The notes beneath the pieces are model-generated. The model made no database searches. It was not told where the DNA came from and saw nothing but the letters and a program-made list of their open reading frames with translations. A program made the position numbers and the translations under genes. A stretch of 64,000 nucleotides of DNA from a virus, in the IMG/VR virus record IMGVR_UViG_3300032053_000017, positions 1 to 64,000 of that record. One strand, 5' to 3'. Within the stretch, counting starts at the first letter, position 1; every line of letters begins with the position of its first letter. Positions 1 to 64,000 of this stretch are shown here, piece by piece.

Positions 1-881
1 GTATGCTGTTCATGACGCATATCCTGCAGGCGCTTGTCAGCAGCGGGCTTTTCCAGAAACTGCTGATGTGGAGTCAGAAACTCTCGGCCGATATGACCAA
101 GTGGATCAACGAGCATGCGCCGCAGATCGAGGCGTTTATCAAGAATGCGGTAGATATTGCGGGCAATATCCTCGGGAAGGTCGGGGATGTCGGCGGGTAC
201 ATAGTCGATAAGTTCATGGACCTGCATGACTGGTTTGACACCCACCTCGGCGGGTTCGGCGACTGGATGGGCAAGATAATGATCGCCCTTGCGGGGATCG
301 CCCTTGCCATAGGCGGTGGAAAACTGCTGAGTGCGCTGCCGTTTATGGGCGCTGCTGGTATACCGTGGGCGATGGCGGGCGGTGGTATAGGCATGGCGGG
401 CCCCGCGGCTAAGGCGGCTGGCTTTATGCTCAGTCCTAACAGCGCGGGCCGTTTCCTTGGGTGGCCGGGATTGGGTCTGGCTGCTGGAGCCGCAGGAGCG
501 AACGCTGTTGGTCAGGCTGGGGGCCCAGGCTGGCTGGCTGGTGGGGTAGGTATGGGTATGACTGGGATGGGTATCGGTGCCGCAGTTGGATCCGTCATAC
601 CTGGTTTCGGCACACTGGCTGGGGCCGGGATCGGCGGGGCCATTGGGTTCGGCGCCGGCGCGCTTGGCCACATCGGCGGGCTGGGCAAGCTGCCTGGCAT
701 CGGCGGTTTGTTTGGTGGTGGCGAGGGCGGTGGTCCTAAGGGCGATGTGAAGGTCGAGAACTCCGGCAACACCATCTCCAATACCTTCAATATTGACGGC
801 GCAGCGAATGCGCGTGAGGTGGCGGACGAGGTGATCAAGAGACAGGACTCTATGTACGGTGCCCTCTCTAACAGTAGGTAA
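1..881 (+). CDS. Tail tape measure protein, C-terminal part (truncated at window start)
   Basis: Gly/Ala-rich hydrophobic repeats (AGAGIGGAIG) ending in N-T-F-N-I-D-G...A-R-E-V-A-D-E-V, typical of TMP C-termini; tail genes follow. Confidence 0.65.
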   Translation, partial: MLFMTHILQALVSSGLFQKLLMWSQKLSADMTKWINEHAPQIEAFIKNAVDIAGNILGKVGDVGGYIVDKFMDLHDWFDTHLGGFGDWMGKIMIALAGIALAIGGGKLLSALPFMGAAGIPWAMAGGGIGMAGPAAKAAGFMLSPNSAGRFLGWPGLGLAAGAAGANAVGQAGGPGWLAGGVGMGMTGMGIGAAVGSVIPGFGTLAGAGIGGAIGFGAGALGHIGGLGKLPGIGGLFGGGEGGGPKGDVKVENSGNTISNTFNIDGAANAREVADEVIKRQDSMYGALSNSR

Positions 882-1455
882 GCTCAGTATCATCGGCATC
901 GATGAGGTCGGGCGTGGCGCGCTTGCGGGGCCCGTGGTCGCGGCTGCGGTGGCAAGTCCGGTCGGACAGCCCGAGAGCTGGTGGCGGCGGGTCAACGATT
1001 CGAAGAAACTCAAAAAGCGCACGATCACAGAACTGAGCGCCAAACTGATCGCGACGGTCCAGTATGGCGTTGGTGAGGCCTCAGCCCAGGAGATAGACCA
1101 GCTGGGTATCACGCGTGCGACTACCCTCGCTATGGAGCGGGCGGTTACGCAGCTTAAGCGCAAGCACCCGGCGGTAACCCGTTGGCCGGTGGTGGTTGAC
1201 GGCAACTCAAAGATGGGACACCAGAGCTGGACCCCGGTGATCCGGGGCGACAGTAAGGTCTGGACTGTGGCTGCGGCGTCGATCATCGCGAAGGCCGCGC
1301 GAGACAGTATGATGCAGCACCTGCTGGCATCGCGTTTTCCCCAGTATCTCTGGGGACGTAACAAAGGATATGGTACCAAGAAACACATGGCCGCGTTGCG
1401 AAAGTATGGGCCGTGTGAAGAGCATCGAAAAACGTTCAAAGGGGTGGTGAAGTAG
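859..1455 (+). CDS. rnhB: Ribonuclease HII
   Basis: IIGIDEVGRGALAGPV, DSKKL, VDG, GDSK..VAAASIIAK..RD, NKGYGT..H, G.C..HR.TF motifs. Confidence 0.93.
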   Translation: MPSLTVGKLSIIGIDEVGRGALAGPVVAAAVASPVGQPESWWRRVNDSKKLKKRTITELSAKLIATVQYGVGEASAQEIDQLGITRATTLAMERAVTQLKRKHPAVTRWPVVVDGNSKMGHQSWTPVIRGDSKVWTVAAASIIAKAARDSMMQHLLASRFPQYLWGRNKGYGTKKHMAALRKYGPCEEHRKTFKGVVK

Positions 1456-1456
1456 T

Positions 1457-1969
1457 ATGCCTGAGATTGATGGCGTCTATATCAAGCTTGTAGACACGGG
1501 TAAGTCCGAGGTTGAGGGCTTCTCGCTTCCAGTTGAGTCGATCAAGCATACGATCTCGCGGAATCCCATCGTATTTCCGGTCCCTGGCATCAGTATGGGG
1601 ACGACGGGGCAGCCTATCATCTTTGGGCTTGACTTTGGCATGATGAGCGAGCAGCTTACGTTCACGGGTATCCTCAAGGACAACGAGGAGGATCCAGACC
1701 GCCCGAGTCATCAGGAGCTGGCGGCCGCGGTGCGTACCTGGTGGCGGTATCTGAGCATGAGTTGCGGGGCTCTAGGATCAGCCAACGCAAATAAGATCCT
1801 TGTAAAGGAGGGGCCCGGGCATGGTACCTGGATCTACGCGGGCGTGATACAGTCGGCGACTTTCGGCCGGGAGGGCGGTAAGACCTGGTGGACGTATACC
1901 ATAACGTTCCAGATCACGAACCCGCCGTCGGTAGACCCGTCGTGGAATCCAGCGCCGCCCGAGTGGTAG
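1457..1969 (+). CDS. Putative distal tail/baseplate protein
   Basis: 170 aa beta-rich protein after the TMP, with a W.YTITF C-terminus. Confidence 0.45.
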   Translation: MPEIDGVYIKLVDTGKSEVEGFSLPVESIKHTISRNPIVFPVPGISMGTTGQPIIFGLDFGMMSEQLTFTGILKDNEEDPDRPSHQELAAAVRTWWRYLSMSCGALGSANANKILVKEGPGHGTWIYAGVIQSATFGREGGKTWWTYTITFQITNPPSVDPSWNPAPPEW

Positions 1970-1970
1970 C

Positions 1971-3851
1971 ATGGGTTACGTACTAGAGATCAGCGACATG
2001 GCCGGGTACGGCGCGGGGGCGGGCCCTGAGAACTGGACAGCCGTCACTGGCCTCCTTGAGTTTGAGGTGACGCGGTCTGGGGTGGCGCGCTGTGGCACTT
2101 TTGAGGGCGTCTATGTGGCGCCAGACGTGCCGTCGTGTGGTAAGCCCGCGTCGGCGCGGCAGCGGTTTCGACTGCGTGATACGTCTGCTACACCGGTTCA
2201 GAATCTTGACATCATCATGGTTGGGCGTCTTGATGACGTTGAGCCGCAGGAGAATGCGCAGTTTGGACGCTGTTATCGCGTCAGGGGGCGCGACTATCTG
2301 GGCTCGTTGGCTGACAACCACATCGACGCCGGCTTTGAGAACGCGGTAGACTTCGGACTGTGCCTTGGCGTCGGTACGGTGCCTTGGCTTGCAAATTGGG
2401 CCTCATACCCCGGTGGCTATGCTTCTCCAGGCGGCGTGTCGTATGGTCTGGGCGAGAAGCGTAGTAACATCATCACGCAGCTGGCGCTGAATATCCTTGA
2501 GTGGGGACAGGGTATCTTGTGGGTAGCGCACCCGTATGGCTGGATCCAGTCTAAACCGGTCGAGGTGAACTACACGGATATGACAGGTCTCACAATCCTG
2601 GACGCTATCAGGAATTTGTCTCGTGAGGATCCCTGGGGGATTGGCATCCCGTCATGTCCTACCGTTGATGCGTACGACATCGTTATGGGGGTTGATGTTT
2701 ATCCCCCTGTAGGACCGCCGGTGCACATGATGTTTCCAGATGCCGGTATCGGGGGCGAGTTTCAGATAGACTACTACAGCACGGGTTTTAGTCCTCTTAT
2801 ATGCGGGCCAGCGAATCAGCGCGCCGGCCACCAGGCCATGTACTACAGGCGTGGTGAGGAGCTTTGGGACCCGGGTATCATCTTGCAGTATGGGACCTTG
2901 CAGATAACTGGCGGTAAGGTAGCGACCATTCCTATCCTTAGCTACAGTCTGCCTGAGCTTGGGTCTGATATCTTTAGTCGTAGCAGGGTACTGGGCACAG
3001 GCGAGGCGAAATATGTACCTCCGGCGCCGGCTGGGAGTTCTGGTACCGGCAACGTGCTACAGTCAGCGGAGGACACTTGGGATCCAGTAAGCGGGCTGTA
3101 TGCATCGCGGCGTGAGATCATCGATTACGATGAGTCGCTTGTCGGTGATTGGACCCATGAATTTCTTCCAACCTCGGATAGCTATGTGTCAAGAGAGCTT
3201 CGTGACCGCGCGTATGCCAGCCTCTACACGGGAAATACAGCGCTGTCGCGCTACCGTGGCGCTATGGCTGGGGAAGTCGTGGTGCCTTATTTTCTTCGCA
3301 ACCTTGCTGGTTTTCCGCTCGTGCCGGGTCAGTTGGTCACGATCCAGATAGACCACCTCGGTATCACAGCAAAGAGCTTCGTTGTCGACAGTTGGAAGTA
3401 CTCGTGGCCGGCGAACAAGATGACGCTCCAACTTTCGCGTAACCCACTGCGGTCGTTTGGTGAACAGATCGTTAAGGGCGTGCGCCGGCAGGAGCAGCTT
3501 ATCGCGGGCATGGTAAACTGTTGGGACTCCGGGTGGTGGCAGACTGATGGTACCGGGTCGCGTAGGTTTGACCATAATAGGGCGGTCCTCCCGAAGGAGA
3601 TCGTTGTGATGGTCGCGACAGCATCTGGCAACGTCGATGCCCTTGGTCGACCGGTCCCGGTTCTAGGGACTGAGGTTGCGCTCCCGATGACCTTGGGTTT
3701 CGACGCAGCGAGCGGGCAGTACTTTGGCTGGTATGGGAGTGAGTCGAACAACCGTTACGTCACGGTCCGTTACAACTCGAACCTGGCGTATAACGACACG
3801 GGCGGGTGGTATGCAGATGGCGTCAGTCTGATGCGCGTGCTTGTCAAGTAA
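1971..3851 (+). CDS. Putative tail/baseplate hub protein
   Basis: 626 aa; GRLDDVE...VRGRDYL motif and C-terminal PGQLVTIQ..LGI...FVV....SW, typical of hub proteins. Confidence 0.55.
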   Translation: MGYVLEISDMAGYGAGAGPENWTAVTGLLEFEVTRSGVARCGTFEGVYVAPDVPSCGKPASARQRFRLRDTSATPVQNLDIIMVGRLDDVEPQENAQFGRCYRVRGRDYLGSLADNHIDAGFENAVDFGLCLGVGTVPWLANWASYPGGYASPGGVSYGLGEKRSNIITQLALNILEWGQGILWVAHPYGWIQSKPVEVNYTDMTGLTILDAIRNLSREDPWGIGIPSCPTVDAYDIVMGVDVYPPVGPPVHMMFPDAGIGGEFQIDYYSTGFSPLICGPANQRAGHQAMYYRRGEELWDPGIILQYGTLQITGGKVATIPILSYSLPELGSDIFSRSRVLGTGEAKYVPPAPAGSSGTGNVLQSAEDTWDPVSGLYASRREIIDYDESLVGDWTHEFLPTSDSYVSRELRDRAYASLYTGNTALSRYRGAMAGEVVVPYFLRNLAGFPLVPGQLVTIQIDHLGITAKSFVVDSWKYSWPANKMTLQLSRNPLRSFGEQIVKGVRRQEQLIAGMVNCWDSGWWQTDGTGSRRFDHNRAVLPKEIVVMVATASGNVDALGRPVPVLGTEVALPMTLGFDAASGQYFGWYGSESNNRYVTVRYNSNLAYNDTGGWYADGVSLMRVLVK

Positions 3852-3863
3852 AGGGTTAGAGCT

Positions 3864-6440
3864 ATGCCACTGCCGGTGCTTAAGGACAGGGTCACGCCAG
3901 GCAAGTATGCGATAGTGCGCACTGCGCCGTCGGTGTCTGCTGCCGATTACGCCGGGCGGGCGCAGGCCTGTGGGCTTACCGGCCTGGTGTTCAAACTGAA
4001 TGACAAGGACCAACTGTTGGCAGAGTGGCTTCCGGACCCGGCCGGCGCTGACTGGCAGAAACTGCAGTATATGCTGGGGACGGCCGGCGGTCTTGATGCG
4101 TTGCTCGGCTATGGTCTGAAGGTCGGCGTCATGTTTGATGCCGGCAAGGGTGCCTACGAGGTACCGACGGCGGAGGGCTCGAGCTGGGCCAGCGTCATGC
4201 GGCTGCTCGACCCCCTTGGCATAAAGATCGACTTCTTCGCGGCTGATATCACTGTTGAGCCGCGGTGGGCGGACATTTCGAATGTGCAGCCGGACTACGC
4301 TCCCTACTATTATACCCGCGCCGCGTCAGGACGTTCACTCTCTGCGCTGATAGCCGCGTCGCGTGTCTCACAGGTGGGTCGAGTACGCCCGATCTATCTT
4401 ATCACCCCCGCCGAGCCACTGGCAGACTGGCCGGGACTTTACGGTAACCAGACACCAGGGGTCAACGGCTTCGGTGTCCTGGCGCCGGCGACTGAGGTCT
4501 TCTGCAACGCGGTACTCAACCTCGCGCACCGCGTTGACCCGGCTAACGGGACAGCGGACACATCGACAGCCTGGCTCTGGCACCAGACCTACAAAGGGAC
4601 CCAGAGCATGGTCCGGGGCGAGTTTGTCTTTGACCTCCGCACGACCACTGCTGATGCAGAGGCGCTCAAGGGCATGGTCCAGTACGTGGTGAATGGTTTT
4701 GACATCACGCTGGCGGACCTGGGTATCGTAGGTGATTGTATCTGGCACCCGACAGCGGGTCTGGTCATGTTCGACGACCTTGATGCGGTCGAGTCCAAGG
4801 GCCTCTGCGCCGCTGTCGGGGAGGCTCTGACACCGACAGACTTTTGGGACCTGGATATCTACGAGGGTGGACCGTGTCTCGAAGGTCCCTCAGGGGATCT
4901 GGTCTGGTGGGCACTTGGTCAGACCCCGGCGCTGGTCGCTGGCCAGCCGTGGGAGGCGCGTCTGGCGATCGAGAGCTGGCGGCTCGGCAGACTCCCCAAC
5001 TGGATATTTTTGTACTCTATGAAGACATGCGCAGAGGAGACGGATCTGACTCTCCCGCAGAACTACGCGAGCTGGCTCTATGTTGGAACTCTGCCGGTCT
5101 TGTTTCATGCGGGCGCGGGCTTTGCTACGCGCGTTGAGGGCGAGCTTGAGGACTACACTGATCCGGCGACGGGCTTGACGCACAAGGTCTTTCACCTGCA
5201 CGGGACGCCTACGGCGGCCGACGTTGACGCGCAAACACTGGAGCTTGATTTCTACGGTGGATTTCTGAGCTTTAACACCTGCGGGGTGTTTACACTGGTT
5301 GTCGGTTCAACGGCCGTTCCGATCCCACCTATTGGTGTGGGAAGTACCGTCGTGTCGGATATGCTGCACCCGATCGTGCCGTTTATGGGTAACCGCGGCA
5401 GTCCCTGCTTGCCGATAGCGGTCGGCTTGGCGCCAGGACCGGTCATCCCGCCGGGTCCCGGTGGCGTTGGGGACTGCGGACAGACAACTACATTTAGCTG
5501 TCCAGATGGAGATTGGACGGCGTGTAACAGTATCCTTAACATCGTTTGGGTGGCGGCGGGTAAGCCGACAGACTGGGAGGAGATGGCGTTCTATATCGCG
5601 GTATTGTTCCGTGAGTCTGGCGACATGCCGATGGGCGATACGGCAGGGGACTGCTGCCCGAACGCGGCCCTCGACTGTACCAGGTGTATCGTGTGTGCTG
5701 CGAGCAGCGATCCGACATCATGCTGCTGTTCATTCGGTCTGTTTCAGCTTAACAGGTGCGGGGGTCAGGGTGCCGACTACGGCTGTGTTGAGCTGCTTGA
5801 CCCGATAACCAACGCGGTCATCGCTATGGTAGCCCTGCTGTCTGCTTGGAGCGAGAACAAGGCAGCCGGGTATACCGGCATGGATCTGTACAAGCGCGTA
5901 GCAGCGGATAGCGGACATCCTGGCAGCAGCGCTTCGGGCGAGGCTTCGCGGCAGGCGATCGCAAGTCTCACAACGTGCATAGCGGCGAGTCCGCTGGTGT
6001 TTCCGCTGCCGACATTTGGACTGGTGTGGCCGCTGCATGGGGCGCTTAACGCCGATTGCGCATGGCACATGGCGGTCGAGACTCTTTCAGCCATCGATAT
6101 CAACTGTAGTGGTGGGGAGACCATCAAGGCGGCGCATACGGGCACCGTCACATTTGCGGGACTGGACCCGAGGAGCGACCCGGCGCAAGGCGGGGACCCG
6201 AGCATGGGCTACGGTTATACGGTCGAGATCGCTGATGCCTCGTACCCGGAGTATGTTACGAAGTACGGACATATGCAGGCCGGTCTTTTGGTAACTGCTG
6301 GCGATCATGTGACGGCTGGGGTTACAGGTCTAGGACTTTGCGACTCGACCGGGCACTCGACTGGACCGCACTTGCACTTTGAACTGCGGCATAACGGCGT
6401 GACGGTGTGTCCGTGCACATATCTGACGGGAGGATGCTGA
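3864..6440 (+). CDS. Virion-associated peptidoglycan hydrolase (lysozyme-like domain plus M23 peptidase), Cys-rich
   Basis: RESG...GLFQL...LLDP..N (SLT-like); AAHTGTV, GYG..V, KYGHM, STGHSTGPHLHFE (M23). Confidence 0.75.
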   Translation: MPLPVLKDRVTPGKYAIVRTAPSVSAADYAGRAQACGLTGLVFKLNDKDQLLAEWLPDPAGADWQKLQYMLGTAGGLDALLGYGLKVGVMFDAGKGAYEVPTAEGSSWASVMRLLDPLGIKIDFFAADITVEPRWADISNVQPDYAPYYYTRAASGRSLSALIAASRVSQVGRVRPIYLITPAEPLADWPGLYGNQTPGVNGFGVLAPATEVFCNAVLNLAHRVDPANGTADTSTAWLWHQTYKGTQSMVRGEFVFDLRTTTADAEALKGMVQYVVNGFDITLADLGIVGDCIWHPTAGLVMFDDLDAVESKGLCAAVGEALTPTDFWDLDIYEGGPCLEGPSGDLVWWALGQTPALVAGQPWEARLAIESWRLGRLPNWIFLYSMKTCAEETDLTLPQNYASWLYVGTLPVLFHAGAGFATRVEGELEDYTDPATGLTHKVFHLHGTPTAADVDAQTLELDFYGGFLSFNTCGVFTLVVGSTAVPIPPIGVGSTVVSDMLHPIVPFMGNRGSPCLPIAVGLAPGPVIPPGPGGVGDCGQTTTFSCPDGDWTACNSILNIVWVAAGKPTDWEEMAFYIAVLFRESGDMPMGDTAGDCCPNAALDCTRCIVCAASSDPTSCCCSFGLFQLNRCGGQGADYGCVELLDPITNAVIAMVALLSAWSENKAAGYTGMDLYKRVAADSGHPGSSASGEASRQAIASLTTCIAASPLVFPLPTFGLVWPLHGALNADCAWHMAVETLSAIDINCSGGETIKAAHTGTVTFAGLDPRSDPAQGGDPSMGYGYTVEIADASYPEYVTKYGHMQAGLLVTAGDHVTAGVTGLGLCDSTGHSTGPHLHFELRHNGVTVCPCTYLTGGC

Positions 6441-6817
6441 TGCAGCACTACGATGTCTGGATCCAGAACGACTACCCGGAACTGGAGACTGCGTTCGAGC
6501 AGGCACAGAATACGATCTGTCGTGCACTCTTGCTCTGCGCTAGCATCGGTTGCCGGTGTGTTATCGGGAAGGGCGAGCAGCACTGCAGCGAGGTCTACCA
6601 CGGTAAGACGCTTCGGGTCTCGGTCAGCGAGGGTCCGACCTGGCTGGTTATCGTGTATCTGCTCCGTGAGTCGCTGCATTTGCAGATATACCTGGACGAC
6701 CTTCCGGGCTTGGAACAGCGTAAGGAGCTGGAGCGCGCCCTGCGGGCCCTCGGTGGGGTGCTGTACTGGACGCAGGACAGCAAGGCAATAACAATGGAGG
6801 AGCGCCTTGGACGTTAA
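6440..6817 (+). CDS. Hypothetical protein
   Basis: GGAGG RBS; abuts the upstream stop. Confidence 0.5.
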   Translation: MQHYDVWIQNDYPELETAFEQAQNTICRALLLCASIGCRCVIGKGEQHCSEVYHGKTLRVSVSEGPTWLVIVYLLRESLHLQIYLDDLPGLEQRKELERALRALGGVLYWTQDSKAITMEERLGR

Positions 6818-7493
6818 CTTGATGCGCCCGTTTGATGCCCACGCGGCCAGGGAGGCCTGGCTCATTGCCGCCTGGAAGCATGGCGACAAGAAGACGCAGC
6901 GCGTTGCTCAGATGTGTTGTTGGAAGAATGTCATCGAGGATCAGCAGAGGTTGCCGGAGGAGCAGCGGCTGGCGATGCTTAATGAGTTCTTTTCTGTCTA
7001 CCCGGCGAACGGCGATAAGATCGCTGCCGCTTTGAACAAGTTGGGTACCGTTGATCTGTTCGTGCCGAACCAACTGTTGGCCGACGTCACGAAGCCTGTG
7101 CTTACTTGGGCTGAGAAGCTTGGCGTTGAGATCGAGGGCATCGACAGGATCCTCTGGGAGCCTCCGCGTATCCTCGGCCTGAACTGGCAAGCCCGCGGTG
7201 TGCAGCTGCGCCAGTCGCTGAGCGAGCAGGGCGCGGGCAACACCTATTTGCTGCGGCTCGACGACATGTTGGTCGCGGTGATAGCTCTGCAGCGAGACAA
7301 GCAGGACAGGACCGGACGCATGGCGCTGCAAGAAGTAAAATTGATCGCGCAACGCGCGCTATGGGACCTGGCACTTGAGGAGGACTCGGGCTGGGGTGAT
7401 CTTTTGGAGGTTGTGCTTATGGGGTTCTGGCCCTGCGGTGTGACCCAAGACAACCGCTTCATTATCTCGCACAAGTCGACGCTGGGAGGATAG
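6807..7493 (+). CDS. Hypothetical protein (paralogue of the next gene)
   Basis: 228 aa; GGAGG RBS; C-terminal GFWPCG...D.RFIIS. Confidence 0.6.
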   Translation: MDVNLMRPFDAHAAREAWLIAAWKHGDKKTQRVAQMCCWKNVIEDQQRLPEEQRLAMLNEFFSVYPANGDKIAAALNKLGTVDLFVPNQLLADVTKPVLTWAEKLGVEIEGIDRILWEPPRILGLNWQARGVQLRQSLSEQGAGNTYLLRLDDMLVAVIALQRDKQDRTGRMALQEVKLIAQRALWDLALEEDSGWGDLLEVVLMGFWPCGVTQDNRFIISHKSTLGG

Positions 7494-7496
7494 GCC

Positions 7497-8183
7497 ATGG
7501 CGTTCGAGACAGAACGGAACCTCTTGATCAAGGTCGTCAGCGGGTTGCCTATGCAGCCAAAGTCTATGGACGTGTGGCTGCGGACCTGCTTTCCTCAGAT
7601 CTTGACTGAGAGCGGTACGTATACCACAGAGCTTCACCGAAAACTTGTGTGGGGGTGGGTGCGCGAGCTGATACCGGACCGCTACACAGCGGACAGTCTT
7701 TCACAGACATTCTGGAAGATCTTGTCGAGAAGCTCGCGGCTGTTCACGCCTGAGGTCTCGCCACAGAAGGCCGCGACGTCTGCCGTGCATGAGCACCTGA
7801 CCGCGATGTCGGCATTGGTTCCGATGCCGGTCGTGAGTGAGATCCGCTGGGTTCCGTTGGAGAACTGGCATGAGGCGGCCCTCTACCCGGGGTGGCGAGC
7901 GCGCTATGACGCGGCGCTTGCGGGACTGCGGGGACACAGTGATGATATGCAGGACCTCTGGCGTCAGCTTGCATTCGCCCATATTCAGAACGTCTCTGAA
8001 CCGCGCTACTCGGCGGCGTATAAGTGGTTCAGGCCGATCTGGGTGCAGGCCCTGTGGGAGGTTTTGAACGGGGCGCCAGGAATGTGGTGCAGTATCCTCC
8101 GAGTGGCGGGCTGGGGCTACCTCCCGGTGGGCCTCGCTGAGGACGGGCAGGCATTCATCGTCAGCTCAAGGTTGCTTCCATGA
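7497..8183 (+). CDS. Hypothetical protein (paralogue of the previous gene)
   Basis: 228 aa; C-terminal GYLPVG...D..AFIVS. Confidence 0.6.
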   Translation: MAFETERNLLIKVVSGLPMQPKSMDVWLRTCFPQILTESGTYTTELHRKLVWGWVRELIPDRYTADSLSQTFWKILSRSSRLFTPEVSPQKAATSAVHEHLTAMSALVPMPVVSEIRWVPLENWHEAALYPGWRARYDAALAGLRGHSDDMQDLWRQLAFAHIQNVSEPRYSAAYKWFRPIWVQALWEVLNGAPGMWCSILRVAGWGYLPVGLAEDGQAFIVSSRLLP

Positions 8184-8434
8184 GCGCGCCGCGCTATCCT
8201 CTTCGGGTCATCTCATTCGACGGCGGTGGAAGGATGAATGTGCTGCGCTTTACCGATCGCGTCCTCTGTGGGCGCAAAGCTGCAGATCTGGCTGCCGAGG
8301 GGTTGGCCGTGCTGGTCTGCGAGGTCAAGGATGTGCTGAACGGCGGAGATGAGGGCGCTGCTCTGCCTGAGCCGTTGGCCCCGCGGCCACGCCGGTACAG
8401 GTCGCCTGCTCCACGCGGGCGTCTGTCTAGGTAA
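8180..8434 (+). CDS. Hypothetical protein
   Basis: ATGA overlap with the upstream stop. Confidence 0.45.
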   Translation: MSAPRYPLRVISFDGGGRMNVLRFTDRVLCGRKAADLAAEGLAVLVCEVKDVLNGGDEGAALPEPLAPRPRRYRSPAPRGRLSR

Positions 8435-8440
8435 ATTAAG

Positions 8441-9031
8441 ATGCCGACCGGTGTGTACATGCGGACATTAGAGAGTCGGATAATATATAGCATAGCTGCA
8501 AAGCGGCGTTGGCAGAATCCTGCGCAGCGCAGGGCTAGGAGTAAGGAGCGGACACGGTGGTGGGCCGATATAACGTCAAAGCAGCGAGAGCAACACCGTA
8601 GTGCTACCAGCGCGGCGATGAAGTCTAGCCAGCGGGTGGCTGCTCACTTGATAAGACTTCGCCATGTTCGTCCTACAGGCATTGAGTGTATCCTCCGTGA
8701 GTTTCTGCTGCCGACGCTGCTGCCACGCCGTCGCATTCTCAATGAGCACCGTATCAAGTGCCCTCGGGAGATGTTCAACCAGCTTACATTTCAGGTCGAT
8801 GCCTATGCGCCTGCCCTGAGATTGGTGATCGAAGCTGACGGTGACTACTGGCATAGCCGGCCTGATACTCAGACGCGCGATTATTATAGAAATGAGTATC
8901 TGCGGGCCGACGGCTTCACGGTGGTTCGCTTTAGCGAACGTGAGTTTAACGCCTATGCGATTGGGCATGACCCAGGTCTTGAGTTTTGGCATAAGATCGA
9001 TATCATCGAGAAACTTGCTGGGGCGGTGTAA
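8441..9031 (+). CDS. Free-standing DUF559/Vsr-like (homing-type) endonuclease
   Basis: PTGIE, VDAY..., LVIEADGDYWH, RD...L...GFTVVRF; basic N-terminus. Confidence 0.8.
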   Translation: MPTGVYMRTLESRIIYSIAAKRRWQNPAQRRARSKERTRWWADITSKQREQHRSATSAAMKSSQRVAAHLIRLRHVRPTGIECILREFLLPTLLPRRRILNEHRIKCPREMFNQLTFQVDAYAPALRLVIEADGDYWHSRPDTQTRDYYRNEYLRADGFTVVRFSEREFNAYAIGHDPGLEFWHKIDIIEKLAGAV

Positions 9032-9146
9032 CAAAACGGCCGTCATTCCGTTATTATAAGTAGGCAAGGCTAAAGGTTTTCAACTTTGTGCCGATGATCT
9101 AGGTGAGAAGGCAAGCAGGCATTAGGTGAAAGGATGAAAAGAACAT

Positions 9147-10199
9147 ATGGCACACGCAGTAGAGACCGCAGCCTACGCTGACACGCCTGCATGGCATGGC
9201 GTAGGAACAGTTGTCAAGGGGGCTATGTCGACCGCCGAAGTAGCGCAGCTGGCGGGCATCGACTGGGATGTCGAACTGCGCAAAGTCTACACGTCGATAG
9301 GTGGCCGCTACGTGCCGCTCACGGATGCCGACCCCTGCGGGGCCAGGTTCGTGGTAGCGCGGAAGACGGACGGACGCCGGCTGGGCGTCGTGGGTAAGCG
9401 CTACCGGCCGATCCAGAACGCCCAGGCCATCAGCTTCCTGGATGAGCTCATCAGCAAGGAGGGGCTCGAGTGGGAGGCCGCGGGCTCACTCCACAACGGG
9501 GCCAAGATCTGGGCGCTGGTCCGGATCCCGGATGAGATCGTCATCGGTAGCAAGCGGGACATCACGCACCCGTTCCTGTTGGTCACGACAGCTCACGACG
9601 GTAGCTCACGCGCCAAGGTGTTGCCGACGGCCGTCCGGGTCGTCTGCGACAACACTCTCAGGGCCGCGCTCTGGGAGGGCGACAAGGACCTCACGGTCGA
9701 GATCCCCCACCTGGGCGACATCCGTACCAAGGTCGCCGCGGCGCGGCAGATCCTCGGCATCAGCGTGGACCTCTTCAAGCTCTACGGCACGGCCATGAAC
9801 CAGCTTGCGACCGTCGACGGGCTCCCGCTCGTCGGGCCGCTGCTGGACACACTGTTCCCGCCGAAGACAAAGCTTGAGGGCGTCGACAAGGAGGACAAGC
9901 GGCGCATGGTCAAGGTCGACGGCATCACTGAACTGTTCCGTGCCGGTGGTGATGAGTCGGCATGGGGCCTGCTCAACGGCGTGACCGAATTCGTTGACCA
10001 CGTACTCGCCCACAGCTCGACGCGTGACGCACGGTCGCGGCCGAAGGCTGACGGGGTCATGGACTCGGCGCTCTTCAACCGTGGGGCCGATCTGAAGTCG
10101 TCGGCTGCGAGCATCCTGCTCACGATGACCGGGATCTACGACAACATGCAGAGCGACCTGGACGCCATGAAGGTCCGGGTGCGCCAGGGTATCAAGTAA
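9147..10199 (+). CDS. DUF932 family phage/plasmid protein
   Basis: AWHGVG, LGVVG.RY.PIQN, AGSL..G, HDGS, RVVC.NTL, AWGLLNGVTEFVDH. Confidence 0.85.
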   Translation: MAHAVETAAYADTPAWHGVGTVVKGAMSTAEVAQLAGIDWDVELRKVYTSIGGRYVPLTDADPCGARFVVARKTDGRRLGVVGKRYRPIQNAQAISFLDELISKEGLEWEAAGSLHNGAKIWALVRIPDEIVIGSKRDITHPFLLVTTAHDGSSRAKVLPTAVRVVCDNTLRAALWEGDKDLTVEIPHLGDIRTKVAAARQILGISVDLFKLYGTAMNQLATVDGLPLVGPLLDTLFPPKTKLEGVDKEDKRRMVKVDGITELFRAGGDESAWGLLNGVTEFVDHVLAHSSTRDARSRPKADGVMDSALFNRGADLKSSAASILLTMTGIYDNMQSDLDAMKVRVRQGIK

Positions 10200-10203
10200 C
10201 CGA

Positions 10204-10250
10204 GGAGGGGCTTCCCGCCCCTCCGCGTGCCCGCCATTGGGCGGGCGCAC
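10204..10250 (+). terminator. GC-rich double hairpin after the DUF932 gene (possible terminator or processing site)
   Basis: GGAGGGGC-ttccc-GCCCCTCC, then a GCCCGCC/GGCGGGC stem; no U-tract. Confidence 0.4.
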
Positions 10251-10271
10251 GATAGGGCAGGAGGTACAGGG

Positions 10272-10577
10272 ATGAGGGTGGTGCTTGAGAGCTACGATGA
10301 CCATCTGACGGTCGTAACACCGACAGGCGCGCAGATCGATATCGAGGCTACCGAGGTCAAGAAGTCGATCAGCGTGAGCGGTACGTCCGACCAGATCGTT
10401 ATTCGCGCGCGACTGCCGATCAAGGTCAGCGAGGCATACACGGTGGGTCGTCGCGGGCACAGGGAGTGCAAGATCCTTGTGGGTAAGGACAACTGGGACA
10501 ACGTTGAGCCGCTTGACGCTGAGCCGCTCAGAGAGGATGAAAAGGACGACGAGGTCTATAGGCTCGTACTTGACTGA
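10272..10577 (+). CDS. Hypothetical protein
   Basis: GGAGG RBS before ATG. Confidence 0.55.
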   Translation: MRVVLESYDDHLTVVTPTGAQIDIEATEVKKSISVSGTSDQIVIRARLPIKVSEAYTVGRRGHRECKILVGKDNWDNVEPLDAEPLREDEKDDEVYRLVLD

Positions 10578-10607
10578 GTAAGTCAGGACAGATTAGGAGG
10601 TGCGGCA

Positions 10608-10919
10608 ATGCCGCTCGATATCAAAAAGGCCATCTCAACGCAAAGCATCGGACAGGGACGCTGCCCTTTCCGCGGGCTTCCGCACTACCCGCTTGACGAG
10701 CGGTGCCCGAGCACGGTGCCGGTCATTGAGGGCAGCACGGATCCAGAGCCCCGTAACTATGATGTTTTTCCGGTCCCTGTGGTCCGCCTGGACAGCCCTT
10801 GTGCCGTGTGCCTAGGCAACCGCGCGCGGGAACGTGACGCGGGGGAGTCAGTGTCAACTCAGACCCGAGAACACCACCCCCGTCGCATGGCGATCGCACG
10901 TCGGAGGCGCAGCAGGTGA
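10608..10919 (+). CDS. Hypothetical protein
   Basis: AGGAGG RBS. Confidence 0.5.
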   Translation: MPLDIKKAISTQSIGQGRCPFRGLPHYPLDERCPSTVPVIEGSTDPEPRNYDVFPVPVVRLDSPCAVCLGNRARERDAGESVSTQTREHHPRRMAIARRRRSR

Positions 10920-11191
10920 GCGAGACCACGTTCTGGACCTGGCCAATCAATGACACTACGCAGATGCGGGTCTCGGTGCAGCTCTGGCATGGCCGGTATG
11001 CACTCGATATCCGCAAGTACTGGATCAAGCCTGGGGACGAGGGGTTCACGCCTACCAAGCTTGGGGTTAAGGTCTATATGGACATGCTGCCATCGTTTCT
11101 GGCCGCGGTGGTTGAGGCAGCTCGGATGGTCGACCAGCTTGAGAGTGTAAAGGTTTTGGAGGATCCTGCCGATAATAAGGGTAGGAGGTGA
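10916..11191 (+). CDS. PC4/p15-like ssDNA-binding protein
   Basis: W.GRYALDIRKYW......PTKLGV, the PC4 signature. Confidence 0.8.
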   Translation: MSETTFWTWPINDTTQMRVSVQLWHGRYALDIRKYWIKPGDEGFTPTKLGVKVYMDMLPSFLAAVVEAARMVDQLESVKVLEDPADNKGRR

Positions 11192-11194
11192 ATC

Positions 11195-11437
11195 ATGAGA
11201 AACATTGTAAAATGCACCTGCGGGGGCACTTTACGGCCGGTTATCGACAGTGAGTCGGGTTTGACCCGTATCAAGTGCGACTCTCCGACGCATCGGTCGG
11301 GCTCGGCGAGGGCTCTTGAGATAGAGGGTATCTCGGTTATCCCGGCTGGCAGGGACAGTCTATGGTCGGCGCTGCAGGTTCGAGACGATGATGATCCACC
11401 TGACCCGAGAGGGTGCTCTGGATCATCGCACAGGTGA
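11195..11437 (+). CDS. Small Zn-ribbon hypothetical protein
   Basis: CTCGG...C; AGGAGG RBS. Confidence 0.45.
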   Translation: MRNIVKCTCGGTLRPVIDSESGLTRIKCDSPTHRSGSARALEIEGISVIPAGRDSLWSALQVRDDDDPPDPRGCSGSSHR

Positions 11438-11596
11438 GGTTATGGTAAACATCTACGAGATAGGTCGGTTCTACGGCAGGTCCCGTCCGTACGGCGCCAG
11501 GCAGGCCCTCAGGTGTGAGGCCCTCCTGTCCTGGGGGCGAACCAAGAGGCTCGTTTTTCTGGCCGGGTTCGGGCGCGGCCGCCAGGAGATAGGGTC

Positions 11597-11803
11597 ATGA
11601 GGCAACCAGACGAGGACGAGAGCGAGGGGTATCGTGTGGAGGCGGCGTTCGACTCTGGCCACAGGCTGGATCCTGAGCCGTGCGCCTGCGGCGGTGAGTG
11701 GCGCGAGACGGGGTACGACCGGAACTATTGCGGCGCTGAGTTCGCGGAGTTTGAGTGCACCGGCTGCGGGCGGCTGGAGGCCGTAGTGGGAGATCTGCGA
11801 TGA
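11597..11803 (+). CDS. Small Zn-ribbon hypothetical protein
   Basis: CACGG...CTGCG. Confidence 0.5.
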   Translation: MRQPDEDESEGYRVEAAFDSGHRLDPEPCACGGEWRETGYDRNYCGAEFAEFECTGCGRLEAVVGDLR

Positions 11804-12231
11804 AGCATCCTGCGTGTGGTCATAGACTGATCTGTGGGTGCGAGCACGGGGCCGACTGTTGCGAGCAGTGCCCTTTGAAGACCTGCATATTTGACGCGCT
11901 TGACGCGGGCCTGACGTCTGCGCGCTCCTATATCGGCATGCACCAGATACTCAAGCGGAGACACAGCGCGCCTAAGCGACAAGACCGTATCAACGCGCTT
12001 GAGACGCTGAGGGACCGCTGCGAGGCTGCCAAGCAGCACGCGTTGAGCACTATCGTGCAGCGGCAGGCCGCGCTGCGACCGGCTGTTACGAGGTTGCCAG
12101 ATGAAGCACGCCCCTGTCCGCGAGGGCATGGATGGTTATTTCGCGAGCGCAACGACTACCACTGTCTCGTCTGCGGCCACCGCGAGCCGGCGGGACGGTT
12201 TTTCGATGCGGACACGACTCGGGTATCATAA
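11800..12231 (+). CDS. Cys-rich hypothetical protein
   Basis: Multiple CxxC motifs; ATGA overlap. Confidence 0.5.
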   Translation: MKHPACGHRLICGCEHGADCCEQCPLKTCIFDALDAGLTSARSYIGMHQILKRRHSAPKRQDRINALETLRDRCEAAKQHALSTIVQRQAALRPAVTRLPDEARPCPRGHGWLFRERNDYHCLVCGHREPAGRFFDADTTRVS

Positions 12232-12264
12232 GTATTAGGACGGTTAGTAGGCAGGAGGACCAGC

Positions 12265-12792
12265 ATGACGAAGATAGGTGTGGTAGGTCCGACGCGCAAC
12301 GTCAGCTCACTGGTCGTGGTGGACTTCATCCGGCGACTTGCGGCAGATACCGTTGTGGTAGCCGGGGGTGCGCGGGGGGTTCAGGAGGCGGCGGTGTGGG
12401 CGGCCGAGAGTCGAGGGCTTAAGACAGAGATACACCGGCCAGACTTTGGCAGCCGGCAGCGCTCCGTGGAGCAGAAGGAGCAGGATAAGTGGGCTGCCCT
12501 CGACAAGGCAACGGACGAGCTGATTGAGGCCAGCGACGAGCTGCACGCGTTCGTAAAGTATGGCGAGCGCGCGAACAGTGTGCTGACAGCCATGGTGAAG
12601 GCCAAGCGTCTAGGTAAGCCTGTGACTGTGCACTACGATGCCCCAGGCGGGACCGCTGAGGTGCTGGTGCCGAGCCTGCCATCGCCGCTGCGGCGCTCTC
12701 TCGCGGAGTTCATCTTCACGTGGGAACGGCGCGGCACGCAGACTGGCCGGTTCGCCGCATCCAAGCCGAACGTCAGTCAGGTGGAGCGATGA
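12265..12792 (+). CDS. SLOG/DprA-like (YspA/DUF2493-type) Rossmann-fold protein
   Basis: IGVVGPTR, VVAGGARGV, D.L.AF, AKRLGKPV. Confidence 0.7.
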   Translation: MTKIGVVGPTRNVSSLVVVDFIRRLAADTVVVAGGARGVQEAAVWAAESRGLKTEIHRPDFGSRQRSVEQKEQDKWAALDKATDELIEASDELHAFVKYGERANSVLTAMVKAKRLGKPVTVHYDAPGGTAEVLVPSLPSPLRRSLAEFIFTWERRGTQTGRFAASKPNVSQVER

Positions 12793-13148
12793 TAGCTGAG
12801 ATCGCCGGCGTGGCGTTCCTGATCGCGGTCGTCGCGTTGTCGGCGATTGCCCTCATCCGCGGGCGCAGGCGGCAGCGCGCGTACGACGATATCATGGTCG
12901 AGATCTTGAAGGTGAGCAACTCGGCCCTATTGCTCGCCGTTGGTACGATACGGGAGCAGACGGCTAGGTACGACGAGCTCATGGGGATCCTGAAGGACCT
13001 CGATCTATACATGGACTTCGGCGAGCCGGTGCGCAACGGTGAGGGCAAGATGATGGTAGCCGATTCTGCGCGGTTGAACAGTGTATTCAGCAGGGCGCAC
13101 GAACTGCTGCAGGACTTGGACTCTGGAGATGTTCGGACTAACTCCTGA
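12789..13148 (+). CDS. Membrane-anchored hypothetical protein
   Basis: N-terminal TM helix followed by RGRRR. Confidence 0.55.
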   Translation: MIAEIAGVAFLIAVVALSAIALIRGRRRQRAYDDIMVEILKVSNSALLLAVGTIREQTARYDELMGILKDLDLYMDFGEPVRNGEGKMMVADSARLNSVFSRAHELLQDLDSGDVRTNS

Positions 13149-13575
13149 TATGATCTTGGCGACCGCTGCGGCCGGCCAGTCGGTGGTGTTCTACCCGATG
13201 GTCGTGCGCAATTGGCGGCGCCACTACTGCCACTTTCCGCTGTACATCTCTGCCTTGAAGATAGCATTCTTGGTGGGGTCGTTCATCGGGTTCGTGGCTG
13301 CGGGACTGCCGATGGCCGCCGCGGTAGTGGTGGTCGATGTCGGCGCGTGGATCGTGCTCGCTGCGCAGCGGCAGGTATGGGGTGATGGCGGAGCGCTGGG
13401 GCAGCGGGCGGCTGAAGAAGCAGAATATCAAATGGATGGGACGCCGATACGGTGCAGACTTCGTTTTCACTATTGGGGTGCGTGGCATGTGGTCATAACG
13501 GATGAGTGGGCATACACAGAGCGGCACTGTAGCCGGTGTTTGGCGACTCAGGTCAGATAGGTGCCAGGGCGGTTG

Positions 13576-13605
13576 TTTACCGCTCGGGTGGTCTTGCGGT
13601 ATAAT
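13576..13605 (+). promoter_or_regulatory. Sigma70-like promoter
   Basis: TTTACC-N18-TATAAT in an intergenic gap. Confidence 0.45.
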
Positions 13606-13634
13606 GACTATGGCGATATGAAAGGGGCTTCAAG

Positions 13635-13919
13635 GTGAAGGTGGGAGACTACATCCGGCCTAAGGACAGGAGACGACAAGATGAGGTCTTCCTGGTTGAA
13701 AGCATAGAACTCGATATCGACGAGGGGTACCTGGCGAGGGGCGGGACTAAGCAGTTGGCGGCGATGCCGATCCTGTGGCTGAAGGCACCGCCGGGGTCGC
13801 CGTACGATGACAGAATCCTGCAATCGCCGTGGGACTTCGAGGTCATGACGGACTGGTCCAGCAGGGCGATGGGACGGCTTAAGGCATCGTGGCGGAAGAA
13901 AACTGGAGGCATGGGGTGA
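13635..13919 (+). CDS. Hypothetical protein (tandem paralogue A)
   Basis: KVGDYI...ESI..DIDE...L.AP.G.PY. Confidence 0.6.
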   Translation: MKVGDYIRPKDRRRQDEVFLVESIELDIDEGYLARGGTKQLAAMPILWLKAPPGSPYDDRILQSPWDFEVMTDWSSRAMGRLKASWRKKTGGMG

Positions 13920-14200
13920 AGGTAGGGGATTGGATCCAGAATCGGAAGGACCTGAAAGAGGTCTATCAGATCGAGAGCATCATAATCGATATCGACGAGA
14001 CTATGGTGTTCGAGATGCAGCAGGGCGGCGCCAAATTCATCGGTCTTACCCGGGCGCTGGCAGCGCGACCGTTCCTGCGGTTGATGGCACCGGATGGGGC
14101 ACCGTACCCGGATGGGTTTACGCAGTATCCTGCTGATTTTAAGGTTATATCGGAAGAGGAACTGAGGGAGGTAGAGGCGTCATGGCGAACGGTAGAGTAA
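13916..14200 (+). CDS. Hypothetical protein (tandem paralogue B)
   Basis: KVGDWI...ESI..DIDE...L.AP.G.PY. Confidence 0.6.
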   Translation: MKVGDWIQNRKDLKEVYQIESIIIDIDETMVFEMQQGGAKFIGLTRALAARPFLRLMAPDGAPYPDGFTQYPADFKVISEEELREVEASWRTVE

Positions 14201-14655
14201 ACCTTCCGCGCACGGCCGTTCACAAGCTGGCGGACCTGGTATCTCAGGCAGCCGAGCTTGATACCGTTATCAAGCTGAAGAGCCAGCAACTGGATGGACT
14301 GAAGCAGCTGATCCGTGATCTTGTTGAGAAGTATGGGGACCAGCTGCCCATCATCTCCTCGAGCAGGATCATCCCCCTTTCCAACATAGGCAAACAGTTG
14401 CGCGTGACCTACACGACGTCGGCGCCGCGCCTCGACTACGATGAACTGCGCGACAAGGTCGGCGGCGAGGTCTTCATGCGCATCACGCACCCCACGGCGT
14501 GGGAGCTTGTGCCTGAGGATGTCAACAGCGCGATCAACGACGAGCTTCTCAAGGAGTCGGACCTCGTGGCCTGTCTCCGGGATGCGCCGCCGCGTAAGCC
14601 ATCTGTGTCATGGGACATCCTGAAGGGTATCGTGGCGGGGAACGAAGAGGAGTAG
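14182..14655 (+). CDS. Hypothetical protein
   Basis: 157 aa with an N-terminal coiled coil. Confidence 0.55.
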   Translation: MANGRVNLPRTAVHKLADLVSQAAELDTVIKLKSQQLDGLKQLIRDLVEKYGDQLPIISSSRIIPLSNIGKQLRVTYTTSAPRLDYDELRDKVGGEVFMRITHPTAWELVPEDVNSAINDELLKESDLVACLRDAPPRKPSVSWDILKGIVAGNEEE

Positions 14656-14731
14656 ATCAACGGACGCGCCGCACTACAAGCCGCTTACACCGAAGCAGGT
14701 TGACAACACCCGCCGGCTGACGCGTGGGGAC

Positions 14732-17281
14732 ATGCCGCCGCTTCTGGTCGCTACCCAGCGGCTGTGGAATGAGGTGCGGAACCCCCGTTGTCAGCAGTGT
14801 GCACTTTCCACCGGCCCCTTGACCGTGTGTATGCTGGGTGATGGGCCGGTGCCTGCGGCGGGCATGATAATCGGCGAGTCGCCAGGGTTCGAGGAGGATC
14901 GTGTTGGGCGGCCGTTCAAGGGGCAGTCAGGGGTCTACCTTGATATCGTTTTGGCTGATGTCGGCCTCAACCGTGATGACCTCTATGTGACCAACGCGGT
15001 CAAGTGTATGCCGCCCAACGCCGGTAAGGAGACCGCGCTTAAGCGCGCCGTGCCTGCGTGCAAACTCTACCTCGAGCAGGAGATCAAGCAGGTCAGTCCG
15101 CGTGCGATCCTGCTGCTTGGCGGTTCAGCGTTGAAGTCGCTGACCGGCAAGGAGGGCATCACTAACATGCGGGGTCATGAGTACTATGATGAGGCGCTCA
15201 AGGCGTGGGTTGTGGTCGCGATGCACCCGACGTGGGTAGCACAGCACCCACATGGGCATGACAATTTCTACTCAGATCTGGCTAGGTTCGCTAGGCGCGT
15301 GCGTGGCGAAGAGATCCCTGAGCCGGTGGTCAGGTTCTGTATGACTCGTGCTGAGGTCGACGCTTGTTTGACGCATTTTGAGGGCGTCGAGCATCCGTTT
15401 GCGTGTGACCTTGAGACTCAGGGCTATTTCGACTTCCGTCCAGGCGCGCGCATCTGGCTGCTTACCATGTCTGATGACCCGCAGCTTGGCTATGTCATCC
15501 CGCTCGAGCATCCGGAGTCGCCGTGGATAGACCATCAGCACTACACGGGTGAACTCTGGGGCCGCCTCAAGCGTCTTCTTGAGCGGAGCAAGACTGTGTG
15601 GCAGAATGCAAAGTTCGACAAGCGCTGGCTAGCTCGGCGTGGCATCAACCCGCCGGTCCAGTTTGATACTATGATCGCGGCCCACCTTCTCAACGAGAAT
15701 CGTAAGGTCGGTCTGGAGGAGCTCGCCGTTGTCGAGCTGGGTGCGTCGCGGTGGGGCAAGGGTAAGATCAAATTCGACCCGCCCGACCCGCTTGAGAAGA
15801 TGGGTATGTATGCTGCGAAGGACGCGGCGTATACCTACGCCCTTTATCGCAAGTTTCGAGAGCAGCTTAGCGCAAACCAAGGCCTGGCACACCTGTATAA
15901 GCACGCTTGTCTGCCGGGCGCGGAGGCGCTGTTGAAGGCTGAGGTTCACGGTATCTGGGTGGACCCGGGGCGGTTCCAGGAGCGTCGCGATGAGACCAAC
16001 ATCAAGGCGGCGGAGATTGTTCGTGCGCTTTATGAGACTATCCCGGCAAACCTGCGCGAACAGGCAGACCTGAAGGCAAAGGAGGCCAAACACGGGCATC
16101 CCTTCTCTTCGCCTGACTTCGTTTCAAGCTGGTTGTTTAGCGCTGAGGGACTTGGTGTTAAGGCGACAAGGTTCACGCCGAAGCGCAAGGATCCTCAGGT
16201 CACGGCCGAGGCGCTTGAGGCCCTCGCTGGGCAGCACCCGGCGGTTGACCTGCTCCTCCAATTGCACCAGCAGGAGAAGCGCCAGGGATTCTTTGTGCAA
16301 TGGGCGGAGTTTCTTGGGCCAGACGGCAGACTGCATCCGTTCAACAATTTGGTAGGTACCAAGACTGGCCGGCGAAGCTGTGCCAATCCTAACCTGCAGC
16401 AGACTCCCCGTGAGATCTATATGCGGTCGATCCTCGGCGCGCCGCCTGGAAAGAAGCTTGCGACAGTTGACTACTCACAGGTTGAGCTGCGTATCGCGGC
16501 GTACCTGTCGGGCGATCCGATCATGCTTTTGGCATTTACCCTTGGACGTGATATCCACGCTTTGACTGCGTCGATGGCGACTGGGAAGTTCGACAAGCTG
16601 GTTGAGGATCGCGGGCTCGTGGGTAAGAACATCGAGGAGTTGCTCTACAACGATGAGTTGTTCGCGGCCGTGAACGCATCCGTGACGAGCGACGAGCGAC
16701 GGATGGCGAAGGCCATCAACTTTGGGTTCCTCTTTGGGATGGGCGCACGAGGATTCCAGGCCTACGCCTGGGAGAACTATGGCATCGTTGTTTCGCTGGA
16801 TGAGGCTATCGCATTCCGCACGCTGTTTTTCATGCTCTATCCGACGCTGACGTCCTGGCACGCGCGTCAGAAGGCCCGCGCATTCCGCTATCATGAGGTT
16901 CCTAACCCAGCGGGTCGGCTACGGCGCTTACTTACTATCTTGTCGTCGGACCATGACATCCAGTCAGCTGCCGAGCGGCAGGCGATCAACGCCCCGGTGC
17001 AGGGTTTCGGTGGCGATCTCACGCTTACGTCCGAGGGTATTTTCAACGACGAGCTGGACTGGTCGGAGTGTGCTATCGTTGGGGACATCCACGACGAGCT
17101 GCTCTTTGAGGTGGACGAGGATAAGGTTGACAAGTGGATGCCGGTCATCAAACAGGTCATGGAGTACCCGCGGCTGCGCGAGTACTTTGGACTCGAGTTC
17201 AGTGTCCCACTTGAGGTCGAGATCAAGGTCGGACAGCACTGGAGTGAGGGTAGGGTATGGGAAGGGAAGACGGCAGCATGA
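14732..17281 (+). CDS. polA: DNA polymerase family A with an N-terminal family-4 uracil-DNA glycosylase domain and a 3'-5' exonuclease (SPO1-like architecture)
   Basis: UDG: CQQC, GESPG..ED, TNAVKC, HP; exonuclease: DLET, NAKFD, YAAKD; polymerase: TGRRS..PNLQ, DYSQVELR, RRMAKAINFG, HDE. Confidence 0.95.
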   Translation: MPPLLVATQRLWNEVRNPRCQQCALSTGPLTVCMLGDGPVPAAGMIIGESPGFEEDRVGRPFKGQSGVYLDIVLADVGLNRDDLYVTNAVKCMPPNAGKETALKRAVPACKLYLEQEIKQVSPRAILLLGGSALKSLTGKEGITNMRGHEYYDEALKAWVVVAMHPTWVAQHPHGHDNFYSDLARFARRVRGEEIPEPVVRFCMTRAEVDACLTHFEGVEHPFACDLETQGYFDFRPGARIWLLTMSDDPQLGYVIPLEHPESPWIDHQHYTGELWGRLKRLLERSKTVWQNAKFDKRWLARRGINPPVQFDTMIAAHLLNENRKVGLEELAVVELGASRWGKGKIKFDPPDPLEKMGMYAAKDAAYTYALYRKFREQLSANQGLAHLYKHACLPGAEALLKAEVHGIWVDPGRFQERRDETNIKAAEIVRALYETIPANLREQADLKAKEAKHGHPFSSPDFVSSWLFSAEGLGVKATRFTPKRKDPQVTAEALEALAGQHPAVDLLLQLHQQEKRQGFFVQWAEFLGPDGRLHPFNNLVGTKTGRRSCANPNLQQTPREIYMRSILGAPPGKKLATVDYSQVELRIAAYLSGDPIMLLAFTLGRDIHALTASMATGKFDKLVEDRGLVGKNIEELLYNDELFAAVNASVTSDERRMAKAINFGFLFGMGARGFQAYAWENYGIVVSLDEAIAFRTLFFMLYPTLTSWHARQKARAFRYHEVPNPAGRLRRLLTILSSDHDIQSAAERQAINAPVQGFGGDLTLTSEGIFNDELDWSECAIVGDIHDELLFEVDEDKVDKWMPVIKQVMEYPRLREYFGLEFSVPLEVEIKVGQHWSEGRVWEGKTAA

Positions 17282-17453
17282 AGGCAATAGACGTCCGCCG
17301 GGCTGGCGAATATGTTAAGTGCGGGCAACTGATCGAGGTCGTCGACGGGCCAGGTGGTGTCGCCTGCGGCGTGGTGCTCCTCGGCAGTGGGGAGTTGCGG
17401 CGCATCGCGCTTAGCGAGCTGCGTGCGGTTCGTCAGAGTCAGGAGGTAAAGGC

Positions 17454-17735
17454 ATGAACTTTGAGACGAGCTATCTGGAGTTCATCGAGGGTCTTATCCG
17501 TGGTGCTGCGCAGGCCAAGTGCTATCGCCATCATGCCCTTATGGGGGCCTACGCGACCATGGCTACTGTGATGCTCGCGGACCTTGTGCCAGGGTCGATG
17601 CTCTACGACGTGATCCGCCCGGGGCGGGATCTGATCGGCGAACCTTTTGGTGGCGCTCCAAGCGACATGAAGATGATCGCGAGCTTTCAGATGCTGTTGA
17701 CGGTGGTAGCAATGACTGAAGGGGTGGCGCTGTGA
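17454..17735 (+). CDS. Hypothetical protein
   Basis: GGAGG RBS; overlapping start and stop codons. Confidence 0.5.
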   Translation: MNFETSYLEFIEGLIRGAAQAKCYRHHALMGAYATMATVMLADLVPGSMLYDVIRPGRDLIGEPFGGAPSDMKMIASFQMLLTVVAMTEGVAL

Positions 17736-18448
17736 ACGAGTACCCGAAGATCCCGACGCTGTTCAAGCGGGGCGATGATCGCAAAGTTATCCCGTTTGAG
17801 TGGAGCGAGCCGGAGTTCGACTATTTGAGAGACAACTCGTGGGAGTTCACCGAAAAGGTGGATGGCACGAATATCCGTGTAGGACTTGAGCCGTTCCCGG
17901 AGTCGTCGGGCCGACCGTATGATGACTGGTTTTTACACATCGCCGGTCGTACGGACAAGTCGGATATCCCGCCGTTCCTGGTGGATAAGCTCATGAGCCT
18001 GTTCACGGCTGACAACCTGAAGGCGCTCTGGCGTGGTCAGAAGAACTGCGAGGAGTGCGGCGGCTTCGGTCGTGTCGGTCCGATGACATGCAGCTGTGTT
18101 GTGCCGTATCCGATCACACTCTATGGCGAAGGCTATGGTGCGCGGATCCAGAAGGGCGGCGGCAACTACATTAAGGACGGCGTGGACTTTGTTTTGTTCG
18201 ACGTCATGGTCGGAGGGATGTGGTTGCGCCGAACAGACGTTCATAGGATCGCTTCTGAACTGGGTATCAAGCATGTGCCGGTCATAGCGAGAGGCTTGTT
18301 GGGGGACGCGATCGATCTAGTCCACCACGGCATCTGCTCTGAGTGGGGACCCTTCACGGCTGAGGGGCTGGTGGCGCGGCCGGCGATAGAGCTTCGCGAT
18401 CGGCGTGGACGTCGGATAATTGGCAAGCTTAAGGAGAAGGACTTTTAG
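17732..18448 (+). CDS. ATP-dependent RNA ligase (Rnl2-like nucleotidyltransferase domain)
   Basis: YPKI, TEKVDGTN (motif I), LYGEGYG (III), FVLFDV (IIIa), EGLV (IV), KLK (V). Confidence 0.85.
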   Translation: MNEYPKIPTLFKRGDDRKVIPFEWSEPEFDYLRDNSWEFTEKVDGTNIRVGLEPFPESSGRPYDDWFLHIAGRTDKSDIPPFLVDKLMSLFTADNLKALWRGQKNCEECGGFGRVGPMTCSCVVPYPITLYGEGYGARIQKGGGNYIKDGVDFVLFDVMVGGMWLRRTDVHRIASELGIKHVPVIARGLLGDAIDLVHHGICSEWGPFTAEGLVARPAIELRDRRGRRIIGKLKEKDF

Positions 18449-18456
18449 GGTCAACT

Positions 18457-19032
18457 ATGAGAGAGCTACTTTTGGTCCAGAGGTATGGTCTGCTGCGGGG
18501 TTTCTTGAGGCAGGCTAAGCGCTACCGCAACCAGTCGCAGGTGGACTACTACATCGCGCGATTGGGAACGCTGCTCAGACAGCCGCGAAAGCGTGTAGTA
18601 TACAAGGTCGTTGACCTGTGGAGTGACGGCGTATACCACTCGTGCAATGTGGGCAAGCCACTCTGCTGTAAGTACATGTTTGGGTATCGGACCTCCCCGG
18701 TCGATGGGACGCGGCTGCTCGCCTTTGCGGAGCTTGCTGACGCTGTGCGGTTCCACGAGTGGTGGCACGGGCGTATCCTGGCTGGGGTCACGACGGAGTT
18801 GCCGCGGTATACGGACACTGTCGCGTACTGCTCTAGTGGTGGGTATCGTGGCGTTTCAGACTACCGCGATCGTGCATGGGTGCGACGCTGGTGGGCATCA
18901 TGGCCCAAGCCATTAGCAGAAGACCCGGACGCGCACGAAGCTCCGGAGGGTACGGTCGCTATAGCCGATTTTCGGCCGCTTGCCGAGGTGGCGCCTGATG
19001 GTACTTTGGTACAGGTAGAGTGCAGGAGGTAA
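18457..19032 (+). CDS. Hypothetical protein
   Basis: 191 aa ORF in operon spacing. Confidence 0.5.
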   Translation: MRELLLVQRYGLLRGFLRQAKRYRNQSQVDYYIARLGTLLRQPRKRVVYKVVDLWSDGVYHSCNVGKPLCCKYMFGYRTSPVDGTRLLAFAELADAVRFHEWWHGRILAGVTTELPRYTDTVAYCSSGGYRGVSDYRDRAWVRRWWASWPKPLAEDPDAHEAPEGTVAIADFRPLAEVAPDGTLVQVECRR

Positions 19033-19039
19033 CGGGTTA

Positions 19040-19333
19040 GTGGATACAAAAGACTGCGGCATGACGCCTATCTGTGATATCGGCGTTCACACTTTTGGTC
19101 GCCCATTGCAGGCCAAGATCCGCGATTTCGACAGTTTTACGACGGTCGAGATCGTGGTCTGTGGGGGGCCGCTGCAGCTTGATCACAGGATCGTGTTTTT
19201 CATCAACCTGCGCGACGACGCTCAGCTCGAGGCCGTGGTCAACGGCATACTAGAGGCCAGGCCGGAGCTCAGGGAGAAGCTGGTGCGTGAGGACATGGGT
19301 CCGGAAGGGACGGCGAATGATGGGCAGGCCTAA
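19040..19333 (+). CDS. Hypothetical protein
   Basis: GGAGG RBS. Confidence 0.45.
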   Translation: MDTKDCGMTPICDIGVHTFGRPLQAKIRDFDSFTTVEIVVCGGPLQLDHRIVFFINLRDDAQLEAVVNGILEARPELREKLVREDMGPEGTANDGQA

Positions 19334-19763
19334 GCACGCAGCGGATAGCAATCCGCTGCCAACCAAGGTGACGGTAGACGTCTGCCGGTGGTGCGCGGCG
19401 CGCGGATTGCCGTGCGAGAAGTACGACATCCCTGAGCTCGGGCTGTCACAGCTGAGCTGGGAGGTCGCGGCGAGGATTGCCCTCGCCTGGAACGACGGCA
19501 ACGACCTCAGCCTTATACTCCGGCGGATCCAGGGGGCGATGGCGTCGAGGGGCAACCTTTCGGACAAGCAGGTGCTCAGCGAGATCCAGTGCGTGCTCAT
19601 GGCCGGCCGCGGGCCTATGGCGGAGGGTAAGCTCTACGGGCGGCCGTTTTCTGAGTGGCTGGATGTCGGGCGCGCGATGCAGGAGTTCGATATTCACGAT
19701 GCGGACGAGCTGCGCCGGCGGATGATCTATCTGAAGGGCGTGACTGCAATGGTGACGAAGTGA
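19317..19763 (+). CDS. Hypothetical protein
   Basis: ORF in operon spacing. Confidence 0.45.
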   Translation: MMGRPKHAADSNPLPTKVTVDVCRWCAARGLPCEKYDIPELGLSQLSWEVAARIALAWNDGNDLSLILRRIQGAMASRGNLSDKQVLSEIQCVLMAGRGPMAEGKLYGRPFSEWLDVGRAMQEFDIHDADELRRRMIYLKGVTAMVTK

Positions 19764-20167
19764 GACTGCTCAGTTGGCTGCAGGACAGGTGGTACGCCGC
19801 GAGGTGTTTCGTGCAGCGCGGCCGCCGCGGCTGGTCGAATGGCGATTGGTGGATGGGGTATTCATACTTCGGGCAGGTCATGGCCGGCATACTGACGGAC
19901 CTGCGGGACAAGGGCAACGGCTACTGGTGTCCGGATATGCCATTCCCCAGTATCTTTTCTCAGGGCATCGCGTGCGACGATGGCGGTGCGGACAATGAGT
20001 GTCGCCTCTGGTGGCGTGCAACACTGACGACGATGATCGAGGGCTTCGAGCGGATGGCCAACGCCGAGGATCTGCTTGGTGATGCTTGGGCTAACCCGGA
20101 GACCGATCCACAGATTATTGAGGCGCTCAGGTTGTTCGCGCTGTACTGGCCGGCGCTGTGGGACTAA
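19760..20167 (+). CDS. Hypothetical phage protein
   Basis: FVQRGRRGWS..DWW...GY...W...L..MIEGF...AL.LF......LWD, a pattern common in phage proteins. Confidence 0.55.
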   Translation: MRLLSWLQDRWYAARCFVQRGRRGWSNGDWWMGYSYFGQVMAGILTDLRDKGNGYWCPDMPFPSIFSQGIACDDGGADNECRLWWRATLTTMIEGFERMANAEDLLGDAWANPETDPQIIEALRLFALYWPALWD

Positions 20168-20170
20168 GAT

Positions 20171-20830
20171 ATGCATACGCGACTTAATCTTAACGCGCTG
20201 AGGCTGCCGCTGGCGGACGAGAGCATCGACACCATCATCACGGATCCACCGTGGCACTTTGACCGGCGCGTGAGTGCCAAGGCGAAGGCCGTTAAGGCGA
20301 GCGATTATCCTCTCATCGATGATGACAAGGTATTGAAGATGCTTGCTGAGATAAGTAGGGTCCTCAAGCCCGGGGCGCATCTCTATGTGTTCTGTCCTGA
20401 GCGCAAGCTTGAGCTGCTGCTTAACAGCTACCCGATGATGCTGGAACACTTTCATACACTTGTCTGGGTAAAGACGCGGAAGGATGGGACAGACCTGAGG
20501 ATTGGTCTCGGGCACTCATACCGCGCCGCGCATGAGTTTATCGTCTGCTTCTATCGGCGGTCGTATGAGGAGGCGGAGGCTGCACTGATGGGCAAGCCGG
20601 TAAAGTCGGTCAGGCGGCCGCTCCGGTCCAAGTCCATACCGAGCGTGTTCTTCGCGCCTCCGATAGGCGGGTCGCGCAAGCCACCAGAGATCTACGCCAC
20701 CTTAGCGCGGGCGAGCACGGTGCCGGGTACTGTTATCTTGGACCCATTTGCAGGATCTGACCCGCTTGGGCGGGCTGGCTTGGACGAGTACTTTACAGTC
20801 AGTGGAGACATCGGCTATGGCACAGGATGA
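20171..20830 (+). CDS. DNA N6-adenine/N4-cytosine methyltransferase (beta class)
   Basis: IITDPPW, RVLKPG, VILDPFAGS. Confidence 0.85.
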   Translation: MHTRLNLNALRLPLADESIDTIITDPPWHFDRRVSAKAKAVKASDYPLIDDDKVLKMLAEISRVLKPGAHLYVFCPERKLELLLNSYPMMLEHFHTLVWVKTRKDGTDLRIGLGHSYRAAHEFIVCFYRRSYEEAEAALMGKPVKSVRRPLRSKSIPSVFFAPPIGGSRKPPEIYATLARASTVPGTVILDPFAGSDPLGRAGLDEYFTVSGDIGYGTG

Positions 20831-21242
20831 GACCGTCGCCAAGTGGCTCTATGAGCGCGTGAAGCCTCACTTCGGGGGCCGGTACCGCGATTATGTGGTA
20901 CTGCGCCGGCGTGTTCGTGACCTTGTTCAGGACTTCAGGGATCCTGATATGGTAGCTGTCATTTGTGCCCATATCATCGGCGAGCAACGCAGCGCGTTCA
21001 ACGCGCTTCAGTCATTGAACTTCTTTCACTTTACCTTTGTGCGGAACAGCTTGGGCTATCCGCCGGGAGCTTGGCGCTATGCGCGGTGGTTTTTTGATGA
21101 GCAGGACTCTAAGGTGCGGGCGTCCATTGACCATTGGCTGGTTTATTGGATGGACGCTATCAAGGACGGTGATACGCCCAGGCAACTTCGTGCTGCTCGG
21201 ATGCTGAACCGACTGAATGATGAACGGGGAGCGGTACTTTGA
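20817..21242 (+). CDS. Hypothetical protein (upstream of the helicase)
   Basis: GGAG RBS. Confidence 0.5.
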   Translation: MAQDETVAKWLYERVKPHFGGRYRDYVVLRRRVRDLVQDFRDPDMVAVICAHIIGEQRSAFNALQSLNFFHFTFVRNSLGYPPGAWRYARWFFDEQDSKVRASIDHWLVYWMDAIKDGDTPRQLRAARMLNRLNDERGAVL

Positions 21243-21505
21243 CCGAGGAGGTAGCGTGATGGTAACGGTACGCAAGGTTCCTACGTGGTGTGTGGTGATT
21301 CACACATACGGGCATGGTATGAGTAGCGAGTGCCAGATCCAAACAACGACAGTCATGGGGGCCATCGCCGAGGTCCTGAGTTACATGACGCCAGAAGAAC
21401 AGGCGGCGGTTGATACTGTGGTCGTGACGCGCCTCTACAGTCTTAACGAGGCTACGCTGCCCGGCTCGACAGCTGGACTGAATGTATTTGGAGAGCAGGT
21501 AGAGG

Positions 21506-22774
21506 ATGCCTGATCTGACGCCCGACGAGGTCGAGCTTCTTGCCTTGTCAGCTCTGCGCACATCTGAGAGTGTGCAGTGGGCTATCAAGCAGGGGCTTCT
21601 CAGCTCAGCGTTTCAGAATGATGTCCACCGTCGGGCGTGGGAGTTGCTCGCGGAGCGCTCTGTGGGTGGTGGGATGCTGCCCGGTGCCGCTGATTTGGCT
21701 GCGCTCGGTGTGGTTGTTCTTGATGATGCTCGCGACTACGAGACGCATGTCAACGAGCTGGTGCGTTATGACATAGCGCGTCGTTCGCGCGTGATCCTGT
21801 TGGATTTGGTGCCAGCGCTGGACAATGACCCTGAGGGGGTAACCCATCGCATTGTTCAAGAGCTTTCTGCTGTGTCGACGCGTCAGGATGTGCACACGGG
21901 ATTTTCTGACAAGGACGCGGGCGTCCGCGCGCAGGAGGTCCAGAACCGTGTTCAGGCGCGTATCGAGGGGCGTAGCTGGGGTATCCCTACGGGTCTGCCT
22001 ATCTTCGATGACGAGGGCTCATCTTGGCAGCCAGGGGAACTTGTAGCTATCATGGGTATCCCTGGGTCTGGGAAGAGCTCGATGCTTGTCTACTTTTCCT
22101 GCGTTGCCTACCTCGCCGGTAAACGGATCCTCTTGCTCTCGCCGGAAAATTCAAAGCTGGACATGGAGTGGCGCGTTGATGTTTTTCTATCACAGCTTGA
22201 CGGTCCTGAGTGGGGGTTTACACTCAAGGACCTGCGTAACGGGACTGTCGATCTAGCCAAGTATGATGAGTGGGCCGAGAAGTTCGCCTTGCGCGACGAC
22301 TGGATAACTGTGGATTCGGGCCAGCGCGGGGAATTTACGGTCGAGGACGTCATTTCGCTGACCCGCGAGCATAAGCCTGATATCCTTGCGATCGACGGTT
22401 TTCACCTCCTTAGTGGGAAGGGCAAGAGTTGGGAGGTGATGTTCGATGCGGCGAAACGGATCAAGGGGCTGGCGCAGGGCATGGGTATCACAGTCCTCTG
22501 CGTGACGCAGGCCAACAGGGAGGCCGCTGTCATCCAGGAGGACACGCCCGAGCAACACCAGGCTGCGTATGGGAACGCGATCGTTGAGGATGCGAACCGC
22601 CTCATCTCGCTGGCGAAGGTGCGGGGAAATAAGCTGCAGCGGGTCTTCAGGGTGCCGAAGTTCAGGGACGGCCCTGAGGTCACCTACAGACAGTACCTTG
22701 AGTTTGATGTTAACCGGGGCGTCATCCGGCAGCTTCAACCTCAGGAAGGAGACAGGGGTCTTGTTGAGTTCTAG
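21506..22774 (+). CDS. dnaB: DnaB-like replicative helicase
   Basis: GIPTG, GIPGSGKS (Walker A), ILAIDG, QANR, KFRDG. Confidence 0.9.
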   Translation: MPDLTPDEVELLALSALRTSESVQWAIKQGLLSSAFQNDVHRRAWELLAERSVGGGMLPGAADLAALGVVVLDDARDYETHVNELVRYDIARRSRVILLDLVPALDNDPEGVTHRIVQELSAVSTRQDVHTGFSDKDAGVRAQEVQNRVQARIEGRSWGIPTGLPIFDDEGSSWQPGELVAIMGIPGSGKSSMLVYFSCVAYLAGKRILLLSPENSKLDMEWRVDVFLSQLDGPEWGFTLKDLRNGTVDLAKYDEWAEKFALRDDWITVDSGQRGEFTVEDVISLTREHKPDILAIDGFHLLSGKGKSWEVMFDAAKRIKGLAQGMGITVLCVTQANREAAVIQEDTPEQHQAAYGNAIVEDANRLISLAKVRGNKLQRVFRVPKFRDGPEVTYRQYLEFDVNRGVIRQLQPQEGDRGLVEF

Positions 22775-23088
22775 GGTGATTCATCTGGTGCTGTGTTGTT
22801 TGCGCCGCCATGCGTGGAAGCCCTGGCAGCCGTTCTGCGACGTGTATCTGCGGAGGTGTCGTTATTGCCCGGCTCGTCAGAGAAGGTACAAATAATGAAA
22901 GGGCCGCCCGTGTACAAGATCTACTGTTCGAAATGTGGCAAGTTTCTCTTCGAGACTGAGTTGACTGAGGGTGAGGCTTACTGCGTATGCGGCGGCGTCA
23001 CTGACCTGGCTAAGAACATTGGTCAACTGCCGCAGAGGTAGTATCCTACCGCCGGGTACCAGAACGCGCCCTCAGGGGCGTTAGAGGG

Positions 23089-24045
23089 TTGGTCTTGAAT
23101 ACAAAGATCTTCACGAAATATGGAAGTGCAAGCTACCGTCGCGAGGTGGCTGATGTTTTGGATATCCTCGGCGTAGAGGTCGTGCGCGTCGAGCAGAAGA
23201 CGCGTGACCCGTGGGCGCTCTGTCTGTGCCCCTTTCATGATGATCACTCGCCATCGTTTGCTATCTCGATCGAAACTGGGCACTGGGTCTGCTACGCGGG
23301 CTGCGGCGCGGGTCGATTGGAGGAGCTGGTAGCGCGTCTTCGTGGGATCTCTGAGGCTGATGCACTGCGGTGGCTTCAGGACATGGTGGCACCAGATCCT
23401 GGCACGGATGTGCTGGTTCAGGCGTTGAAACCCGCGGTTGGCGCGCTAGACACTCAGGCGGTGGTTCCGCCTTACGAGCATGGGAGAACATACCGTTACA
23501 TGATAGATAGGGGCTTCGAGCCCGCTACACTTAAGGAGTGGGATGTGGGGCAGGACCGTTCACGCGGTGCGGTGGTGCTGCCAGTAAGTTTCAAGGGTCG
23601 CGTCATGGGACTTATCTATCGGTATGTCAACCCGTTGGTGACTCCGAAGTATGTCTATACGCCGGGTCTTCAGGCATCAGATGTCCTGTTTGGCTGGGAC
23701 ATGCTGCCCGAGGTACCGTCCGAGGTCGTCGCGGTCGAGGGGCCGTTGGACGCGGTATGGCTTTGGCAGTGTGGGATCCCCGCGGTAGCACTGCTGGGTG
23801 CTCAAGTCTCGCGGGCGCAAGCTGCACTGCTGTCTGGCCGCACGCGCGTCGTTGTTCTGGCGCTGGATCATGATGACGCGGGGCGTCGGGGCACCGAGCA
23901 GGCATTGCGGCTGCTGGGCAAGCGGGTCAAGGTGCGTATCGCCAGTTTATCGAACGGGCGGAAAGATGTTCAGGAGTGTAACTGCATCGAGTTGAAGGTC
24001 GCCATATCGGAGGCGGTTGATGCCGCGGTGGGTGGCCTGCCATGA
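23089..24045 (+). CDS. dnaG: DnaG-type DNA primase
   Basis: CPFHDD..PSF...CYAGCG zinc finger; TOPRIM VEGPLD, LALDHDDAG. Confidence 0.92.
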   Translation: MVLNTKIFTKYGSASYRREVADVLDILGVEVVRVEQKTRDPWALCLCPFHDDHSPSFAISIETGHWVCYAGCGAGRLEELVARLRGISEADALRWLQDMVAPDPGTDVLVQALKPAVGALDTQAVVPPYEHGRTYRYMIDRGFEPATLKEWDVGQDRSRGAVVLPVSFKGRVMGLIYRYVNPLVTPKYVYTPGLQASDVLFGWDMLPEVPSEVVAVEGPLDAVWLWQCGIPAVALLGAQVSRAQAALLSGRTRVVVLALDHDDAGRRGTEQALRLLGKRVKVRIASLSNGRKDVQECNCIELKVAISEAVDAAVGGLP

Positions 24046-24094
24046 CTGTGGTATACTATAATCGGCAGGGTTTTGTACACTGGAAGGGATTGTT

Positions 24095-24676
24095 ATGCAC
24101 GATGGGATGACCTTTGAGGGCTGCATGAAACGGTACGGGAACTTTGTTGAGGCGCATTCGCGCTGGCATATAGCCGGCTTTGATCGTGATGACGTCCGTC
24201 AGGAGATTATCGAGGTCATGATACGGTGTCTCCGCAACTACGACGTGTCGTTGAATGTTCCCTTCTACCCCTACTTCAAACGAGCAGTCATCAACCAGCT
24301 TTGTAAGCTGGGCTCACGCGGCCGCAAGCGGGCCCACCTCTTTGCGGAGGTAAGCCCATTGCCCGATGACCCGGATAAGGTGCCCGCTGCTCCTGAGCCA
24401 GATTTGACTGACCTGGCGGCGTCTAGTGAGTTTATCGCTCGGGTCAAAGACTTGAGTCTCGCGACTCGGACGGTTGTAACGAAGGTGTTGACCGGCAAGC
24501 CGGTGACGGCTGCCGAACGACGGGGTGCCCGTGTCGAGCTGTTCGACGCTTTGGGCGACGACGTGCGCGATTGGCGCTGTGCGCAGCGCGTACCATTGGA
24601 TAGTAAGGGACAACCGGCGCGACGGATCACAGCGGCGGTAAACTGGCGTCCTGCGGTAGCTCTAAGAGGAGGGTAG
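24095..24676 (+). CDS. Sigma70-family (region 2) transcription factor
   Basis: G.DRDDVRQE.......RNYD.....F..Y....V.N pattern of sigma region 2. Confidence 0.65.
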   Translation: MHDGMTFEGCMKRYGNFVEAHSRWHIAGFDRDDVRQEIIEVMIRCLRNYDVSLNVPFYPYFKRAVINQLCKLGSRGRKRAHLFAEVSPLPDDPDKVPAAPEPDLTDLAASSEFIARVKDLSLATRTVVTKVLTGKPVTAAERRGARVELFDALGDDVRDWRCAQRVPLDSKGQPARRITAAVNWRPAVALRGG

Positions 24677-24681
24677 ACAAC

Positions 24682-25425
24682 TTGAGCGGTTACGGAAGGG
24701 GACTTGCTTACCTGGGTAAGGAGCGTGAGAAGCACGCTTTCAGGGGAAGTGGTATCAGGAAACTGTGGTTGACACAGGACGGTGATATCGCCAAGTTCAG
24801 GATCTTGACTGACGGCAACGAGACCTTTACGCACCTCTTTCACGAGGTGGCGATGTCGTCGCAGCGCGGCAAGGACTACACGAAGGACGTGCTCTGCACG
24901 CGCAGGCTGAACGAAGAGGCCGAGTTCATCGACGATGCGGATGCTTGCAAGTACTGCGCTGCAGGATTGCCTGGCAAGCCGAAGGGCGTGCTTTTGGTCT
25001 ACCTCTACGCGGTCGCGCACAAGTACCCAGACGCAGAGGGCAAGTGGACGAGGGCCATGCGGGGCGAAGTGCCGATCTTCATCGAGAAGATCAACGAGGT
25101 ACGCATCTGGCTCATACGCAACCGGATGGTTGATATGGTCGCTGACAAGTTCGGCGAGTTGGGGACACTGCTGGACCGGAACTGGGATCTGAAGCGATTT
25201 GGCAAGACCGGCGAGGGTCCGGTGCAGTACATCTTCGAGGGGAAGGACCCGGGACCGCCCAGCGCAGAGTGTGCTCAGGCGATCCAGACTCTTCGCCCGC
25301 TGGATGAGGTTGTGTTGGAGGAGTTCGGCGGTGAGCCGGTGAAGACCGCGGTTGAGCCTGCTGCTGAGGTTGCAGGCGGCGCGGCCGACACGGTCCCGCC
25401 CGACGACGAGGTCGGTTTCGACTAG
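24682..25425 (+). CDS. Single-stranded DNA-binding protein (gp32-like)
   Basis: DGDIAKFRIL, H/C..CKYC Zn site, KR.G....VQY, acidic tail DDEVGFD. Confidence 0.7.
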   Translation: MSGYGRGLAYLGKEREKHAFRGSGIRKLWLTQDGDIAKFRILTDGNETFTHLFHEVAMSSQRGKDYTKDVLCTRRLNEEAEFIDDADACKYCAAGLPGKPKGVLLVYLYAVAHKYPDAEGKWTRAMRGEVPIFIEKINEVRIWLIRNRMVDMVADKFGELGTLLDRNWDLKRFGKTGEGPVQYIFEGKDPGPPSAECAQAIQTLRPLDEVVLEEFGGEPVKTAVEPAAEVAGGAADTVPPDDEVGFD

Positions 25426-25428
25426 ACC

Positions 25429-25890
25429 GTGCCAGGACGTAGGACAAATAAGACAGCCGAGGGCGTCGAGCCCCTGACCATATCGGTTACGCTCGGCGCC
25501 ACTATCCCGACAGGTGACTTCGGGAACGTACGGCCCACGGTCGAGATCAAGAACATCAGGCTCGACCAGCCGTTGGAGCCGCAGCTTGAGCACGCCCTGG
25601 CCGCGGCGGGCAAGGCCTGGCTCGCTATCGACGATGAGATTGAGCATCGCGTGATGGACATGCTGTCTATCGATGCAGGCTCAACTGAGACGCCGACGCT
25701 GCGCGACCGGGTGGCTAGGCTCGAGACCTGGCAGACTACGGTTCGAAAGAACACCAAGGTTATTGTGGACGAGGTGCGGAGACAGAAGGACGTGCTGGAG
25801 AAGCCGAAGGGGAAGAAGAAGGAGGCTATTGGTGAGCACAGTCAGGATAGTGGAGATAGCGCACGGGAGGCCGATGGTGAACAGGGATAG
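25429..25890 (+). CDS. Hypothetical protein
   Basis: SVTLGATIPTGDFGNVR motif and a coiled coil. Confidence 0.55.
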   Translation: MPGRRTNKTAEGVEPLTISVTLGATIPTGDFGNVRPTVEIKNIRLDQPLEPQLEHALAAAGKAWLAIDDEIEHRVMDMLSIDAGSTETPTLRDRVARLETWQTTVRKNTKVIVDEVRRQKDVLEKPKGKKKEAIGEHSQDSGDSAREADGEQG

Positions 25891-26137
25891 GATCATCGGA
25901 TTGAGCGACAAGATCGGTATGCTCGGTCTGCTCGCATTCTATGTGTTCCACCTGTGGAACCTGTTGCGGACCAGAGAGACGGCTGGGCTCTCGCTGCCGG
26001 CGTTCTCCTGTCTGCTGGTCGGGTGCGTCGCATTCACGGTCCTCGGGGCTGCAACGCAGAAGGTCGGACTGCTCATCGCGAACGGTTTGGCTACGATCGT
26101 CACGACGATCACGCTGGGGTTCATACTGTGGGCCTAA
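25874..26137 (+). CDS. SemiSWEET/PQ-loop-like 3-TM membrane protein
   Basis: 87 aa, three hydrophobic helices, RTRETAGLS and LLIAN motifs. Confidence 0.55.
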   Translation: MVNRDRIIGLSDKIGMLGLLAFYVFHLWNLLRTRETAGLSLPAFSCLLVGCVAFTVLGAATQKVGLLIANGLATIVTTITLGFILWA

Positions 26138-26520
26138 CACCGTTCTTCGGGATCTGTTACTCGGACAACTGCGGGGCCGAGCGCGAGTTTATTAAGCCGC
26201 GCAAGGTCAGGCGCTTGTTGGATGCTGGTACCGAGGCGCTGATAGTCAGATTCATGTGCAAGGCGTGCAAGGTCGATCAGGACTTCGTTATGACCCCACT
26301 GCACGCTCTGGAGGCGGGACTGAAGAATGTCTAACCCTTATAGGTTTGACCATGACCGTGTTCTCGAGCAGCTTTATCTTGACGATGAGCAGATTCGTGC
26401 GGAGCAGCGGGCTTTGCGCGGGATCGATCGTGATGGCATCCGGTCTCTCGAGGGCCGACGTCAGCAGACCTGGGGCATGATTCGACAGCGGAAGGCAGAT
26501 CTGCATCGGTGGGGCTAGTG

Positions 26521-27504
26521 ATGGTGGATAAGAGTGAACTGGAACAACTGAAGAAGGGTCTTGCGGCCGATAAGCGGATCGGTAACGTGCCTTTGTTCTG
26601 GGGCAGTGATGAGAAGCTCATCGTGGAGGTCTTGCCGACAGGTATCGCCTCCTTTGACGCGGCCCTTGATGGTGGCTTTGCTTTTGGGCGCATATCAATG
26701 CTGATCGGCGAGTGGTCGTCAGGCAAGACACTCTTGGCCTATATGGCGATCAAACAGGCGCAGGCCCGAGGGCTCATCGCGGCATTCATCGATGTGGAGC
26801 ACTCATACGATCCCTCCTGGGCTAAGACACTTGGCATCGATACCGAAAGTCTTCTGCTTTCGCGCCCGCTTACGGGTGAGCAGGCATGGGACGTGGCGGA
26901 GGCTCTTTGTAAGGCTCAGATCGGGATTGTGGTCATGGACAGTATAGCGCAACTTACGCCGACGGCCGAGTCTGAGGGCGCAATGGAGGATATGACCATG
27001 GCCAGCCTTGCACGACTGGTCAACAAGGGTCTGCGTAAGGTGGTATCTGTCAACGAGAAGACCGTTGTCATCCTCATCAACCAGCTTCGTGAAAAGGTGG
27101 GTCTTATCTTCGGCAGTCCAGAGACGCTGCCCGGTGGACGTGGCCAGCGCTTTGTGGCGCACCAGATCGTGCGCGTGCGGCGCGGCAACTGGATTGAGGA
27201 GGGTAAGGGCGATGATAAGCACCGTATAGGCTATCAACTTGGACTGCGGGTCGAGAAGTCCAAGATGGGCGCGCCTTGGAAGGAGGGCAGTGCCCCCTTC
27301 TACTTTACCGGCATCATAGATGAGATCGGCGGTCTGGTGCCCCTCGCGGTCGAGCTGGGCATAATCGCGAAGGACGGCGGGTGGTACACGCTGCCGGGCG
27401 GTGAGCGGGTCTTTGGCAAGATGAATCTCTACGAGCAGGTACGGGGGAACGAGGTCTTGCAGGATACGCTCAAAAAACTGATCTCGGAGATTCCTGACTT
27501 CTAG
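26521..27504 (+). CDS. recA: RecA recombinase
   Basis: PTGI..FD.ALDGG, GEWSSGKT, FIDVEH, VMDSIA, INQLREKVG..FGSPET.PGG. Confidence 0.95.
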   Translation: MVDKSELEQLKKGLAADKRIGNVPLFWGSDEKLIVEVLPTGIASFDAALDGGFAFGRISMLIGEWSSGKTLLAYMAIKQAQARGLIAAFIDVEHSYDPSWAKTLGIDTESLLLSRPLTGEQAWDVAEALCKAQIGIVVMDSIAQLTPTAESEGAMEDMTMASLARLVNKGLRKVVSVNEKTVVILINQLREKVGLIFGSPETLPGGRGQRFVAHQIVRVRRGNWIEEGKGDDKHRIGYQLGLRVEKSKMGAPWKEGSAPFYFTGIIDEIGGLVPLAVELGIIAKDGGWYTLPGGERVFGKMNLYEQVRGNEVLQDTLKKLISEIPDF

Positions 27505-27516
27505 GGAGGAGCTAGT

Positions 27517-27756
27517 ATGAATCCATACGATCCAAGCGCGAAGTGCAAGCAGTGCGGCTGCGTGGTCATAGACACTGTGTACTATAACTACGACAACAAG
27601 CCTAAGGCGGAGGTGTGTCGGTATGCCAGCGAGGGACTGCTGAGTATCTGTCCCTGCTGCGGTTATCAGTGGGTGGATGAGACATTGGTGCAGACCGCTG
27701 CTCGGCTTATCAAGGAGGCGGAGGAGGCAGCACAGCAGGGACAGAGCGAGGCCTAA
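27517..27756 (+). CDS. Small Zn-ribbon protein
   Basis: CKQCG...CPCCG; GGAGG RBS. Confidence 0.5.
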   Translation: MNPYDPSAKCKQCGCVVIDTVYYNYDNKPKAEVCRYASEGLLSICPCCGYQWVDETLVQTAARLIKEAEEAAQQGQSEA

Positions 27757-27909
27757 TGCGACAGAGACTGATGGTCATCATCAAGCGCGAGGGGGTGGGA
27801 ACGCACAGTGAGCGTCACGAGGCCATCTTGTACGTGAACGAGCTCCCGCGCGTCCTGCAGCGCGGTAAGAACAAGGCCGGTAAGCGACGACAAGGTAAGC
27901 ATCCTAGAT

Positions 27910-28296
27910 ATGCCAGCGTGGAGTAGGGAGGAGACGCCCAGGACGTTGACGAAGCCGCACAGGCAGCTTATGGCGCTACTGACTGGGCTGGGGTTGGAGG
28001 TCAGGTCGGAGGTCCGGGTTGGACGGTACGCACTTGATATCTTGGTGGAGGAGCTCTGGCTTGGCTTTGAGGCTGATGGGACTTCGGCGCATGCTGGTCC
28101 GCGAAAACGCAAGCGGGACGCCGCACGCGACCTATGGATCTATGATAACGCGAGGATCCCGGTGTTGCGCGTGGATGAGGAGATGCTTAGGGCTTCGGCA
28201 TCTGATGCGGCGATGGTGCTTATCGATGACTTTATCAAGCAGCATTCTTCCGATGTAGAGGAGCGAAAGGAGCAGGGGAAATGGGTAGTCGTTTAA
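27910..28296 (+). CDS. DUF559/Vsr-like endonuclease
   Basis: EVRVGRYALDI, FEADG..H, D..RD..., VLRV. Confidence 0.7.
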   Translation: MPAWSREETPRTLTKPHRQLMALLTGLGLEVRSEVRVGRYALDILVEELWLGFEADGTSAHAGPRKRKRDAARDLWIYDNARIPVLRVDEEMLRASASDAAMVLIDDFIKQHSSDVEERKEQGKWVVV

Positions 28297-28697
28297 GACA
28301 GCGACACCGTCCGTTGAAGCCAGTCAAGGTTGCTTCTGCTGAGTTCTGTCTTGCTGAGATGCTCCTCATCCAGAAGTCGATCAAGGCGACGATTGACGCG
28401 CGCCTCAAGGGGCATAAGAAGCTGTCGCCATCTTTGAAGATGGTCATGCTGGCCGACGCTATCATCAATGAGGGTTCGGAGCTTAAAGCATGGCTGCCAT
28501 GGAAACTGTGGAGGGGCGACTACGGGCGCGAGCTGACAGAGGGGGAGCGTGAAGGCGTCATCGAGGAGCTCGTTGATCTTCTGCACTTTGTCTTGGAAGG
28601 TTTCATTGACATGGGTATCGATGACCCGAAGTTGCTGACCGGGTACTATCTAGCTAAGGCGAAGATCAATAAGGAGCGTCAGCAGAATGGGTACTAG
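28281..28697 (+). CDS. All-alpha dUTPase/dCTPase (dUTPase_2 / T4 gp56-like)
   Basis: E..EL..WLPWK.W, EELVDLLHF, Y..K..IN.ERQ..GY. Confidence 0.85.
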   Translation: MGSRLRQRHRPLKPVKVASAEFCLAEMLLIQKSIKATIDARLKGHKKLSPSLKMVMLADAIINEGSELKAWLPWKLWRGDYGRELTEGEREGVIEELVDLLHFVLEGFIDMGIDDPKLLTGYYLAKAKINKERQQNGY

Positions 28698-29228
28698 AGC
28701 TTTTGAGGTCCAGCGCGGCCAGGTATGGCAGGATAGGGACCGCCGCTGTATCGGCTGTGAGTTCAAAATTGTCGGGTTTGGCTATGACGGCGACCCGGCT
28801 TGGAACTATTTCTGTGTGAGGGGGCGGGAAATGGATAAGGCGATTGTCTTCCATACGGTTACTCGCCGCCATTCACAGATACTGCTCAGACGCCTCAGGC
28901 CGATGGGCGGGGCCTATAAACTGCTGGGAAGGTTTGACAGTGCGTAAGTCAGGTATCTCTCGTCATGGTCCATTTCTGCTCTGGCAGTGGCGCGGGGGAC
29001 TGCGCCTGCCCACGTGGATGGCGAAGTCTATTATTCATTGTTGGAACTGGGTCGCGTGCCGGATCTGGGGGCACGACGATGTCTTGTGGCACTTGGCACA
29101 CGCGGGGCATGTTCCCGAGGCTGAGGCGAGGTGCTTACACTGTTCGAAGCGGTTGACAGCTTGCACTATAGTCCACAACAGGTGGGCGCTGGGTCGTAAT
29201 CGAACGGAAAAGTAGGAGGACGAGACTC

Positions 29229-30308
29229 GTGCGCAAGAAGATAAACGTAGCTATTGTCGGGGTAGGCAACTGCGCTTCGTCGCTTGTCCAGGGCGTTAAC
29301 TTCTATCGTGATGCCAAGGTTCTCCAGGAGATCCCCGGCCTCATGCATCCGGTCTTGGGTGGGTACAAGATCTCGGACATCAATTTCGTTGCGGCATTTG
29401 ACATCGACGCCAACAAGGTGGGCAAGGATCTGTCTGAGGCCATCTATGCGCCGCCCAACAACACGCTTAGGTTTGCTCAAGGCTCATCAGATGTGCCGTA
29501 CATGGACGTCCCTGTTCAGCGTGGAATGACCCACGATGGGCTGGGCAAGTACCTATCGCAGATCATCAAGAAGTCGACAGCGCCTACGGTTGATGTGGCA
29601 AAGGTGCTGCGGCAGACAAAGACCGATGTCCTCCTCAACTACCTGCCGGTGGGCAGTGAGGAGGCGACCAAGTGGTACATGGAGCAGGCGCTCGAGGCTA
29701 ATGTGGGTGTGGTCAACTGCATCCCGGTCTTCATCGCCAGTTCGCCCTACTGGGGGGCGCGGTTCGAGGAGGCAGGACTGCCCATCATCGGGGACGATAT
29801 TAAGTCTCAGGTGGGCGCGACGATCCTGCACAGGGTGCTGGCGCGTCTCTTTGAGGACCGCGGTGTCCGCATCGACCGGATGTATCAGCTTAACTTCGGC
29901 GGCAACACCGACTTCCTCAACATGCTGGAGCGCGAGCGTTTGGAGTCGAAGAAGATCTCGAAGACGCAGTCGGTTCAGTCGCAGTTGGGAACGGCGCTTC
30001 CCGCTGAGCAGATCCATGTCGGGCCTAGCGACCATATCCCGTGGTTGTTGGATCGCAAGTGGTGCCACATCCGCATAGAGGGTACGACGTTCGGGAACGT
30101 GCCGCTGAACTTGGAGCTGAAGCTGGAGGTCTGGGACTCGCCGAACTCGGCGGGTATCGTGATCGACGCGCTGCGCTGCGTTAAACTAGCGCTTGACCGT
30201 GGCATCGCCGGCCCGCTGATCGCGCCGAGCTCCTACTTCATGAAGAGTCCGCCGACACAATTCACGGACAACGAGGCCCGTGAGGAACTGGAGGAGTGGA
30301 TTGCCTAA
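29229..30308 (+). CDS. ino1: myo-Inositol-1-phosphate synthase
   Basis: [65 protein letters not shown]; full length. Confidence 0.96.
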
Positions 30309-30834
30309 GGGCGTTATTTACGCGCTGATCAATTCCGATACACTTGAGATGCGATATGTCGGCAAGACTTCCAAGACGGCTGAGGCCAGACTTCAGACGC
30401 ATCTCAGGAATGTTCGCTTACGGCGCGGGTGCAATCATCATTTGCAGGCCTGGCTTCGTTCTCTTCTAGTTCCCCCGGCGGTGGTCATTCTCGAGCGTGA
30501 TGTGCTAGATTTGAACGAGGCTGAACGTCGGTGGATTGCAGATCTTCGGGCTCAGGGCGCTCGTTTAACAAATATGACTGATGGTGGCGATGGGTGCGCC
30601 CTTACGGGTCGGCATAATTCGGCAGAGACCGTTGCTAAAATAGTGGCTAAGACGCGCGGCCGAATTGTCTCTGCTGAGGCTAGGGCGCATATTTCGGCAT
30701 CAAGACAAAACGGGCGGCGTAGATTTGGTATGGATGCGCCTTTTTATGGTCGCCGGCATTCGTCGGTAACCAAGGCTAAGATTGCTGCTGCGCTGAAGGG
30801 CCCGCTTAATCCGAATTGGAAAGGCGGTCGTTAA
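30301..30834 (+). CDS. Free-standing GIY-YIG homing endonuclease with NUMOD3 repeats
   Basis: VIYAL...YVGKT, RL..H, E..WI, LTN.T.GG; HSxxTKAKI-type repeats; lower-GC codon usage. Confidence 0.8.
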
Positions 30835-31856
30835 TGGTTGTGCGTGAGGTAAAAGGCGACCCGAGGACCCACCGCCGCGCGTTCAGGGAGTTCGTGCGGT
30901 ATGAGTTGCTCTGCGGTGGCCCTGACCCGCATATGAAGTTGGCCCAGTCGATCGCCGGGCAACTGAGCGCGGATCTCATGCAGCGGGCCTGGTTTATCGG
31001 CTGCTACATCGGGCCGTACAACGTGCCGACCGGTGAGGCTATATTCGCTGATTGGTCACACCCTGTGCGCGCGCTGCATGAGCCGTGGGATTTCGAGGAC
31101 TGGATCCGAAGCAATTGGAGCAATTTGGTGCTGCGGCGCGAGCGCAGGCCGGTGCGGTCGCCGCGCAAGTTTGCCGAGCACATGCTCGACTACGCGGACT
31201 GGCTGACGCGGCCCGGCGGCTTTGAGGCGCTGGCACGGGCAGAGAGCTTCGAGGAGAGTTTTGAGATCGTGCGGCAGGTCCGGTACAACGGCCGGTACGC
31301 TACGATGAAGCTGTATGAGACGCTTCGGCGAACATGCGGGCTGCCGAAGTACGAGTTCACGGACATCAGGCCAGCAGGCGGCTGGTCGCCGCGGCTGGCG
31401 CTCTCTTGGCTCTATCCTGACGACGCGGTTGAACTGAACGGTAACGACAGCGCGTTCAACCTCACGATGGCACAGTGGGACGCCGAGCTCTTGCGCTATG
31501 AGTTGAAAATGGGAGGGATTGACCTCGACTGGTTCAACCTTGAGGTCATGCTCTGTGACTACAAACAGGCCTACGACGGGCGGCAATACCCGGGGCGGGC
31601 GCACGACTCGGAGCTGGGGCACTTGCGAAAGGTGCAGGCGGCATTTCCAAATACGGTGTTCAGAACGTTGAACACACGTTCGCTGCTGTTTCCAAGCTGG
31701 GCCCTCGGTGAGGTGCAGGGATGGGAGGGTCGGCGTGACGAGTGTAGTGCCGTGCTGGGTGAGCACGGGTACACATGGAGTGACGCGATATACGACTACG
31801 TACGAACGCGTGAAACCGGGGACTTTGTCAATCCCGTGGTGAGGAGCGGTTCATGA
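30834..31856 (+). CDS. aGPT-Pplase2 / amino-acid:DNA transferase-like DNA hypermodification enzyme (glycosylase-like fold)
   Basis: AWF..CY...Y, L..RRERR, GRY...K..E, SPR.AL, EVMLCDYK....R.YPG..D pattern; location beside an HMUDK-like kinase and a TS homologue. Confidence 0.72.
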   Translation: MVVREVKGDPRTHRRAFREFVRYELLCGGPDPHMKLAQSIAGQLSADLMQRAWFIGCYIGPYNVPTGEAIFADWSHPVRALHEPWDFEDWIRSNWSNLVLRRERRPVRSPRKFAEHMLDYADWLTRPGGFEALARAESFEESFEIVRQVRYNGRYATMKLYETLRRTCGLPKYEFTDIRPAGGWSPRLALSWLYPDDAVELNGNDSAFNLTMAQWDAELLRYELKMGGIDLDWFNLEVMLCDYKQAYDGRQYPGRAHDSELGHLRKVQAAFPNTVFRTLNTRSLLFPSWALGEVQGWEGRRDECSAVLGEHGYTWSDAIYDYVRTRETGDFVNPVVRSGS

Positions 31857-32311
31857 AGGTAACACAGATCACAGACGGACTCTATATCAGGGGCAAGTTC
31901 TTTGACATCCAGCAGCAGGATAAGCGTGTCGCTCTGCGTAAACTGGGTATCACATATGTGGTGAACCTTGTTCGACACGAGGATTGGGACCTCTACCAAA
32001 GCGCCGAGATCATGTACGAGCACATCCCGATCTCGGACGGGCGACTGGCAACGCCTGTCGCAGATAAATTGACGGTTCTTGCGAGGCGTCTGGCCATCCA
32101 CATCAAGCACGGGGGAGGGGTGCTCGTCTTCTGTAACGCGGGACGAAACCGTTCGGGGTTGCTTGCGGCTCTGATACTGCATGAGCTCTACCCCATATCA
32201 GGTAACACGGCGCTTGGCTGGGTGCGCAGGGCACGGCCGCGGGCGGTGGCAAACGAACACTTCGCGCGGTATCTTAACAGTGTAGGGATCAATACGGAGG
32301 CGGTGCTATGA
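31853..32311 (+). CDS. CX5R (DSP/PTP-like) phosphatase
   Basis: GITYVVNL, PISDG, VFCNAGRNRSG, RRARP...N..F. Confidence 0.85.
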   Translation: MKVTQITDGLYIRGKFFDIQQQDKRVALRKLGITYVVNLVRHEDWDLYQSAEIMYEHIPISDGRLATPVADKLTVLARRLAIHIKHGGGVLVFCNAGRNRSGLLAALILHELYPISGNTALGWVRRARPRAVANEHFARYLNSVGINTEAVL

Positions 32312-32501
32312 TTAGGGATAACCCCGCGGTTCAAATTGCTAGTGGGGTAAAGCTAGAGATGGCGTATGGGCAGCATACGGTGATTCAGGCGTGTCCCTCA
32401 ATGGCCGATGTGTATCGTGCTGACCGGATAATCAACCTCGAGACGGGCGTCGTGCTGAAGGACCGTTGGGGTTCAGTGGGGTTGCCGAGGAAGTACGCGC
32501 G

Positions 32502-33065
32502 ATGATCGTCAACCTGCGCGGACCTTCAGGAAGCGGTAAGTCCTACGTGGGACACCAGCTGTTGGACACATTTGGCGGCGAGCCTATCTTTGAGGATGGC
32601 TGGAACAAGTTCTCGCCGCGACTGATAGGCTACAAGCTGCCAGACAACTTCTACCTGCTCGGCTCGTACCGAGCAAAGGGTGGAGGATTGGATACGCTCT
32701 CGCCGCACGACAGGTCGGCACTGTTGCCGCTCATTGAGCGCTATGCTGCCATGGGGCATATCTTTTTCGAGGCGCTCGTGATCTCGAGCACTGTGCCATC
32801 ATACATAGAGATGGCGCAGCGACTGAAAATGCCATTCATCTTCGCATTCCTGGACACGCCGGTGGATCTCTGCATCCAGCGGATCTATCAGCGAAACGGC
32901 GGGAAACCTATCAAGGAGGATCCTGTCAAGGGGCACCACAAGTATATGACCCGGGTGGCTCAGCGGCTCCGTGATGCGGGCATGAAGACCGTGACCATCG
33001 ACTATAAGCGCTCGTTCGAAGAGGTCGTTAACCTCTTTCGCGCCGAGGGCTGGTATCCACTGTGA
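32502..33065 (+). CDS. P-loop kinase, 5-hydroxymethyl-pyrimidine DNA kinase (5-HMUDK)-like
   Basis: IVNLRGPSGSGKS, LGSY...GGLDT, FFEAL, FLDTP...C..RI..RNG. Confidence 0.75.
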   Translation: MIVNLRGPSGSGKSYVGHQLLDTFGGEPIFEDGWNKFSPRLIGYKLPDNFYLLGSYRAKGGGLDTLSPHDRSALLPLIERYAAMGHIFFEALVISSTVPSYIEMAQRLKMPFIFAFLDTPVDLCIQRIYQRNGGKPIKEDPVKGHHKYMTRVAQRLRDAGMKTVTIDYKRSFEEVVNLFRAEGWYPL

Positions 33066-33251
33066 CCGACGCTGAGCTTATAGCCCTGGCTGCCCTTGTA
33101 TGGGTTGAGACGCAAGGGATGATCGCGTTCAATGAGGAGAGGGCGCATGAGGGGTACGCTCCGGCTTATGGTGAACTTCTTTTTGTAACAAACCCTTCAA
33201 CATTGAAACTGCGGAAGGAACTAGAGCGGCGGGGCGTGCTGAAGGAGACTG

Positions 33252-34343
33252 ATGACAGTTAAACTAACTGGCGTCGGGGTTCATATCTACTCTGGTGGCT
33301 TCACCATTGGTATGGAGCAGGCCGGCGTTGAGGTTTTGGCACAGCTCGAGGAGCTTGACGCGGGGTTTGAGACGGCGCAGTTAAACCTCGCTACACGGAT
33401 GGATCATACTCTAGCGCCGTATGAGGACTGGCCGCTTAGGACGTATCAGAATAGAGTCAACATCGTGTATGCGAACCCCCCGTGTGCGCCGTGGAGTTTG
33501 GCAGGAGGTCGGAAGGGTATGGATGATCCGCGTATCGTCTATGCCATGGATTCGCTGGATGCGGGGCTGAAACTGAATGCGGACTTTATTGTGATCGAGT
33601 CGGTATGCCGCGCATGGTCGCCTACAGGCGGTCGGCCGTTGTTTGAGCGGTTTGCGCATAAGGCCATGAGGGATGGTTATGCCGTGACCATATTCTTCAC
33701 GAACGCGGTCTTGCATGGGGCGCCACAGTTGCGGCAACGGTTTCACTTTATCGCGCACAAGTATGAGATCAGGGATCTCTTCACCATAGCGCCCCTTACG
33801 TACGGTGACGTGTCTACAGTGTGGGATACCATTGGTGACCTTGAGGACCGTCCCGATGATGAAGCGTGGGGGCACAGTCGCACTGTTCCAGATGAGCGCG
33901 AGCTAAACGTGATACGCGACCTGCAGCAGGGCGAAAGTTGGGGTGATGCTTGGCGGCGCGTGATGGCGCGGGGGTTGCCCGCGAAGCCCGCACGGTTTAT
34001 CGCGCATAGACTGATCTACGACGCGCCGTGTGGGACCATCTTGGATATCGGTGCGATGGTGCACCCGACACAGGACCGAGTGCTGACGCTACGTGAGGGC
34101 GCGCGGCTGTGCGGCTACCCCGACGACTTCCAGTTCGCGCGGGGTAAACGTGGTTTCCACAACTCGGACGTGACACAGGCTGTCCTGCCGTTTGTGGGTC
34201 GGTACCTTGGTGCGGTATTCTCTCTAGGGATGAGGCGTGGACTACGGGTCGATGGGCGTGACGGCATAGAGGTCATCGACCTGCGGTCGTTTGCCAAGCC
34301 CTTCATGCCGAAGAAGTTCATAAGCGCTGGGAGGCCGGTGTAG
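33252..34343 (+). CDS. Atypical C5-cytosine DNA methyltransferase homologue
   Basis: HIYSGGF (I), NPPCAPWS (IV), IESV (VI), PQLRQRF (VIII), RVLTLREGARLCGYPDDF (IX). Confidence 0.8.
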   Translation: MTVKLTGVGVHIYSGGFTIGMEQAGVEVLAQLEELDAGFETAQLNLATRMDHTLAPYEDWPLRTYQNRVNIVYANPPCAPWSLAGGRKGMDDPRIVYAMDSLDAGLKLNADFIVIESVCRAWSPTGGRPLFERFAHKAMRDGYAVTIFFTNAVLHGAPQLRQRFHFIAHKYEIRDLFTIAPLTYGDVSTVWDTIGDLEDRPDDEAWGHSRTVPDERELNVIRDLQQGESWGDAWRRVMARGLPAKPARFIAHRLIYDAPCGTILDIGAMVHPTQDRVLTLREGARLCGYPDDFQFARGKRGFHNSDVTQAVLPFVGRYLGAVFSLGMRRGLRVDGRDGIEVIDLRSFAKPFMPKKFISAGRPV

Positions 34344-35401
34344 TGGACTACGGACCATACATCGTACTCGAGGGTCCTGACGGCACTGGGAAGACAACCC
34401 TTGCCAACGAGATCATCAGGCGTACGGGCGCGAATTATGTCCACTGCGGGCCGCCAGACGGGCCGGCGCTCGAGTACTACCTTCGGAAGCTTCGCTCTGT
34501 CAAGGGTCCTGCGGTGGTGGATCGGCTGCACGTCGGCAGCTACTGCTATGGCATCGCCTTCAGGCACGCCCCGGACCTGACGGAGTTTGAGAACTGGCTG
34601 ATCGAGGGGTTCCTTTACGCGCATGGCGTGCAGCTTATAAACTGTGAGCTGCCGGCTGAGATGGTCGACAAGAACTTGGCGCGGGGACCCGATAACGCGG
34701 ACGCGGCGATATATGAGAATCCAGCGAAGCGTGAGCTTCTGCGGGAGCTCTATAAGGAGAGGATGCTGGCGACCGAGCTGCCGCTCGTGCACTATGACTA
34801 CACCTCCTACTGTGGTGCATTTGAGGATATCGCGAGCTACATCGGTAACGCTCTGCGCATAGATACTCGGGCGCATGAGAGCTTGACTGAGCTGGATGCG
34901 ATTGGAAATATGGTCAACCCACGGCATATCTTGATCGCTGATCGGCCGTCATGGTATGACAGCACGGAAAACAGGCTGCGTAAGCAGGGTCTACTGCCGA
35001 CATGGCGTGTTGAGTTCATGAAGCGGTTTAACCGACGATTCGGGGGACTGGTGCTTAACTCAACGTCTGGTCGGTACATGTACATGGCGCTTCAGAGCGC
35101 CCAACTCAGATTGCGCGACTTTGCGATGTTCAACTCGGTCCAGGGCGACGGGCGGCATCTGCCTGAGACAATGTGGGGGCTGCCGCTCAAGTTTTGGACA
35201 CAGGCGGGTGATATTGTGGCATTGGGGCGTAACGCAGGTAGCGAACTGGCACGTGCCAATGTGCCCTACCGGGCCGTGCCGCACCCGCAGCATGTCAGAC
35301 GCTTTCACTACAAGGATGTTATGCGCTATGGGGCGGCATTGACTGACCCGAAGCAGCCCTGGGAGTGTGAGACTAGCTACTGCAAGACGGGAGAGTGGTA
35401 G
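34343..35401 (+). CDS. dNMP (thymidylate-like) kinase fused to a C-terminal UDG-like domain
   Basis: IVLEGPDGTGKTT, DR.H.G..CYG; C-terminal SG.Y...AL, IVALGRNA, VPHPQHVRRF. Confidence 0.75.
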   Translation: MDYGPYIVLEGPDGTGKTTLANEIIRRTGANYVHCGPPDGPALEYYLRKLRSVKGPAVVDRLHVGSYCYGIAFRHAPDLTEFENWLIEGFLYAHGVQLINCELPAEMVDKNLARGPDNADAAIYENPAKRELLRELYKERMLATELPLVHYDYTSYCGAFEDIASYIGNALRIDTRAHESLTELDAIGNMVNPRHILIADRPSWYDSTENRLRKQGLLPTWRVEFMKRFNRRFGGLVLNSTSGRYMYMALQSAQLRLRDFAMFNSVQGDGRHLPETMWGLPLKFWTQAGDIVALGRNAGSELARANVPYRAVPHPQHVRRFHYKDVMRYGAALTDPKQPWECETSYCKTGEW

Positions 35402-35402
35402 G

Positions 35403-36266
35403 ATGAACCCTACTATATTCGCTGGTGAGGACGCGACAGGACTTTGGCTCAGGGCGCTTAGAGGACTGATCAACGAGGGCGAGAGGGTCAGTCCGCGTGG
35501 GATGGGGACGCTTGAGCTGCGGCCGGCTATCTTGTCATTGCGTGACCCGCGGAAGCGGTGGGTTCAGGTGCCAGAGCGTAAGCTGTCAAAGGCGTTGGGC
35601 TACATCGAGGCGTTTCTACTGTTGACTGGTATGAGTGATGCGGAGCTGCTGGTGAAGGCCGCGCCGCAGTATGCTAACTTTGTCAACCCGGAGACCAAGA
35701 CGCTTGACGGGGCGTATGGGCCGCGTGTCGGTCCGCAACTTGACTACATCCGTGAGCTACTGAGGCGTGACCCGGACACCAGGCAGGCCGTCGTCACTAT
35801 CTTTGGACCAGCTGACCATCATGAGTCGCGGGACGTGCCGTGTACGGTCAGTTTGCACTTCATGGTGCGAGATGGGGCGCTTGAGCTTATCGTCTACATG
35901 CGGTCTAACGATGTCTGGCTAGGATGGCCTTACGATGTCGTGATGTTTACGGTGTTGCATGAGGCGTTGGCTGTTGATCTGGGACTGGCGCTTGGGCAGT
36001 ACACACACGTGGCTGGGTCGCTTCACCTCTATGATAGAAACAGCGACAAGGCCGTTAGGATCGCGGCGGAGTACGGCGGAAGATGGACTGAATCTGACGT
36101 GCCAATGCCAGAGGGCGCGACGCTTGAGGAACTGCAGGGTTATGCGCGCGCGCTGCTTTCAGCGTATAGGCGTGACCTGACGGTGAAAGATGTTTTGGGC
36201 AGTTTTAGCAGACTGCCAGCATTCTTCAAGGCCGCTGCTCGTGAGATGCTGGAGAAGGAGGCATAG
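35403..36266 (+). CDS. Thymidylate synthase homologue, predicted dCMP hydroxymethylase
   Basis: SPRG, AYGPR, DPDTRQA, catalytic PCT, MRSNDVWLGWPYD (Asp at the E. coli Asn177 position), SLHLY. Confidence 0.85.
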   Translation: MNPTIFAGEDATGLWLRALRGLINEGERVSPRGMGTLELRPAILSLRDPRKRWVQVPERKLSKALGYIEAFLLLTGMSDAELLVKAAPQYANFVNPETKTLDGAYGPRVGPQLDYIRELLRRDPDTRQAVVTIFGPADHHESRDVPCTVSLHFMVRDGALELIVYMRSNDVWLGWPYDVVMFTVLHEALAVDLGLALGQYTHVAGSLHLYDRNSDKAVRIAAEYGGRWTESDVPMPEGATLEELQGYARALLSAYRRDLTVKDVLGSFSRLPAFFKAAAREMLEKEA

Positions 36267-36268
36267 CG

Positions 36269-36553
36269 ATGCCGCACATTCCAGAGCGACGACGTGACGA
36301 TATTGACTTGTCCAGGGAAGGACGCAACAGCGCTGGGGAGTGCGATGGGCCAGGTGAGCTCAACTGGGCATTGACGGAGGTTGTTATCGGCTACCTTCTG
36401 GCGAAGGGCCTGAGCTATAGAACGTGCAACGACATTGTCGGCGCGCTGGACAACGCCAAGGACGAGTTCCGCCGGCTTGTACAGCATCCATACGAGGACC
36501 GGAAGATAGTGGAGAATGGGAATGCCTATCCCAAGGAGGTCTTGTCATGCTGA
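36269..36553 (+). CDS. Conserved phage hypothetical protein (DUF6899-like)
   Basis: GELNW, Y...NDIVGALD.AK.EF.R....PYED.KI.ENG. Confidence 0.6.
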   Translation: MPHIPERRRDDIDLSREGRNSAGECDGPGELNWALTEVVIGYLLAKGLSYRTCNDIVGALDNAKDEFRRLVQHPYEDRKIVENGNAYPKEVLSC

Positions 36554-36999
36554 ACCTCTATCTAGCAGGCCCTATAACGGGCTGCACCTACAAGGGGGCG
36601 ACCAACTGGCGCGCGTCGTTTGCCGAGCGGGTTAAGGAGCTCGGGTACAACGTGTACAGCCCGATGCGGGGCAAGGAGCACCTGTCGCGGGTCAAACGGC
36701 TCAGGCCGCACGGTTATGACAACCCGACGTCGATTGACAAGGCGATCATGCGTCGTGATTCATTTGATGTCAGGCGCGCTGACGTCGTATTGGCTAACTT
36801 GCATGGCGCCGAGATCGTGAGTATCGGGACGATGTTCGAGCTCGCCTGGGGATACATCCTCGGGAAGTTCGTTCTCGTTGTCATGGATGATACGGACAAG
36901 ATACACGACCACGCGTTCGTTGAGCAGTCGGCCAGCACAATCGTTGAGTCGCTCGAGGACGCTGAGCGGGTGCTTGAGGTCTTGGCGGGTAGCCTCTAA
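36547..36999 (+). CDS. Nucleoside 2-deoxyribosyltransferase / NMP N-glycosidase family protein
   Basis: YLAGPI, SPMR, RD..DVRRAD, SIGTMFELAW. Confidence 0.85.
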   Translation: MLNLYLAGPITGCTYKGATNWRASFAERVKELGYNVYSPMRGKEHLSRVKRLRPHGYDNPTSIDKAIMRRDSFDVRRADVVLANLHGAEIVSIGTMFELAWGYILGKFVLVVMDDTDKIHDHAFVEQSASTIVESLEDAERVLEVLAGSL

Positions 37000-37859
37000 T
37001 GCCGACGGGAGGCGGAGGTATCGGACGGTTGCTGCGGCAACTCGGGTCTGATGATTGGCTTGGGCGAATCATGGACTCGTACTTCAACAAGTCGTCATCT
37101 GAGAGGTGGAACCCGCCCGACTATACGGTTCATCCTAGCGGGTGCGGGAACGCTTGCGCTTTGTCTATTGAACTGAGTATGCTGGGGCACCGTGGCGCGG
37201 TAAAGGGTAAGAATCGACGTCGCATGGACAACGGCATCGCTGCCCATGAGCGGTGGACTCGGTATTTCCGCGAGATGGGGATCTTGGTCGCCGCGGAGTG
37301 GAACCTCAAGATGGTGGACCCGGTTACAAGCGGTAAACTTGATGACATCATTCAGAATCCGGGTACAGGCGACCTGTATATGGTCGAGGTCAAGACCACG
37401 AATACCCGAAAGTTTGGGGAGCTTTCAAAGCCGATTGCAGACCACGTCGCGAATGGGGTGATGCTTTACAGGTGGCATCGTGAGTGGTACCTGCAGTTTG
37501 TATTCTATCTGACGCACGCCGATTACAACGGCCGGCGATTTGAGGGTGGACTGTTCGTTGTAGAGAACACCGACAATCAGGACTATATGATCATCTATGC
37601 CAAGCCTTCGGCAGAACACATTGCCGAGGCAGAACGGAATGCGGTGGCCGCGCAGCGGTCGGTGATGCATGGCGAGATGATATCGCGTCCGTTCCAGCAC
37701 GGCGATCATGCCTGCAGGTGGTGCGACCACGTCGCACTCTGCGGGTTGTTAGATGAGGGAGATGAGAACGCATGGAGCCTAGCAGCCAGCCAGTTCAAGA
37801 GGTTGAGCTTAACGCTGAAGACGAAACCCCCAGCGGGTGGACCTGGCGTAACGCCGTAG
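36999..37859 (+). CDS. Cas4-like PD-(D/E)XK exonuclease
   Basis: HPS.C..C, G...H, GKLD, EVKT, Q...Y, CRWC...C. Confidence 0.8.
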   Translation: MPTGGGGIGRLLRQLGSDDWLGRIMDSYFNKSSSERWNPPDYTVHPSGCGNACALSIELSMLGHRGAVKGKNRRRMDNGIAAHERWTRYFREMGILVAAEWNLKMVDPVTSGKLDDIIQNPGTGDLYMVEVKTTNTRKFGELSKPIADHVANGVMLYRWHREWYLQFVFYLTHADYNGRRFEGGLFVVENTDNQDYMIIYAKPSAEHIAEAERNAVAAQRSVMHGEMISRPFQHGDHACRWCDHVALCGLLDEGDENAWSLAASQFKRLSLTLKTKPPAGGPGVTP

Positions 37860-38323
37860 AGAAGGCCGATGCGCTCGTCAAGGCGCATCAGTTTCCGAAC
37901 CCGAAGCGACCTGACGGCCTGGGGTCTGAATATGAGTTTCCGACCGATCCGCGTACGTTGACCAGCGAAAAACTGGGGGGCTTGCGGTTGATGCTGTCGG
38001 CGTTTCACGGCTACCTGCTGTGGCTTATCGGGAAGGAGGACGTTGAGCTTTCGGCGTTTGAGAGCGTGTATGACCTCATTCTTGGTGATGCTATGAACAA
38101 GATCCAGCACGAGCAGCCGAAACGTCTGGTAACCGACGTGCTGCGTGCTGTGACTATTATGGGCAACAAGACGTTGCTTCGACTGACCCGAGCGGTGATC
38201 GAGCGGCGCGCGAAACTTGGACGGCTTCGCGCCCAGTTGTCGGTCTACGAGGCGCATTTGAGCGCGCTTTCGCGTGAACAGTCCCGTCGGGAAATGGAGG
38301 CTAGACTCGGGATCCCGTCATGA
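37772..38323 (+). CDS. Hypothetical helical protein
   Basis: C-terminal LSREQSRR; coiled coil. Confidence 0.55.
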   Translation: MEPSSQPVQEVELNAEDETPSGWTWRNAVEKADALVKAHQFPNPKRPDGLGSEYEFPTDPRTLTSEKLGGLRLMLSAFHGYLLWLIGKEDVELSAFESVYDLILGDAMNKIQHEQPKRLVTDVLRAVTIMGNKTLLRLTRAVIERRAKLGRLRAQLSVYEAHLSALSREQSRREMEARLGIPS

Positions 38324-38592
38324 CGCATCTGTCGCGGAAATGGTTCCTGGGGGCGGCACACGCAACGACTCCCGTCGGCTGGCGCAAGCTTATTGATTGT
38401 AGCTCGGACTGCGACTCGTGCCCTCTGGCGGTCAACGGGTGCGCAAAGAACTGCACGAGGTGGGATACGCTGATCTGCTTTGACTGCCCCTGTCTAGGGC
38501 ACCCGTGCTGCCTAGACGACCCTAAGATGTGTGTGGACCCGACTGCGGCGGATATCGTGGATATGCCGTGCAAGGATCCGCTGAAACGGTAG
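38320..38592 (+). CDS. Cys-rich hypothetical protein
   Basis: About 12 Cys in 90 aa; ATGA overlap. Confidence 0.45.
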   Translation: MTHLSRKWFLGAAHATTPVGWRKLIDCSSDCDSCPLAVNGCAKNCTRWDTLICFDCPCLGHPCCLDDPKMCVDPTAADIVDMPCKDPLKR

Positions 38593-38814
38593 GTTTTGGA
38601 ACAGATAGCAGGAGGGTTATGATAAAGCTATGGCTGATGCTGACCTAATCGGCGCCGGCATTGCCATCGCGGGTGTTGTAAGCGCTCTCGTTGGCGTCTT
38701 TCTGCCGGATAACTTCTTACGGTGGCAATTTGACCGAAGTACAGCCCTTGGGCTGGCGCTTATCTTTGTGATCATTGGGTGCGCTACGGTGGCGCTGACT
38801 GGAGGTTTGTCATA

Positions 38815-39354
38815 ATGGGTAAGAAGAAGGACGAGGCACCCCTACAGGGCCAGGTCCTGGGGTCGACCTTGCCGGAGGAGGATGCCAAGTCGTTGGAAGA
38901 AACTGGGCAGCCGGTGCAACTTCCGAGTCTTGTTGAGGCTGTGGGCACTTGGGATGTCCTGCGCAAGGAGATCGTGGAACGGCAGGCAGAGCTCAGGGAT
39001 CTGTTGGAGGGCGCTGAGACGCTTCGGCAGTTCCTGCTCTCGTCGTATGGCGTTGCGGTAGCGAGTCTGGGGCAGACTACAGCTGCGCCGGCTGAGTCTA
39101 CGACACCGGGGCTGGCTGAATCTACGACACCGGGTCCGGCTGAGTCTACGAGACCGGGGCCGGCGGGTGGTGAGACGTATACGCCGCCTCTACAGGGTCC
39201 GATCTACGACCCGGTGCAGACAGGGCCTATGACCGAGGCGCAGGTTGATGGCATCAGAAAAGATGCAGCGATCCCTGGCGGGGACTCAGCGTCATTCGGC
39301 GCGGGCATTCAGGGCGTGCTTGATTCTGTCAGACGGACATTTGCTGGGAGGTAA
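38815..39354 (+). CDS. Hypothetical protein with PAESTTPG repeats
   Basis: GGAGG RBS; internal repeat. Confidence 0.55.
   Translation: MGKKKDEAPLQGQVLGSTLPEEDAKSLEETGQPVQLPSLVEAVGTWDVLRKEIVERQAELRDLLEGAETLRQFLLSSYGVAVASLGQTTAAPAESTTPGLAESTTPGPAESTRPGPAGGETYTPPLQGPIYDPVQTGPMTEAQVDGIRKDAAIPGGDSASFGAGIQGVLDSVRRTFAGR
39088..39159 (+). repeat. Three 24-bp in-frame tandem repeats
   Basis: ccggctgagtctacgacaccgggg / ctggctgaatctacgacaccgggt / ccggctgagtctacgagaccgggg. Confidence 0.9.
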
Positions 39355-39959
39355 TGATGGGTGAGAACATGAAGGCTGTGGGCCCTGCGATCTCGGGGTT
39401 TTCGCTTGACGTTAACACGTTGATGACCATGGAGGCTGAGGAACTGGGTCGGCTGGTGCCGATGTTCTACAGTGCTCCTGAGCTCAACGTAGAGCCGTTC
39501 TTGCGAGCGCGGCGGGAGTTGATGGAGCCTGCGGCGGTGTCCTACACTATGCCGGATGTAACCGCGGTATGGTTCGAGAGTTTTACTGGCGCTGAGCCTA
39601 CGCTCAACTACCCGGACTTCGTCAAGGGGGTGAGCTGCGCTGCTCTGGGGGTAGAACTTGACGACATTGAACTGGTCAAGGGTACCATACGGTTGCTGTC
39701 TGAGCGGGTTATGGCCGGTGGGGATCTGCCCCCGCTTGACACGCGGTTCGGGCCGGCCGTCAAGGAGTGTTACGCCGTGATCTTGGCGAATGGCGAGCCC
39801 ATAAGCTGGCGTGGACTCATGGCCTATACGCTGGGTGCATTCTGGCTGCTGGGGTTCATTATCAACCCTACAAAGCGCATTGGTAAGCGGCGCAGTCCGC
39901 TTGAGTTTGTGCAGGGGTTCATCGAGTACTACGGACGTCTCGGATACATGCCGTCTTAA
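39354..39959 (+). CDS. Hypothetical protein
   Basis: 201 aa; GGAGG RBS. Confidence 0.55.
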   Translation: MMGENMKAVGPAISGFSLDVNTLMTMEAEELGRLVPMFYSAPELNVEPFLRARRELMEPAAVSYTMPDVTAVWFESFTGAEPTLNYPDFVKGVSCAALGVELDDIELVKGTIRLLSERVMAGGDLPPLDTRFGPAVKECYAVILANGEPISWRGLMAYTLGAFWLLGFIINPTKRIGKRRSPLEFVQGFIEYYGRLGYMPS

Positions 39960-39976
39960 CGGTCTGGGAGGTCATT

Positions 39977-40636
39977 GTGGCCGGAATGTTTGGGCCTGAT
40001 CATCCCTTGTGGGATGTCTTCATCTCTTTGCGTCGTAACGGGGTGGCGATCAAGACGCTTGTCGTTATGGCCGGTGATTACGATCCTCCCTATAGTTTGA
40101 CATGGCGTCAGATTTACAGGGGTATGCAGCGTGCGCCGGCGACATTTGGGCTACCGACAAAGAGTGCTCTCTGGCTAGCCCATAAGTATGCAGCTATCGA
40201 GGGTAAGATCAGTGCCTACAAGACGATGGCCCATATCTTGGGTGAATCTCTAGAGCGTCTGCAGAAGATGCACGTCGATCTGGCGGTTGCTGATACTCCG
40301 GAGCGGCGCTATGCTTTGGAGCACACCTACATCCCAGGCGAGATGAAGACAGCGTTTGAGTACGCCCAGGTGATCGCGAGTCTTGATATCGAGATCCGCA
40401 GGGCGCTTGGGCATGATGTTACACCGCAGGGTTCACTCAATGTTGGGACCCAGAACGTCATTGTACTTGCCGCCAAGGACATCGTGGAGTTCTCGCGGCA
40501 GCTGGGCCAGGAGTTCACAAGCCTGATCAGCGCGGGGTCGGCTGAGGAGGCCGCCATCAACCAGTTTGGCAATGATAACGTGCGCGCCGTGGATGACCTC
40601 AAGGCAGATGTTATTGATGAGGATGAGGTGGAGTGA
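39977..40636 (+). CDS. Putative terminase small subunit
   Basis: Helical protein directly upstream of TerL; acidic tail. Confidence 0.45.
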   Translation: MAGMFGPDHPLWDVFISLRRNGVAIKTLVVMAGDYDPPYSLTWRQIYRGMQRAPATFGLPTKSALWLAHKYAAIEGKISAYKTMAHILGESLERLQKMHVDLAVADTPERRYALEHTYIPGEMKTAFEYAQVIASLDIEIRRALGHDVTPQGSLNVGTQNVIVLAAKDIVEFSRQLGQEFTSLISAGSAEEAAINQFGNDNVRAVDDLKADVIDEDEVE

Positions 40637-42159
40637 AGCAAGGCGCGCCCTTCGTTGAGAATCCGCAGCCCTTCACGCCGGAGGAGCTGATGGCCATCAC
40701 GCTTGGGCAGGCCTCTTTTCCGTACTTCCTTGAGCACATCTTTTCTGCATCGTTTGACAATCAGCTGTTTGTGATGGCTGACAGACAGCGTCATCCCTTT
40801 AGCTTGAGCCGGTTGCACTACGTGTGGGCAGGTTTGGCCCAGACTTACCCTCGACTATCTGTGATGGCCCCCCGCATGCACCTCAAGAGTACGGTGCTCA
40901 ACAACGCCTTCTGCATGTGGCAGCTGTTTCGAGGCGGGGGCGACTATATCGATGGGCTGGTGATTTCTTACAAGGATGAACTGGCCATGGACCACGTCGC
41001 GCGCATGAAGCGGTACTCTAAGGCTAACAAGTTCTTTAGGTTCTTTAGCGACCTCAAGCCGCGTTCTGAGCACGTGGTTGACTTCATATGTAATTTTGGA
41101 CTGGGGCAGTCTTGGGAGGGCGCAGTTGATGGTGTTGGTGTCATGAGCGCCAAGCGAGGACGCCACCCTCGTTTTGTTGTCTGCGACGACATCCTCAGCG
41201 ACTTTGCCAACCCCCTTGAGCCTGCGGCCTTGAAAAAGATCAACACTATCTTCAACACGGTTATCCAATCGCTGCCGTTGCCGGACGACCCATTGGTCCT
41301 GGTAGGCACCCCGCAGTCCTATGATGACACACTTTACAGGCTGCGGAACAACCCAGAGTTCTACTGGATACGGTGCCCAGCGCAGCCTGACCCTAATGAC
41401 CCATCAAAGACGGCGTGGCCGGAGCGCTTTGATGCGCGAGTGCTGCGTCAGGTTCGGCGGCGTGTTCAGCGAATGGCGTTCCAGGTCGAGTACCTTCTTG
41501 TACCATATCTAGCCGTGAACAGCTACCTGCCGCGCGAGTCAGTCGAACTTTGCGTTGATTCGGAATTGCATCGCTGGGGTCTGGATGAGTTGTTCGAGAA
41601 TTTGGACAACTGGCCAGTCTACGGCGGTATGGACATCGGTAAAGAGGCCCACCCGACTCACATCAGCATCGCGGTTCAGGCCCCTGATGGGACACTCGTG
41701 CAGGTATATGAGCAGTTCATCGATCACATGAAGTACAACGTGCAGGCAGTGTTGGTCAACAAGCTGATTGAGCACTTCAACATCACCAAGTTCTACTATG
41801 ACAGCACGCGGGCAGAGTTGGATGACAGGGGGCTAACGCGGCGGGCTCGCGGCAAGAAGTTCACCAAGCAACGGAAGGTTCAGCTCGCACTGCAGCTGGA
41901 GAGGCATGTGTTTGCGGGCTCAAATGAGCCGGGGATTCTTTTTCTTAGCAACGAGCGTCAGGTAAGTCAGATTTGCGCTGTCAACCCGCAGCTGAAGTCG
42001 CTAGAGACCTCTGAGGGTCACGGCGACAGTTTTTGGTCGAACGCGTTGATGGTTCAGGCGGCAGCAGATGGGCCGGGGATAACGATTCTGGGCGACGTCA
42101 ATGAGATCTGGTCGCGTAGTCCAGTTGACCAGTTCAAACGCGGCAATAGACCCGTATGA
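40633..42159 (+). CDS. terL: Terminase large subunit
   Basis: APRMHLKST (Walker A variant), RGRHP..VVCDD (Walker B), LVGTP, WPERF, GMDIG, HGDSFWS. Confidence 0.9.
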   Translation: MKQGAPFVENPQPFTPEELMAITLGQASFPYFLEHIFSASFDNQLFVMADRQRHPFSLSRLHYVWAGLAQTYPRLSVMAPRMHLKSTVLNNAFCMWQLFRGGGDYIDGLVISYKDELAMDHVARMKRYSKANKFFRFFSDLKPRSEHVVDFICNFGLGQSWEGAVDGVGVMSAKRGRHPRFVVCDDILSDFANPLEPAALKKINTIFNTVIQSLPLPDDPLVLVGTPQSYDDTLYRLRNNPEFYWIRCPAQPDPNDPSKTAWPERFDARVLRQVRRRVQRMAFQVEYLLVPYLAVNSYLPRESVELCVDSELHRWGLDELFENLDNWPVYGGMDIGKEAHPTHISIAVQAPDGTLVQVYEQFIDHMKYNVQAVLVNKLIEHFNITKFYYDSTRAELDDRGLTRRARGKKFTKQRKVQLALQLERHVFAGSNEPGILFLSNERQVSQICAVNPQLKSLETSEGHGDSFWSNALMVQAAADGPGITILGDVNEIWSRSPVDQFKRGNRPV

Positions 42160-42196
42160 GGTTTCTAGATAGGGCACGGTGAGATAGTATAGTACT

Positions 42197-42421
42197 ATGC
42201 CAAATATCAACACGAATCGACGGCATCTTGAGGAGGCGCAGCGGCGCAGAGCTTTGAGGGAACGCGCCGGCAGTCTTGCCGGACGTCGTGGCCAATTCAT
42301 CAGGTACATGGAGGATAACGGTTTTTCGTCCGAAGCCCGTGAGGCCGAACTTAAGAAGTACGAGGAGCTGGTCGAGCGTCTGGAGGAGCAGGCCGAGTAC
42401 GAGGCTGTAGATGGACTCTGA
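42197..42421 (+). CDS. Hypothetical protein
   Basis: Follows a promoter-like motif; charged helical sequence. Confidence 0.5.
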   Translation: MPNINTNRRHLEEAQRRRALRERAGSLAGRRGQFIRYMEDNGFSSEAREAELKKYEELVERLEEQAEYEAVDGL

Positions 42422-42728
42422 TCACGGCTTTCGGCTTACTTCACCTTTTGCGCGGTCGCGTGAGCGGCCCAAACTTCCAGTTGAGTTGCTTGACTTGACC
42501 GAGGCTGACTATGCTGCGCAGCTGCGGGAGTACGGGTATGGCGAGCGCGCCATCCAGAAGGAGTTGGTCAAGCTGCGGGACTACCTTATCAAGATGACGC
42601 CAGTGGACACGACGCCGACTGTGCAGCCCGGTCCCGTTAAGGGTCGGCTGTTCAATGACTGGGCGCGTGCGGCGCGGAGACGGCGGGTACGAAAGGAATA
42701 CAGCGATGACGAGACGAACGAGCGGTAA
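42411..42728 (+). CDS. Hypothetical protein
   Basis: ORF in operon spacing. Confidence 0.5.
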   Translation: MDSDHGFRLTSPFARSRERPKLPVELLDLTEADYAAQLREYGYGERAIQKELVKLRDYLIKMTPVDTTPTVQPGPVKGRLFNDWARAARRRRVRKEYSDDETNER

Positions 42729-43059
42729 GATACCGGGTGTCGGGTATGTGCGCCAGTCTGTTTCTGTTGATGCGCTCCAGATGATCGGGCGGTGGCTGGT
42801 GGTTGCGGAGGAGTTCGACAATCCGGTGCAGGCGTCGGGTCTTTTGATTGTTCGCCCTGGCACGCTGAATACTGTGTTTGGACGGGTGCTGCGTGCTGGC
42901 CCAGAGTGTGAGCTTGATGGCGTTAAAGAGGGCGATCGAATCTTGTTTGAACGGTGGGCTGGCGGACGGTGGGCCTTGAAGGACGCAGAGGGACTTGATG
43001 TACGCGTACTTATCATGAGCGCGGACTCGATTGTCGCCCGTGTCGAGGTAACTGATTGA
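42706..43059 (+). CDS. GroES/Cpn10-like co-chaperonin
   Basis: GRWLVV, SGLLI, GRVLRAGP, VKEGDRILF..WAG, LIM..DSIVA. Confidence 0.75.
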   Translation: MTRRTSGKIPGVGYVRQSVSVDALQMIGRWLVVAEEFDNPVQASGLLIVRPGTLNTVFGRVLRAGPECELDGVKEGDRILFERWAGGRWALKDAEGLDVRVLIMSADSIVARVEVTD

Positions 43060-43769
43060 TGCCGACAGGCGTATTTGAACGAACGCCCGAGTTACGCGCA
43101 CGGATTGGCGCGACTTTGAGGGGTCAGTCAAAGTCTCCTGAGCATTGTACGGCTATCAGTGCTGCTCGGAAGACATCTCCTGCGGCTGCTGCGCAGCTGG
43201 CGAGACTGCTTATGGATCCTGTGATACGGATGAAGCGAGGTACGTCATTGAGGATGAGCCTAAAGGCTATTGCTCAACGGGAGATGCTTAATCACGATCC
43301 CACAATTATGGCGAGGAGGCGTGAGTCACTGAGGACAAGTCCGAAAGCGAAAGCCCATAATCAAGTCGTGGGTGCTATGGGCAGGGCGGCCGCACGTCAA
43401 GCCCATCCTACTGGTATCGAGTGTATCTTGCGCGAGTTCCTGTTGCCGACGCTCCTGCCTGGGCGGCGTATACTTAGCGAGCACCGTATCAAGTGCCCTG
43501 CGGATTTTCGCAATCAGCTTATGTATCAGGTCGATGCCTATGTCCCGGCCCTCCGTCTGGTGGTTGAGGCCGACGGCGACTATTGGCACGGCCTGCACGA
43601 CGTGCGGGTTCGCGACTACTACAAGGATGAGTTCTTGCGGACCGACGGTTTCACCGTGGTCCACTTCATGGGGAATGAGCTCAACGCGTGGGTCGGCGGG
43701 CGGGACCCTGGTTCAGAGTTTTGGCGGAAGATAGACATCCTCTTGGCAGTGGTCAGGGAGGAGGAATAA
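43059..43769 (+). CDS. Free-standing DUF559/Vsr-like endonuclease (paralogue of 8441-9031)
   Basis: MPTGV.RT start; PTGIECILREFLLPTLLP; LVVEADGDYWH. Confidence 0.8.
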   Translation: MPTGVFERTPELRARIGATLRGQSKSPEHCTAISAARKTSPAAAAQLARLLMDPVIRMKRGTSLRMSLKAIAQREMLNHDPTIMARRRESLRTSPKAKAHNQVVGAMGRAAARQAHPTGIECILREFLLPTLLPGRRILSEHRIKCPADFRNQLMYQVDAYVPALRLVVEADGDYWHGLHDVRVRDYYKDEFLRTDGFTVVHFMGNELNAWVGGRDPGSEFWRKIDILLAVVREEE

Positions 43770-43773
43770 CAGC

Positions 43774-45759
43774 ATGAGCTGGCAGACCTATCTGCGGTCA
43801 GTGATGAACCGCGCACTTGTGCCACCGGGTGGACAGAGCCTCGGCGCTGGCCCCAGCTCGTATGGATCGAACCTCATGGACTTCCTAGGGGAAAGGATCC
43901 AGGCGGGAGGCTCGGGGCTGTCTACTGCGGAGTTTGCGCGTGACGTGATGCTGAAGTCTGCCGCGCACGCTTCTGGTGGACTCATAGGCATTAACGACTA
44001 CGGGTTCAAGGGCAAGCGCCAGTACATAGCCGACAGGCGCTACCTGCTGGACCTTTATGTCATACACTACAACAACTCTGACATCAGGACGGTGACCACC
44101 CACCTTCGGAATGAGATATTCCGGCGCGGCATCGAGTGGGAGCCGGCATTTGAGTGGAAGTGCGGGCAGTGCGAGAAGGAGTACACTTCGTCTGAGGCTA
44201 AGACGATGAAGAATCGCTGCCGTGCGTGCGGTCCTTGGCATAAGGTCGTGGATGGCCAGAAGGTGCTGCTTGGCGCGGATGGCAAGCCTGTCAGAGACGA
44301 GCAGCGACCCGATGGTCGGGTGGCAAAGACAAAGCCGGCACGACCGCCGCTCTATCAGCCAGACGAGCGACAGAAGAAGCGGTTTGAGGGTTTCTTGACC
44401 GAGGCGAACTACTTTGGACAGAGCCTCGAGACCGTTCTCAGGGAGTGCGAGGACGATATCAACACGATCGATGATGCGTTCTTGTACTTGCGACCCGAGT
44501 ACACCATCCGTGCGGAGGATCACCAGGCCGCGATTGAGGGTAAGGATGTCCACCCGCAGAAGACGGTAAGGCACATCTTGCGGCTGGACCCGGTATTGAT
44601 CGAGTATGACCTCGACTACCGTGGCATTCCCGGTATGCGCCATCATCTGTGTGTCTTTCACCGGGAAAACATCATGGAGGTCCCGCCTGAGGAGGGATGG
44701 GAAGAGGAGTGGAAGGGTAAGTGCGGTGTCTGCGGACTTCAGACGTACCCTGTCTACTACAAGTACAACGAGCAGTACCTCCAGGGTGGCTATGGATCTG
44801 CGCAGACGAAGGTCATGTATCTGCTGCGCGATGAGGTTGTTCACTGGAGTTACTACACGCCGACGGAGCTCTATGGATACCCGCCTATCCTGAGCATCTA
44901 CGAGAAGGCTCTGACGCTTATCGGTATGGACCGGTACGTCTATGATTATTTCTACGAGCGCAAGGTCCCGCAGGGGATCATAGCGACGGCGACCGACGAC
45001 CCGCAGGGTATGGAGCAGCGCAAGGCCACGATCGAGGCGCGCATGCGGCAGGACCCCCACTACATCCCCTGGATCGCCGTGTCGAGCAAGACCGGCCAGG
45101 GGCGGACCGAGTTCGTACGGTTCGCTTACAGTCTCGATGAGCTGAACTACCTTCCGGTCCGTGACGAGATCAGGGAGCGTATCGCCGGCCTCTACGGCGT
45201 GTCCGCCATCTGGATGTCCTCGACCCAGAGCTCGGGCGGGCTCAACAACGAGAGCCAGCAGCTTGTCGTCATGAGTCGTGTGGTTGAGGGCAAACAGCGC
45301 ATCTACCACGAGGCGGTGTTCCCGCCCCTCATCGCCGCGTTTGGCATCACCGATTGGCACCTTCAGCTGCGGCAGCCGGAGGAGATGTCAGAGTTGGCGG
45401 AGATACAGGTACAGACCTCGAAGGCAGCTTGGGCCAGCACTATGGCTAGTATGGGCTTCGGCGTTCGGTACGACCAGGGCAAGGACGAGTACGAGATCTT
45501 CGGCGAGGTCAAGCCGGCGACAGAGCGTCAGCAGCAACAGGGCGGCGAGGCTGGAGGTCAGCCCGGCGGTGGAGGCGCAGCGGGCGGTGGACCGCCGGTG
45601 CCTGGTACATTTGGGTTGATGCAGAAGTCTGACCCGGGCGCTGAGGAGACGGCTGAGGGCGATATCGATGGGATCATCGATGAGCCGCCTCAGGAGCCTA
45701 TGGACACGCGCGGTGAGGAAGAGGATGTTGTACTGGGTATAGATGATGACCTCTGGTAG
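43774..45759 (+). CDS. Portal protein with Zn-ribbon insertions
   Basis: Lies between TerL and MuF; D....DDAFL, EVVH, YGYPP, P.GII, RERIA..YGV; acidic/Gly-rich tail. Confidence 0.8.
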   Translation: MSWQTYLRSVMNRALVPPGGQSLGAGPSSYGSNLMDFLGERIQAGGSGLSTAEFARDVMLKSAAHASGGLIGINDYGFKGKRQYIADRRYLLDLYVIHYNNSDIRTVTTHLRNEIFRRGIEWEPAFEWKCGQCEKEYTSSEAKTMKNRCRACGPWHKVVDGQKVLLGADGKPVRDEQRPDGRVAKTKPARPPLYQPDERQKKRFEGFLTEANYFGQSLETVLRECEDDINTIDDAFLYLRPEYTIRAEDHQAAIEGKDVHPQKTVRHILRLDPVLIEYDLDYRGIPGMRHHLCVFHRENIMEVPPEEGWEEEWKGKCGVCGLQTYPVYYKYNEQYLQGGYGSAQTKVMYLLRDEVVHWSYYTPTELYGYPPILSIYEKALTLIGMDRYVYDYFYERKVPQGIIATATDDPQGMEQRKATIEARMRQDPHYIPWIAVSSKTGQGRTEFVRFAYSLDELNYLPVRDEIRERIAGLYGVSAIWMSSTQSSGGLNNESQQLVVMSRVVEGKQRIYHEAVFPPLIAAFGITDWHLQLRQPEEMSELAEIQVQTSKAAWASTMASMGFGVRYDQGKDEYEIFGEVKPATERQQQQGGEAGGQPGGGGAAGGGPPVPGTFGLMQKSDPGAEETAEGDIDGIIDEPPQEPMDTRGEEEDVVLGIDDDLW

Positions 45760-46621
45760 TCCTGGTCCTCGGTACACATTGTATCCCGGCGTGCGGGATA
45801 TTGCTCAGAGCCTCGAGAGTGTGCTCGGTGATGCGTACACCGGGCTTCTAGACAAGATCGTCGAGGATTGGCGTGCTCAGGGGGGCATGCTGACTCCGAC
45901 GCTTGCTCGGCAGATCGTTGAGAGAGAACTGCTTGAGTGGCCGATGATCACGGCGGGGCAGTACGCTGGACTGATCGACGATATCTTCATCGCCGGGTTC
46001 ATGGTCGGGATCGCAGACACGGGTGTACGCGTAGGACCTGACCATGGTGATGCGATGGCTCTGGACTGGATCAAGAGTAACCAGCATGGGTTCATCCCGG
46101 CGTTGCAGCGGTTCGCGGATGATGAGCGGAAGTTCTTCGAGGATGTGCTTGGGGACGCATACAAGGGGGTTGACCGCGAGGGTCGTATACGTCCGTTTGA
46201 CCTCGACGACATGACCAGGCGAGTTCAGGAGCATACGCAAGCCACTAAGTCGAGCATCGAGCGGGTGGTACGCACTGAGACTGCTAAGGTTACATCGCTG
46301 GGCAGGATCGCGGCCTGGGATAACGACCCTGACAAATACCTCTATGATTATCACTGGGTAGCGACCCACGACGACAGGACGAAGGACGTTTCGCTCCTCT
46401 TTGAGCGTGAGGGGCCGTACGAGTTCGACGGCATCAAGCAGCGGTGGACCGAGGACCACAATAAGCCGTGGCCGGTCATTAACAGGCACACCAACAAGCT
46501 TGAGTATCAGACATCGGCGTTCAACTGTCGCTGTACGGCGGCCAGAGCGCCTAAGTCCCCAGATACGCTGCTCGCACAGGGGCTCATCACCCATGAGCAG
46601 TATGAGGCGATGACCACTTAA
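45743..46621 (+). CDS. MuF/SPP1 gp7-like head morphogenesis protein
   Basis: RVVRTET, WVATHDDRT, FNCRC. Confidence 0.8.
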   Translation: MMTSGSPGPRYTLYPGVRDIAQSLESVLGDAYTGLLDKIVEDWRAQGGMLTPTLARQIVERELLEWPMITAGQYAGLIDDIFIAGFMVGIADTGVRVGPDHGDAMALDWIKSNQHGFIPALQRFADDERKFFEDVLGDAYKGVDREGRIRPFDLDDMTRRVQEHTQATKSSIERVVRTETAKVTSLGRIAAWDNDPDKYLYDYHWVATHDDRTKDVSLLFEREGPYEFDGIKQRWTEDHNKPWPVINRHTNKLEYQTSAFNCRCTAARAPKSPDTLLAQGLITHEQYEAMTT

Positions 46622-46652
46622 GAGGTATTCTATCTCTGGAGGGAGACTGATT

Positions 46653-48011
46653 TTGGAGATTTTCTGGACCGAGGAACGAAAGCGGGCGCTGGCCGACTGC
46701 GTGGGCACAGAACAGATGCGCGCAGCATTTCCTGACCATGACCTTCATTATCTTGTCCAGCGACGCGCGCTATTTCGAAGGCAGCTGAAGGCACGCGGCG
46801 AGACGGTGCCAGAGGGGCGCAAGAGTCGGGCGTATGTCGCCGTAGAGGGCAGAGCGGTGGTGGAAGGGTCAGTGGATCAAGACATACTGATGTTGAAGGA
46901 TCAGCGCATTGACCTGTTGACAACTGTCAACAAAACTCTTAAGGCTAAGCTGGCGCATGCCATCGGCGACAAGTCTGTGCTTGAGGCGCTGCGCTATACG
47001 TCTGATGAGGAGGCCAAACTGGTTCGCGCGAGTTTCGCCTCGTTGGGTTCCTCTGAACTGCCGATCCCAAACATCATCCACAAGCACCCTCAGGACGCGG
47101 TGCTGTTCGAGAGCTGCCTCCACTACGGTGAGGTGGTGTCGCTGGCTGAGACTGGCGGGATCAGCAGCTATGATATCCCGACGGCCCAGGCCGCGTACCA
47201 GGTCTTGACTGAGGCAACGCTGGACCTACTGCGTAATCACCATTCAGGCGAGCAGTTCGAGACGGTGTGGGTTATCGACGTGGGCGACAACGTGTCGGGC
47301 GACATCCATGATGAGTTGAAGATCACGAATGAGCGGCCTATTGTCAGTCAGGTCAAGGGGGCGGCGCTGCTGAAGTCGCTGCAGTTGCGCGATATAGCCC
47401 GGCACTTCAAGCGCGTAGTGTTCGTAGGACTGCCGGGTAACCACGCGCGGACTACGCGCAAGCCCAGCTTCAAGCAGAAGTCTGAGGACTCGTTCGACCG
47501 TGCGGTATACGAGGACATGGCGCTGCTACTGTCGCAGATCCCGAACGTTGAGATGCGCATTCCGCGGTCGTCTCGCGAGGTCGTTAACATCAACGGGCAC
47601 AACTTCATGTTTGAGCATGGGGACAGTATCCCGTCCTGGATGGGCATTCCCTTCTATGGTGCCCAGCGCGAGGACGCTAAGTTGACCAAGCTCTACACCA
47701 ACTATTTCAACCAGGGGTTCCGTTACTTTGGGTTCGGGCACTTCCATCAGGTGGGGTTCCTTCAGACGCCGGGCGGTGGTGAGATGATCATGACTGGCTC
47801 GCCGAAGGGCGGTGATGAGTTCTCGTTGGGCAGACTTTCGACTGCGTCACAGCCTTCACAGATCCTGTTTGGGGTGCATCCGACGCGTGGGGTATCATTC
47901 AGGTACCCGTTGGACTTGAGCACCCGTGATCCGGAGATACATACGGAATACCAGTTTGAGCTGTCAGACATGACTCTGCTGGAAGCCGCAAAGGGGCTTG
48001 GGTTGCTGTAG
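46653..48011 (+). CDS. Calcineurin-like metallophosphoesterase
   Basis: S.LHYG, GDNVSG.IH, GNHAR, HGD, GHFH. Confidence 0.75.
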   Translation: MEIFWTEERKRALADCVGTEQMRAAFPDHDLHYLVQRRALFRRQLKARGETVPEGRKSRAYVAVEGRAVVEGSVDQDILMLKDQRIDLLTTVNKTLKAKLAHAIGDKSVLEALRYTSDEEAKLVRASFASLGSSELPIPNIIHKHPQDAVLFESCLHYGEVVSLAETGGISSYDIPTAQAAYQVLTEATLDLLRNHHSGEQFETVWVIDVGDNVSGDIHDELKITNERPIVSQVKGAALLKSLQLRDIARHFKRVVFVGLPGNHARTTRKPSFKQKSEDSFDRAVYEDMALLLSQIPNVEMRIPRSSREVVNINGHNFMFEHGDSIPSWMGIPFYGAQREDAKLTKLYTNYFNQGFRYFGFGHFHQVGFLQTPGGGEMIMTGSPKGGDEFSLGRLSTASQPSQILFGVHPTRGVSFRYPLDLSTRDPEIHTEYQFELSDMTLLEAAKGLGLL

Positions 48012-48014
48012 ATC

Positions 48015-48317
48015 ATGGTTGAGGAGAACGCGGTACAATTTTCGCCAGAGGAACTGCTCTACTACCTCTACCTGAAGCGGCGGCGCAAGGCTGGGGAAGT
48101 TGGCTCGCGTATGACCATGGGTGATGTTGTTGTGGCGCACAACAAGCTTCGTGCTTTACTGGGTGACGGCATGACCATATCCGAGGAGGGAGATGTAAGC
48201 TCGGTGAAGAGCACGGCGGGGCCGCTACAGGTCGAGATGACTGAGGAGATGCAGGCGCTCTGTGATCTGCTTTACGTTGAGATCTCGAGCGAGCAGGGAG
48301 GGGAGGATGCCCCTTGA
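48015..48317 (+). CDS. Hypothetical protein
   Basis: ORF in operon spacing. Confidence 0.5.
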   Translation: MVEENAVQFSPEELLYYLYLKRRRKAGEVGSRMTMGDVVVAHNKLRALLGDGMTISEEGDVSSVKSTAGPLQVEMTEEMQALCDLLYVEISSEQGGEDAP

Positions 48318-48729
48318 GAATAGACTCGTACGCGCGATGACCCGTGGCCTGCAGGACTTTGGTGAGGCCGTGTTTCTCCTCTCGCAGCAGCCTGGCTACG
48401 TTCCAGTAGATAAGGGCACACTGAAGAAAAGCGGGGTTTTCAGGTTGCTGCCCAATGGTTTTGAGATCGTGTACCGCACTCCGTATGCGGCGCCAGTTCA
48501 TTTTGGGGTTCCTGAGCATGATGAGACGGTTCGACGGCATTGGGTGCGTCCTTTCAGAAGGATCAAGCCACGTTCAACGCTGGTGCACGGGCACTTCCGG
48601 GGTCCGTTTGGACGGCACATGAGCACACGGGAAGCTCGGCCCTGGCTGCAGAACGCTGTTGACAGTCTATATCCAGAGATCGGCAAATACTTGAAACGGC
48701 GACTCGTCATTGAGTTCCAAGGGCGGTAA
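48307..48729 (+). CDS. HK97 gp10-like head-tail protein
   Basis: VPVDKGTLKKS, PYA..VHFG, ARPWL..A. Confidence 0.7.
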   Translation: MPLENRLVRAMTRGLQDFGEAVFLLSQQPGYVPVDKGTLKKSGVFRLLPNGFEIVYRTPYAAPVHFGVPEHDETVRRHWVRPFRRIKPRSTLVHGHFRGPFGRHMSTREARPWLQNAVDSLYPEIGKYLKRRLVIEFQGR

Positions 48730-48946
48730 GATGGCAGCCAGGCAACGTCGATATCGTAAGGCTACAGTGTCCGCGCGGGTGCTCGCTGCTGAGCTAGCTG
48801 CCGCGGTCCGCAAGTATGTGGTGCCTGCCGAAAGTGGTCCGAGGAAAAAGACATTCAGGCGTATCAATCCGCTCAATCTGCCAGACGACGCTGGCGCAAG
48901 CTACGGCAGTAACTACGGACCTGTCTCGTAGGGGAAGGGGTAGTAC

Positions 48947-49405
48947 TTGAGACTCATCGGACTTGACTTATCGACGAAGAAGATCGCGATAGCTGTATAT
49001 GACGGCGAGGGTACCGTCCCGCGGTTCGTAGAGGTGGTTGCACGCGGCAGACACGCCACCGATAGGCTGGACGCTCTTCTGGTGAACTTCCGCAACCAAC
49101 TTGCACAGCTTAAGCCGGTGTGGGGCGCATTCATCGAGGACGTCTCGTTTGTCAGGAGTCGTCGCGCTGAGCTGGACCTGGCACAGGTCTTAGGCGGGGT
49201 GAAGGCGCACTTGATTGAGGCCGGGATCACCTACATAGCAGTCAACAACATGACCTGGAAGCATGATCTGGGACTCGGGGGGCGAGCGTCCAAGACTAAC
49301 ATCGCCGAGTACGTCAGTGAGCGTTGGCTCGGCTTGGTGGTGCCGAGTCAAGACTGTGCTGACGCGCTTTGTGTGCTTGAGTGGGGGGTTCTGCAAGATG
49401 GGTAA
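48947..49405 (+). CDS. RuvC-like Holliday junction resolvase
   Basis: IGLDLS, FIED, WK, ASK, DCADA. Confidence 0.8.
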   Translation: MRLIGLDLSTKKIAIAVYDGEGTVPRFVEVVARGRHATDRLDALLVNFRNQLAQLKPVWGAFIEDVSFVRSRRAELDLAQVLGGVKAHLIEAGITYIAVNNMTWKHDLGLGGRASKTNIAEYVSERWLGLVVPSQDCADALCVLEWGVLQDG

Positions 49406-49816
49406 GAATGCACAGAGGCGGCGGGAGGTTAAGGCCGCACGGCCTGCAGGGGTGGCGAGCGTGCTTATCCCTCTACGGGGGAGCCGGGCGCTGCGTCGGA
49501 GATTTGATCGGGTGATGCATAACGCGATTACGCGCGAGATGCGGCGTGCACAGCGTAGACACGTAGTGGAGGAGACCGATGGTGACGGCAGTAAAGCCAA
49601 AGCCCCAGACGGTCCAGACGATCAGAGTTCCGGTTGAGCTCAACAGAGTCGTAGATCGGGACCGGTTCTTCATCTTTGTCGCTGACCTGCTGACAGCTCT
49701 CGTAGATCGGCGCGAGAAGTACGCCATGCTGGCGGCCGGTAGGGGTCAGATGACTGTATTTCTAGGCGACCACGAGTACGACGTGCGCAACGCTCAGCGT
49801 CCCAAGGAGAGGTAAG

Positions 49817-50194
49817 ATGCCAGACGATGAGTCGGCCTACACTATGGAGTTCGACGAGATCCTTGCCCTTCTGAATGGCCCGCAGGAGTCATTTCCTGAA
49901 CTGCGCGGGCAGGCGGAGGCGTTGATGCTCGGCAAGTATGACGAGATGATTCATCAGGTCGCTCATCATATGCTGCTCTTGGGTATGGTAGCTCCCACCC
50001 GCTGCGACATCATGCAGCCCGTGCTGTACACGATGATCGTTTTCGGTTACATACTTGGTGCGACAGGCGCGAAACTGTCTCCTGATGAGGAGGGCGCGGA
50101 GCCGAAGCGCATCATGAGCGGTGAGGAGCTGGGCAAGCTACTGGGTGACCTTGATTTGAATCTGGAGTCAGACAGTGAGGAGAAAATAGAATGA
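49817..50194 (+). CDS. Hypothetical protein
   Basis: GAGG RBS; acidic. Confidence 0.5.
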   Translation: MPDDESAYTMEFDEILALLNGPQESFPELRGQAEALMLGKYDEMIHQVAHHMLLLGMVAPTRCDIMQPVLYTMIVFGYILGATGAKLSPDEEGAEPKRIMSGEELGKLLGDLDLNLESDSEEKIE

Positions 50195-50532
50195 CGGCTG
50201 TATACACGCCGATCGACAACCGGGTGTTGGTAGAGGTTGTCCGTCCCAGTGCGGAGACTGTCGGGGGAATCTTTATCCCTGAGTCGGCGCAGGAGATCTC
50301 GGCTGTCGGAATAGTGCTGGCGCGCGGCCCACTGGCGTACGAGGCCATCGTAGTAGGTGCTCGCGTGCTCTTTCATCCGCTCTTGGTTGATGAGGCATGG
50401 GATGAGGATGGCAGGCGGCTGGCGTTCATGCTCGATGATAACATCTACGCGGTCATAGCAGACGCCTATGATGGTACTGGGAGGATCCCTGACACACTGC
50501 CAGGAACACTGTTGAGTGATAAAGGAGAATAG
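50191..50532 (+). CDS. groES: GroES/Cpn10 co-chaperonin
   Basis: PIDNRVLV, ETVGGIFIPESA, GIVLARGP, VGARVLF. Confidence 0.85.
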   Translation: MTAVYTPIDNRVLVEVVRPSAETVGGIFIPESAQEISAVGIVLARGPLAYEAIVVGARVLFHPLLVDEAWDEDGRRLAFMLDDNIYAVIADAYDGTGRIPDTLPGTLLSDKGE

Positions 50533-50534
50533 CG

Positions 50535-50924
50535 GTGCAGGTTGAGCTGGTAACACTTCTGGGTATCTTTGCGGCGGCGTGCGCGGTCAACCAGATCTCG
50601 CACCTGATCTTGGAGGGAAGCCTGTTCGCAGGGCTGCGGCGGTGGGCGGAGCAGAAGGAGTTCGTGCGCGAGGGGCCCGGGGTGAAGGGCATAGCGCTGC
50701 GTGAGAAGAGAGGCCTCTTTTCATCATACATCCGCGGGTTGTTTGACTGTCGGCTCTGCTTCGCGCAGGAGGTCGCCGTCGCGGTGACGTGGGCGACACT
50801 CGCGCTGGCGTATTCGGTTGACCCGGGGTTGACAAGCTGGCAGGGCTGGGCGGGAGCTGCAGTCTTTGGCCCGTTCATTGTCGGTGGTGTTGACTGGATT
50901 CTCAACGCATGCAGGGAGAACTAG
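50535..50924 (+). CDS. DUF1360-like membrane protein
   Basis: TM helices, LF..LRRW, LFDCRLC. Confidence 0.55.
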   Translation: MQVELVTLLGIFAAACAVNQISHLILEGSLFAGLRRWAEQKEFVREGPGVKGIALREKRGLFSSYIRGLFDCRLCFAQEVAVAVTWATLALAYSVDPGLTSWQGWAGAAVFGPFIVGGVDWILNACREN

Positions 50925-50926
50925 TA

Positions 50927-51184
50927 GTGGACAGCGTGCCCGTCGGTTCGATAGTCGAGATAACCTGGTGCGACTCCGCGCAGCACATGCTGGAGTGGGC
51001 GACAGTTAAGGAGGCCGTGGGGTTTCCTCTAGCGACCGTCTACTCGGTCGGTTATCTTCTACTGGTGGACGACGAGAAGATCGTGCTTGCATCGGATAAA
51101 GATGGAGACGATGACGTTAAGAACTTCACTGTCATCCCGCGCGGGTGCGTGCTTATGCTTAGCGCATTGGGGGTGGCAGAGTGA
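50927..51184 (+). CDS. Conserved phage hypothetical protein
   Basis: VEITW.DS...W...SVGYL...IP.GCV pattern. Confidence 0.55.
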   Translation: MDSVPVGSIVEITWCDSAQHMLEWATVKEAVGFPLATVYSVGYLLLVDDEKIVLASDKDGDDDVKNFTVIPRGCVLMLSALGVAE

Positions 51185-51395
51185 TGGGTGTGCTGGTGAG
51201 GACCCTAGTCACGGAGACAAAGGACGGACTTGTTTCCTACGTTACTCAGGAGACGGCCGACCGTATCAAGGCTGACGGGTTTACAGTTGTCCACCCGCTG
51301 GTCCATTTCAAGATCCATGTCAACCCTTTGACAAGGGGTTTCTTATCCGTAGTGACGCCAGAAGACGTTATGGCGCTGTTCGTGAAGCCATAATA

Positions 51396-51671
51396 ATGCG
51401 GTACCTGCTGCGCATCAAGGTCGATAGTCAGCCTGTTCTGTACGTTGATACCCACGGTAAGGCGCACTGGGTTGACCTTGAGAAACTGCAAGGTTTCTGC
51501 GAACGTTTTCTTACGGCCACCATCATCGAGTCAGCTCGCCGTGGGCCGGCGACCGAACTGACAGACACGTCGGCTATAGATATGGATCTACGTTCGGTGG
51601 GACTACCTACAGATGGTTCCCGGGCCAGCGTGGTGCTGGGCTTCGGGGTGGAGGACCGTCGTGCGCTCTAG
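51396..51671 (+). CDS. Hypothetical protein
   Basis: ORF in operon spacing. Confidence 0.45.
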   Translation: MRYLLRIKVDSQPVLYVDTHGKAHWVDLEKLQGFCERFLTATIIESARRGPATELTDTSAIDMDLRSVGLPTDGSRASVVLGFGVEDRRAL

Positions 51672-51974
51672 GCTTCCCTTTATCAGACCGCTGTCGCAGG
51701 GAATCGCTGAACATGTGGGTTTGACCTGGTTTTTGAGCTTCGGGGGCATAGCGCTTGCTATCATGGGGCAGCTGCGTCTCGCCGGCTTGGCATGGTTCGG
51801 GCTGGGGGCTGGCGCGGTGGGCGTCGCCTTCGCGCGGGCGACTGGTACCGAGGACCTCAGGTTTATGAATGTGCGCCGGCATCTGGACGAGAAGGAGGTC
51901 GACTTCCTTCTTGGACATCTGCCATTTCTAGTCTTCGGGCTGCTTGCTCTGCTGCACAGGGAGGATAGGTAGAC

Positions 51975-52196
51975 ATGCCGATATATGAGTTTCGGTGCCC
52001 ATATTGCGGGCACGAGTTCGACAAACTGGTGCCTTATGGAACCGACGAGGCCCCGTGTTCAAATATCGGGATGATGGATAGTTACGGTAAACCGTGCGGG
52101 GCGTCGGCCAAGCGCGTGGAGGTGCCGTCCTCCCCGCCGGTGACTATTTTTAAGGCTGGCGGGTTCACCCGTTCAAGCAATAACGAGAAGCGGTAG
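51975..52196 (+). CDS. FmdB-family Zn-ribbon protein
   Basis: MPIYEFRCPYCGHEFD...FK.GGF. Confidence 0.8.
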   Translation: MPIYEFRCPYCGHEFDKLVPYGTDEAPCSNIGMMDSYGKPCGASAKRVEVPSSPPVTIFKAGGFTRSSNNEKR

Positions 52197-53044
52197 TGGA
52201 CTGTTCAACTTGTGGTCGCGTACGATCTAGTGGGCCTGAGGTGCAGATCATTAGAGCATGGGATGGGACTGTGACGGCGGTGTCTCGTAATCATGAGGCT
52301 ACGGAAAACGTGGTGGCCTTGACATACGCACCGAATGGGTTTAGGGAACGTGCCCGACAGCTCTTGGTCTTGTACGCTGAGAAGCACCAGTGCAATGGCA
52401 TGTTTGACGACAGGCCGTCAATACCGAGCCACTATGCTGCTCGTTGGGAGCCTCTTACCCACGCGGTGGGCCATATCGTGCCGCAAGAGTTGGCAGACCA
52501 GCTTGCTGAGTTGACACAAGAGGCTATCGAGTGGTTTCATGATCCTGCCCATGTACTGTTGGGCGACCCGACGGTGCGCGTGATCCCAGACGATGAGGTG
52601 CATACACGCATCATGGGGATGCAGTATGCCATGGATAAGGAAGTCATGCGGATCAATGGCGGTGGGCAGATCATGTCGCTGGTGAATCCCGAGACCATGG
52701 AGGGTTACGACCAGTTCATAGAGTGGTACGAGTTGAGTCTTGCGCGTCGAATGACATCACCTAGCTACAGTCTTGAGGCGCTCGGTTTCTACGCGGAGAC
52801 TGTGGAGCGCTACGACTTGACGAAGTTGCCATACGAGCAGCAGCGCGCTCTGGTGGAGCGGTGGGAGCGTGCTCACATCGACTATCTTGCCGCGCATCTA
52901 GATGTCGGATACGACGTGGACGGAGGCTATCTGCGTCAGCCATATCGGATCTTTGATCGTGAAGAACTGAAGCCGGCATCCTGGTCGGCGTACGATCCTT
53001 CACAGCAGTATACGCATTATTTCTATGACTACGATGGGAGGTAA
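52196..53044 (+). CDS. Hypothetical protein
   Basis: 282 aa ORF. Confidence 0.55.
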   Translation: MDCSTCGRVRSSGPEVQIIRAWDGTVTAVSRNHEATENVVALTYAPNGFRERARQLLVLYAEKHQCNGMFDDRPSIPSHYAARWEPLTHAVGHIVPQELADQLAELTQEAIEWFHDPAHVLLGDPTVRVIPDDEVHTRIMGMQYAMDKEVMRINGGGQIMSLVNPETMEGYDQFIEWYELSLARRMTSPSYSLEALGFYAETVERYDLTKLPYEQQRALVERWERAHIDYLAAHLDVGYDVDGGYLRQPYRIFDREELKPASWSAYDPSQQYTHYFYDYDGR

Positions 53045-53046
53045 AA

Positions 53047-53703
53047 GTGCCACGAAGTGATGAACTCGACAGTTACATAGGGAGGACCGTTCGAGCGATC
53101 AGGTTCGACGGCGCGCGTATCGAGGGCGTGCTGGAGTCGGTATCCCATCAGGATGTGGACGATATACTGGTGATCGGTCCAGATCCAATTCGGCTTGGGA
53201 AGCTTACGCAGCTGTTCGTTATCGATGACAGCAGCCCGCCAGACATCGGGTATCCTCAGATCTGGCCGGAGTCAGGTGGCACGCCTTTCATCGAGGACGT
53301 AGCTGAAGAGACCGACCAAGAGATCTACGACAAGGCCATCCAGCTCTTGGAGAGGTCTGTCATAGTGTCTATCGGACAAGAGAAGCTGAGCGGGACGCTT
53401 GAGGCGGTGAGTCCGTCGACTGCATCTGAGGGCTCTGTGCTGTATCTAGGTCTTACTGAGGGCGGGCCTACTTTGCGCATCAACCTGGTTGGGGTTACAG
53501 ACATCGAGGAGGATATAGGCCAGGGCGTGCCGCTGACGGTCACGGATTTGGAGTCGATGCTTCTCTCGGAGGATACCCCTGCCGAGGATGATCTGGACAT
53601 CGTGCTAGACCCCGAGGTTAAGGGGGCAGCGGAGGAGCCGCAGTATCCGGCCGACGCCACGGTCGATCCAGAGGACGGTGGACTGCTCGCTCCGCCGGCA
53701 TAG
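53047..53703 (+). CDS. Acidic protein with two Sm/SH3-like beta domains
   Basis: YIGRTV....DG..IEGVLESV and LLERSV...QEKLSGTLEAV repeats. Confidence 0.5.
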   Translation: MPRSDELDSYIGRTVRAIRFDGARIEGVLESVSHQDVDDILVIGPDPIRLGKLTQLFVIDDSSPPDIGYPQIWPESGGTPFIEDVAEETDQEIYDKAIQLLERSVIVSIGQEKLSGTLEAVSPSTASEGSVLYLGLTEGGPTLRINLVGVTDIEEDIGQGVPLTVTDLESMLLSEDTPAEDDLDIVLDPEVKGAAEEPQYPADATVDPEDGGLLAPPA

Positions 53704-53797
53704 GTTTCTAGACCGTAGGTTCTCTGATACGATAGCATAGAGAAACGTTTGGGACGGTTTTGACTGGTTTGCGTAGCGGGCACTGGGGGGTTCCCTG

Positions 53798-54244
53798 GTG
53801 GCTGGAAGGGACCGTCCTTTACGCGATATGGAGGGCGAGATGCCAGCACTAAGTTTGAGCAAGTGTTCACAGCTGCTTGAGGCAGCCAGTTTCGAGCCCC
53901 TGCCTGGACGTACGTCGGGCGAGTCGGTAACTGCCCTCTGTATGGCGGCCAGCATGCATAAGTCGGCGGTCGAGAACGGATTGACTGCTGAGGTTCTGCT
54001 TGAGCTACGGACCAGTCGTTTTCCCATGCTGACCAAGACGGTCGAGGGCGGCTTCAAGCACATGATCTCAGTTGACAGCGGTGCCGTCTATGCTGAGCTT
54101 TGGAGCAAGGGCGACAACTGGTACGCGGTCACGGATGCCGCGATCAACCTAGTCAAGGGGATCCGCAAGGGCATGGATGCGCGAGATGCGGTGCCTCTGT
54201 TTCTGAAGGCCGTGTTCCCTCGAAAGCGTTGCTGCGGTGGATGA
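53798..54244 (+). CDS. Hypothetical protein
   Basis: ORF; start codon uncertain. Confidence 0.5.
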   Translation: MAGRDRPLRDMEGEMPALSLSKCSQLLEAASFEPLPGRTSGESVTALCMAASMHKSAVENGLTAEVLLELRTSRFPMLTKTVEGGFKHMISVDSGAVYAELWSKGDNWYAVTDAAINLVKGIRKGMDARDAVPLFLKAVFPRKRCCGG

Positions 54245-54749
54245 GCCGGTAGTACTACTTAGCAGTGGGGTTGGCGTCTACGGTATAACGCAGGGCCTCT
54301 ATCAGTCGAGCGAGCCCATGGTGGACGCAGACTGGGACAAACTGTGGGAGCTGGCAGACGTGATCGTTGGGCTTAACGCGGCGGTAGTCAGCGAGGTGCC
54401 GACCAACAAGATGTTGGTCAAGTGGCCTATCGAGGATGGTCCGCTGCCGAACCTTGAGGTACTGCGCGGGCTGGTGGAGCTGCTGGCCGAGCTGCTAGAG
54501 AACGAGAAGCGTATCGTGGTATTCTGCGGCGCGGGTGCAAATAGGTCGGGACTGATCACAGCATTGGTCGTCCGCCAGCTAACAGGTGAGACTGGGCGCA
54601 GGGCCGCAGATCATGTGCGGACACGTCGACCGGGAGCGCTTATAAGCGGGACATTCAATATGTACCTCAACGCCTTGCCCGACCTGGAGGAAGAACTGGT
54701 AGGGGCAGGGCCTGAGACGCCCCAAGAGGGCGAGATCGAGGGGATCTAA
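54237..54749 (+). CDS. CX5R (DSP/PTP-like) phosphatase, second copy
   Basis: WPIEDG, VFCGAGANRSG, VRTRRP.A. Confidence 0.85.
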   Translation: MDEPVVLLSSGVGVYGITQGLYQSSEPMVDADWDKLWELADVIVGLNAAVVSEVPTNKMLVKWPIEDGPLPNLEVLRGLVELLAELLENEKRIVVFCGAGANRSGLITALVVRQLTGETGRRAADHVRTRRPGALISGTFNMYLNALPDLEEELVGAGPETPQEGEIEGI

Positions 54750-54907
54750 GATGATCGAGCAGAAGTCGCTGACTCCCGAGGATCTGAGTAAGCTTGAGGC
54801 CGCCAAGGTGGCTCGCGAGCAGGAGCAGGCGAAGCCACGCGGCTGGCCGCCTATCCAGGGTCCTGCCGAGCAGCAGACCGGCGATGAGCCGGCGAGGGGG
54901 TAGTACG

Positions 54908-55579
54908 ATGCCGTCAGATATGCAGAAGGCGGTCAACAAGGCGAAGGACGAGGTCGACGAGGTCGAAGAGATTGACTTCGATACTCTGTGGGGGCCAAGC
55001 AAGCCCGGTGATGGTGAGATGAGCGACAACATCTTCACTGATGAGACCAAGGACCCCGACAAGAAGTACGCCAAGGTCTACAACGTCGGCGACATCGACG
55101 TGGAAGGCGACGTGCCGGGTGTGATAAAGAAGGGTCTCTCGGTGAACGTGGCCGATGCGATCCATGACCTTCAGGAGGCGGCCGCGACTCTAGCTGAGAT
55201 CGGGGACGGGCTGGACAACGTAGGTAAGGCCGTGTCCTGCAAGGCCTGCGGTGGTAAGGTCTCGGAGGGACAGCGGAACCTCTACCGGAAAACGATGATG
55301 CGGCGCGGCTGGAAGCCGGAGGGACACAAGGCCTTCTGGTCGAAGATCTCTTCGGGCATGGACAAGGGTGGACCGGGTGGGCACCGGGCGTGCGTCGCGC
55401 GTATGGAGGGAAAGACGGATGATCCCCACTCGTACTGCGCATGGGCTGAGAACGAGGCGACTGGGAACTGGCCGTCAGAGGACCAGACCCAGGTGCAGGC
55501 TGTACGAAAGGCCCGCACGCTTGGAAGCCGCCTGGCCAAGCAGGCCCGGGCGCTGAACAGCTACCTCAAGGGGCTCTAG
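54908..55579 (+). CDS. Hypothetical protein, possibly head-associated
   Basis: CV..M....DDP..YCAW....ATG.WP motif. Confidence 0.5.
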   Translation: MPSDMQKAVNKAKDEVDEVEEIDFDTLWGPSKPGDGEMSDNIFTDETKDPDKKYAKVYNVGDIDVEGDVPGVIKKGLSVNVADAIHDLQEAAATLAEIGDGLDNVGKAVSCKACGGKVSEGQRNLYRKTMMRRGWKPEGHKAFWSKISSGMDKGGPGGHRACVARMEGKTDDPHSYCAWAENEATGNWPSEDQTQVQAVRKARTLGSRLAKQARALNSYLKGL

Positions 55580-55608
55580 TTGCCAACTGCGGTCGGTTGT
55601 GTTATAAT
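55580..55608 (+). promoter_or_regulatory. Sigma70 promoter with extended -10
   Basis: TTGCCA-N17-TATAAT, with TG preceding the -10. Confidence 0.75.
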
Positions 55609-55640
55609 GGACACAGACAGGGTATAGTACTACAGAGGAG

Positions 55641-55846
55641 GACGGGGTGTTCGACGAGTCCATAGAGACGGCCCAAGGATGGAAGGGCTTTTACCGAAGT
55701 TCAGGAATAAGCACGCCTACTGCTAATGTCCGACAGGCGTGGAGCTTCGGCTGGCTCGTTGACCCCCGTCGTGGGAAAAGCGGTGGCGCAGCGGTCGCGG
55801 AAACGACAGGCGGGTTGGCTGGGCGCAATCGGTCCAGGCGCCACCA
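55641..55846 (+). ncRNA. Candidate structured ncRNA (multi-stem, with a tRNA-like 3' module ending CCA)
   Basis: Stem 55641-60/55753-70, inner stems with a UUCG loop, GGTGGCGC/GCGCCACC-A stem; lies between a promoter and a terminator. Confidence 0.55.
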
Positions 55847-55911
55847 CATTTCAGAACTGAATAGCGATGACGGTACATAGCGTGCGGTAGAGCCTAGACG
55901 GTTTTACTGCG

Positions 55912-55938
55912 CGCCGTGTCCACCGACACGGCGTTTTT
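55912..55938 (+). terminator. Rho-independent terminator
   Basis: CGCCGTGTC-cacc-GACACGGCG-TTTTT. Confidence 0.85.
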
Positions 55939-55997
55939 GTTGTCTAGGGTTCAGGTCTCGGTGAAAGTACCGATAATACAGACGAGAGTGTATGACA

Positions 55998-56094
55998 CGG
56001 GTGCGGGCAGGCATGGTGTAAAGCGAAGCACGCCGAGTCGGGGATCCCAACGACGCGGAGGCTGCTGGGCATACGGGTCCAGGCTGCCGGCTCG
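55998..56094 (+). ncRNA. Degenerate tRNA-like RNA
   Basis: Closing stem, D-arm-like TGGTGTAA..AGCAC, long central arm, CTGGGC/GTCCAG arm. Confidence 0.4.
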
Positions 56095-56106
56095 ATATAA
56101 CAACAC

Positions 56107-56194
56107 GGACGGTTGGCCGAGCGGACTATGGCGCCGCGGTGCTAACGCGGAGGTCCTTCGGGGCCCGGGAGTTCGAATCTCTCACCGTCCGCCA
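56107..56194 (+). tRNA. tRNA-Ser(GCT)
   Basis: Cloverleaf, long V arm, CCA. Confidence 0.9.
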
Positions 56195-56201
56195 ATTTTA
56201 A

Positions 56202-56300
56202 CGGGGAGTGGTGTAACAGGGCACACTGGTCTTTGTAGGGCCAGAGGAGATGGGTAAAACGTCTGGGGCAACCCAGGGACCGGCCCATCCTTCCCCGCCA
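56202..56300 (+). ncRNA. tRNA-like RNA whose T-loop is replaced by an inserted hairpin
   Basis: CGGGGAG/TTCCCCG-CCA acceptor, GTGT/GCAC D arm, CTGGTC/GGCCAG anticodon arm; no TTCGA. Confidence 0.55.
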
Positions 56301-56323
56301 TATAGGTGAGAGGAACGATCAAG

Positions 56324-56464
56324 ATGACAGGTCTGTGTGGCAGGTGTAATCATCCGGCCATCATGAAGATGACGGACAGCAATGCTACGGTCAAGGTCTG
56401 CGCGTACCACTGGCACGTGTTGTCTGGGCAAGGCTGGAAGCAGGTTTACCCGAAGGGGCGGTAG
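56324..56464 (+). CDS. 46-aa CxxC...CxxH mini Zn-finger protein
   Basis: MTGLCGRC...VCAYH; GAGG RBS; below the ORF-track cutoff. Confidence 0.45.
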   Translation: MTGLCGRCNHPAIMKMTDSNATVKVCAYHWHVLSGQGWKQVYPKGR

Positions 56465-56529
56465 CTCAGCGGCAGAGCGCCCGGCTGTCGACCGGGAGGT
56501 CGCGGGTTCGATGCCCGTCCGCCCCGCCA
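56455..56529 (+). tRNA. tRNA-Asp(GTC)
   Basis: Cloverleaf, CCA. Confidence 0.92.
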
Positions 56530-56532
56530 TAC

Positions 56533-56622
56533 TGGGGAGTGGCCGAGTCTGGATTATGGCGACCGTCTCGAAAACGGTTGGTCCGAGAGGGCACGGGGGT
56601 TCGAATCCCTCCTCCCCAGCCA
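56533..56622 (+). tRNA. tRNA-Ser(CGA)
   Basis: Cloverleaf, long V arm, CCA. Confidence 0.9.
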
Positions 56623-56632
56623 TATTAACAAT

Positions 56633-56709
56633 GCTGGAGTAGCTCAAGTGGGGAGAGCGGCTGTCTTGTAAACAGCGGGTTGGGGGTTCGAGGCCCTCCT
56701 CCAGCTCCA
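56633..56709 (+). tRNA. tRNA-Thr(TGT)
   Basis: Cloverleaf, CCA. Confidence 0.92.
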
Positions 56710-56718
56710 TAATAGCGG

Positions 56719-56794
56719 TGCGGGGTAGAGCAATGGTTAGCTCGACGGCCTCATAAGCCGTAGATTGAGGGTTCGAATCCCTCCCCCGCTACCA
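56719..56794 (+). tRNA. tRNA-Met(CAT), 1:72 mismatch (initiator-like)
   Basis: Cloverleaf, CCA. Confidence 0.88.
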
Positions 56795-56807
56795 AATAAT
56801 AATCAGC

Positions 56808-56884
56808 GCCGAGGTAGCTCAGCATGGTAGAGCGCCTGGTTGAAGGCCAGGGCGTCAGCGGTTCAACTCCGTTCCTCGGCACCA
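56808..56884 (+). tRNA. tRNA-Phe(GAA)
   Basis: Cloverleaf, CCA. Confidence 0.92.
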
Positions 56885-56886
56885 CA

Positions 56887-56963
56887 CGCGGGGTAGAGCG
56901 TTGGTCGCTCGCCAGCTTCATACGCTGGAGGTAGTTGGGTTCGATTCCCTTCCCCCGCTACCA
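56887..56963 (+). tRNA. tRNA-Met(CAT), 1:72 mismatch
   Basis: Cloverleaf with a weak T stem, CCA. Confidence 0.8.
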
Positions 56964-56964
56964 T

Positions 56965-57033
56965 GGGGTCGGTAGCTCAGTGGTCAGAGCGCGGTCGCAC
57001 CGAGGACGCGGGTTCGAATCCCGCCCCTCCCCA
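56965..57033 (+). ncRNA. tRNA-like RNA lacking an anticodon loop
   Basis: Intact D arm and GCGGG-TTCGAAT-CCCGC T arm; anticodon arm reduced to CGGT-cgc-ACCG. Confidence 0.7.
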
Positions 57034-57046
57034 TTTTAACAAGCAA

Positions 57047-57125
57047 GGGCCCGTAGCTCAGTTGGAATCAGAGCGCCGGTCTTCGAAACCGGGCGGCGGG
57101 GGTTCGAGTCCCTCCGGGCCCGCCA
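57047..57125 (+). tRNA. tRNA-Arg(TCG)
   Basis: Cloverleaf, CCA. Confidence 0.92.
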
Positions 57126-57143
57126 TTAAACATAGGTGAATCT

Positions 57144-57557
57144 GTGCATAGGAAAGGAAACCCGAATCATCCCGCAATGTGCCAGTGTCCTTGGCACGGT
57201 GGATGTCGAAAGCCAGCGACGTTGGCTAAGACGGGCGTTCATTTGCGGCGTGGTAACGGGCATCATCGCATCGATTGCCTATGTCCGTTTTGTATTCCGA
57301 AGTCTGGCGATAAGAGCCCTACGTGGAAAGGCGGACAAGGGAAGTTTCAGTGGGAATGTAATGGATGGAAGGCCGCACGGCGGGTGGTCTGGGCGCGGGA
57401 TAAAGTGTGCCGTATATGCGGCGGGCCGCCTCGGAAGCGGCGGTTGGATGTTCATCATATCATCGCTCGACGCGATGGCGGGACTAACGATCCGAGCAAT
57501 CTGATCGGGGTTCATCAGGGCCGATGTCACAAGTCGGTCGAGACGTACAAAAACTGA
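57144..57557 (+). CDS. HNH endonuclease
   Basis: RD..CRICG, VHHII.R.DGG.N...NL...CH. Confidence 0.85.
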   Translation: MHRKGNPNHPAMCQCPWHGGCRKPATLAKTGVHLRRGNGHHRIDCLCPFCIPKSGDKSPTWKGGQGKFQWECNGWKAARRVVWARDKVCRICGGPPRKRRLDVHHIIARRDGGTNDPSNLIGVHQGRCHKSVETYKN

Positions 57558-57559
57558 AT

Positions 57560-57635
57560 AGGGGCGTAGCTCAATTGGAAGAGTGCCTGTTTTACAAGCA
57601 GGAAGTTGGGGGTTCGATTCCCTCCGCCCTTACCA
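57560..57635 (+). tRNA. tRNA-Val(TAC)
   Basis: Cloverleaf, CCA. Confidence 0.92.
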
Positions 57636-57782
57636 GATATCGCAGGGGCTGGCAAGTCCTGGCTCTCACCAGGCACCGGGTGCCTACGTATAAGGCGTCA
57701 GCCCCTATCATGGGACATTTCGGTGGACATTTTGTCTGTCGAGTAGGTTCGAATCAGATAGGGACACAACACGGGACATTAT

Positions 57783-57857
57783 GGGCTGGTAGCTTAATGG
57801 GAGAGCGGGTGCCCTGCAAGCATTCAGATGTCGGTTCGAGTCCGACCCGGTCCACCA
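57783..57857 (+). tRNA. tRNA-Ala(TGC)
   Basis: G3:U70 pair, CCA; C33. Confidence 0.9.
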
Positions 57858-57870
57858 CCTTAACAAATGT

Positions 57871-57947
57871 GGCTCTCTAGCCCAACTGGTAGAGGCATCT
57901 GCCTTAGAAGCAGATCAGTCAGAGTTCGAATCTCTGGGGAGCCACCA
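57871..57947 (+). tRNA. tRNA-Leu(TAG), short V arm
   Basis: Cloverleaf, CCA. Confidence 0.85.
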
Positions 57948-57950
57948 TAA

Positions 57951-58026
57951 GCGACGGTAACTCAATTGGTAGAGTGTCTGCCCTCCAAGCAGGTCGTTGC
58001 GGGTTCGAGTCCCGCTCGTCGCTCCA
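57951..58026 (+). tRNA. tRNA-Gly(TCC)
   Basis: Cloverleaf, U73, CCA; C33. Confidence 0.9.
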
Positions 58027-58028
58027 AC

Positions 58029-58103
58029 GCGGGGGTAGCTCAGCGGCAGAGCGCCTGCTTGCCATGCAGGAGGTCGTGGGTTCGAGCCCCATTCCCCGCT
58101 CCA
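58029..58103 (+). tRNA. tRNA-Gly(GCC)
   Basis: Cloverleaf, CCA. Confidence 0.92.
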
Positions 58104-58104
58104 G

Positions 58105-58179
58105 AGGCGGGTAGCTCAGGGGTAGAGCAACGGCCTTATAAGCCGTACGTCGAAGGTCCGATTCCTTCCCCGCCCACCA
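58105..58179 (+). tRNA. tRNA-Ile(TAT)
   Basis: Cloverleaf, T-loop TCCGATT, CCA. Confidence 0.82.
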
Positions 58180-58180
58180 T

Positions 58181-58256
58181 GGGCCGGTAGCTCAGAGGAT
58201 AGAGCGGCAGTTTCCTAAACTGCGCGGCGCGGGTTCGAGTCCCGCTCGGCCTTCCA
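58181..58256 (+). tRNA. tRNA-Arg(CCT)
   Basis: Cloverleaf, CCA. Confidence 0.92.
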
Positions 58257-58257
58257 T

Positions 58258-58333
58258 AGACGGGTAGCTCAACAGGCAGAGCAGGAGTCTGATACGCCCC
58301 AGGTTGGAGGTTCGAGTCCTCCCCCGTCTACCA
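58258..58333 (+). tRNA. tRNA-Ile(GAT)
   Basis: Cloverleaf, CCA. Confidence 0.88.
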
Positions 58334-58334
58334 C

Positions 58335-58409
58335 ACCAGGGTGGCGCAACGGTAGCGCGGCTCCCTGTTAAGGAGACGGTTGCAGGTCCGAATCCTGCCC
58401 CTGGTGCCA
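58335..58409 (+). tRNA. tRNA-Asn(GTT)
   Basis: Cloverleaf, T-loop TCCGAAT, CCA. Confidence 0.88.
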
Positions 58410-58410
58410 T

Positions 58411-58484
58411 GGCCCACTCGTTTAACGGCAGGACATCTCCCCCTCAAGGAGAAGACGTCGGTTCGACCCCGGCGTGGGCTACCA
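58411..58484 (+). tRNA. tRNA-Glu(CTC)
   Basis: Cloverleaf, CCA; C33. Confidence 0.88.
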
Positions 58485-58540
58485 TTCCTTAATAAATAAC
58501 GGTCATAACTGTAAGAATAGTCGGCCATAGCTTTACAATC

Positions 58541-58616
58541 GGCGGCGTAGCCCAATTGGCAGAGGTACCGGGTCCAAACCCCGGGGATCAGAGTTCGAAT
58601 CTCTGCGTCGCCACCA
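58541..58616 (+). tRNA. tRNA-Leu(CAA), short V arm
   Basis: Cloverleaf, CCA; C33. Confidence 0.82.
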
Positions 58617-58618
58617 AT

Positions 58619-58694
58619 GGGAGTGTAGCTCAACGGCTAGAGCAGCTGCCTTTTAAGCAGAGGGATGGGGGTTCGAGTCCCTTCGCTCCCACCA
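58619..58694 (+). tRNA. tRNA-Lys(TTT)
   Basis: Cloverleaf, CCA. Confidence 0.92.
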
Positions 58695-58701
58695 TAATGA
58701 T

Positions 58702-58777
58702 ACGGACGTAGCTCAGAGGCCAGAGCGGTTGTCTCCAAAACAACTGGTCGGAGGTTCGACTCCTCTCGTCCGTGCCA
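58702..58777 (+). tRNA. tRNA-Trp(CCA)
   Basis: Cloverleaf, CCA. Confidence 0.92.
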
Positions 58778-58778
58778 A

Positions 58779-58856
58779 GGGGGCGTAGCTCAGTTTGGTT
58801 AGAGCGGCGGACTCTTAATCCGCGCGGCGGGGGTTCGAATCCCTCCGCCCCTACCA
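58779..58856 (+). tRNA. tRNA-Lys(CTT)
   Basis: Cloverleaf, CCA. Confidence 0.92.
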
Positions 58857-58859
58857 TAT

Positions 58860-58935
58860 CAGCGCGGTAGTGTAAGTGGCAGCACGAGAGGTTGTGGCCC
58901 TCTTAGAGTGGGTTCGAATCCCACCCCGCTGACCA
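58860..58935 (+). tRNA. tRNA-His(GTG), irregular acceptor stem
   Basis: D, anticodon and T arms intact; bulged acceptor, A73. Confidence 0.78.
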
Positions 58936-58954
58936 TCATTCAGGTATTCTATAC

Positions 58955-59028
58955 TCGGGGGTAGGCTAGCGGTAGACCGCCTGACTCTGGATCAGGAAAG
59001 AGAGGTTCGAATCCTCTTCCCCGAGCCA
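58955..59028 (+). tRNA. tRNA-Gln(CTG)
   Basis: Cloverleaf, CCA. Confidence 0.9.
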
Positions 59029-59038
59029 AGGAGATGAT

Positions 59039-59410
59039 ATGTGCGATGGTTGCGTATTCCATAACGGGCGCAGAGACCACAAGCCGGGGTGTCGATGTCC
59101 CTGGCATAGTGGGCATTCCGAACGCGCATTGAAGAATAATCCGCGGCATGCCCGTCCGCTCGCGGAGTTACTTGTGGAGAACGGCCAGGCGGGTAAGGCT
59201 CAGCGCATAAAGGCTAGGCTTCTCAAGGAGGGGCTTATCAAGGACCGCTGTGAGATATGTGGACTTGGGCCGGAGTGGCAGGGTCAGCAACTGGTGCTGC
59301 CGTTGGATCATCGCAATGGCAATAGGCGGGACTGGCGATTGGAGAATCTTCGGGTCCTCTGTCCCAACTGTCATACGCAGACGGCTACATTTTCTGGGCG
59401 TAAACTATGA
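59039..59410 (+). CDS. HNH endonuclease
   Basis: CEICG, LDHRNGNRRD..LENLRVLCPNCH. Confidence 0.88.
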   Translation: MCDGCVFHNGRRDHKPGCRCPWHSGHSERALKNNPRHARPLAELLVENGQAGKAQRIKARLLKEGLIKDRCEICGLGPEWQGQQLVLPLDHRNGNRRDWRLENLRVLCPNCHTQTATFSGRKL

Positions 59411-59579
59411 GCTGTACGCCGGGATACAACAAGCGGGAGCGGGCGCTGCTTTTCGCGCTTCGCCATCTGATAGGTAAGAACCACCCGCTCGACCCTGAAA
59501 GGTGCGAGGGATGCATGGAGATTGCCGGGTTCCTCACTATACCAGGGTATGAGTCGGTAAACAAGCAGGATGTCCATTG

Positions 59580-59909
59580 ATGGTGCAGGTAGTACACTGC
59601 AAGCGTGAACGATACGATGTCTATATCGGTCGGCCGTCAAAGTGGGGCAACCCGTTTGTGATCGGACCAGATGGCGACCGCGGTGAGGTCATAGCGAAGT
59701 ACCGCGCATATCTGCTGGCCAGTCCGGGGCTTATGGCCGCCCTGCCGGAGCTGCGGGGAAAGGTGCTGGGGTGCTGGTGCAAGCCAGCCGCATGCCACGG
59801 GGACGTACTGGCGGAGCTGGTGGATTCTGAGCTCTGGACATTTGGCCAGCTTGATGAGCTTGATCGCATCATCGCGGAGGGCGAAGGTCGCGATGAAGGC
59901 GTGCTGTAG
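59580..59909 (+). CDS. DUF4326 family protein
   Basis: YDVYIGRPSKWGNPF...LRGKVLGCWCKP..CHGDVL. Confidence 0.85.
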   Translation: MVQVVHCKRERYDVYIGRPSKWGNPFVIGPDGDRGEVIAKYRAYLLASPGLMAALPELRGKVLGCWCKPAACHGDVLAELVDSELWTFGQLDELDRIIAEGEGRDEGVL

Positions 59910-59910
59910 T

Positions 59911-59988
59911 CGGGGTGTAGCTCAGTTAGGTCAGAGCACGCGGCCTGGGACCGCGGGGTCGGGAGTTCGAATCTCTCCGCCCCGACCA
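59911..59988 (+). tRNA. tRNA-Pro(TGG)
   Basis: Cloverleaf, CCA; C33. Confidence 0.9.
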
Positions 59989-60006
59989 TAACAAGGGTAT
60001 TCTATA

Positions 60007-60103
60007 TTGGAGGGGAATTGCTCTATTTGAGGAGGGCTAGCCAGTGAGGCGGGACTGCTCATTCGCCGGTGAGACACCCGGTCTAGAGGTTCCGCCCCTC
60101 CAA
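60007..60103 (+). ncRNA. Candidate ~100-nt structured RNA
   Basis: 5'/3' closing helix TTGGAGGGG..CTCTA / TAGAG..CCCCTCCAA with two inner hairpins; lies between tRNAs. Confidence 0.45.
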
Positions 60104-60111
60104 ATGATAAT

Positions 60112-60203
60112 GGGCCGGTGGCCGAGTCTGGCTGAAGGCGGCGGATTGTAGACCCGCTCTTCCTAACGGGGGCACGGAGGTTCGAATCCTTCCCGGCCCA
60201 CCA
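60112..60203 (+). tRNA. tRNA-Tyr(GTA)
   Basis: Cloverleaf, long V arm, CCA. Confidence 0.9.
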
Positions 60204-60238
60204 ACATCTTTGACCGAACTGTGTTACAATAAGGAGAG

Positions 60239-60532
60239 ATGAAGATGAAACTGTATAGAGACGGACATACCTGGGTAGCTGAGAACATCGGCGAGACGCT
60301 GGGTAACCTCATCGCGTTCAGCGGCGACCTGAAGCTCGTGCTGCTTGAGTTGAACTTCGGTCTGCAACTGTTCGGATTTGGGTTTGACGGTTGGTTCAGC
60401 GCAAGCAAGTTCTACGGTCAGGCGGGTGGTGGGATAAGCCTCTTTACGCCAGCTGCTGGGTTCACCGTGGAAGGTGGGGTGAAGTGGACAGGGGAACTTG
60501 AGCGTCTGGACAGGCGCTCGGGTTGCATATAG
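60239..60532 (+). CDS. Gly/aromatic beta-rich protein (paralogue A)
   Basis: AAGGAG RBS; alternating beta-strand pattern. Confidence 0.55.
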   Translation: MKMKLYRDGHTWVAENIGETLGNLIAFSGDLKLVLLELNFGLQLFGFGFDGWFSASKFYGQAGGGISLFTPAAGFTVEGGVKWTGELERLDRRSGCI

Positions 60533-60548
60533 CGAGGAGAAGGATAGC

Positions 60549-60911
60549 ATGAGCATCAAGCCGTATGTATCTGTCGGTTCGTCTATAGCCAAGAGCGTTG
60601 GTGAGGCGCTGAAGAGGATCCCGGTCTTTGACCTGCAGGCGTACGCCACCCTTTCCGATGGGTTCGAGCTCGGCATTGGGCTCACGATAGCCGGCTTCTC
60701 GCTGGCGGTAGCGCTCAGTGCAGACAATGGGTTCGGCGACCTGAGCATCCAAGCTGGGTTCGAGACGCCCGCGTTCGGCGCAGACGTCATCATAGGACTA
60801 GCTTGGCCGGGTACCCTCCAGCGGCAGTTCGAAGCTGATGTACGCGCGGCGCTGACGACCCTAGCGACTGGTGACGCTGCCGGCGACGTTGCTGAGGTAG
60901 ACCCGAAGTAG
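60549..60911 (+). CDS. Gly/aromatic beta-rich protein (paralogue B)
   Basis: GAGGAG/AAGGA RBS; aligns to paralogue A. Confidence 0.55.
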   Translation: MSIKPYVSVGSSIAKSVGEALKRIPVFDLQAYATLSDGFELGIGLTIAGFSLAVALSADNGFGDLSIQAGFETPAFGADVIIGLAWPGTLQRQFEADVRAALTTLATGDAAGDVAEVDPK

Positions 60912-61069
60912 CGGCGGGGTGGATAACGCAGAACTGGTTCACTGGATGCTCATAGGAGCCATCGGTCTTGTGGTAGGAACCGTCTGTGGCGGTGCCACAG
61001 CGAGTGTTCTCATCTTCTGGCTGATGATCAAACAGGGGTTCTTCAAGAAGGGTTGGCTTGACTGATAGC

Positions 61070-61579
61070 ATGATCCACAAAATAGTCATAGAGAAGAACA
61101 GAAGGCGGCCGGTCCTGCACGAGGTCTGCCGCGCGGTGCTGCCAGACGATGTGGACTGGCCGAAGATCCAGAAACTGGCGGACGACCTCGCTGACACGCT
61201 TGAGGCGAATCCCGATGCTGTTGGCCTCGCGGCCCCACAGGTCGGGGTCCCAGTGCGCGTCATCGCGGTACGGACCGGCAAGACGCAGATCACCGTGTTG
61301 GTGAACCCAGAGGTGGAGGTCGAGCGCGGGTGGAGGATGATTGAGGAGGGCTGTCTGTCGCTTCCGAAGCGTACGTTCCTTGTGCAGCGTTCACAGACTG
61401 TGTGCGTGCGCGCTCTCAAGGCATCCGATGGCACTTCGGTGAAGCTGACGGCGCGGGGCAACGCGCTAGCTCAAGCGCTTCAGCACGAGATAGACCACTT
61501 GAACGGGGTGCTTTTGACCGAGCGGGGTAAGGAGCGCCTGCCAGGTGTCCAGAAGATCATCGACCCCTGGGCGAAGTGA
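61070..61579 (+). CDS. def: Peptide deformylase
   Basis: VGLAAPQVG, EGCLS, QHEIDHLNG. Confidence 0.93.
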   Translation: MIHKIVIEKNRRRPVLHEVCRAVLPDDVDWPKIQKLADDLADTLEANPDAVGLAAPQVGVPVRVIAVRTGKTQITVLVNPEVEVERGWRMIEEGCLSLPKRTFLVQRSQTVCVRALKASDGTSVKLTARGNALAQALQHEIDHLNGVLLTERGKERLPGVQKIIDPWAK

Positions 61580-61873
61580 TGTCGAAGCGTGGGAGCAGAA
61601 AACGTCATTCCCTACCGCGGCCGACCAAGTCCCGCAGGGGAAGCAGGAAGGCCAACGCCAGGCGGTACAAGCGGCTGGGGTAAAGGTTCTGGCTAAGGTG
61701 CCGATAATAGAGGTAGGAGGCGTAGATCATGGGTACTCTGGTAAACATCGTCGTTATACTTTTGCTCGCGTGGCTTGGCGTGATTGTGCTCTTAGGCTTG
61801 ACAGCCGTATTTTGTACAGTATTTGCGGCGGTCACATACCTGCTACGGTCGTCCAGATAGGAGGCTAGCGGCC

Positions 61874-62209
61874 ATGACTATGAAATACCGGGGCAGGAAC
61901 GGGCACACGGTCGAGAAGCTCGTGTATGGCTGCTGGGAGCCACTCCCATTGGCGCCGAGTCTTAAGATCAGAAACCATTCTCCGACGGGGTTCAGCTGGG
62001 GCTACCTTGGCAGTGGTCCGGCACAGCTCGCGCTGGCGCTGCTGCTGGACGCGATGGACGCACAGACCGTCGATGAGATCGCCGACATCACCAGTGAGTA
62101 CCAGAACTTCAAGACGAAGTTTGTGGCCAGGTGGCACACAGATGGCGAGTGGGAGATCGACGCCATGACGATCCGTGACTGGCTGTTTGAGAAGGGAAAC
62201 CCACTGTGA
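61874..62209 (+). CDS. DUF6166-like protein
   Basis: NHSPTGFSWGY.GSGPAQLALALL..YQ.FK. Confidence 0.7.
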   Translation: MTMKYRGRNGHTVEKLVYGCWEPLPLAPSLKIRNHSPTGFSWGYLGSGPAQLALALLLDAMDAQTVDEIADITSEYQNFKTKFVARWHTDGEWEIDAMTIRDWLFEKGNPL

Positions 62210-62598
62210 GAGCTGAGAGCGCGGTATTCTATCTGTCGGGCGGCTTCTATGGCGACTGGCAGACGCGGCTCCAGAAGGAGTGCGCCGGCCTCAAAGCATT
62301 CAACCCTGAGACAGCCGTCGGTGGAGATGCTCTCTATATGTTCGTAGCTGCTGACCTCGATGCGATCGATGTGGTCGACGGGGTTATCGCGCGTTGGGAC
62401 ACCTACCCGTACGTCGAGGGGACGATGGCCGAGATAGGTTACGCCGTGGCACGGGGCAAGCCTGTGCTCCTTATCTTAGACGGTGTGACTATTCCGAACC
62501 CCTTCATCCTTGGCCTGGCGCGACGGGTCTTTGTAGGTATGGATGCGTTCATCACCTGGTGGAACGACCGGGTGAAAAAGGGAACTCCGATAGCTTAG
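62206..62598 (+). CDS. Nucleoside 2-deoxyribosyltransferase family protein (second copy)
   Basis: FYLSGG, FNP, DL.AID..D, GTMAEIGYAVARGKPV. Confidence 0.82.
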   Translation: MRAESAVFYLSGGFYGDWQTRLQKECAGLKAFNPETAVGGDALYMFVAADLDAIDVVDGVIARWDTYPYVEGTMAEIGYAVARGKPVLLILDGVTIPNPFILGLARRVFVGMDAFITWWNDRVKKGTPIA

Positions 62599-62618
62599 CT
62601 AGGTGAAAGGACGGTACA

Positions 62619-63650
62619 ATGGGTAAGTGGTTTAAGGTAGCTATAGTAGGACTCATAGCGGCAGCGGCTGTCGTGCTGGCCTCCGCGGTGTACACGCCGG
62701 CATCGGCAGTTGGTGTTGGTGGTGGCGGCGGCGGCGGCGGCGGCAAGACGCACACGCCGACAGCGACGGCGACGGCAACATCTACGCCTCAGACGTACCA
62801 AGTCATTGAGGCGAAGGCGCTGACCGAGCACGAGTGCGACTGCCACGAGTGGCACTTCGTCATCAACAAGGTCAAGGAAGGCCCGCAGGGCGACAGGTAC
62901 AAGTATGTTCCGTCGCACATCCACGTAACTTGGGCCAATGGCGATACTGAGCGTGTGGACGTGGACGAGAAGTATGCGGACGGCAATTGGAGGGTTGGGC
63001 ACTACACCGTGGACCATAACCTCAACTTCACGGTTACCAGCGCTACGGCCGAGATATATGGGGAGTGGGACGGGCAGTTCAACCTCAGTCATGGTCCGTG
63101 TCCTCCGTCAACTAAGACGCCGACTCCGACGCTTACACCAACGGCGACTGCGACGACGGTTCCGACGGATACTCCGACGGCGACTCCGACGGACACGGCT
63201 ACGCCTGAGCCGACGGCAACGGATACCCCGGAACCTACGGCAACAGAGGTCCCGCCGACGGATACCGCGGTGCCCACGGCGACGCTGACCCCGACCCCGG
63301 AGGATACGGATACTCCTGTCCCGACGGACACGGCTACCCCGCTTCCGACGGATACGGCGACGGCGACCCCTTGGCATCGTGAGCACACTCCAACGCCTGA
63401 GGCGACCTCTACAGTTGCTCCGGAGCCTACAGCTACAGCGACGATACCTCAGGCGCGTCTTGAGCCTCTGGTCCCGCCGGCGCCGCCTGCGGTTGTACTA
63501 CCTAGCGCTGGAGAAGGTTTGGAGAAGACTGACGTTCCGCTGGGGCTCGCGATTGGCGTGGCGGTATGTCTCGTCATCATGTCCGGGTTCATCACCGTTA
63601 TCGTGGCGTGTTGCGTTCGTGGCGCAAGGTGGTTGAGGAGGGACAGTTGA
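62619..63650 (+). CDS. Secreted Pro/Thr-rich surface protein with an LPxAG sortase-like anchor
   Basis: Signal peptide, PTATPTDT repeats, LPSAG + TM helix + basic tail. Confidence 0.7.
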   Translation: MGKWFKVAIVGLIAAAAVVLASAVYTPASAVGVGGGGGGGGGKTHTPTATATATSTPQTYQVIEAKALTEHECDCHEWHFVINKVKEGPQGDRYKYVPSHIHVTWANGDTERVDVDEKYADGNWRVGHYTVDHNLNFTVTSATAEIYGEWDGQFNLSHGPCPPSTKTPTPTLTPTATATTVPTDTPTATPTDTATPEPTATDTPEPTATEVPPTDTAVPTATLTPTPEDTDTPVPTDTATPLPTDTATATPWHREHTPTPEATSTVAPEPTATATIPQARLEPLVPPAPPAVVLPSAGEGLEKTDVPLGLAIGVAVCLVIMSGFITVIVACCVRGARWLRRDS

Positions 63651-64000
63651 GGATCATAGACAGCTCCCCAGAGGGTGGCCTGCAGATCTTCGACTGGGCA
63701 GACAACCTCGAGCAGGGGGCGTTTCACCAGGCGCGTGACATCGCGGCGTTGCCGTTCGCGTTCCATCATGTGGCTGTCATGGCTGACGGGCACCAGGGCT
63801 TTGGGATGCCGATCGGCGGGGTGCTCGCGACGCGCGGCGTCGTGGTCCCGAACGCGGTTGGCGTTGATATCGGCTGCGGGATGATAGCTGTCAGGACCGA
63901 CAGGTCGGTCTTCGGCTTGACGCCGGATACGCTCAAGAGGATCCTTGCAGACGTGCGTAGGACGGTTCCGCTTGGTTTGGGTAAGCGCCATGACCAGTCG
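63647..64000 (+). CDS. rtcB: RtcB RNA ligase (truncated at window end)
   Basis: Translated by eye: LPFAFHHVAVMADGHQGFGMPIGGVLAT...PNAVGVDIGCGM. Confidence 0.92.
   Translation, partial: MRIIDSSPEGGLQIFDWADNLEQGAFHQARDIAALPFAFHHVAVMADGHQGFGMPIGGVLATRGVVVPNAVGVDIGCGMIAVRTDRSVFGLTPDTLKRILADVRRTVPLGLGKRHDQS

Follow-up and report, generated by a model that had tools for sequence, protein, structure and literature searches.

A phage gene cluster headed by myo-inositol-1-phosphate synthase: a candidate pathway for cyclitol hypermodification of DNA pyrimidines

The analysed window (64,000 nucleotides, positions 1 to 64,000 of virus record IMGVR_UViG_3300032053_000017) contains a run of eight genes on the plus strand (29229-36266), whose stops and starts abut or overlap, and in which a myo-inositol-1-phosphate synthase (Ino1) stands beside genes for DNA modification (Table 1). 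We suggest, with slightly more confidence than doubt, that this cluster encodes a phage route by which DNA pyrimidines, in this case most likely cytosine, receive a cyclitol hypermodification. It would depart from the known kinase/AADT pathway in drawing on a cyclitol as donor, in including an additional phosphatase and, probably, in acting on cytosine. The initial annotation had described the same coupled run, all genes of which were found in place. Its proposal of inositol attached to a 5-hydroxymethyl-pyrimidine stands as regards the components and their linkage, with the base now probably 5hmC and the phosphatase possibly acting on a DNA-bound substrate; the adduct itself we infer.

Table 1. 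Predicted genes of the cluster and its flanks
Feature	Position	Strand	Evidence
dUTPase_2-family all-alpha NTP pyrophosphatase	28281..28697	+	PF08761, E 1.4e-9, 38.9 bits
Ino1, myo-inositol-1-phosphate (inositol-3-phosphate) synthase	29229..30308	+	PF01658, E 7e-36
GIY-YIG/NUMOD3 homing endonuclease	30280..30834	+	NUMOD3 27 bits, GIY-YIG 21 bits, PHROG phrog_314 E 2e-14
AADT/PUGT-family transferase	30816..31856	+	PF18724, 36.7 bits (cut-off 26.2)
DSP, Cys-based dual-specificity-type phosphatase (CX5R)	31853..32311	+	PF00782, 55.2 bits
Small ORF, 65 aa	32308..32505	+	without Pfam or PHROG match
5-HMUDK-type P-loop kinase	32466..33065	+	PF18748, 37.6 bits (cut-off 27)
Small ORF, 66 aa	33062..33262	+	without Pfam or PHROG match
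C5-cytosine methyltransferase homologue	33252..34343	+	PF00145, 88.9 bits
P-loop (d)NMP-kinase-like + probable UDG-superfamily domain fusion	34343..35401	+	phrog_761, E 3.7e-10, residues 4-170
TS-family pyrimidine hydroxymethylase	35367..36266	+	MilA 5b6d, E 7e-31
Nucleoside 2-deoxyribosyltransferase-family protein (MilB/DNPH1-like)	36424..36999	+	PF05014, 50.5 bits

The 65-aa ORF may not be a real gene: it is not conserved among relatives, and locus L005, in which the DSP, HMUDK and C5-MTase genes abut, leaves no space for a counterpart. A role in nucleotide-pool editing is possible for the MilB/DNPH1-like protein, whose membership of the pathway is uncertain. The cluster contains no PLP enzyme or glycosyltransferase, as claimed at the outset, and glycosyltransferases of families GT1, GT2 and TAGT were not found anywhere in the 106-kb contig. 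FAD oxidase and acetyltransferase genes are likewise missing from the cluster, SDR, aminotransferase and glycosyltransferase genes from the window, and TET and dCMP deaminase from the contig (best dCMP deaminase match 12.9 bits). As the contig is ~83% complete, genes missing here may sit beyond its end.

The full-length Ino1 reported at the head of the run is genuine by Pfam and PDB comparison. It aligns end to end (residues 4-358) with the Ino1 of M. tuberculosis (Rv0046c, PDB 1GR0; 479 bits, E 7e-143) and shares conserved motifs with this actinobacterial enzyme, from which it differs in being phage-encoded and placed within a DNA-modification operon. Phage copies of Ino1 form long branches in the tree.

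Both Pfam and fold comparison identify the product of 30834-31856 (gene now 30816-31856), initially read as aGPT-Pplase2/AADT-like, as an AADT. Its AlphaFold model (pLDDT 91.9) matched PUGT best (8z2n; Z 17.4, 248 residues, rmsd 3.1), the runner-up reaching Z 9.2, while identity is ~14% to PUGT and 26-30% to the closest homologues from cultured phages (Gordonia, Microbacterium). The catalytic E-x3-C and D/K positions of PUGT are retained, and residues D37, Y161, K165 and E243-x3-C247 are invariant. The enzyme is predicted to swap the phosphate of a 5-phosphomethyl-pyrimidine for a nucleophile. Among characterised AADTs, the nucleophile is invariably an amino acid or an amine (PMC8989533), which is a point against a cyclitol; an alcohol nucleophile nevertheless has precedent, since the ViI AADT product is an O-linked adduct formed via the serine hydroxyl (PMC11472151).

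The linkage of ino1 to AADT and kinase genes, proposed from this one genome, recurs well past its close relatives. A gene-neighbourhood survey from the Ino1 side yielded 292 viral contigs with Ino1 in IMG/VR, and the best 80 loci were examined; many are near-duplicates or come from few lineages, so that they do not amount to 80 independent observations. Base-modification genes lie within 7 kb of Ino1 in 68 of these 80 loci, in four different architectures: the AADT+DSP+kinase module seen in the window (42 loci), a Cr30-type ADDT+TET pair (10), a TS(Asp), HMUDK_hel protein and C5-MTase set (9) and 7-deazaguanine clusters with FolE/QueC/QueE/DpdA (7). Two cultured phages provide examples: Cr30, in which Ino1 is two genes away from a canonical ADDT (179 bits), and Moby, in which it lies between folE and queC/dpdA/queE. 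Even loci with AADTs just 32-47% identical preserve the arrangement Ino1-(slot)-AADT-DSP-kinase. The AADT module is joined to three different ways to hydroxymethylate a base, namely an Asp-type TS with C5-MTase and kinase::UDG, an Asn-type TS with HMUDK, HMUDK_hel and an HD nucleotidase, and TET/JBP with Ploopntkinase3.

Loci L005-L008 have an SDR, a radical SAM enzyme, an FkbM methyltransferase or an HAD hydrolase in the slot that separates Ino1 from AADT. Radical SAM/SPASM proteins are among the enzyme types next to Ino1 in relatives, FkbM O-methyltransferases lie adjacent to or a few genes from Ino1 in all four architectures, and a DegT/StrS aminotransferase stands beside it in L122. Such enzymes are typical of cyclitol tailoring. 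In the window, the slot is occupied by the homing endonuclease only, and plain inositol is therefore predicted for this phage.

The CX5R phosphatase noted earlier has its catalytic D62, C94 and R100 intact, and these are invariant in 11 homologues. Ino1 is always accompanied by a phosphatase, which is a DSP where the AADT module is present and a small HAD-like protein in the other architectures. The initial suggestion was that this enzyme helps to supply free inositol; its substrate may instead be DNA-bound inositol phosphate. In relatives the DSP forms fusions with enzymes that act on DNA, as ADDT::DSPc in L024 and DSPc::Ploopntkinase3 in L022, and it also occurs in AADT clusters for which the sequence retrieved (up to 8 kb on each side, less at contig ends) contained no Ino1. 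For these reasons we lean towards removal of the phosphate after transfer, on DNA, rather than before. The conserved order of the AADT module, the fusions, the tailoring slot and the phosphatase pairing were all counted in favour of a cyclitol pathway.

The TS-family hydroxymethylase named in the initial annotation is a TS homologue with a dCMP-hydroxymethylase signature, judged by published diagnostic residues (PMC13326640): it carries D-V-P-C (L143D, Cys146) and R-S-N-D...P-Y-D (D169 kept, N177D), and among solved structures the CMP hydroxymethylase MilA is closest to it. This signature suggests that the target is probably 5hmC, and not 5hmU as in every kinase/AADT system characterised. The dUTPase_2-family protein, homologues of which adjoin C5-MTase-like genes in L031, L050, L056, L062 and L063, is a candidate dCTPase/dUTPase that would feed dCMP to the hydroxymethylase.

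The kinase assignment of 32502-33065 (gene now 32466-33065) was upheld by its Pfam match, and the protein, with Walker A GPSGSGKS, is a candidate DNA 5-hydroxymethyl-pyrimidine kinase. An HMUDK_hel domain, which accompanies the kinase in uracil-type loci, was not found in the contig, and this also counts against a cyclitol pathway. The C5-MTase homologue has a divergent motif I, but NPPCAPWS, ESV, QxRxR, LTLREGARL and TQAV are kept in 5 homologues; with cytosine replaced throughout the DNA such an enzyme would be superfluous, which is a further point against the proposed pathway. The reported dNMP kinase-UDG fusion fared well in its N-terminal half, a P-loop kinase, and less well in its C-terminal half. 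The latter is a probable UDG-superfamily domain, as suggested by the conserved motifs GDRP.., SSSGxYL and PHPQ, PF03167 matches in two homologues below the cut-off of 24.3 (18.6 and 12.9 bits) and weak Atlas leads; the fold model is poor (pLDDT 52). As a whole the fusion is a candidate 5hm-dCMP kinase.

That the base is 5hmU after all, a host or unseen phage enzyme deaminating 5hm-dCMP or dCMP before the kinase and AADT act, appears unlikely to us, although it is the strongest of the alternatives. Characterised members of the HMUDK and AADT families act on 5hmU alone (PMC8989533, PMC11472151), which speaks against a cyclitol-on-5hmC pathway. In most of the related loci the hydroxymethylase that goes with this AADT subfamily is of the Asn (dUMP) type, and a dCMP deaminase adjoins the Asp-type TS in L108. 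Against this stand the three signature residues, the kinship with MilA and the failure to find a dCMP deaminase in the contig. In addition, among loci with a TS homologue found, only the Asp-type (cytosine) ones add the C5-MTase homologue, and these are without HMUDK_hel.

Somewhat less probable again is a cyclitol attached otherwise than by a simple O-ether, i.e. as a phosphodiester to the 5-methylene, as an N-linked aminocyclitol or as a glycan-like second layer on another first adduct. The direct product of Ino1 is a phosphate ester, an inosose/inosamine route would be consistent with the SDR of L005 and the aminotransferase of L122, and proteins with weak similarity to TAGT adjoin ADDT in Cr30 and are found beside or near AADT in L020, L023 and L032. 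However, the window lacks all three of the enzyme types concerned (SDR, aminotransferase and glycosyltransferase), and the universal phosphomonoesterase argues for a phosphate that is eventually removed and does not form a bridge.

We regard as improbable, and as the weakest alternative, that Ino1 is an auxiliary metabolic gene for host inositol (phosphatidylinositol, mycothiol, compatible solutes), the AADT using an ordinary amino acid or amine. The proximity to DNA-modification genes could then arise from clustering of phage early or metabolic genes alone, and the 74-77% identity of Ino1 to cellular proteins, e.g. of Dehalococcoidia MAGs, looks like a recent housekeeping capture. The known AADT substrates fit this view, as do the Ino1 loci L087-L091 and L104, which show no recognised modification gene nearby. 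Also, about half of the contigs with the window's AADT subfamily show no Ino1 (up to 8 kb on each side fetched, several being short fragments); Ino1 is thus not obligatory for the AADT+DSP pair, a further point against a cyclitol pathway. On the other hand, the modification genes linked to Ino1 belong to four kinds without homology to one another and come from different phage lineages, the tailoring enzymes sit precisely in the gap from Ino1 to AADT, and a phosphatase accompanies Ino1 throughout and is fused to AADT in L024. Nor are Stenotrophomonas, Caulobacter and Ralstonia, which host Ino1-bearing phages in culture, known as inositol-lipid or mycothiol organisms.

The closest known systems are those of ViI, M6 and PaMx11, in which a dUMP hydroxymethylase, 5-HMUDK, AADT/PUGT and tailoring enzymes act in turn (Lee et al. 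2018, PMC5889632; 2021, PMC8989533; PUGT structure, PMC11472151). The window shares with them a TS-family hydroxymethylase, an HMUDK-family P-loop DNA kinase, a PUGT-fold AADT with the conserved Cys, adjacent tailoring genes and phosphate as the leaving group on the 5-methylene; the O-linkage predicted here resembles the O-serinyl-T of ViI. In contrast, its donor-supply gene is Ino1, giving a cyclitol instead of an amino acid or polyamine, its hydroxymethylase is cytosine-type, PLP, FAD oxidase and acetyltransferase enzymes are lacking, and a Cys-based phosphatase, not part of the published pathways, is integral.

In T-even phages, 5hmC is made by gp56 dCTPase, gp42 dCMP hydroxymethylase and gp1 dNMP kinase and then modified by alpha/beta-glucosyltransferases. 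The predicted 5hm-dCMP synthesis by an Asp-type TS homologue with NTP pyrophosphatase and dNMP-kinase-like neighbours is similar, as is a polyol-rich C6 unit on the hydroxymethyl, with the predicted adduct equal in mass to glucosyl-5hmC (+C6H10O5). Unlike in T-even phages, no nucleotide-sugar donor would be needed, and attachment by kinase and AADT is predicted to give a non-glycosidic ether to a carbocycle. Phage TET/5mC-dioxygenase clusters are a third parallel: L007, L014 and the Cr30-type L100-L123, all relatives of the window's module, pair Ino1 and AADT/ADDT with TET/JBP and a P-loop nucleotide kinase (PF18751), whereas the window has no TET. In published TET systems the hydroxymethyl is glycosylated, not phosphorylated and substituted (Burke et al. 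2021, PMC8256090; preprint 10.1101/2023.12.21.572611).

Based on these observations, we propose the following cyclitol pathway. Before replication, as residue signatures suggest, the pyrophosphatase and TS homologue would make 5-hydroxymethyl-dCMP, the kinase fusion would phosphorylate it towards the triphosphate, and the phage polymerase would incorporate the modified nucleotide, so that the DNA contains 5hmC. Once the DNA is replicated, to judge from the homologous steps in ViI, M6 and PaMx11, the hydroxymethyl group would be phosphorylated by the HMUDK-type kinase and the AADT would flip the base, its conserved Cys attacking C6, so that the phosphate leaves and a nucleophile captures the exocyclic methylene. 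Gene linkage suggests as nucleophile a hydroxyl of the Ino1 product, either L-myo-inositol-1-phosphate or free inositol derived from it. The resulting base would be an ether-linked inositol-methyl-cytosine, the phosphate on the inositol being removed by the DSP; in relatives the cyclitol may be tailored further by oxidation, O-methylation or a radical SAM enzyme.

We found no paper describing inositol on DNA. The modification probably shields the phage DNA from restriction and further defences aimed at DNA, and the pairing of Ino1 with kinase and transferase genes, which recurs in dozens of unrelated phages, suggests an inositol-type decoration of viral DNA that has not been described.

The contig from which the window derives is 105,972 bp long (IMG/VR, estimated completeness ~83%) and also encodes a family A DNA polymerase, a DnaB-like helicase, a primase, a UvsX-like recombinase, a large terminase and a portal protein. 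Positions 29229-36266 hold ten + strand ORFs whose stops and starts overlap or abut. Every gene that the initial annotation had named at this cluster was found again by profile or sequence matches, and megablast gave no match to the cluster among 50,697 phage records.

Features of the window and of the numbered viral loci (L) compared with it
Feature	Source	Position	Strand	Match or remark
dUTPase_2-family all-alpha NTP pyrophosphatase	window	28281-28697		nucleotide-metabolism gene in flank
Ino1 (myo-inositol-1-phosphate synthase)	window	29229-30308	+	PF01658; 1GR0, 479 bits
GIY-YIG/NUMOD3 homing endonuclease	window	30280-30834	+	
AADT (ADDT/aGPT-Pplase transferase)	window	30816-31856	+	PF18724, 36.7 bits
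DSP (Cys-based dual-specificity-type phosphatase)	window	31853-32311	+	PF00782, 55.2 bits
HMUDK-type (5-hmdU DNA kinase family) P-loop kinase	window	32466-33065	+	PF18748, 37.6 bits
C5-MTase homologue	window	33252-34343	+	PF00145, 88.9 bits
P-loop kinase with additional C-terminal domain	window	34343-35401	+	phrog_761
TS homologue	window	35367-36266	+	MilA-like
nucleoside 2-deoxyribosyltransferase-family protein	window	36424-36999		PF05014, 50.5 bits; flank
second Cys-based phosphatase	window	54237-54749		PF00782, 26 bits
Ino1 amid folE and queC/dpdA/queE	L001 (Stenotrophomonas phage Moby)	7201-12615		
small HAD-like protein	L001	9359-9730		Moby gp040
small HAD-like protein	L111	8901-9251		
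TS-family dUMP hydroxymethylase	L017	1523-3517		664 aa
family A DNA polymerase, N-terminal UDG domain	L085	10318-13059		PF03167, 67 bits
dCMP/cytidine deaminase	L108	6444-6908		
DegT/StrS-family aminotransferase	L122	5766-6998		
Ino1 as C-terminal part of a larger protein	L124	5714-8104		796 aa

The AADT matched PF18724 above its gathering cut-off of 26.2 bits (E 5e-9; 37.6 bits in a six-frame search of the genome), and a profile-profile comparison related it to the ADDT of Caulobacter phage Cr30 (Prob 96.7, E 3.7e-10). Neither its sequence nor its 17-sequence profile found anything among PDB sequences, nor did the Cr30 ADDT, and the relation to PUGT, the solved 5-phosphomethyl-dU glycinyltransferase gp46 of phage PaMx11, surfaced only through a fold search. 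When a model built on the 17-sequence alignment (pLDDT 91.9) was compared with 350,542 PDB chains by Foldseek, its three best matches were PUGT (8z2n/8z2m, prob 1.00), whose two-lobed helical HhH-glycosylase-like fold it shares. VIA-align placed 248 residues of the two at an rmsd of 3.1 (Z 17.4), while the runner-up families, DUF2419 and Ogg-type glycosylases, reached a best Z of 9.2. The profile score and the fold thus bear out the earlier assignment of 30834-31856 to the aGPT-Pplase family.

Across 17 AADT homologues E243-x3-C247, D37 and K165 show little or no variation and Y161 is also kept; in the profile alignment the Cys aligns with that of the Cr30 ADDT. For PUGT, Glu243/Cys247, Asp24, Trp146 and Lys150 have been proposed to serve attack on C6 and holding of the donor (PMC11472151). 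We infer that E-x3-C, D37, Y161 and K165 match these residues by position, a correspondence taken from the aligned ranges (21-296 versus 8-291) and the Cr30 ADDT profile alignment rather than from inspected coordinates. The nearest homologues from cultured phages (26-30% identity) belong to Gordonia, Microbacterium and Rhodococcus phages, and some are annotated as aGPT-Pplase2. In the one examined, that of Gordonia phage MakoManhole, the gene has an oxidoreductase and a kinase as neighbours, and the annotations there include neither DSP nor Ino1.

Ino1 aligns end to end (residues 4-358) with the M. tuberculosis enzyme 1GR0 (E 7e-143) and scores 123 bits against PF01658; the full-length MIPS similarity spans the NAD-binding and catalytic motifs. 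An Ari2-like synthase of a five-membered cyclitol phosphate was dismissed, as 6k96 gave only 199 bits versus 479 bits for 1GR0. In a tree of 124 sequences, in which the cellular matches are a biased sample, the phage copies form long branches near the base, a topology that does not separate single from multiple capture. The 590-aa Ino1 'fusion' P0001 proved to be an assembly duplication.

The DSP lies well above the PF00782 cut-off (33.5 bits) and has intact IPISDG and VFCNAGRNRSG motifs; its general-acid Asp (D62) and the C94 and R100 of the CX5R P-loop are invariant in 11 homologues. Far from the cluster, its paralogue at 54237-54749 retains WPIEDG and VFCGAGANRSG. The HMUDK-type kinase exceeds the PF18748 cut-off of 27 bits and carries the Walker A motif GPSGSGKS, in agreement with its previous description as 5-HMUDK-like. 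HMUDK_hel (PF18723), the helical partner domain, gave no match at E<=0.1 in the whole 106-kb contig; in uracil-type relatives it is a separate gene.

The best solved relative of the TS homologue is the CMP hydroxymethylase MilA (E 7e-31), with true thymidylate synthases at ~E 1e-16. Diagnostic positions in this family (PMC13326640) are the catalytic Cys146, N177 changed to Asp for cytosine, L143 changed to an acidic residue for a hydroxymethyl product, and D169, which is kept in enzymes other than 5-hydroxy-dCMP synthases. The window's protein reads D-V-P-C (L143D and the catalytic Cys) and R-S-N-D-V-W-L-G-W-P-Y-D (D169 kept, N177D). Judged by its sequence, this residue pattern is that of a dCMP hydroxymethylase, not of the dUMP type, and the retained D169 speaks against a 5-hydroxy-dCMP synthase of the RB69 type. 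Neither a dCMP deaminase nor TET was found in the contig, and this, together with the residue pattern, makes 5hmC the probable target base, so that L143D, D169 and N177D narrow the initial choice of 5hmC or 5hmU. As the hydroxymethylase encoded nearby is of the cytosine type, 5hmC is also more likely than 5hmU to be the substrate of the HMUDK-type kinase. To our knowledge, all characterised HMUDK/AADT systems act on 5hmU.

In the C5-MTase homologue PPC, ESV, QxRxR, LTLREGARL and TQAV are conserved (motif IX/X elements included), and motif I, HIYSGGF, is shortened and divergent from the expected SAM-binding FxGxG. Among loci with a detected TS homologue it accompanies the Asp-type (cytosine) ones only. 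It may methylate residual C, or take part in cytosine C6/C5 chemistry. The following gene had been read as a kinase-UDG fusion; the P-loop kinase stands, and the UDG label fares less well. PF03167 (cut-off 24.3 bits) has no match in the window's C-terminal half and reaches a sub-threshold 18.6 and 12.9 bits in homologues, and UDG occurs in 18-30% of the members of the Atlas clusters that gave weak leads. The fold model of the fusion (pLDDT 52, <50 in the C-terminal half) was too poor for a fold search, and the profile of the C-terminal domain returned only noise from the PDB. A disguised HMUDK_hel was also considered for this half and rejected, hhalign giving no relation (Prob 2).

Each flank holds a further nucleotide-metabolism gene. 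In L031, L050, L056, L062 and L063 a homologue of the NTP pyrophosphatase immediately precedes a C5-MTase-like gene, a recurrence that points to a conserved pair. The PF05014 protein starts ~150 bp past the MilA-like TS homologue, an arrangement resembling the MilA/MilB pairing of mildiomycin biosynthesis. Human DNPH1, a hydrolase of 5hm-dUMP, is a member of the PF05014-type family, and the phage protein may edit the nucleotide pool. Among the relatives, the TS-family dUMP hydroxymethylase of L017 is split directly after the catalytic Cys by a large intein-like insertion, which contains an HNH-like segment.

The linkage of Ino1 to base-modification genes was surveyed from two sides. A profile scan of IMG/VR yielded 29 loci of the window's AADT subfamily (29-47% identity to the window's). 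In almost all of them DSP lies directly downstream of AADT and is followed by a P-loop kinase, and Ino1 is directly upstream of AADT in about twelve distinct contigs. The AADT module is joined to one of three routes to a hydroxymethyl base: (i) an Asp-type TS with a C5-MTase homologue and the kinase fusion (window, L005, L008, L060, L061), (ii) an Asn-type (uracil) TS with HMUDK, a separate HMUDK_hel and an HD nucleotidase, or (iii) a TET/JBP dioxygenase with Ploopntkinase3. In approximately half of the AADT+DSP loci Ino1 was not found within the fetched stretch (up to 8 kb on each side); Ino1 is thus not obligatory for the pair, and in these phages the donor may come from the host or be another phosphorylated alcohol.

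The profile scan that started from Ino1 gave 292 viral contigs, the best 80 of which were examined within 7 kb of Ino1. As many of these 80 nearly duplicate one another, the counts suggest more independence than there is: a window-type AADT module is present in 42, a canonical Cr30-type ADDT with TET, usually also with a P-loop kinase, in 10, an Asp-type TS with an HMUDK_hel-containing protein and a C5-MTase homologue in 9, and a FolE/QueC/QueE/DpdA 7-deazaguanine cluster in 7. The other 12 have no recognised modification context, several being contig ends or possibly cellular fragments. In Cr30 itself the ADDT (179 bits) is two genes upstream of Ino1. The proposed association of ino1 with AADT and kinase genes holds, and accidental synteny is unlikely, since the four architectures are not homologous and occur in different lineages of phages. 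The position of Ino1 amid the 7-deazaguanine genes, as in Moby, where it is flanked by folE on one side and queC/dpdA/queE on the other, hints at a cyclitol derivative of a 7-deazaguanine base.

Several single loci deserve mention. Ino1 lies inside a FolE/QueC/DpdA/QueE cluster also in L099, L111, L112, L121 and L125, to which L111 adds an FkbM methyltransferase. The UDG-bearing polymerase of L085 is encoded ~2 kb downstream of Ino1 on a contig of 273,563 bp. The deaminase of L108 has an Asp-type TS homologue on one side and Ino1 on the other; in this architecture, deamination could turn the hydroxymethyl-C nucleotide into its U counterpart.

The genes around Ino1 carry further signs that its product is the donor. 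The slot that separates Ino1 from AADT varies in content: it is occupied by a short-chain dehydrogenase in L005, a radical SAM/SPASM enzyme in L006 and L030, an FkbM-type methyltransferase in L007, L011, L012 and L022, a HAD hydrolase in L008 and L031, and only the homing endonuclease in the window. The other architectures, too, have FkbM-type methyltransferases near Ino1 (L101 for the Cr30 type, L111 for 7-deazaguanine, L113 for TS+C5-MTase). In L122 the aminotransferase gene overlaps the start of Ino1; enzymes of the DegT/StrS family are makers of aminocyclitols. The same locus has two PAPS_reduct+DUF3440 proteins ~0.7 kb downstream, and in L124 the N-terminal ~430 aa that precede the Ino1 part are without family assignment. 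L122 and L124 may represent an aminocyclitol route.

Ino1 is always paired with a phosphatase, namely DSP in the window-type family and a small HAD-like protein in the other three architectures (Cr30-type, 7-deazaguanine-type and TS+C5-MTase-type). This protein of 116-148 aa, annotated as hypothetical, is encoded shortly after Ino1, as the next gene or the next but one. Its faint assignment to the HAD group comes from the motifs DxDGV, TGRS, K and FEDD and from the nearest Atlas clusters (HAD and PNKP-type phosphatases). Pfam gave only faint HAD-clan matches, hhalign found no significant relation to DSP or to the larger HAD proteins, and the PDB profile search returned spurious polyubiquitin matches. 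Overall, the gene context suggests that AADT uses a donor different from an amino acid or amine.

The pathway proposed here builds on the established identities, folds, catalytic residues and conserved linkage of its parts. By homology, a dCTP/dUTP pyrophosphatase, the dCMP hydroxymethylase and a kinase would lead in turn to incorporation of 5hmC, the DNA kinase would convert it to 5-phosphomethyl-C, and the AADT Cys would attack C6, with loss of the phosphate and capture of a nucleophile. From gene context, the nucleophile would be a hydroxyl of the Ino1 product, giving an ether-linked inositol-methyl-cytosine. An alcohol nucleophile has a precedent in the ViI AADT, which makes O-serinyl-T (PMC11472151).

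Inositol-1-phosphate might be transferred first and dephosphorylated afterwards on DNA. We lean towards this order because DSP is fused to DNA-acting enzymes (to AADT in L024, 503 aa; to the kinase in L022, 354 aa), because it is kept in AADT clusters that have no Ino1 in the fetched sequence, and because a kinase::phosphatase fusion is sensible if each part acts on a different phosphate. The kinase and phosphatase of T4 polynucleotide kinase-phosphatase act on different phosphates in this way. Alternatively, DSP would yield free inositol before transfer, as the initial annotation had it. Within the reach of comparative genomics, the inositol-hypermodification reading of that annotation is supported, with 5hmC as the probable base. 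A predicted AADT-DSP complex, scored at 0.00 without controls, is evidence neither for nor against such a complex.

The cluster follows the same logic as the thymidine pathways of ViI, M6 and PaMx11 (PMC5889632, PMC8989533, PMC11472151). It differs from them in its putative cyclitol donor, in the base, which is probably cytosine, and in the phosphatase, which is integral here and present in none of the published pathways. In contrast to T4 with its glycosylated 5hmC, the ~83%-complete contig gave no match to GT1 (PF00534), GT2 (PF00535) or TAGT (PF20691), the three glycosyltransferase families covered by the search; the lack of a glycosyltransferase previously noted for the cluster thus applies to these three families contig-wide. 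No report of inositol on phage DNA was found in the full-text literature, where subscription journals are mostly uncovered.

Known phage base hypermodifications draw on sugars from nucleotide sugars, amino acids and polyamines. We give slightly less than an even chance to the joint reading that phage-encoded Ino1 is the hallmark of a DNA hypermodification class which is widespread and so far undescribed, with the first 5hmC-directed kinase/AADT pair and a phosphatase acting on the DNA-bound substituent. Bases would carry, in a non-glycosidic linkage, a carbocyclic polyol, which would be inositol itself or a form of it that is methylated, oxidised or aminated. The targets would comprise 5hmC (window) and 5hmU, plus probably a 7-deazaguanine in Menderavirus-type phages. 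The mass of the adduct equals that of a hexose, so wrong assignments may already exist, or could arise, among 'hexosylated' phage bases. With Cr30 and Stenotrophomonas Menderaviruses in culture, the reading is directly testable.

If true, the combination of an Ino1-made cyclitol with kinase/AADT chemistry would constitute a new chemical class of hypermodification, the phosphate-leaving-group pathway would extend from thymine to cytosine, and a phosphatase step, which may act on DNA, would be added to it. New DNA-labelling enzymes, e.g. a 5hmC-specific kinase and transferase, would become available. The reading would also explain the phage Ino1, for which the annotations examined (Moby, Cr30, RP13 and others) state no role, and would present restriction, CRISPR and type IV systems with a modification that they must cope with.

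Follow-up and report, generated by a model that had tools for sequence, protein, structure and literature searches.

The thymidylate synthase (TS) homologue encoded at positions 35403-36266 on the + strand is, judging from its diagnostic residues, very probably a dCMP 5-hydroxymethylase of the T4 gp42/MilA functional type. Its gene lies close to genes for an HMUDK-family DNA kinase and an ADDT-family transferase. To our knowledge, all characterised HMUDK/aGPT-Pplase pathways make hypermodified thymines. The best-supported reading of the locus, towards which we lean with some reserve, is that in this phage the HMUDK/ADDT chemistry has been redirected to 5-hydroxymethylcytosine (5hmC) in DNA.

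The window, by which we mean the whole 64-kb stretch of DNA analysed here, is the first part of a 105,972-bp IMG/VR virus record (IMGVR_UViG_3300032053_000017) that was estimated by CheckV to be 83% complete. It has 58.7% GC, and almost all of its genes are found on the + strand. Among all sequencing runs containing the sequence, it was present in sediment-metagenome contigs only and no RNA runs were listed, and a near-identity DNA search gave no match to cultured phages. In run X4, a relative was observed that has no coverage at 30436-34839. As no contig bridges this gap, it is no evidence of a missing cassette.

Residues and class of the TS homologue

The gene encodes a product of 287 aa, the translation of which contains YMRSNDVWLGWPYD as well as YMRSNDVWLGWPYDVVMF. 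The protein matched PF00303 with an E-value of 7e-20 (71.6 bits, cut-off 24.3), and with this score above the gathering threshold and its catalytic residues present it belongs to the thymidylate synthase superfamily. Using HMMER, residues 112-216 were aligned with residues 111-215 of E. coli ThyA. In an alignment of the subfamily, composed of the TS homologue and its 120 best database relatives, R32, E69, Y105, R127, C147, R167, S168, D170, H208 and Y210 are invariant; these ten residues match ThyA R21, E58, Y94, R126′, C146, R166, S167, D169, H207 and Y209, respectively. When solved structures were searched with the protein, MilA was the best match (E 6e-31), followed at a distance by ordinary thymidylate synthases (E about 1e-15).

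The initial annotation had placed an Asp at the position of ThyA N177. This was borne out by the HMMER alignment, in which D178 occupies the N177 column. MilA carries an Asp in the same column, and so do all 121 subfamily sequences. The exchange N177D leads to dCMP as the substrate (PMC13326640). Moreover, columns 177 and 147 were those that best split the TS homologues of cytosine-modified metavirome contigs from those of unmodified ones, with Asp177 belonging to the cytosine-modified contigs (PMC8670742).

The neighbouring diagnostic columns of ThyA, L143, C146 and H147, are occupied by D144, C147 and T148, and Asp is found in the L143 column in 117 of the 121 sequences. With a bulky, hydrophobic side chain at L143, water is shut out and a methyl product results, whereas Asp or Glu at this position goes together with hydroxymethylation (PMC13326640). 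The residues R127 and S168, the latter within the motif R167-S168-N169-D170, correspond to ThyA R126′ and S167. Since deoxy-specific enzymes harbour Arg126′/Ser167, and the ribo-preferring MilA and BcmA have Lys/Ala instead (PMC5175136), Arg127 and Ser168 point to a deoxyribonucleotide, not a ribonucleotide, as the substrate. Finally, D170 aligns with ThyA D169, and the Asp is kept in the TS homologue and in all 120 relatives. As D169N is the mark of flavin-dependent 5-hydroxy-dCMP synthases (PMC13326640), the conserved Asp170 argues against an enzyme of that kind. The protein therefore combines the residues expected for cytosine (D178), for hydroxymethylation (D144) and for deoxyribose (R127/S168) in a dCMP hydroxymethylase.

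To compare the protein with phage enzymes, the TS homologues of T4, SPO1, SP10, M6, ViI and phiW-14 were taken from the genomes and aligned together. The proven dUMP hydroxymethylases of SPO1, SP10, ViI, M6 and phiW-14 carry D143, C146, N147 and N177 in all five cases, and a one-residue loop insertion after RSxD is present in all of them except SP10. T4 gp42, on the other hand, has D143, C146, T147 and D177 and no insertion, which is exactly the pattern of the TS homologue. In a maximum-likelihood tree, a check that had been proposed together with the initial annotation, the N177 enzymes grouped without exception in one clade (98.7/100), with the window protein placed among the diverse D177 sequences. 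With four further diagnostic positions and the comparison with the proven enzymes in agreement, the cytosine specificity that had been proposed from the single Asp is strongly supported.

Other enzyme classes were tried and rejected. A dUMP hydroxymethylase of the SPO1 gp29 type was rejected on D178, T148 and the missing insertion, as opposed to the N/N pattern; a 5-hydroxy-dCMP synthase of the RB69 gp48 type on the retained and invariant D170; and a CMP hydroxymethylase of the MilA/BcmA type on R127/S168 in place of Lys/Ala.

Neighbouring genes and the proposed pathway

The HMUDK, the ADDT, the gp56-like dNTPase and the dNMP-kinase-like gene that had been named as neighbours were all found near the TS gene, and all genes described here are encoded on the + strand. 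The gp56-like all-alpha NTP pyrophosphatase of the dUTPase_2 family (28281-28697; PF08761, phrog_173) has the T4 dCTPase/dUTPase gp56 as its best T4 match (44% identity over 72 aa, E 2e-8). It is followed by INO1 (29229-30308; TIGR03450, E 1.5e-160; PF01658), encoding a myo-inositol-3-phosphate synthase for which the nearest cellular homologues, with 72-78% identity, are found in Chloroflexota MAGs. A GIY-YIG/NUMOD3 homing endonuclease identified with Pfam (30280-30834) is located between INO1 and the gene for the aGPT-Pplase2/ADDT homologue (30816-31856; PF18724, 36.7 bits, cut-off 26.2). In the latter, E243 and C247 form an E-x-x-x-C motif that aligns with ETVLC of M6 gp51 and with Glu243/Cys247 of PaMx11, and the protein is assigned to the family by its profile score and these residues. 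The roles of Cys247 and Glu243 have been described for PaMx11 gp46 (PMC11472151).

Downstream of the ADDT gene, a dual-specificity Cys-based phosphatase is encoded (31853-32311; PF00782, E 8e-15) with the CX5R motif FCNAGRNRS. Next follow the HMUDK-family 5-hydroxymethyl-pyrimidine DNA kinase (32466-33065; PF18748, 37.6 bits, cut-off 27), placed in this family by its score and a Walker A motif (GPSGSGKS), and a DNA cytosine-C5 methyltransferase homologue (33252-34343; PF00145, E 6e-25), of which the catalytic motifs PC, ESV, QxRxR and RE..GYPDDF are intact compared to M.HaeIII. Searches of PDB sequences with the HMUDK and with the ADDT gave no usable structure.

The gene directly upstream of the TS gene (34343-35401; phrog_761) encodes a dNMP/thymidylate-kinase-like P-loop kinase with a C-terminal family-4-UDG-like domain, and a single base separates its stop codon from the start codon of the TS gene. 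Using an AF2 model of this protein (pLDDT 79), Foldseek matched the N-terminal half to YorR and thymidylate kinases and the C-terminal half to the T. maritima UDG 1l9g and UdgX 6l6s (E about 3e-4). Downstream of the TS gene we found a DUF6899 ORF (36269-36553; PF21840), a protein of the nucleoside 2-deoxyribosyltransferase/Rcl/MilB superfamily (about 36424-36999, start uncertain; PF05014, E 3e-13) and a Cas4-like nuclease (36999-37859). The superfamily protein has a conserved GT.FEL motif, and its gene is shared with L001, the nearest relative. No glucosyltransferase was identified in the annotated part of the window.

From the sequence signatures, gene content and co-occurrence computed here, we infer the enzymatic steps, the modified base and the nucleophile as follows. 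After hydroxymethylation, 5hm-dCMP would be phosphorylated by the kinase-UDG protein, while the gp56-like pyrophosphatase would deplete the competing canonical nucleotide. Hydroxymethylase, kinase and pyrophosphatase would in this way supply 5hm-dCTP to the phage polymerase, and 5hmC would enter the DNA at replication. After replication, the HMUDK-family kinase would phosphorylate 5hmC in DNA at its hydroxymethyl group. The ADDT would then attack C6 via Cys247, the phosphate would be expelled and a nucleophile would join the exocyclic methylene. This nucleophile is probably myo-inositol or an inositol phosphate provided by the adjacent INO1, and the CX5R phosphatase may remove a phosphate before or after the transfer.

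The attack of the Cys at C6, the loss of phosphate and the addition of a nucleophile to the exocyclic methylene follow the ADDT mechanism, and C5-methyltransferases and dCMP hydroxymethylase likewise use a Cys to attack C6 on cytosine (PMC8989533; PMC11472151). A precedent for a hydroxyl nucleophile is given by ViI gp247 (PMC8989533). With regard to inositol, we observed that INO1 is full-length (TIGR03450 aligned over 1-355 of 355) and that in two relatives, L004 and L115, a HAD phosphatase fills the gap between INO1 and the ADDT gene. That the window's phage and the complete genome G001, described below, make an undescribed cytosine modification, in which 5hmC is phosphorylated and subsequently turned into inositol-O-methyl-cytosine via the ADDT, is a tentative proposal that we regard as possible but less likely than not. 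The searched literature described cytosine hypermodifications only via glycosyl or carbamoyl transfer or via routes of the C5-methyltransferase family (TET oxidation, carboxymethylation). It held nothing relevant on inositol-linked phage DNA modification or on a 5hmC DNA kinase, which is no proof of absence.

The extent of the replacement can be considered as well. A DNA C5-methyltransferase requires unmodified cytosine. Because the cassette harbours such an enzyme in an apparently active form, a complete replacement of cytosine fits poorly.

Base specificity of the kinase and transferase

A search of IMG/VR for relatives of the TS homologue yielded 80 loci with Asp in the N177 column (D-type loci). 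In the nearest relative, L001, of which the TS is 68% identical to that of the window, the genes for the gp56-like enzyme, the kinase, TS, DUF6899, the deoxyribosyltransferase-like protein and the Cas4-like nuclease are contiguous, and the block from INO1 to the C5-methyltransferase is absent. As L001 has the contiguous module without the block, we consider INO1, ADDT, CX5R phosphatase, HMUDK and C5-methyltransferase to be an insertion in the window's phage. Among the 80 D-type loci, the cassette was found in only two genomes, the window's phage and G001, a 92-kb genome that is 100% complete according to CheckV and is the contig of loci L004 and L087. There, the gene order is C5-methyltransferase, INO1, HAD phosphatase, ADDT, phosphatase, HMUDK, kinase and TS. 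All cassette genes of G001 are intact, and its D-type TS is only 40% identical to that of the window.

Searching for the ADDT gave 18 loci, 16 from viral IMG/VR records and 2 from metagenomes. In 18 of 18, the ADDT gene is directly followed by that for the CX5R phosphatase; HMUDK is present in most of them and INO1 in seven. A TS homologue lies within reach in 12 of the loci, 11 times of the N177/N147 type and only in L087 with D177. Hence, a uracil-type hydroxymethylase is the usual companion of the ADDT-phosphatase-HMUDK cassette, with the window and L087 as the exceptions. Locus L115 has no TS within its 17-kb sequence, but contains a gp56-like gene and a C5-methyltransferase. A locus search with an alignment of two HMUDK sequences returned the L004 contig again and nothing else.

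The accompanying genes were also counted, using the window's own proteins as probes and without correction for shared ancestry: the gp56-like enzyme was present in 29 of 80 D-type loci versus 0 of 11 N-type loci, the dNMP-kinase-like gene in 59 of 80 versus 0 of 11, a C5-methyltransferase near the TS in 13 of the 80 and an N-glycosidase-like (MilB-superfamily) gene beside it in one. In addition, an apparently active C5-methyltransferase is encoded with each of the three cassettes whose kinase belongs to the window's HMUDK clade, and with none of the other cassettes.

This clade became visible in the HMUDK tree, where the kinases of the window, L087 and L115 group together (99.8/99) against all kinases adjacent to N-type TS genes. 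A separate D-type kinase clade is the pattern expected if the kinase reads the base and its base specificity has changed, with two or three independent examples of the D-type-associated cassette at hand. The ADDT tree gave a different picture: the window ADDT is sister (99.3/97; 45-47% identity) to the ADDT of L083, where the TS is of the N-type, and those of L087 and L115 pair elsewhere. In the TS tree, the window protein and that of L087 belong to separate subclades of the D-type, and relatives that lack the cassette lie between the two. The simplest reading of these trees is that one specific lineage of kinases stays with the D-type phages and that transferases are exchanged more freely. 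As a specificity marker we also tried the residue following the catalytic Cys of the ADDT, which is Asp or Asn in the window, L114, L004 and L115 and Glu elsewhere. This marker was dropped, because M6 gp51 has a Lys at this position and the essential Glu is found at −4.

The TS homologue could make 5hm-dCMP and the cassette could nevertheless act on 5-hydroxymethyluracil (5hmU), as in all characterised systems. We judge this to be unlikely. The 5hmU would have to come from a host deaminase or an unrecognised phage deaminase acting on 5hm-dC nucleotides, or from dUMP if the hydroxymethylase also accepted it as a side substrate. One characterised HMUDK was tested on 5hmC DNA and did not phosphorylate it (PMC6457204); therefore, a change in kinase specificity must be assumed if the window's kinase uses 5hmC. 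The N177 TS beside 11 of 12 related cassettes and the sister position of the window ADDT to that of an N-type locus are also in line with 5hmU. Moreover, the D-type phage AXL3, in which a dCMP deaminase gene lies directly beside the TS gene, shows that a route via a D-type TS and a deaminase exists in nature.

On the other side, no cytidine or dCMP deaminase domain, no TET/JBP and no ThyX was found above threshold in the 106-kb record, and none of these was found in G001 either, although it is complete. The TS homologue is the single PF00303 match in the whole 106-kb record, and G001 likewise has a single TS homologue, which is of the D-type. In the 17% of the genome missing from the record, a deaminase or another TS could be encoded, but the complete G001 argues against this. 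The initial annotation had also pointed to the lack of a dCMP deaminase. The observation itself holds for the entire record, but the argument carries little weight: no dCMP deaminase is present in a complete genome whose TS is of the N-type either, so that its absence does not discriminate between the readings, and the D-type phage AXL3 does possess one. The HMUDKs associated with D-type phages group in a clade of their own, which would be unexpected with an unchanged substrate. The earlier proposal that kinase and transferase act on 5hmC thus stands in part. The sole D-type TS, the lack of deaminase and TET/JBP in both genomes and the kinase clade speak for it, whereas the ADDT tree and the C5-methyltransferase do not fit well.

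The two modules could also be unlinked, with a genome that contains 5hmC, entirely or in part, and an INO1-ADDT-phosphatase-HMUDK cassette that is a recent passenger lacking any substrate or acts on another molecule. The cassette is indeed an insertion that the closest relative lacks, harbours a homing endonuclease and is rare in D-type phages (2 of 80 loci). However, the same combination with intact cassette genes occurs in the distant, complete genome G001. Since the catalytic motifs of kinase, transferase and phosphatase are also intact, and the D-type phages have a kinase clade of their own, we think it improbable that the modules have nothing to do with each other.

For phage XP12, a dCMP methyltransferase has reportedly been found. 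If the TS homologue were such an enzyme, the DNA would contain 5-methylcytosine, and the C5-methyltransferase would fill in the residual cytosines. With Asp at N177 as the only change, a thymidylate synthase becomes a dCMP methylase, according to the work of Liu and Santi (1992) as cited in PMC13326640, and a catalytically intact C5-methyltransferase lies in the neighbourhood, such genes being found near the TS in 13 of the 80 D-type loci. The L143 column, however, is occupied by Asp and not by a bulky hydrophobic residue, and the H147 column by Thr, as in the hydroxymethylases T4 gp42 and MilA; furthermore, 5-methylcytosine offers no hydroxyl to the co-located kinase. A methyltransferase is consequently very unlikely. 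We regard as extremely improbable a MilA-like CMP hydroxymethylase working with a MilB-superfamily N-glycosidase towards free 5-hydroxymethylcytosine, or a flavin-dependent 5-hydroxy-dCMP synthase, because, despite MilA being the best solved-structure match and a MilB-superfamily gene lying two ORFs downstream, the Lys133′/Ala176 ribo pair is replaced by the deoxy pattern Arg127/Ser168, the N-glycosidase-like gene accompanies only one of 80 related TS loci, and the D169N marker is absent with D170 invariant.

If the redirection of the cassette to 5hmC holds true, a cytosine-directed phospho-activation would represent a new branch of phage DNA chemistry. It would also suggest inositol as a novel type of DNA adduct. 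If the proposed inositol transfer takes place as well, the product would be the first phospho-activated, non-glycosyl cytosine hypermodification and the first cyclitol-bearing DNA base. The kinase would be a candidate 5hmC-specific DNA kinase and a useful reagent, since the commercial enzyme ignores 5hmC. As the cassette lies beside an N177 TS in most phages and beside a D177 TS in two, and the kinases form a clade, the hypothesis is directly testable with named genes.

Comparison with known systems

Like the window protein, RB69 gp48 and DLP3 gp80 combine N177D with an acidic residue at L143; they differ by D169N, where the window protein and its 120 relatives keep the Asp. MilA from the mildiomycin pathway (PDB 5b6d, 5jnh), aligned over residues 15-222, shares Asp in the N177 column, Asp in the L143 column and Thr in the H147 column. 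In contrast to Arg127/Ser168 of the window protein, its Lys133′/Ala176 favours ribo-CMP, and it is encoded in an antibiotic gene cluster and not in a phage replication module.

With T4 gp42, the window protein shares the Asp at N177 and L143, the Thr at H147, D169, the catalytic Cys, the Arg/Ser deoxy pattern and the lack of a loop insertion. The similarity between the two is nevertheless weak (a small search gave E 3e-8), and gp42 forms a long separate branch. The resemblance extends to gene content: T4 has gp42, the dNMP kinase gp1 and the dCTPase gp56, and the window has a gp56 homologue and a nucleotide kinase adjacent to the TS. The kinase of the window differs in being fused to a UDG-like domain, and in place of a glucosyltransferase, which was not found in the annotated part, the window harbours a phospho-activation cassette.

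Among cultured phages, Stenotrophomonas phage AXL3 (gp28/gp29) has one of the closest TS homologues, with about 36% identity and D177/T147/D143, and its gene is immediately preceded by that for a 328-aa 'thymidylate kinase'. AXL3 differs by the dCMP deaminase beside its TS, and no HMUDK, ADDT, INO1 or phosphatase is annotated in the 12.7-kb region.

The thymidine hypermodification systems of M6, ViI, PaMx11, phiW-14 and SP10 share the HMUDK and ADDT families with the window, as well as the location of kinase and transferase beside a TS homologue. The five proven TS homologues of such systems carry N177/N147, as opposed to D178/T148 in the window, and the window's HMUDK and ADDT are at most 33% and 30% identical, respectively, to their cultured-phage counterparts. 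Finally, the PLP, radical-SAM and flavin tailoring enzymes of the known systems do not accompany the window's ADDT subfamily, where a CX5R phosphatase invariably comes next and INO1 is often present.

ADDT–phosphatase pairing and insertions in the cassette

The amino-acid:DNA transferase gene (ADDT) of the cassette is directly followed by a gene for a CX5R dual-specificity phosphatase, an arrangement found in 18 of 18 loci of this ADDT subfamily (window, 30816-32311; viral loci L083-L098; metagenome loci L114 and L115). In the papers on thymidine hypermodification that were consulted, we found no description of this conserved pair. A second, divergent dual-specificity-phosphatase-like ORF (54237-54749; phrog_10650, E 1e-5) lies distant from the cassette.

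Between INO1 and ADDT, the window harbours a GIY-YIG/NUMOD3 homing endonuclease gene (30280-30834), whereas two relatives encode a HAD-family phosphatase at this place. In the cassette of L115, a gene for a FkbM/class-I SAM methyltransferase (L115, 9336-10001) is inserted between those of the phosphatase and the hydroxymethyl-pyrimidine DNA kinase (HMUDK), a hint that the adduct may be modified further in this relative.

The C5-methyltransferase accompanying the HMUDK clade

All three cassettes with an HMUDK of the window's clade also encode a DNA C5-cytosine methyltransferase whose catalytic motifs are intact (window, 33252-34343; L004, a locus with a D-type TS, 4144-5298; L115, 11345-12601). 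Its position within the cassette differs among the three, and the L115 enzyme is only distantly related. Among the remaining cassettes, the methyltransferase was present in none (0/13). The phage carrying this C5-methyltransferase is predicted to contain 5hmC.

Possible origin and abundance of INO1

The INO1 product (29229-30308) shares 72-78% identity with inositol-3-phosphate synthases from MAGs of Chloroflexota (Dehalococcoidia/Chloroflexia), and this similarity suggests that a member of the Chloroflexota is the host of the phage or the donor of the gene. Homologues at 36-43% identity were found in Stenotrophomonas Moby-like phages, Caulobacter phage Cr30 and Ralstonia phage RP13. In four sediment runs, the summed contig depth across INO1 (29335-30435) was 10-35 times that of its flanks, which means that these samples are rich in cellular INO1 genes of at least 90% identity.

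Genes flanking the TS gene

Upstream of the TS gene, a nucleotide kinase is fused to a family-4-UDG-like domain (34343-35401). The consensus motifs are LLVGDxRN, SGEYL and PHPQ; the window protein has ILIADRPS and VPHPQ. The fusion is kept in 59 of the 80 D-type TS loci, and none was detected adjoining N-type TS genes.

Downstream (36269-36999), a DUF6899 ORF precedes the gene of a nucleoside 2-deoxyribosyltransferase/Rcl/MilB-superfamily protein, in which a GT.FEL motif is present. Both genes at this position are common only to the window and its closest relative, the cassette-free L001. The pairing of TS with a MilB-superfamily gene in the window resembles MilA/MilB, but is not general across the TS subfamily.
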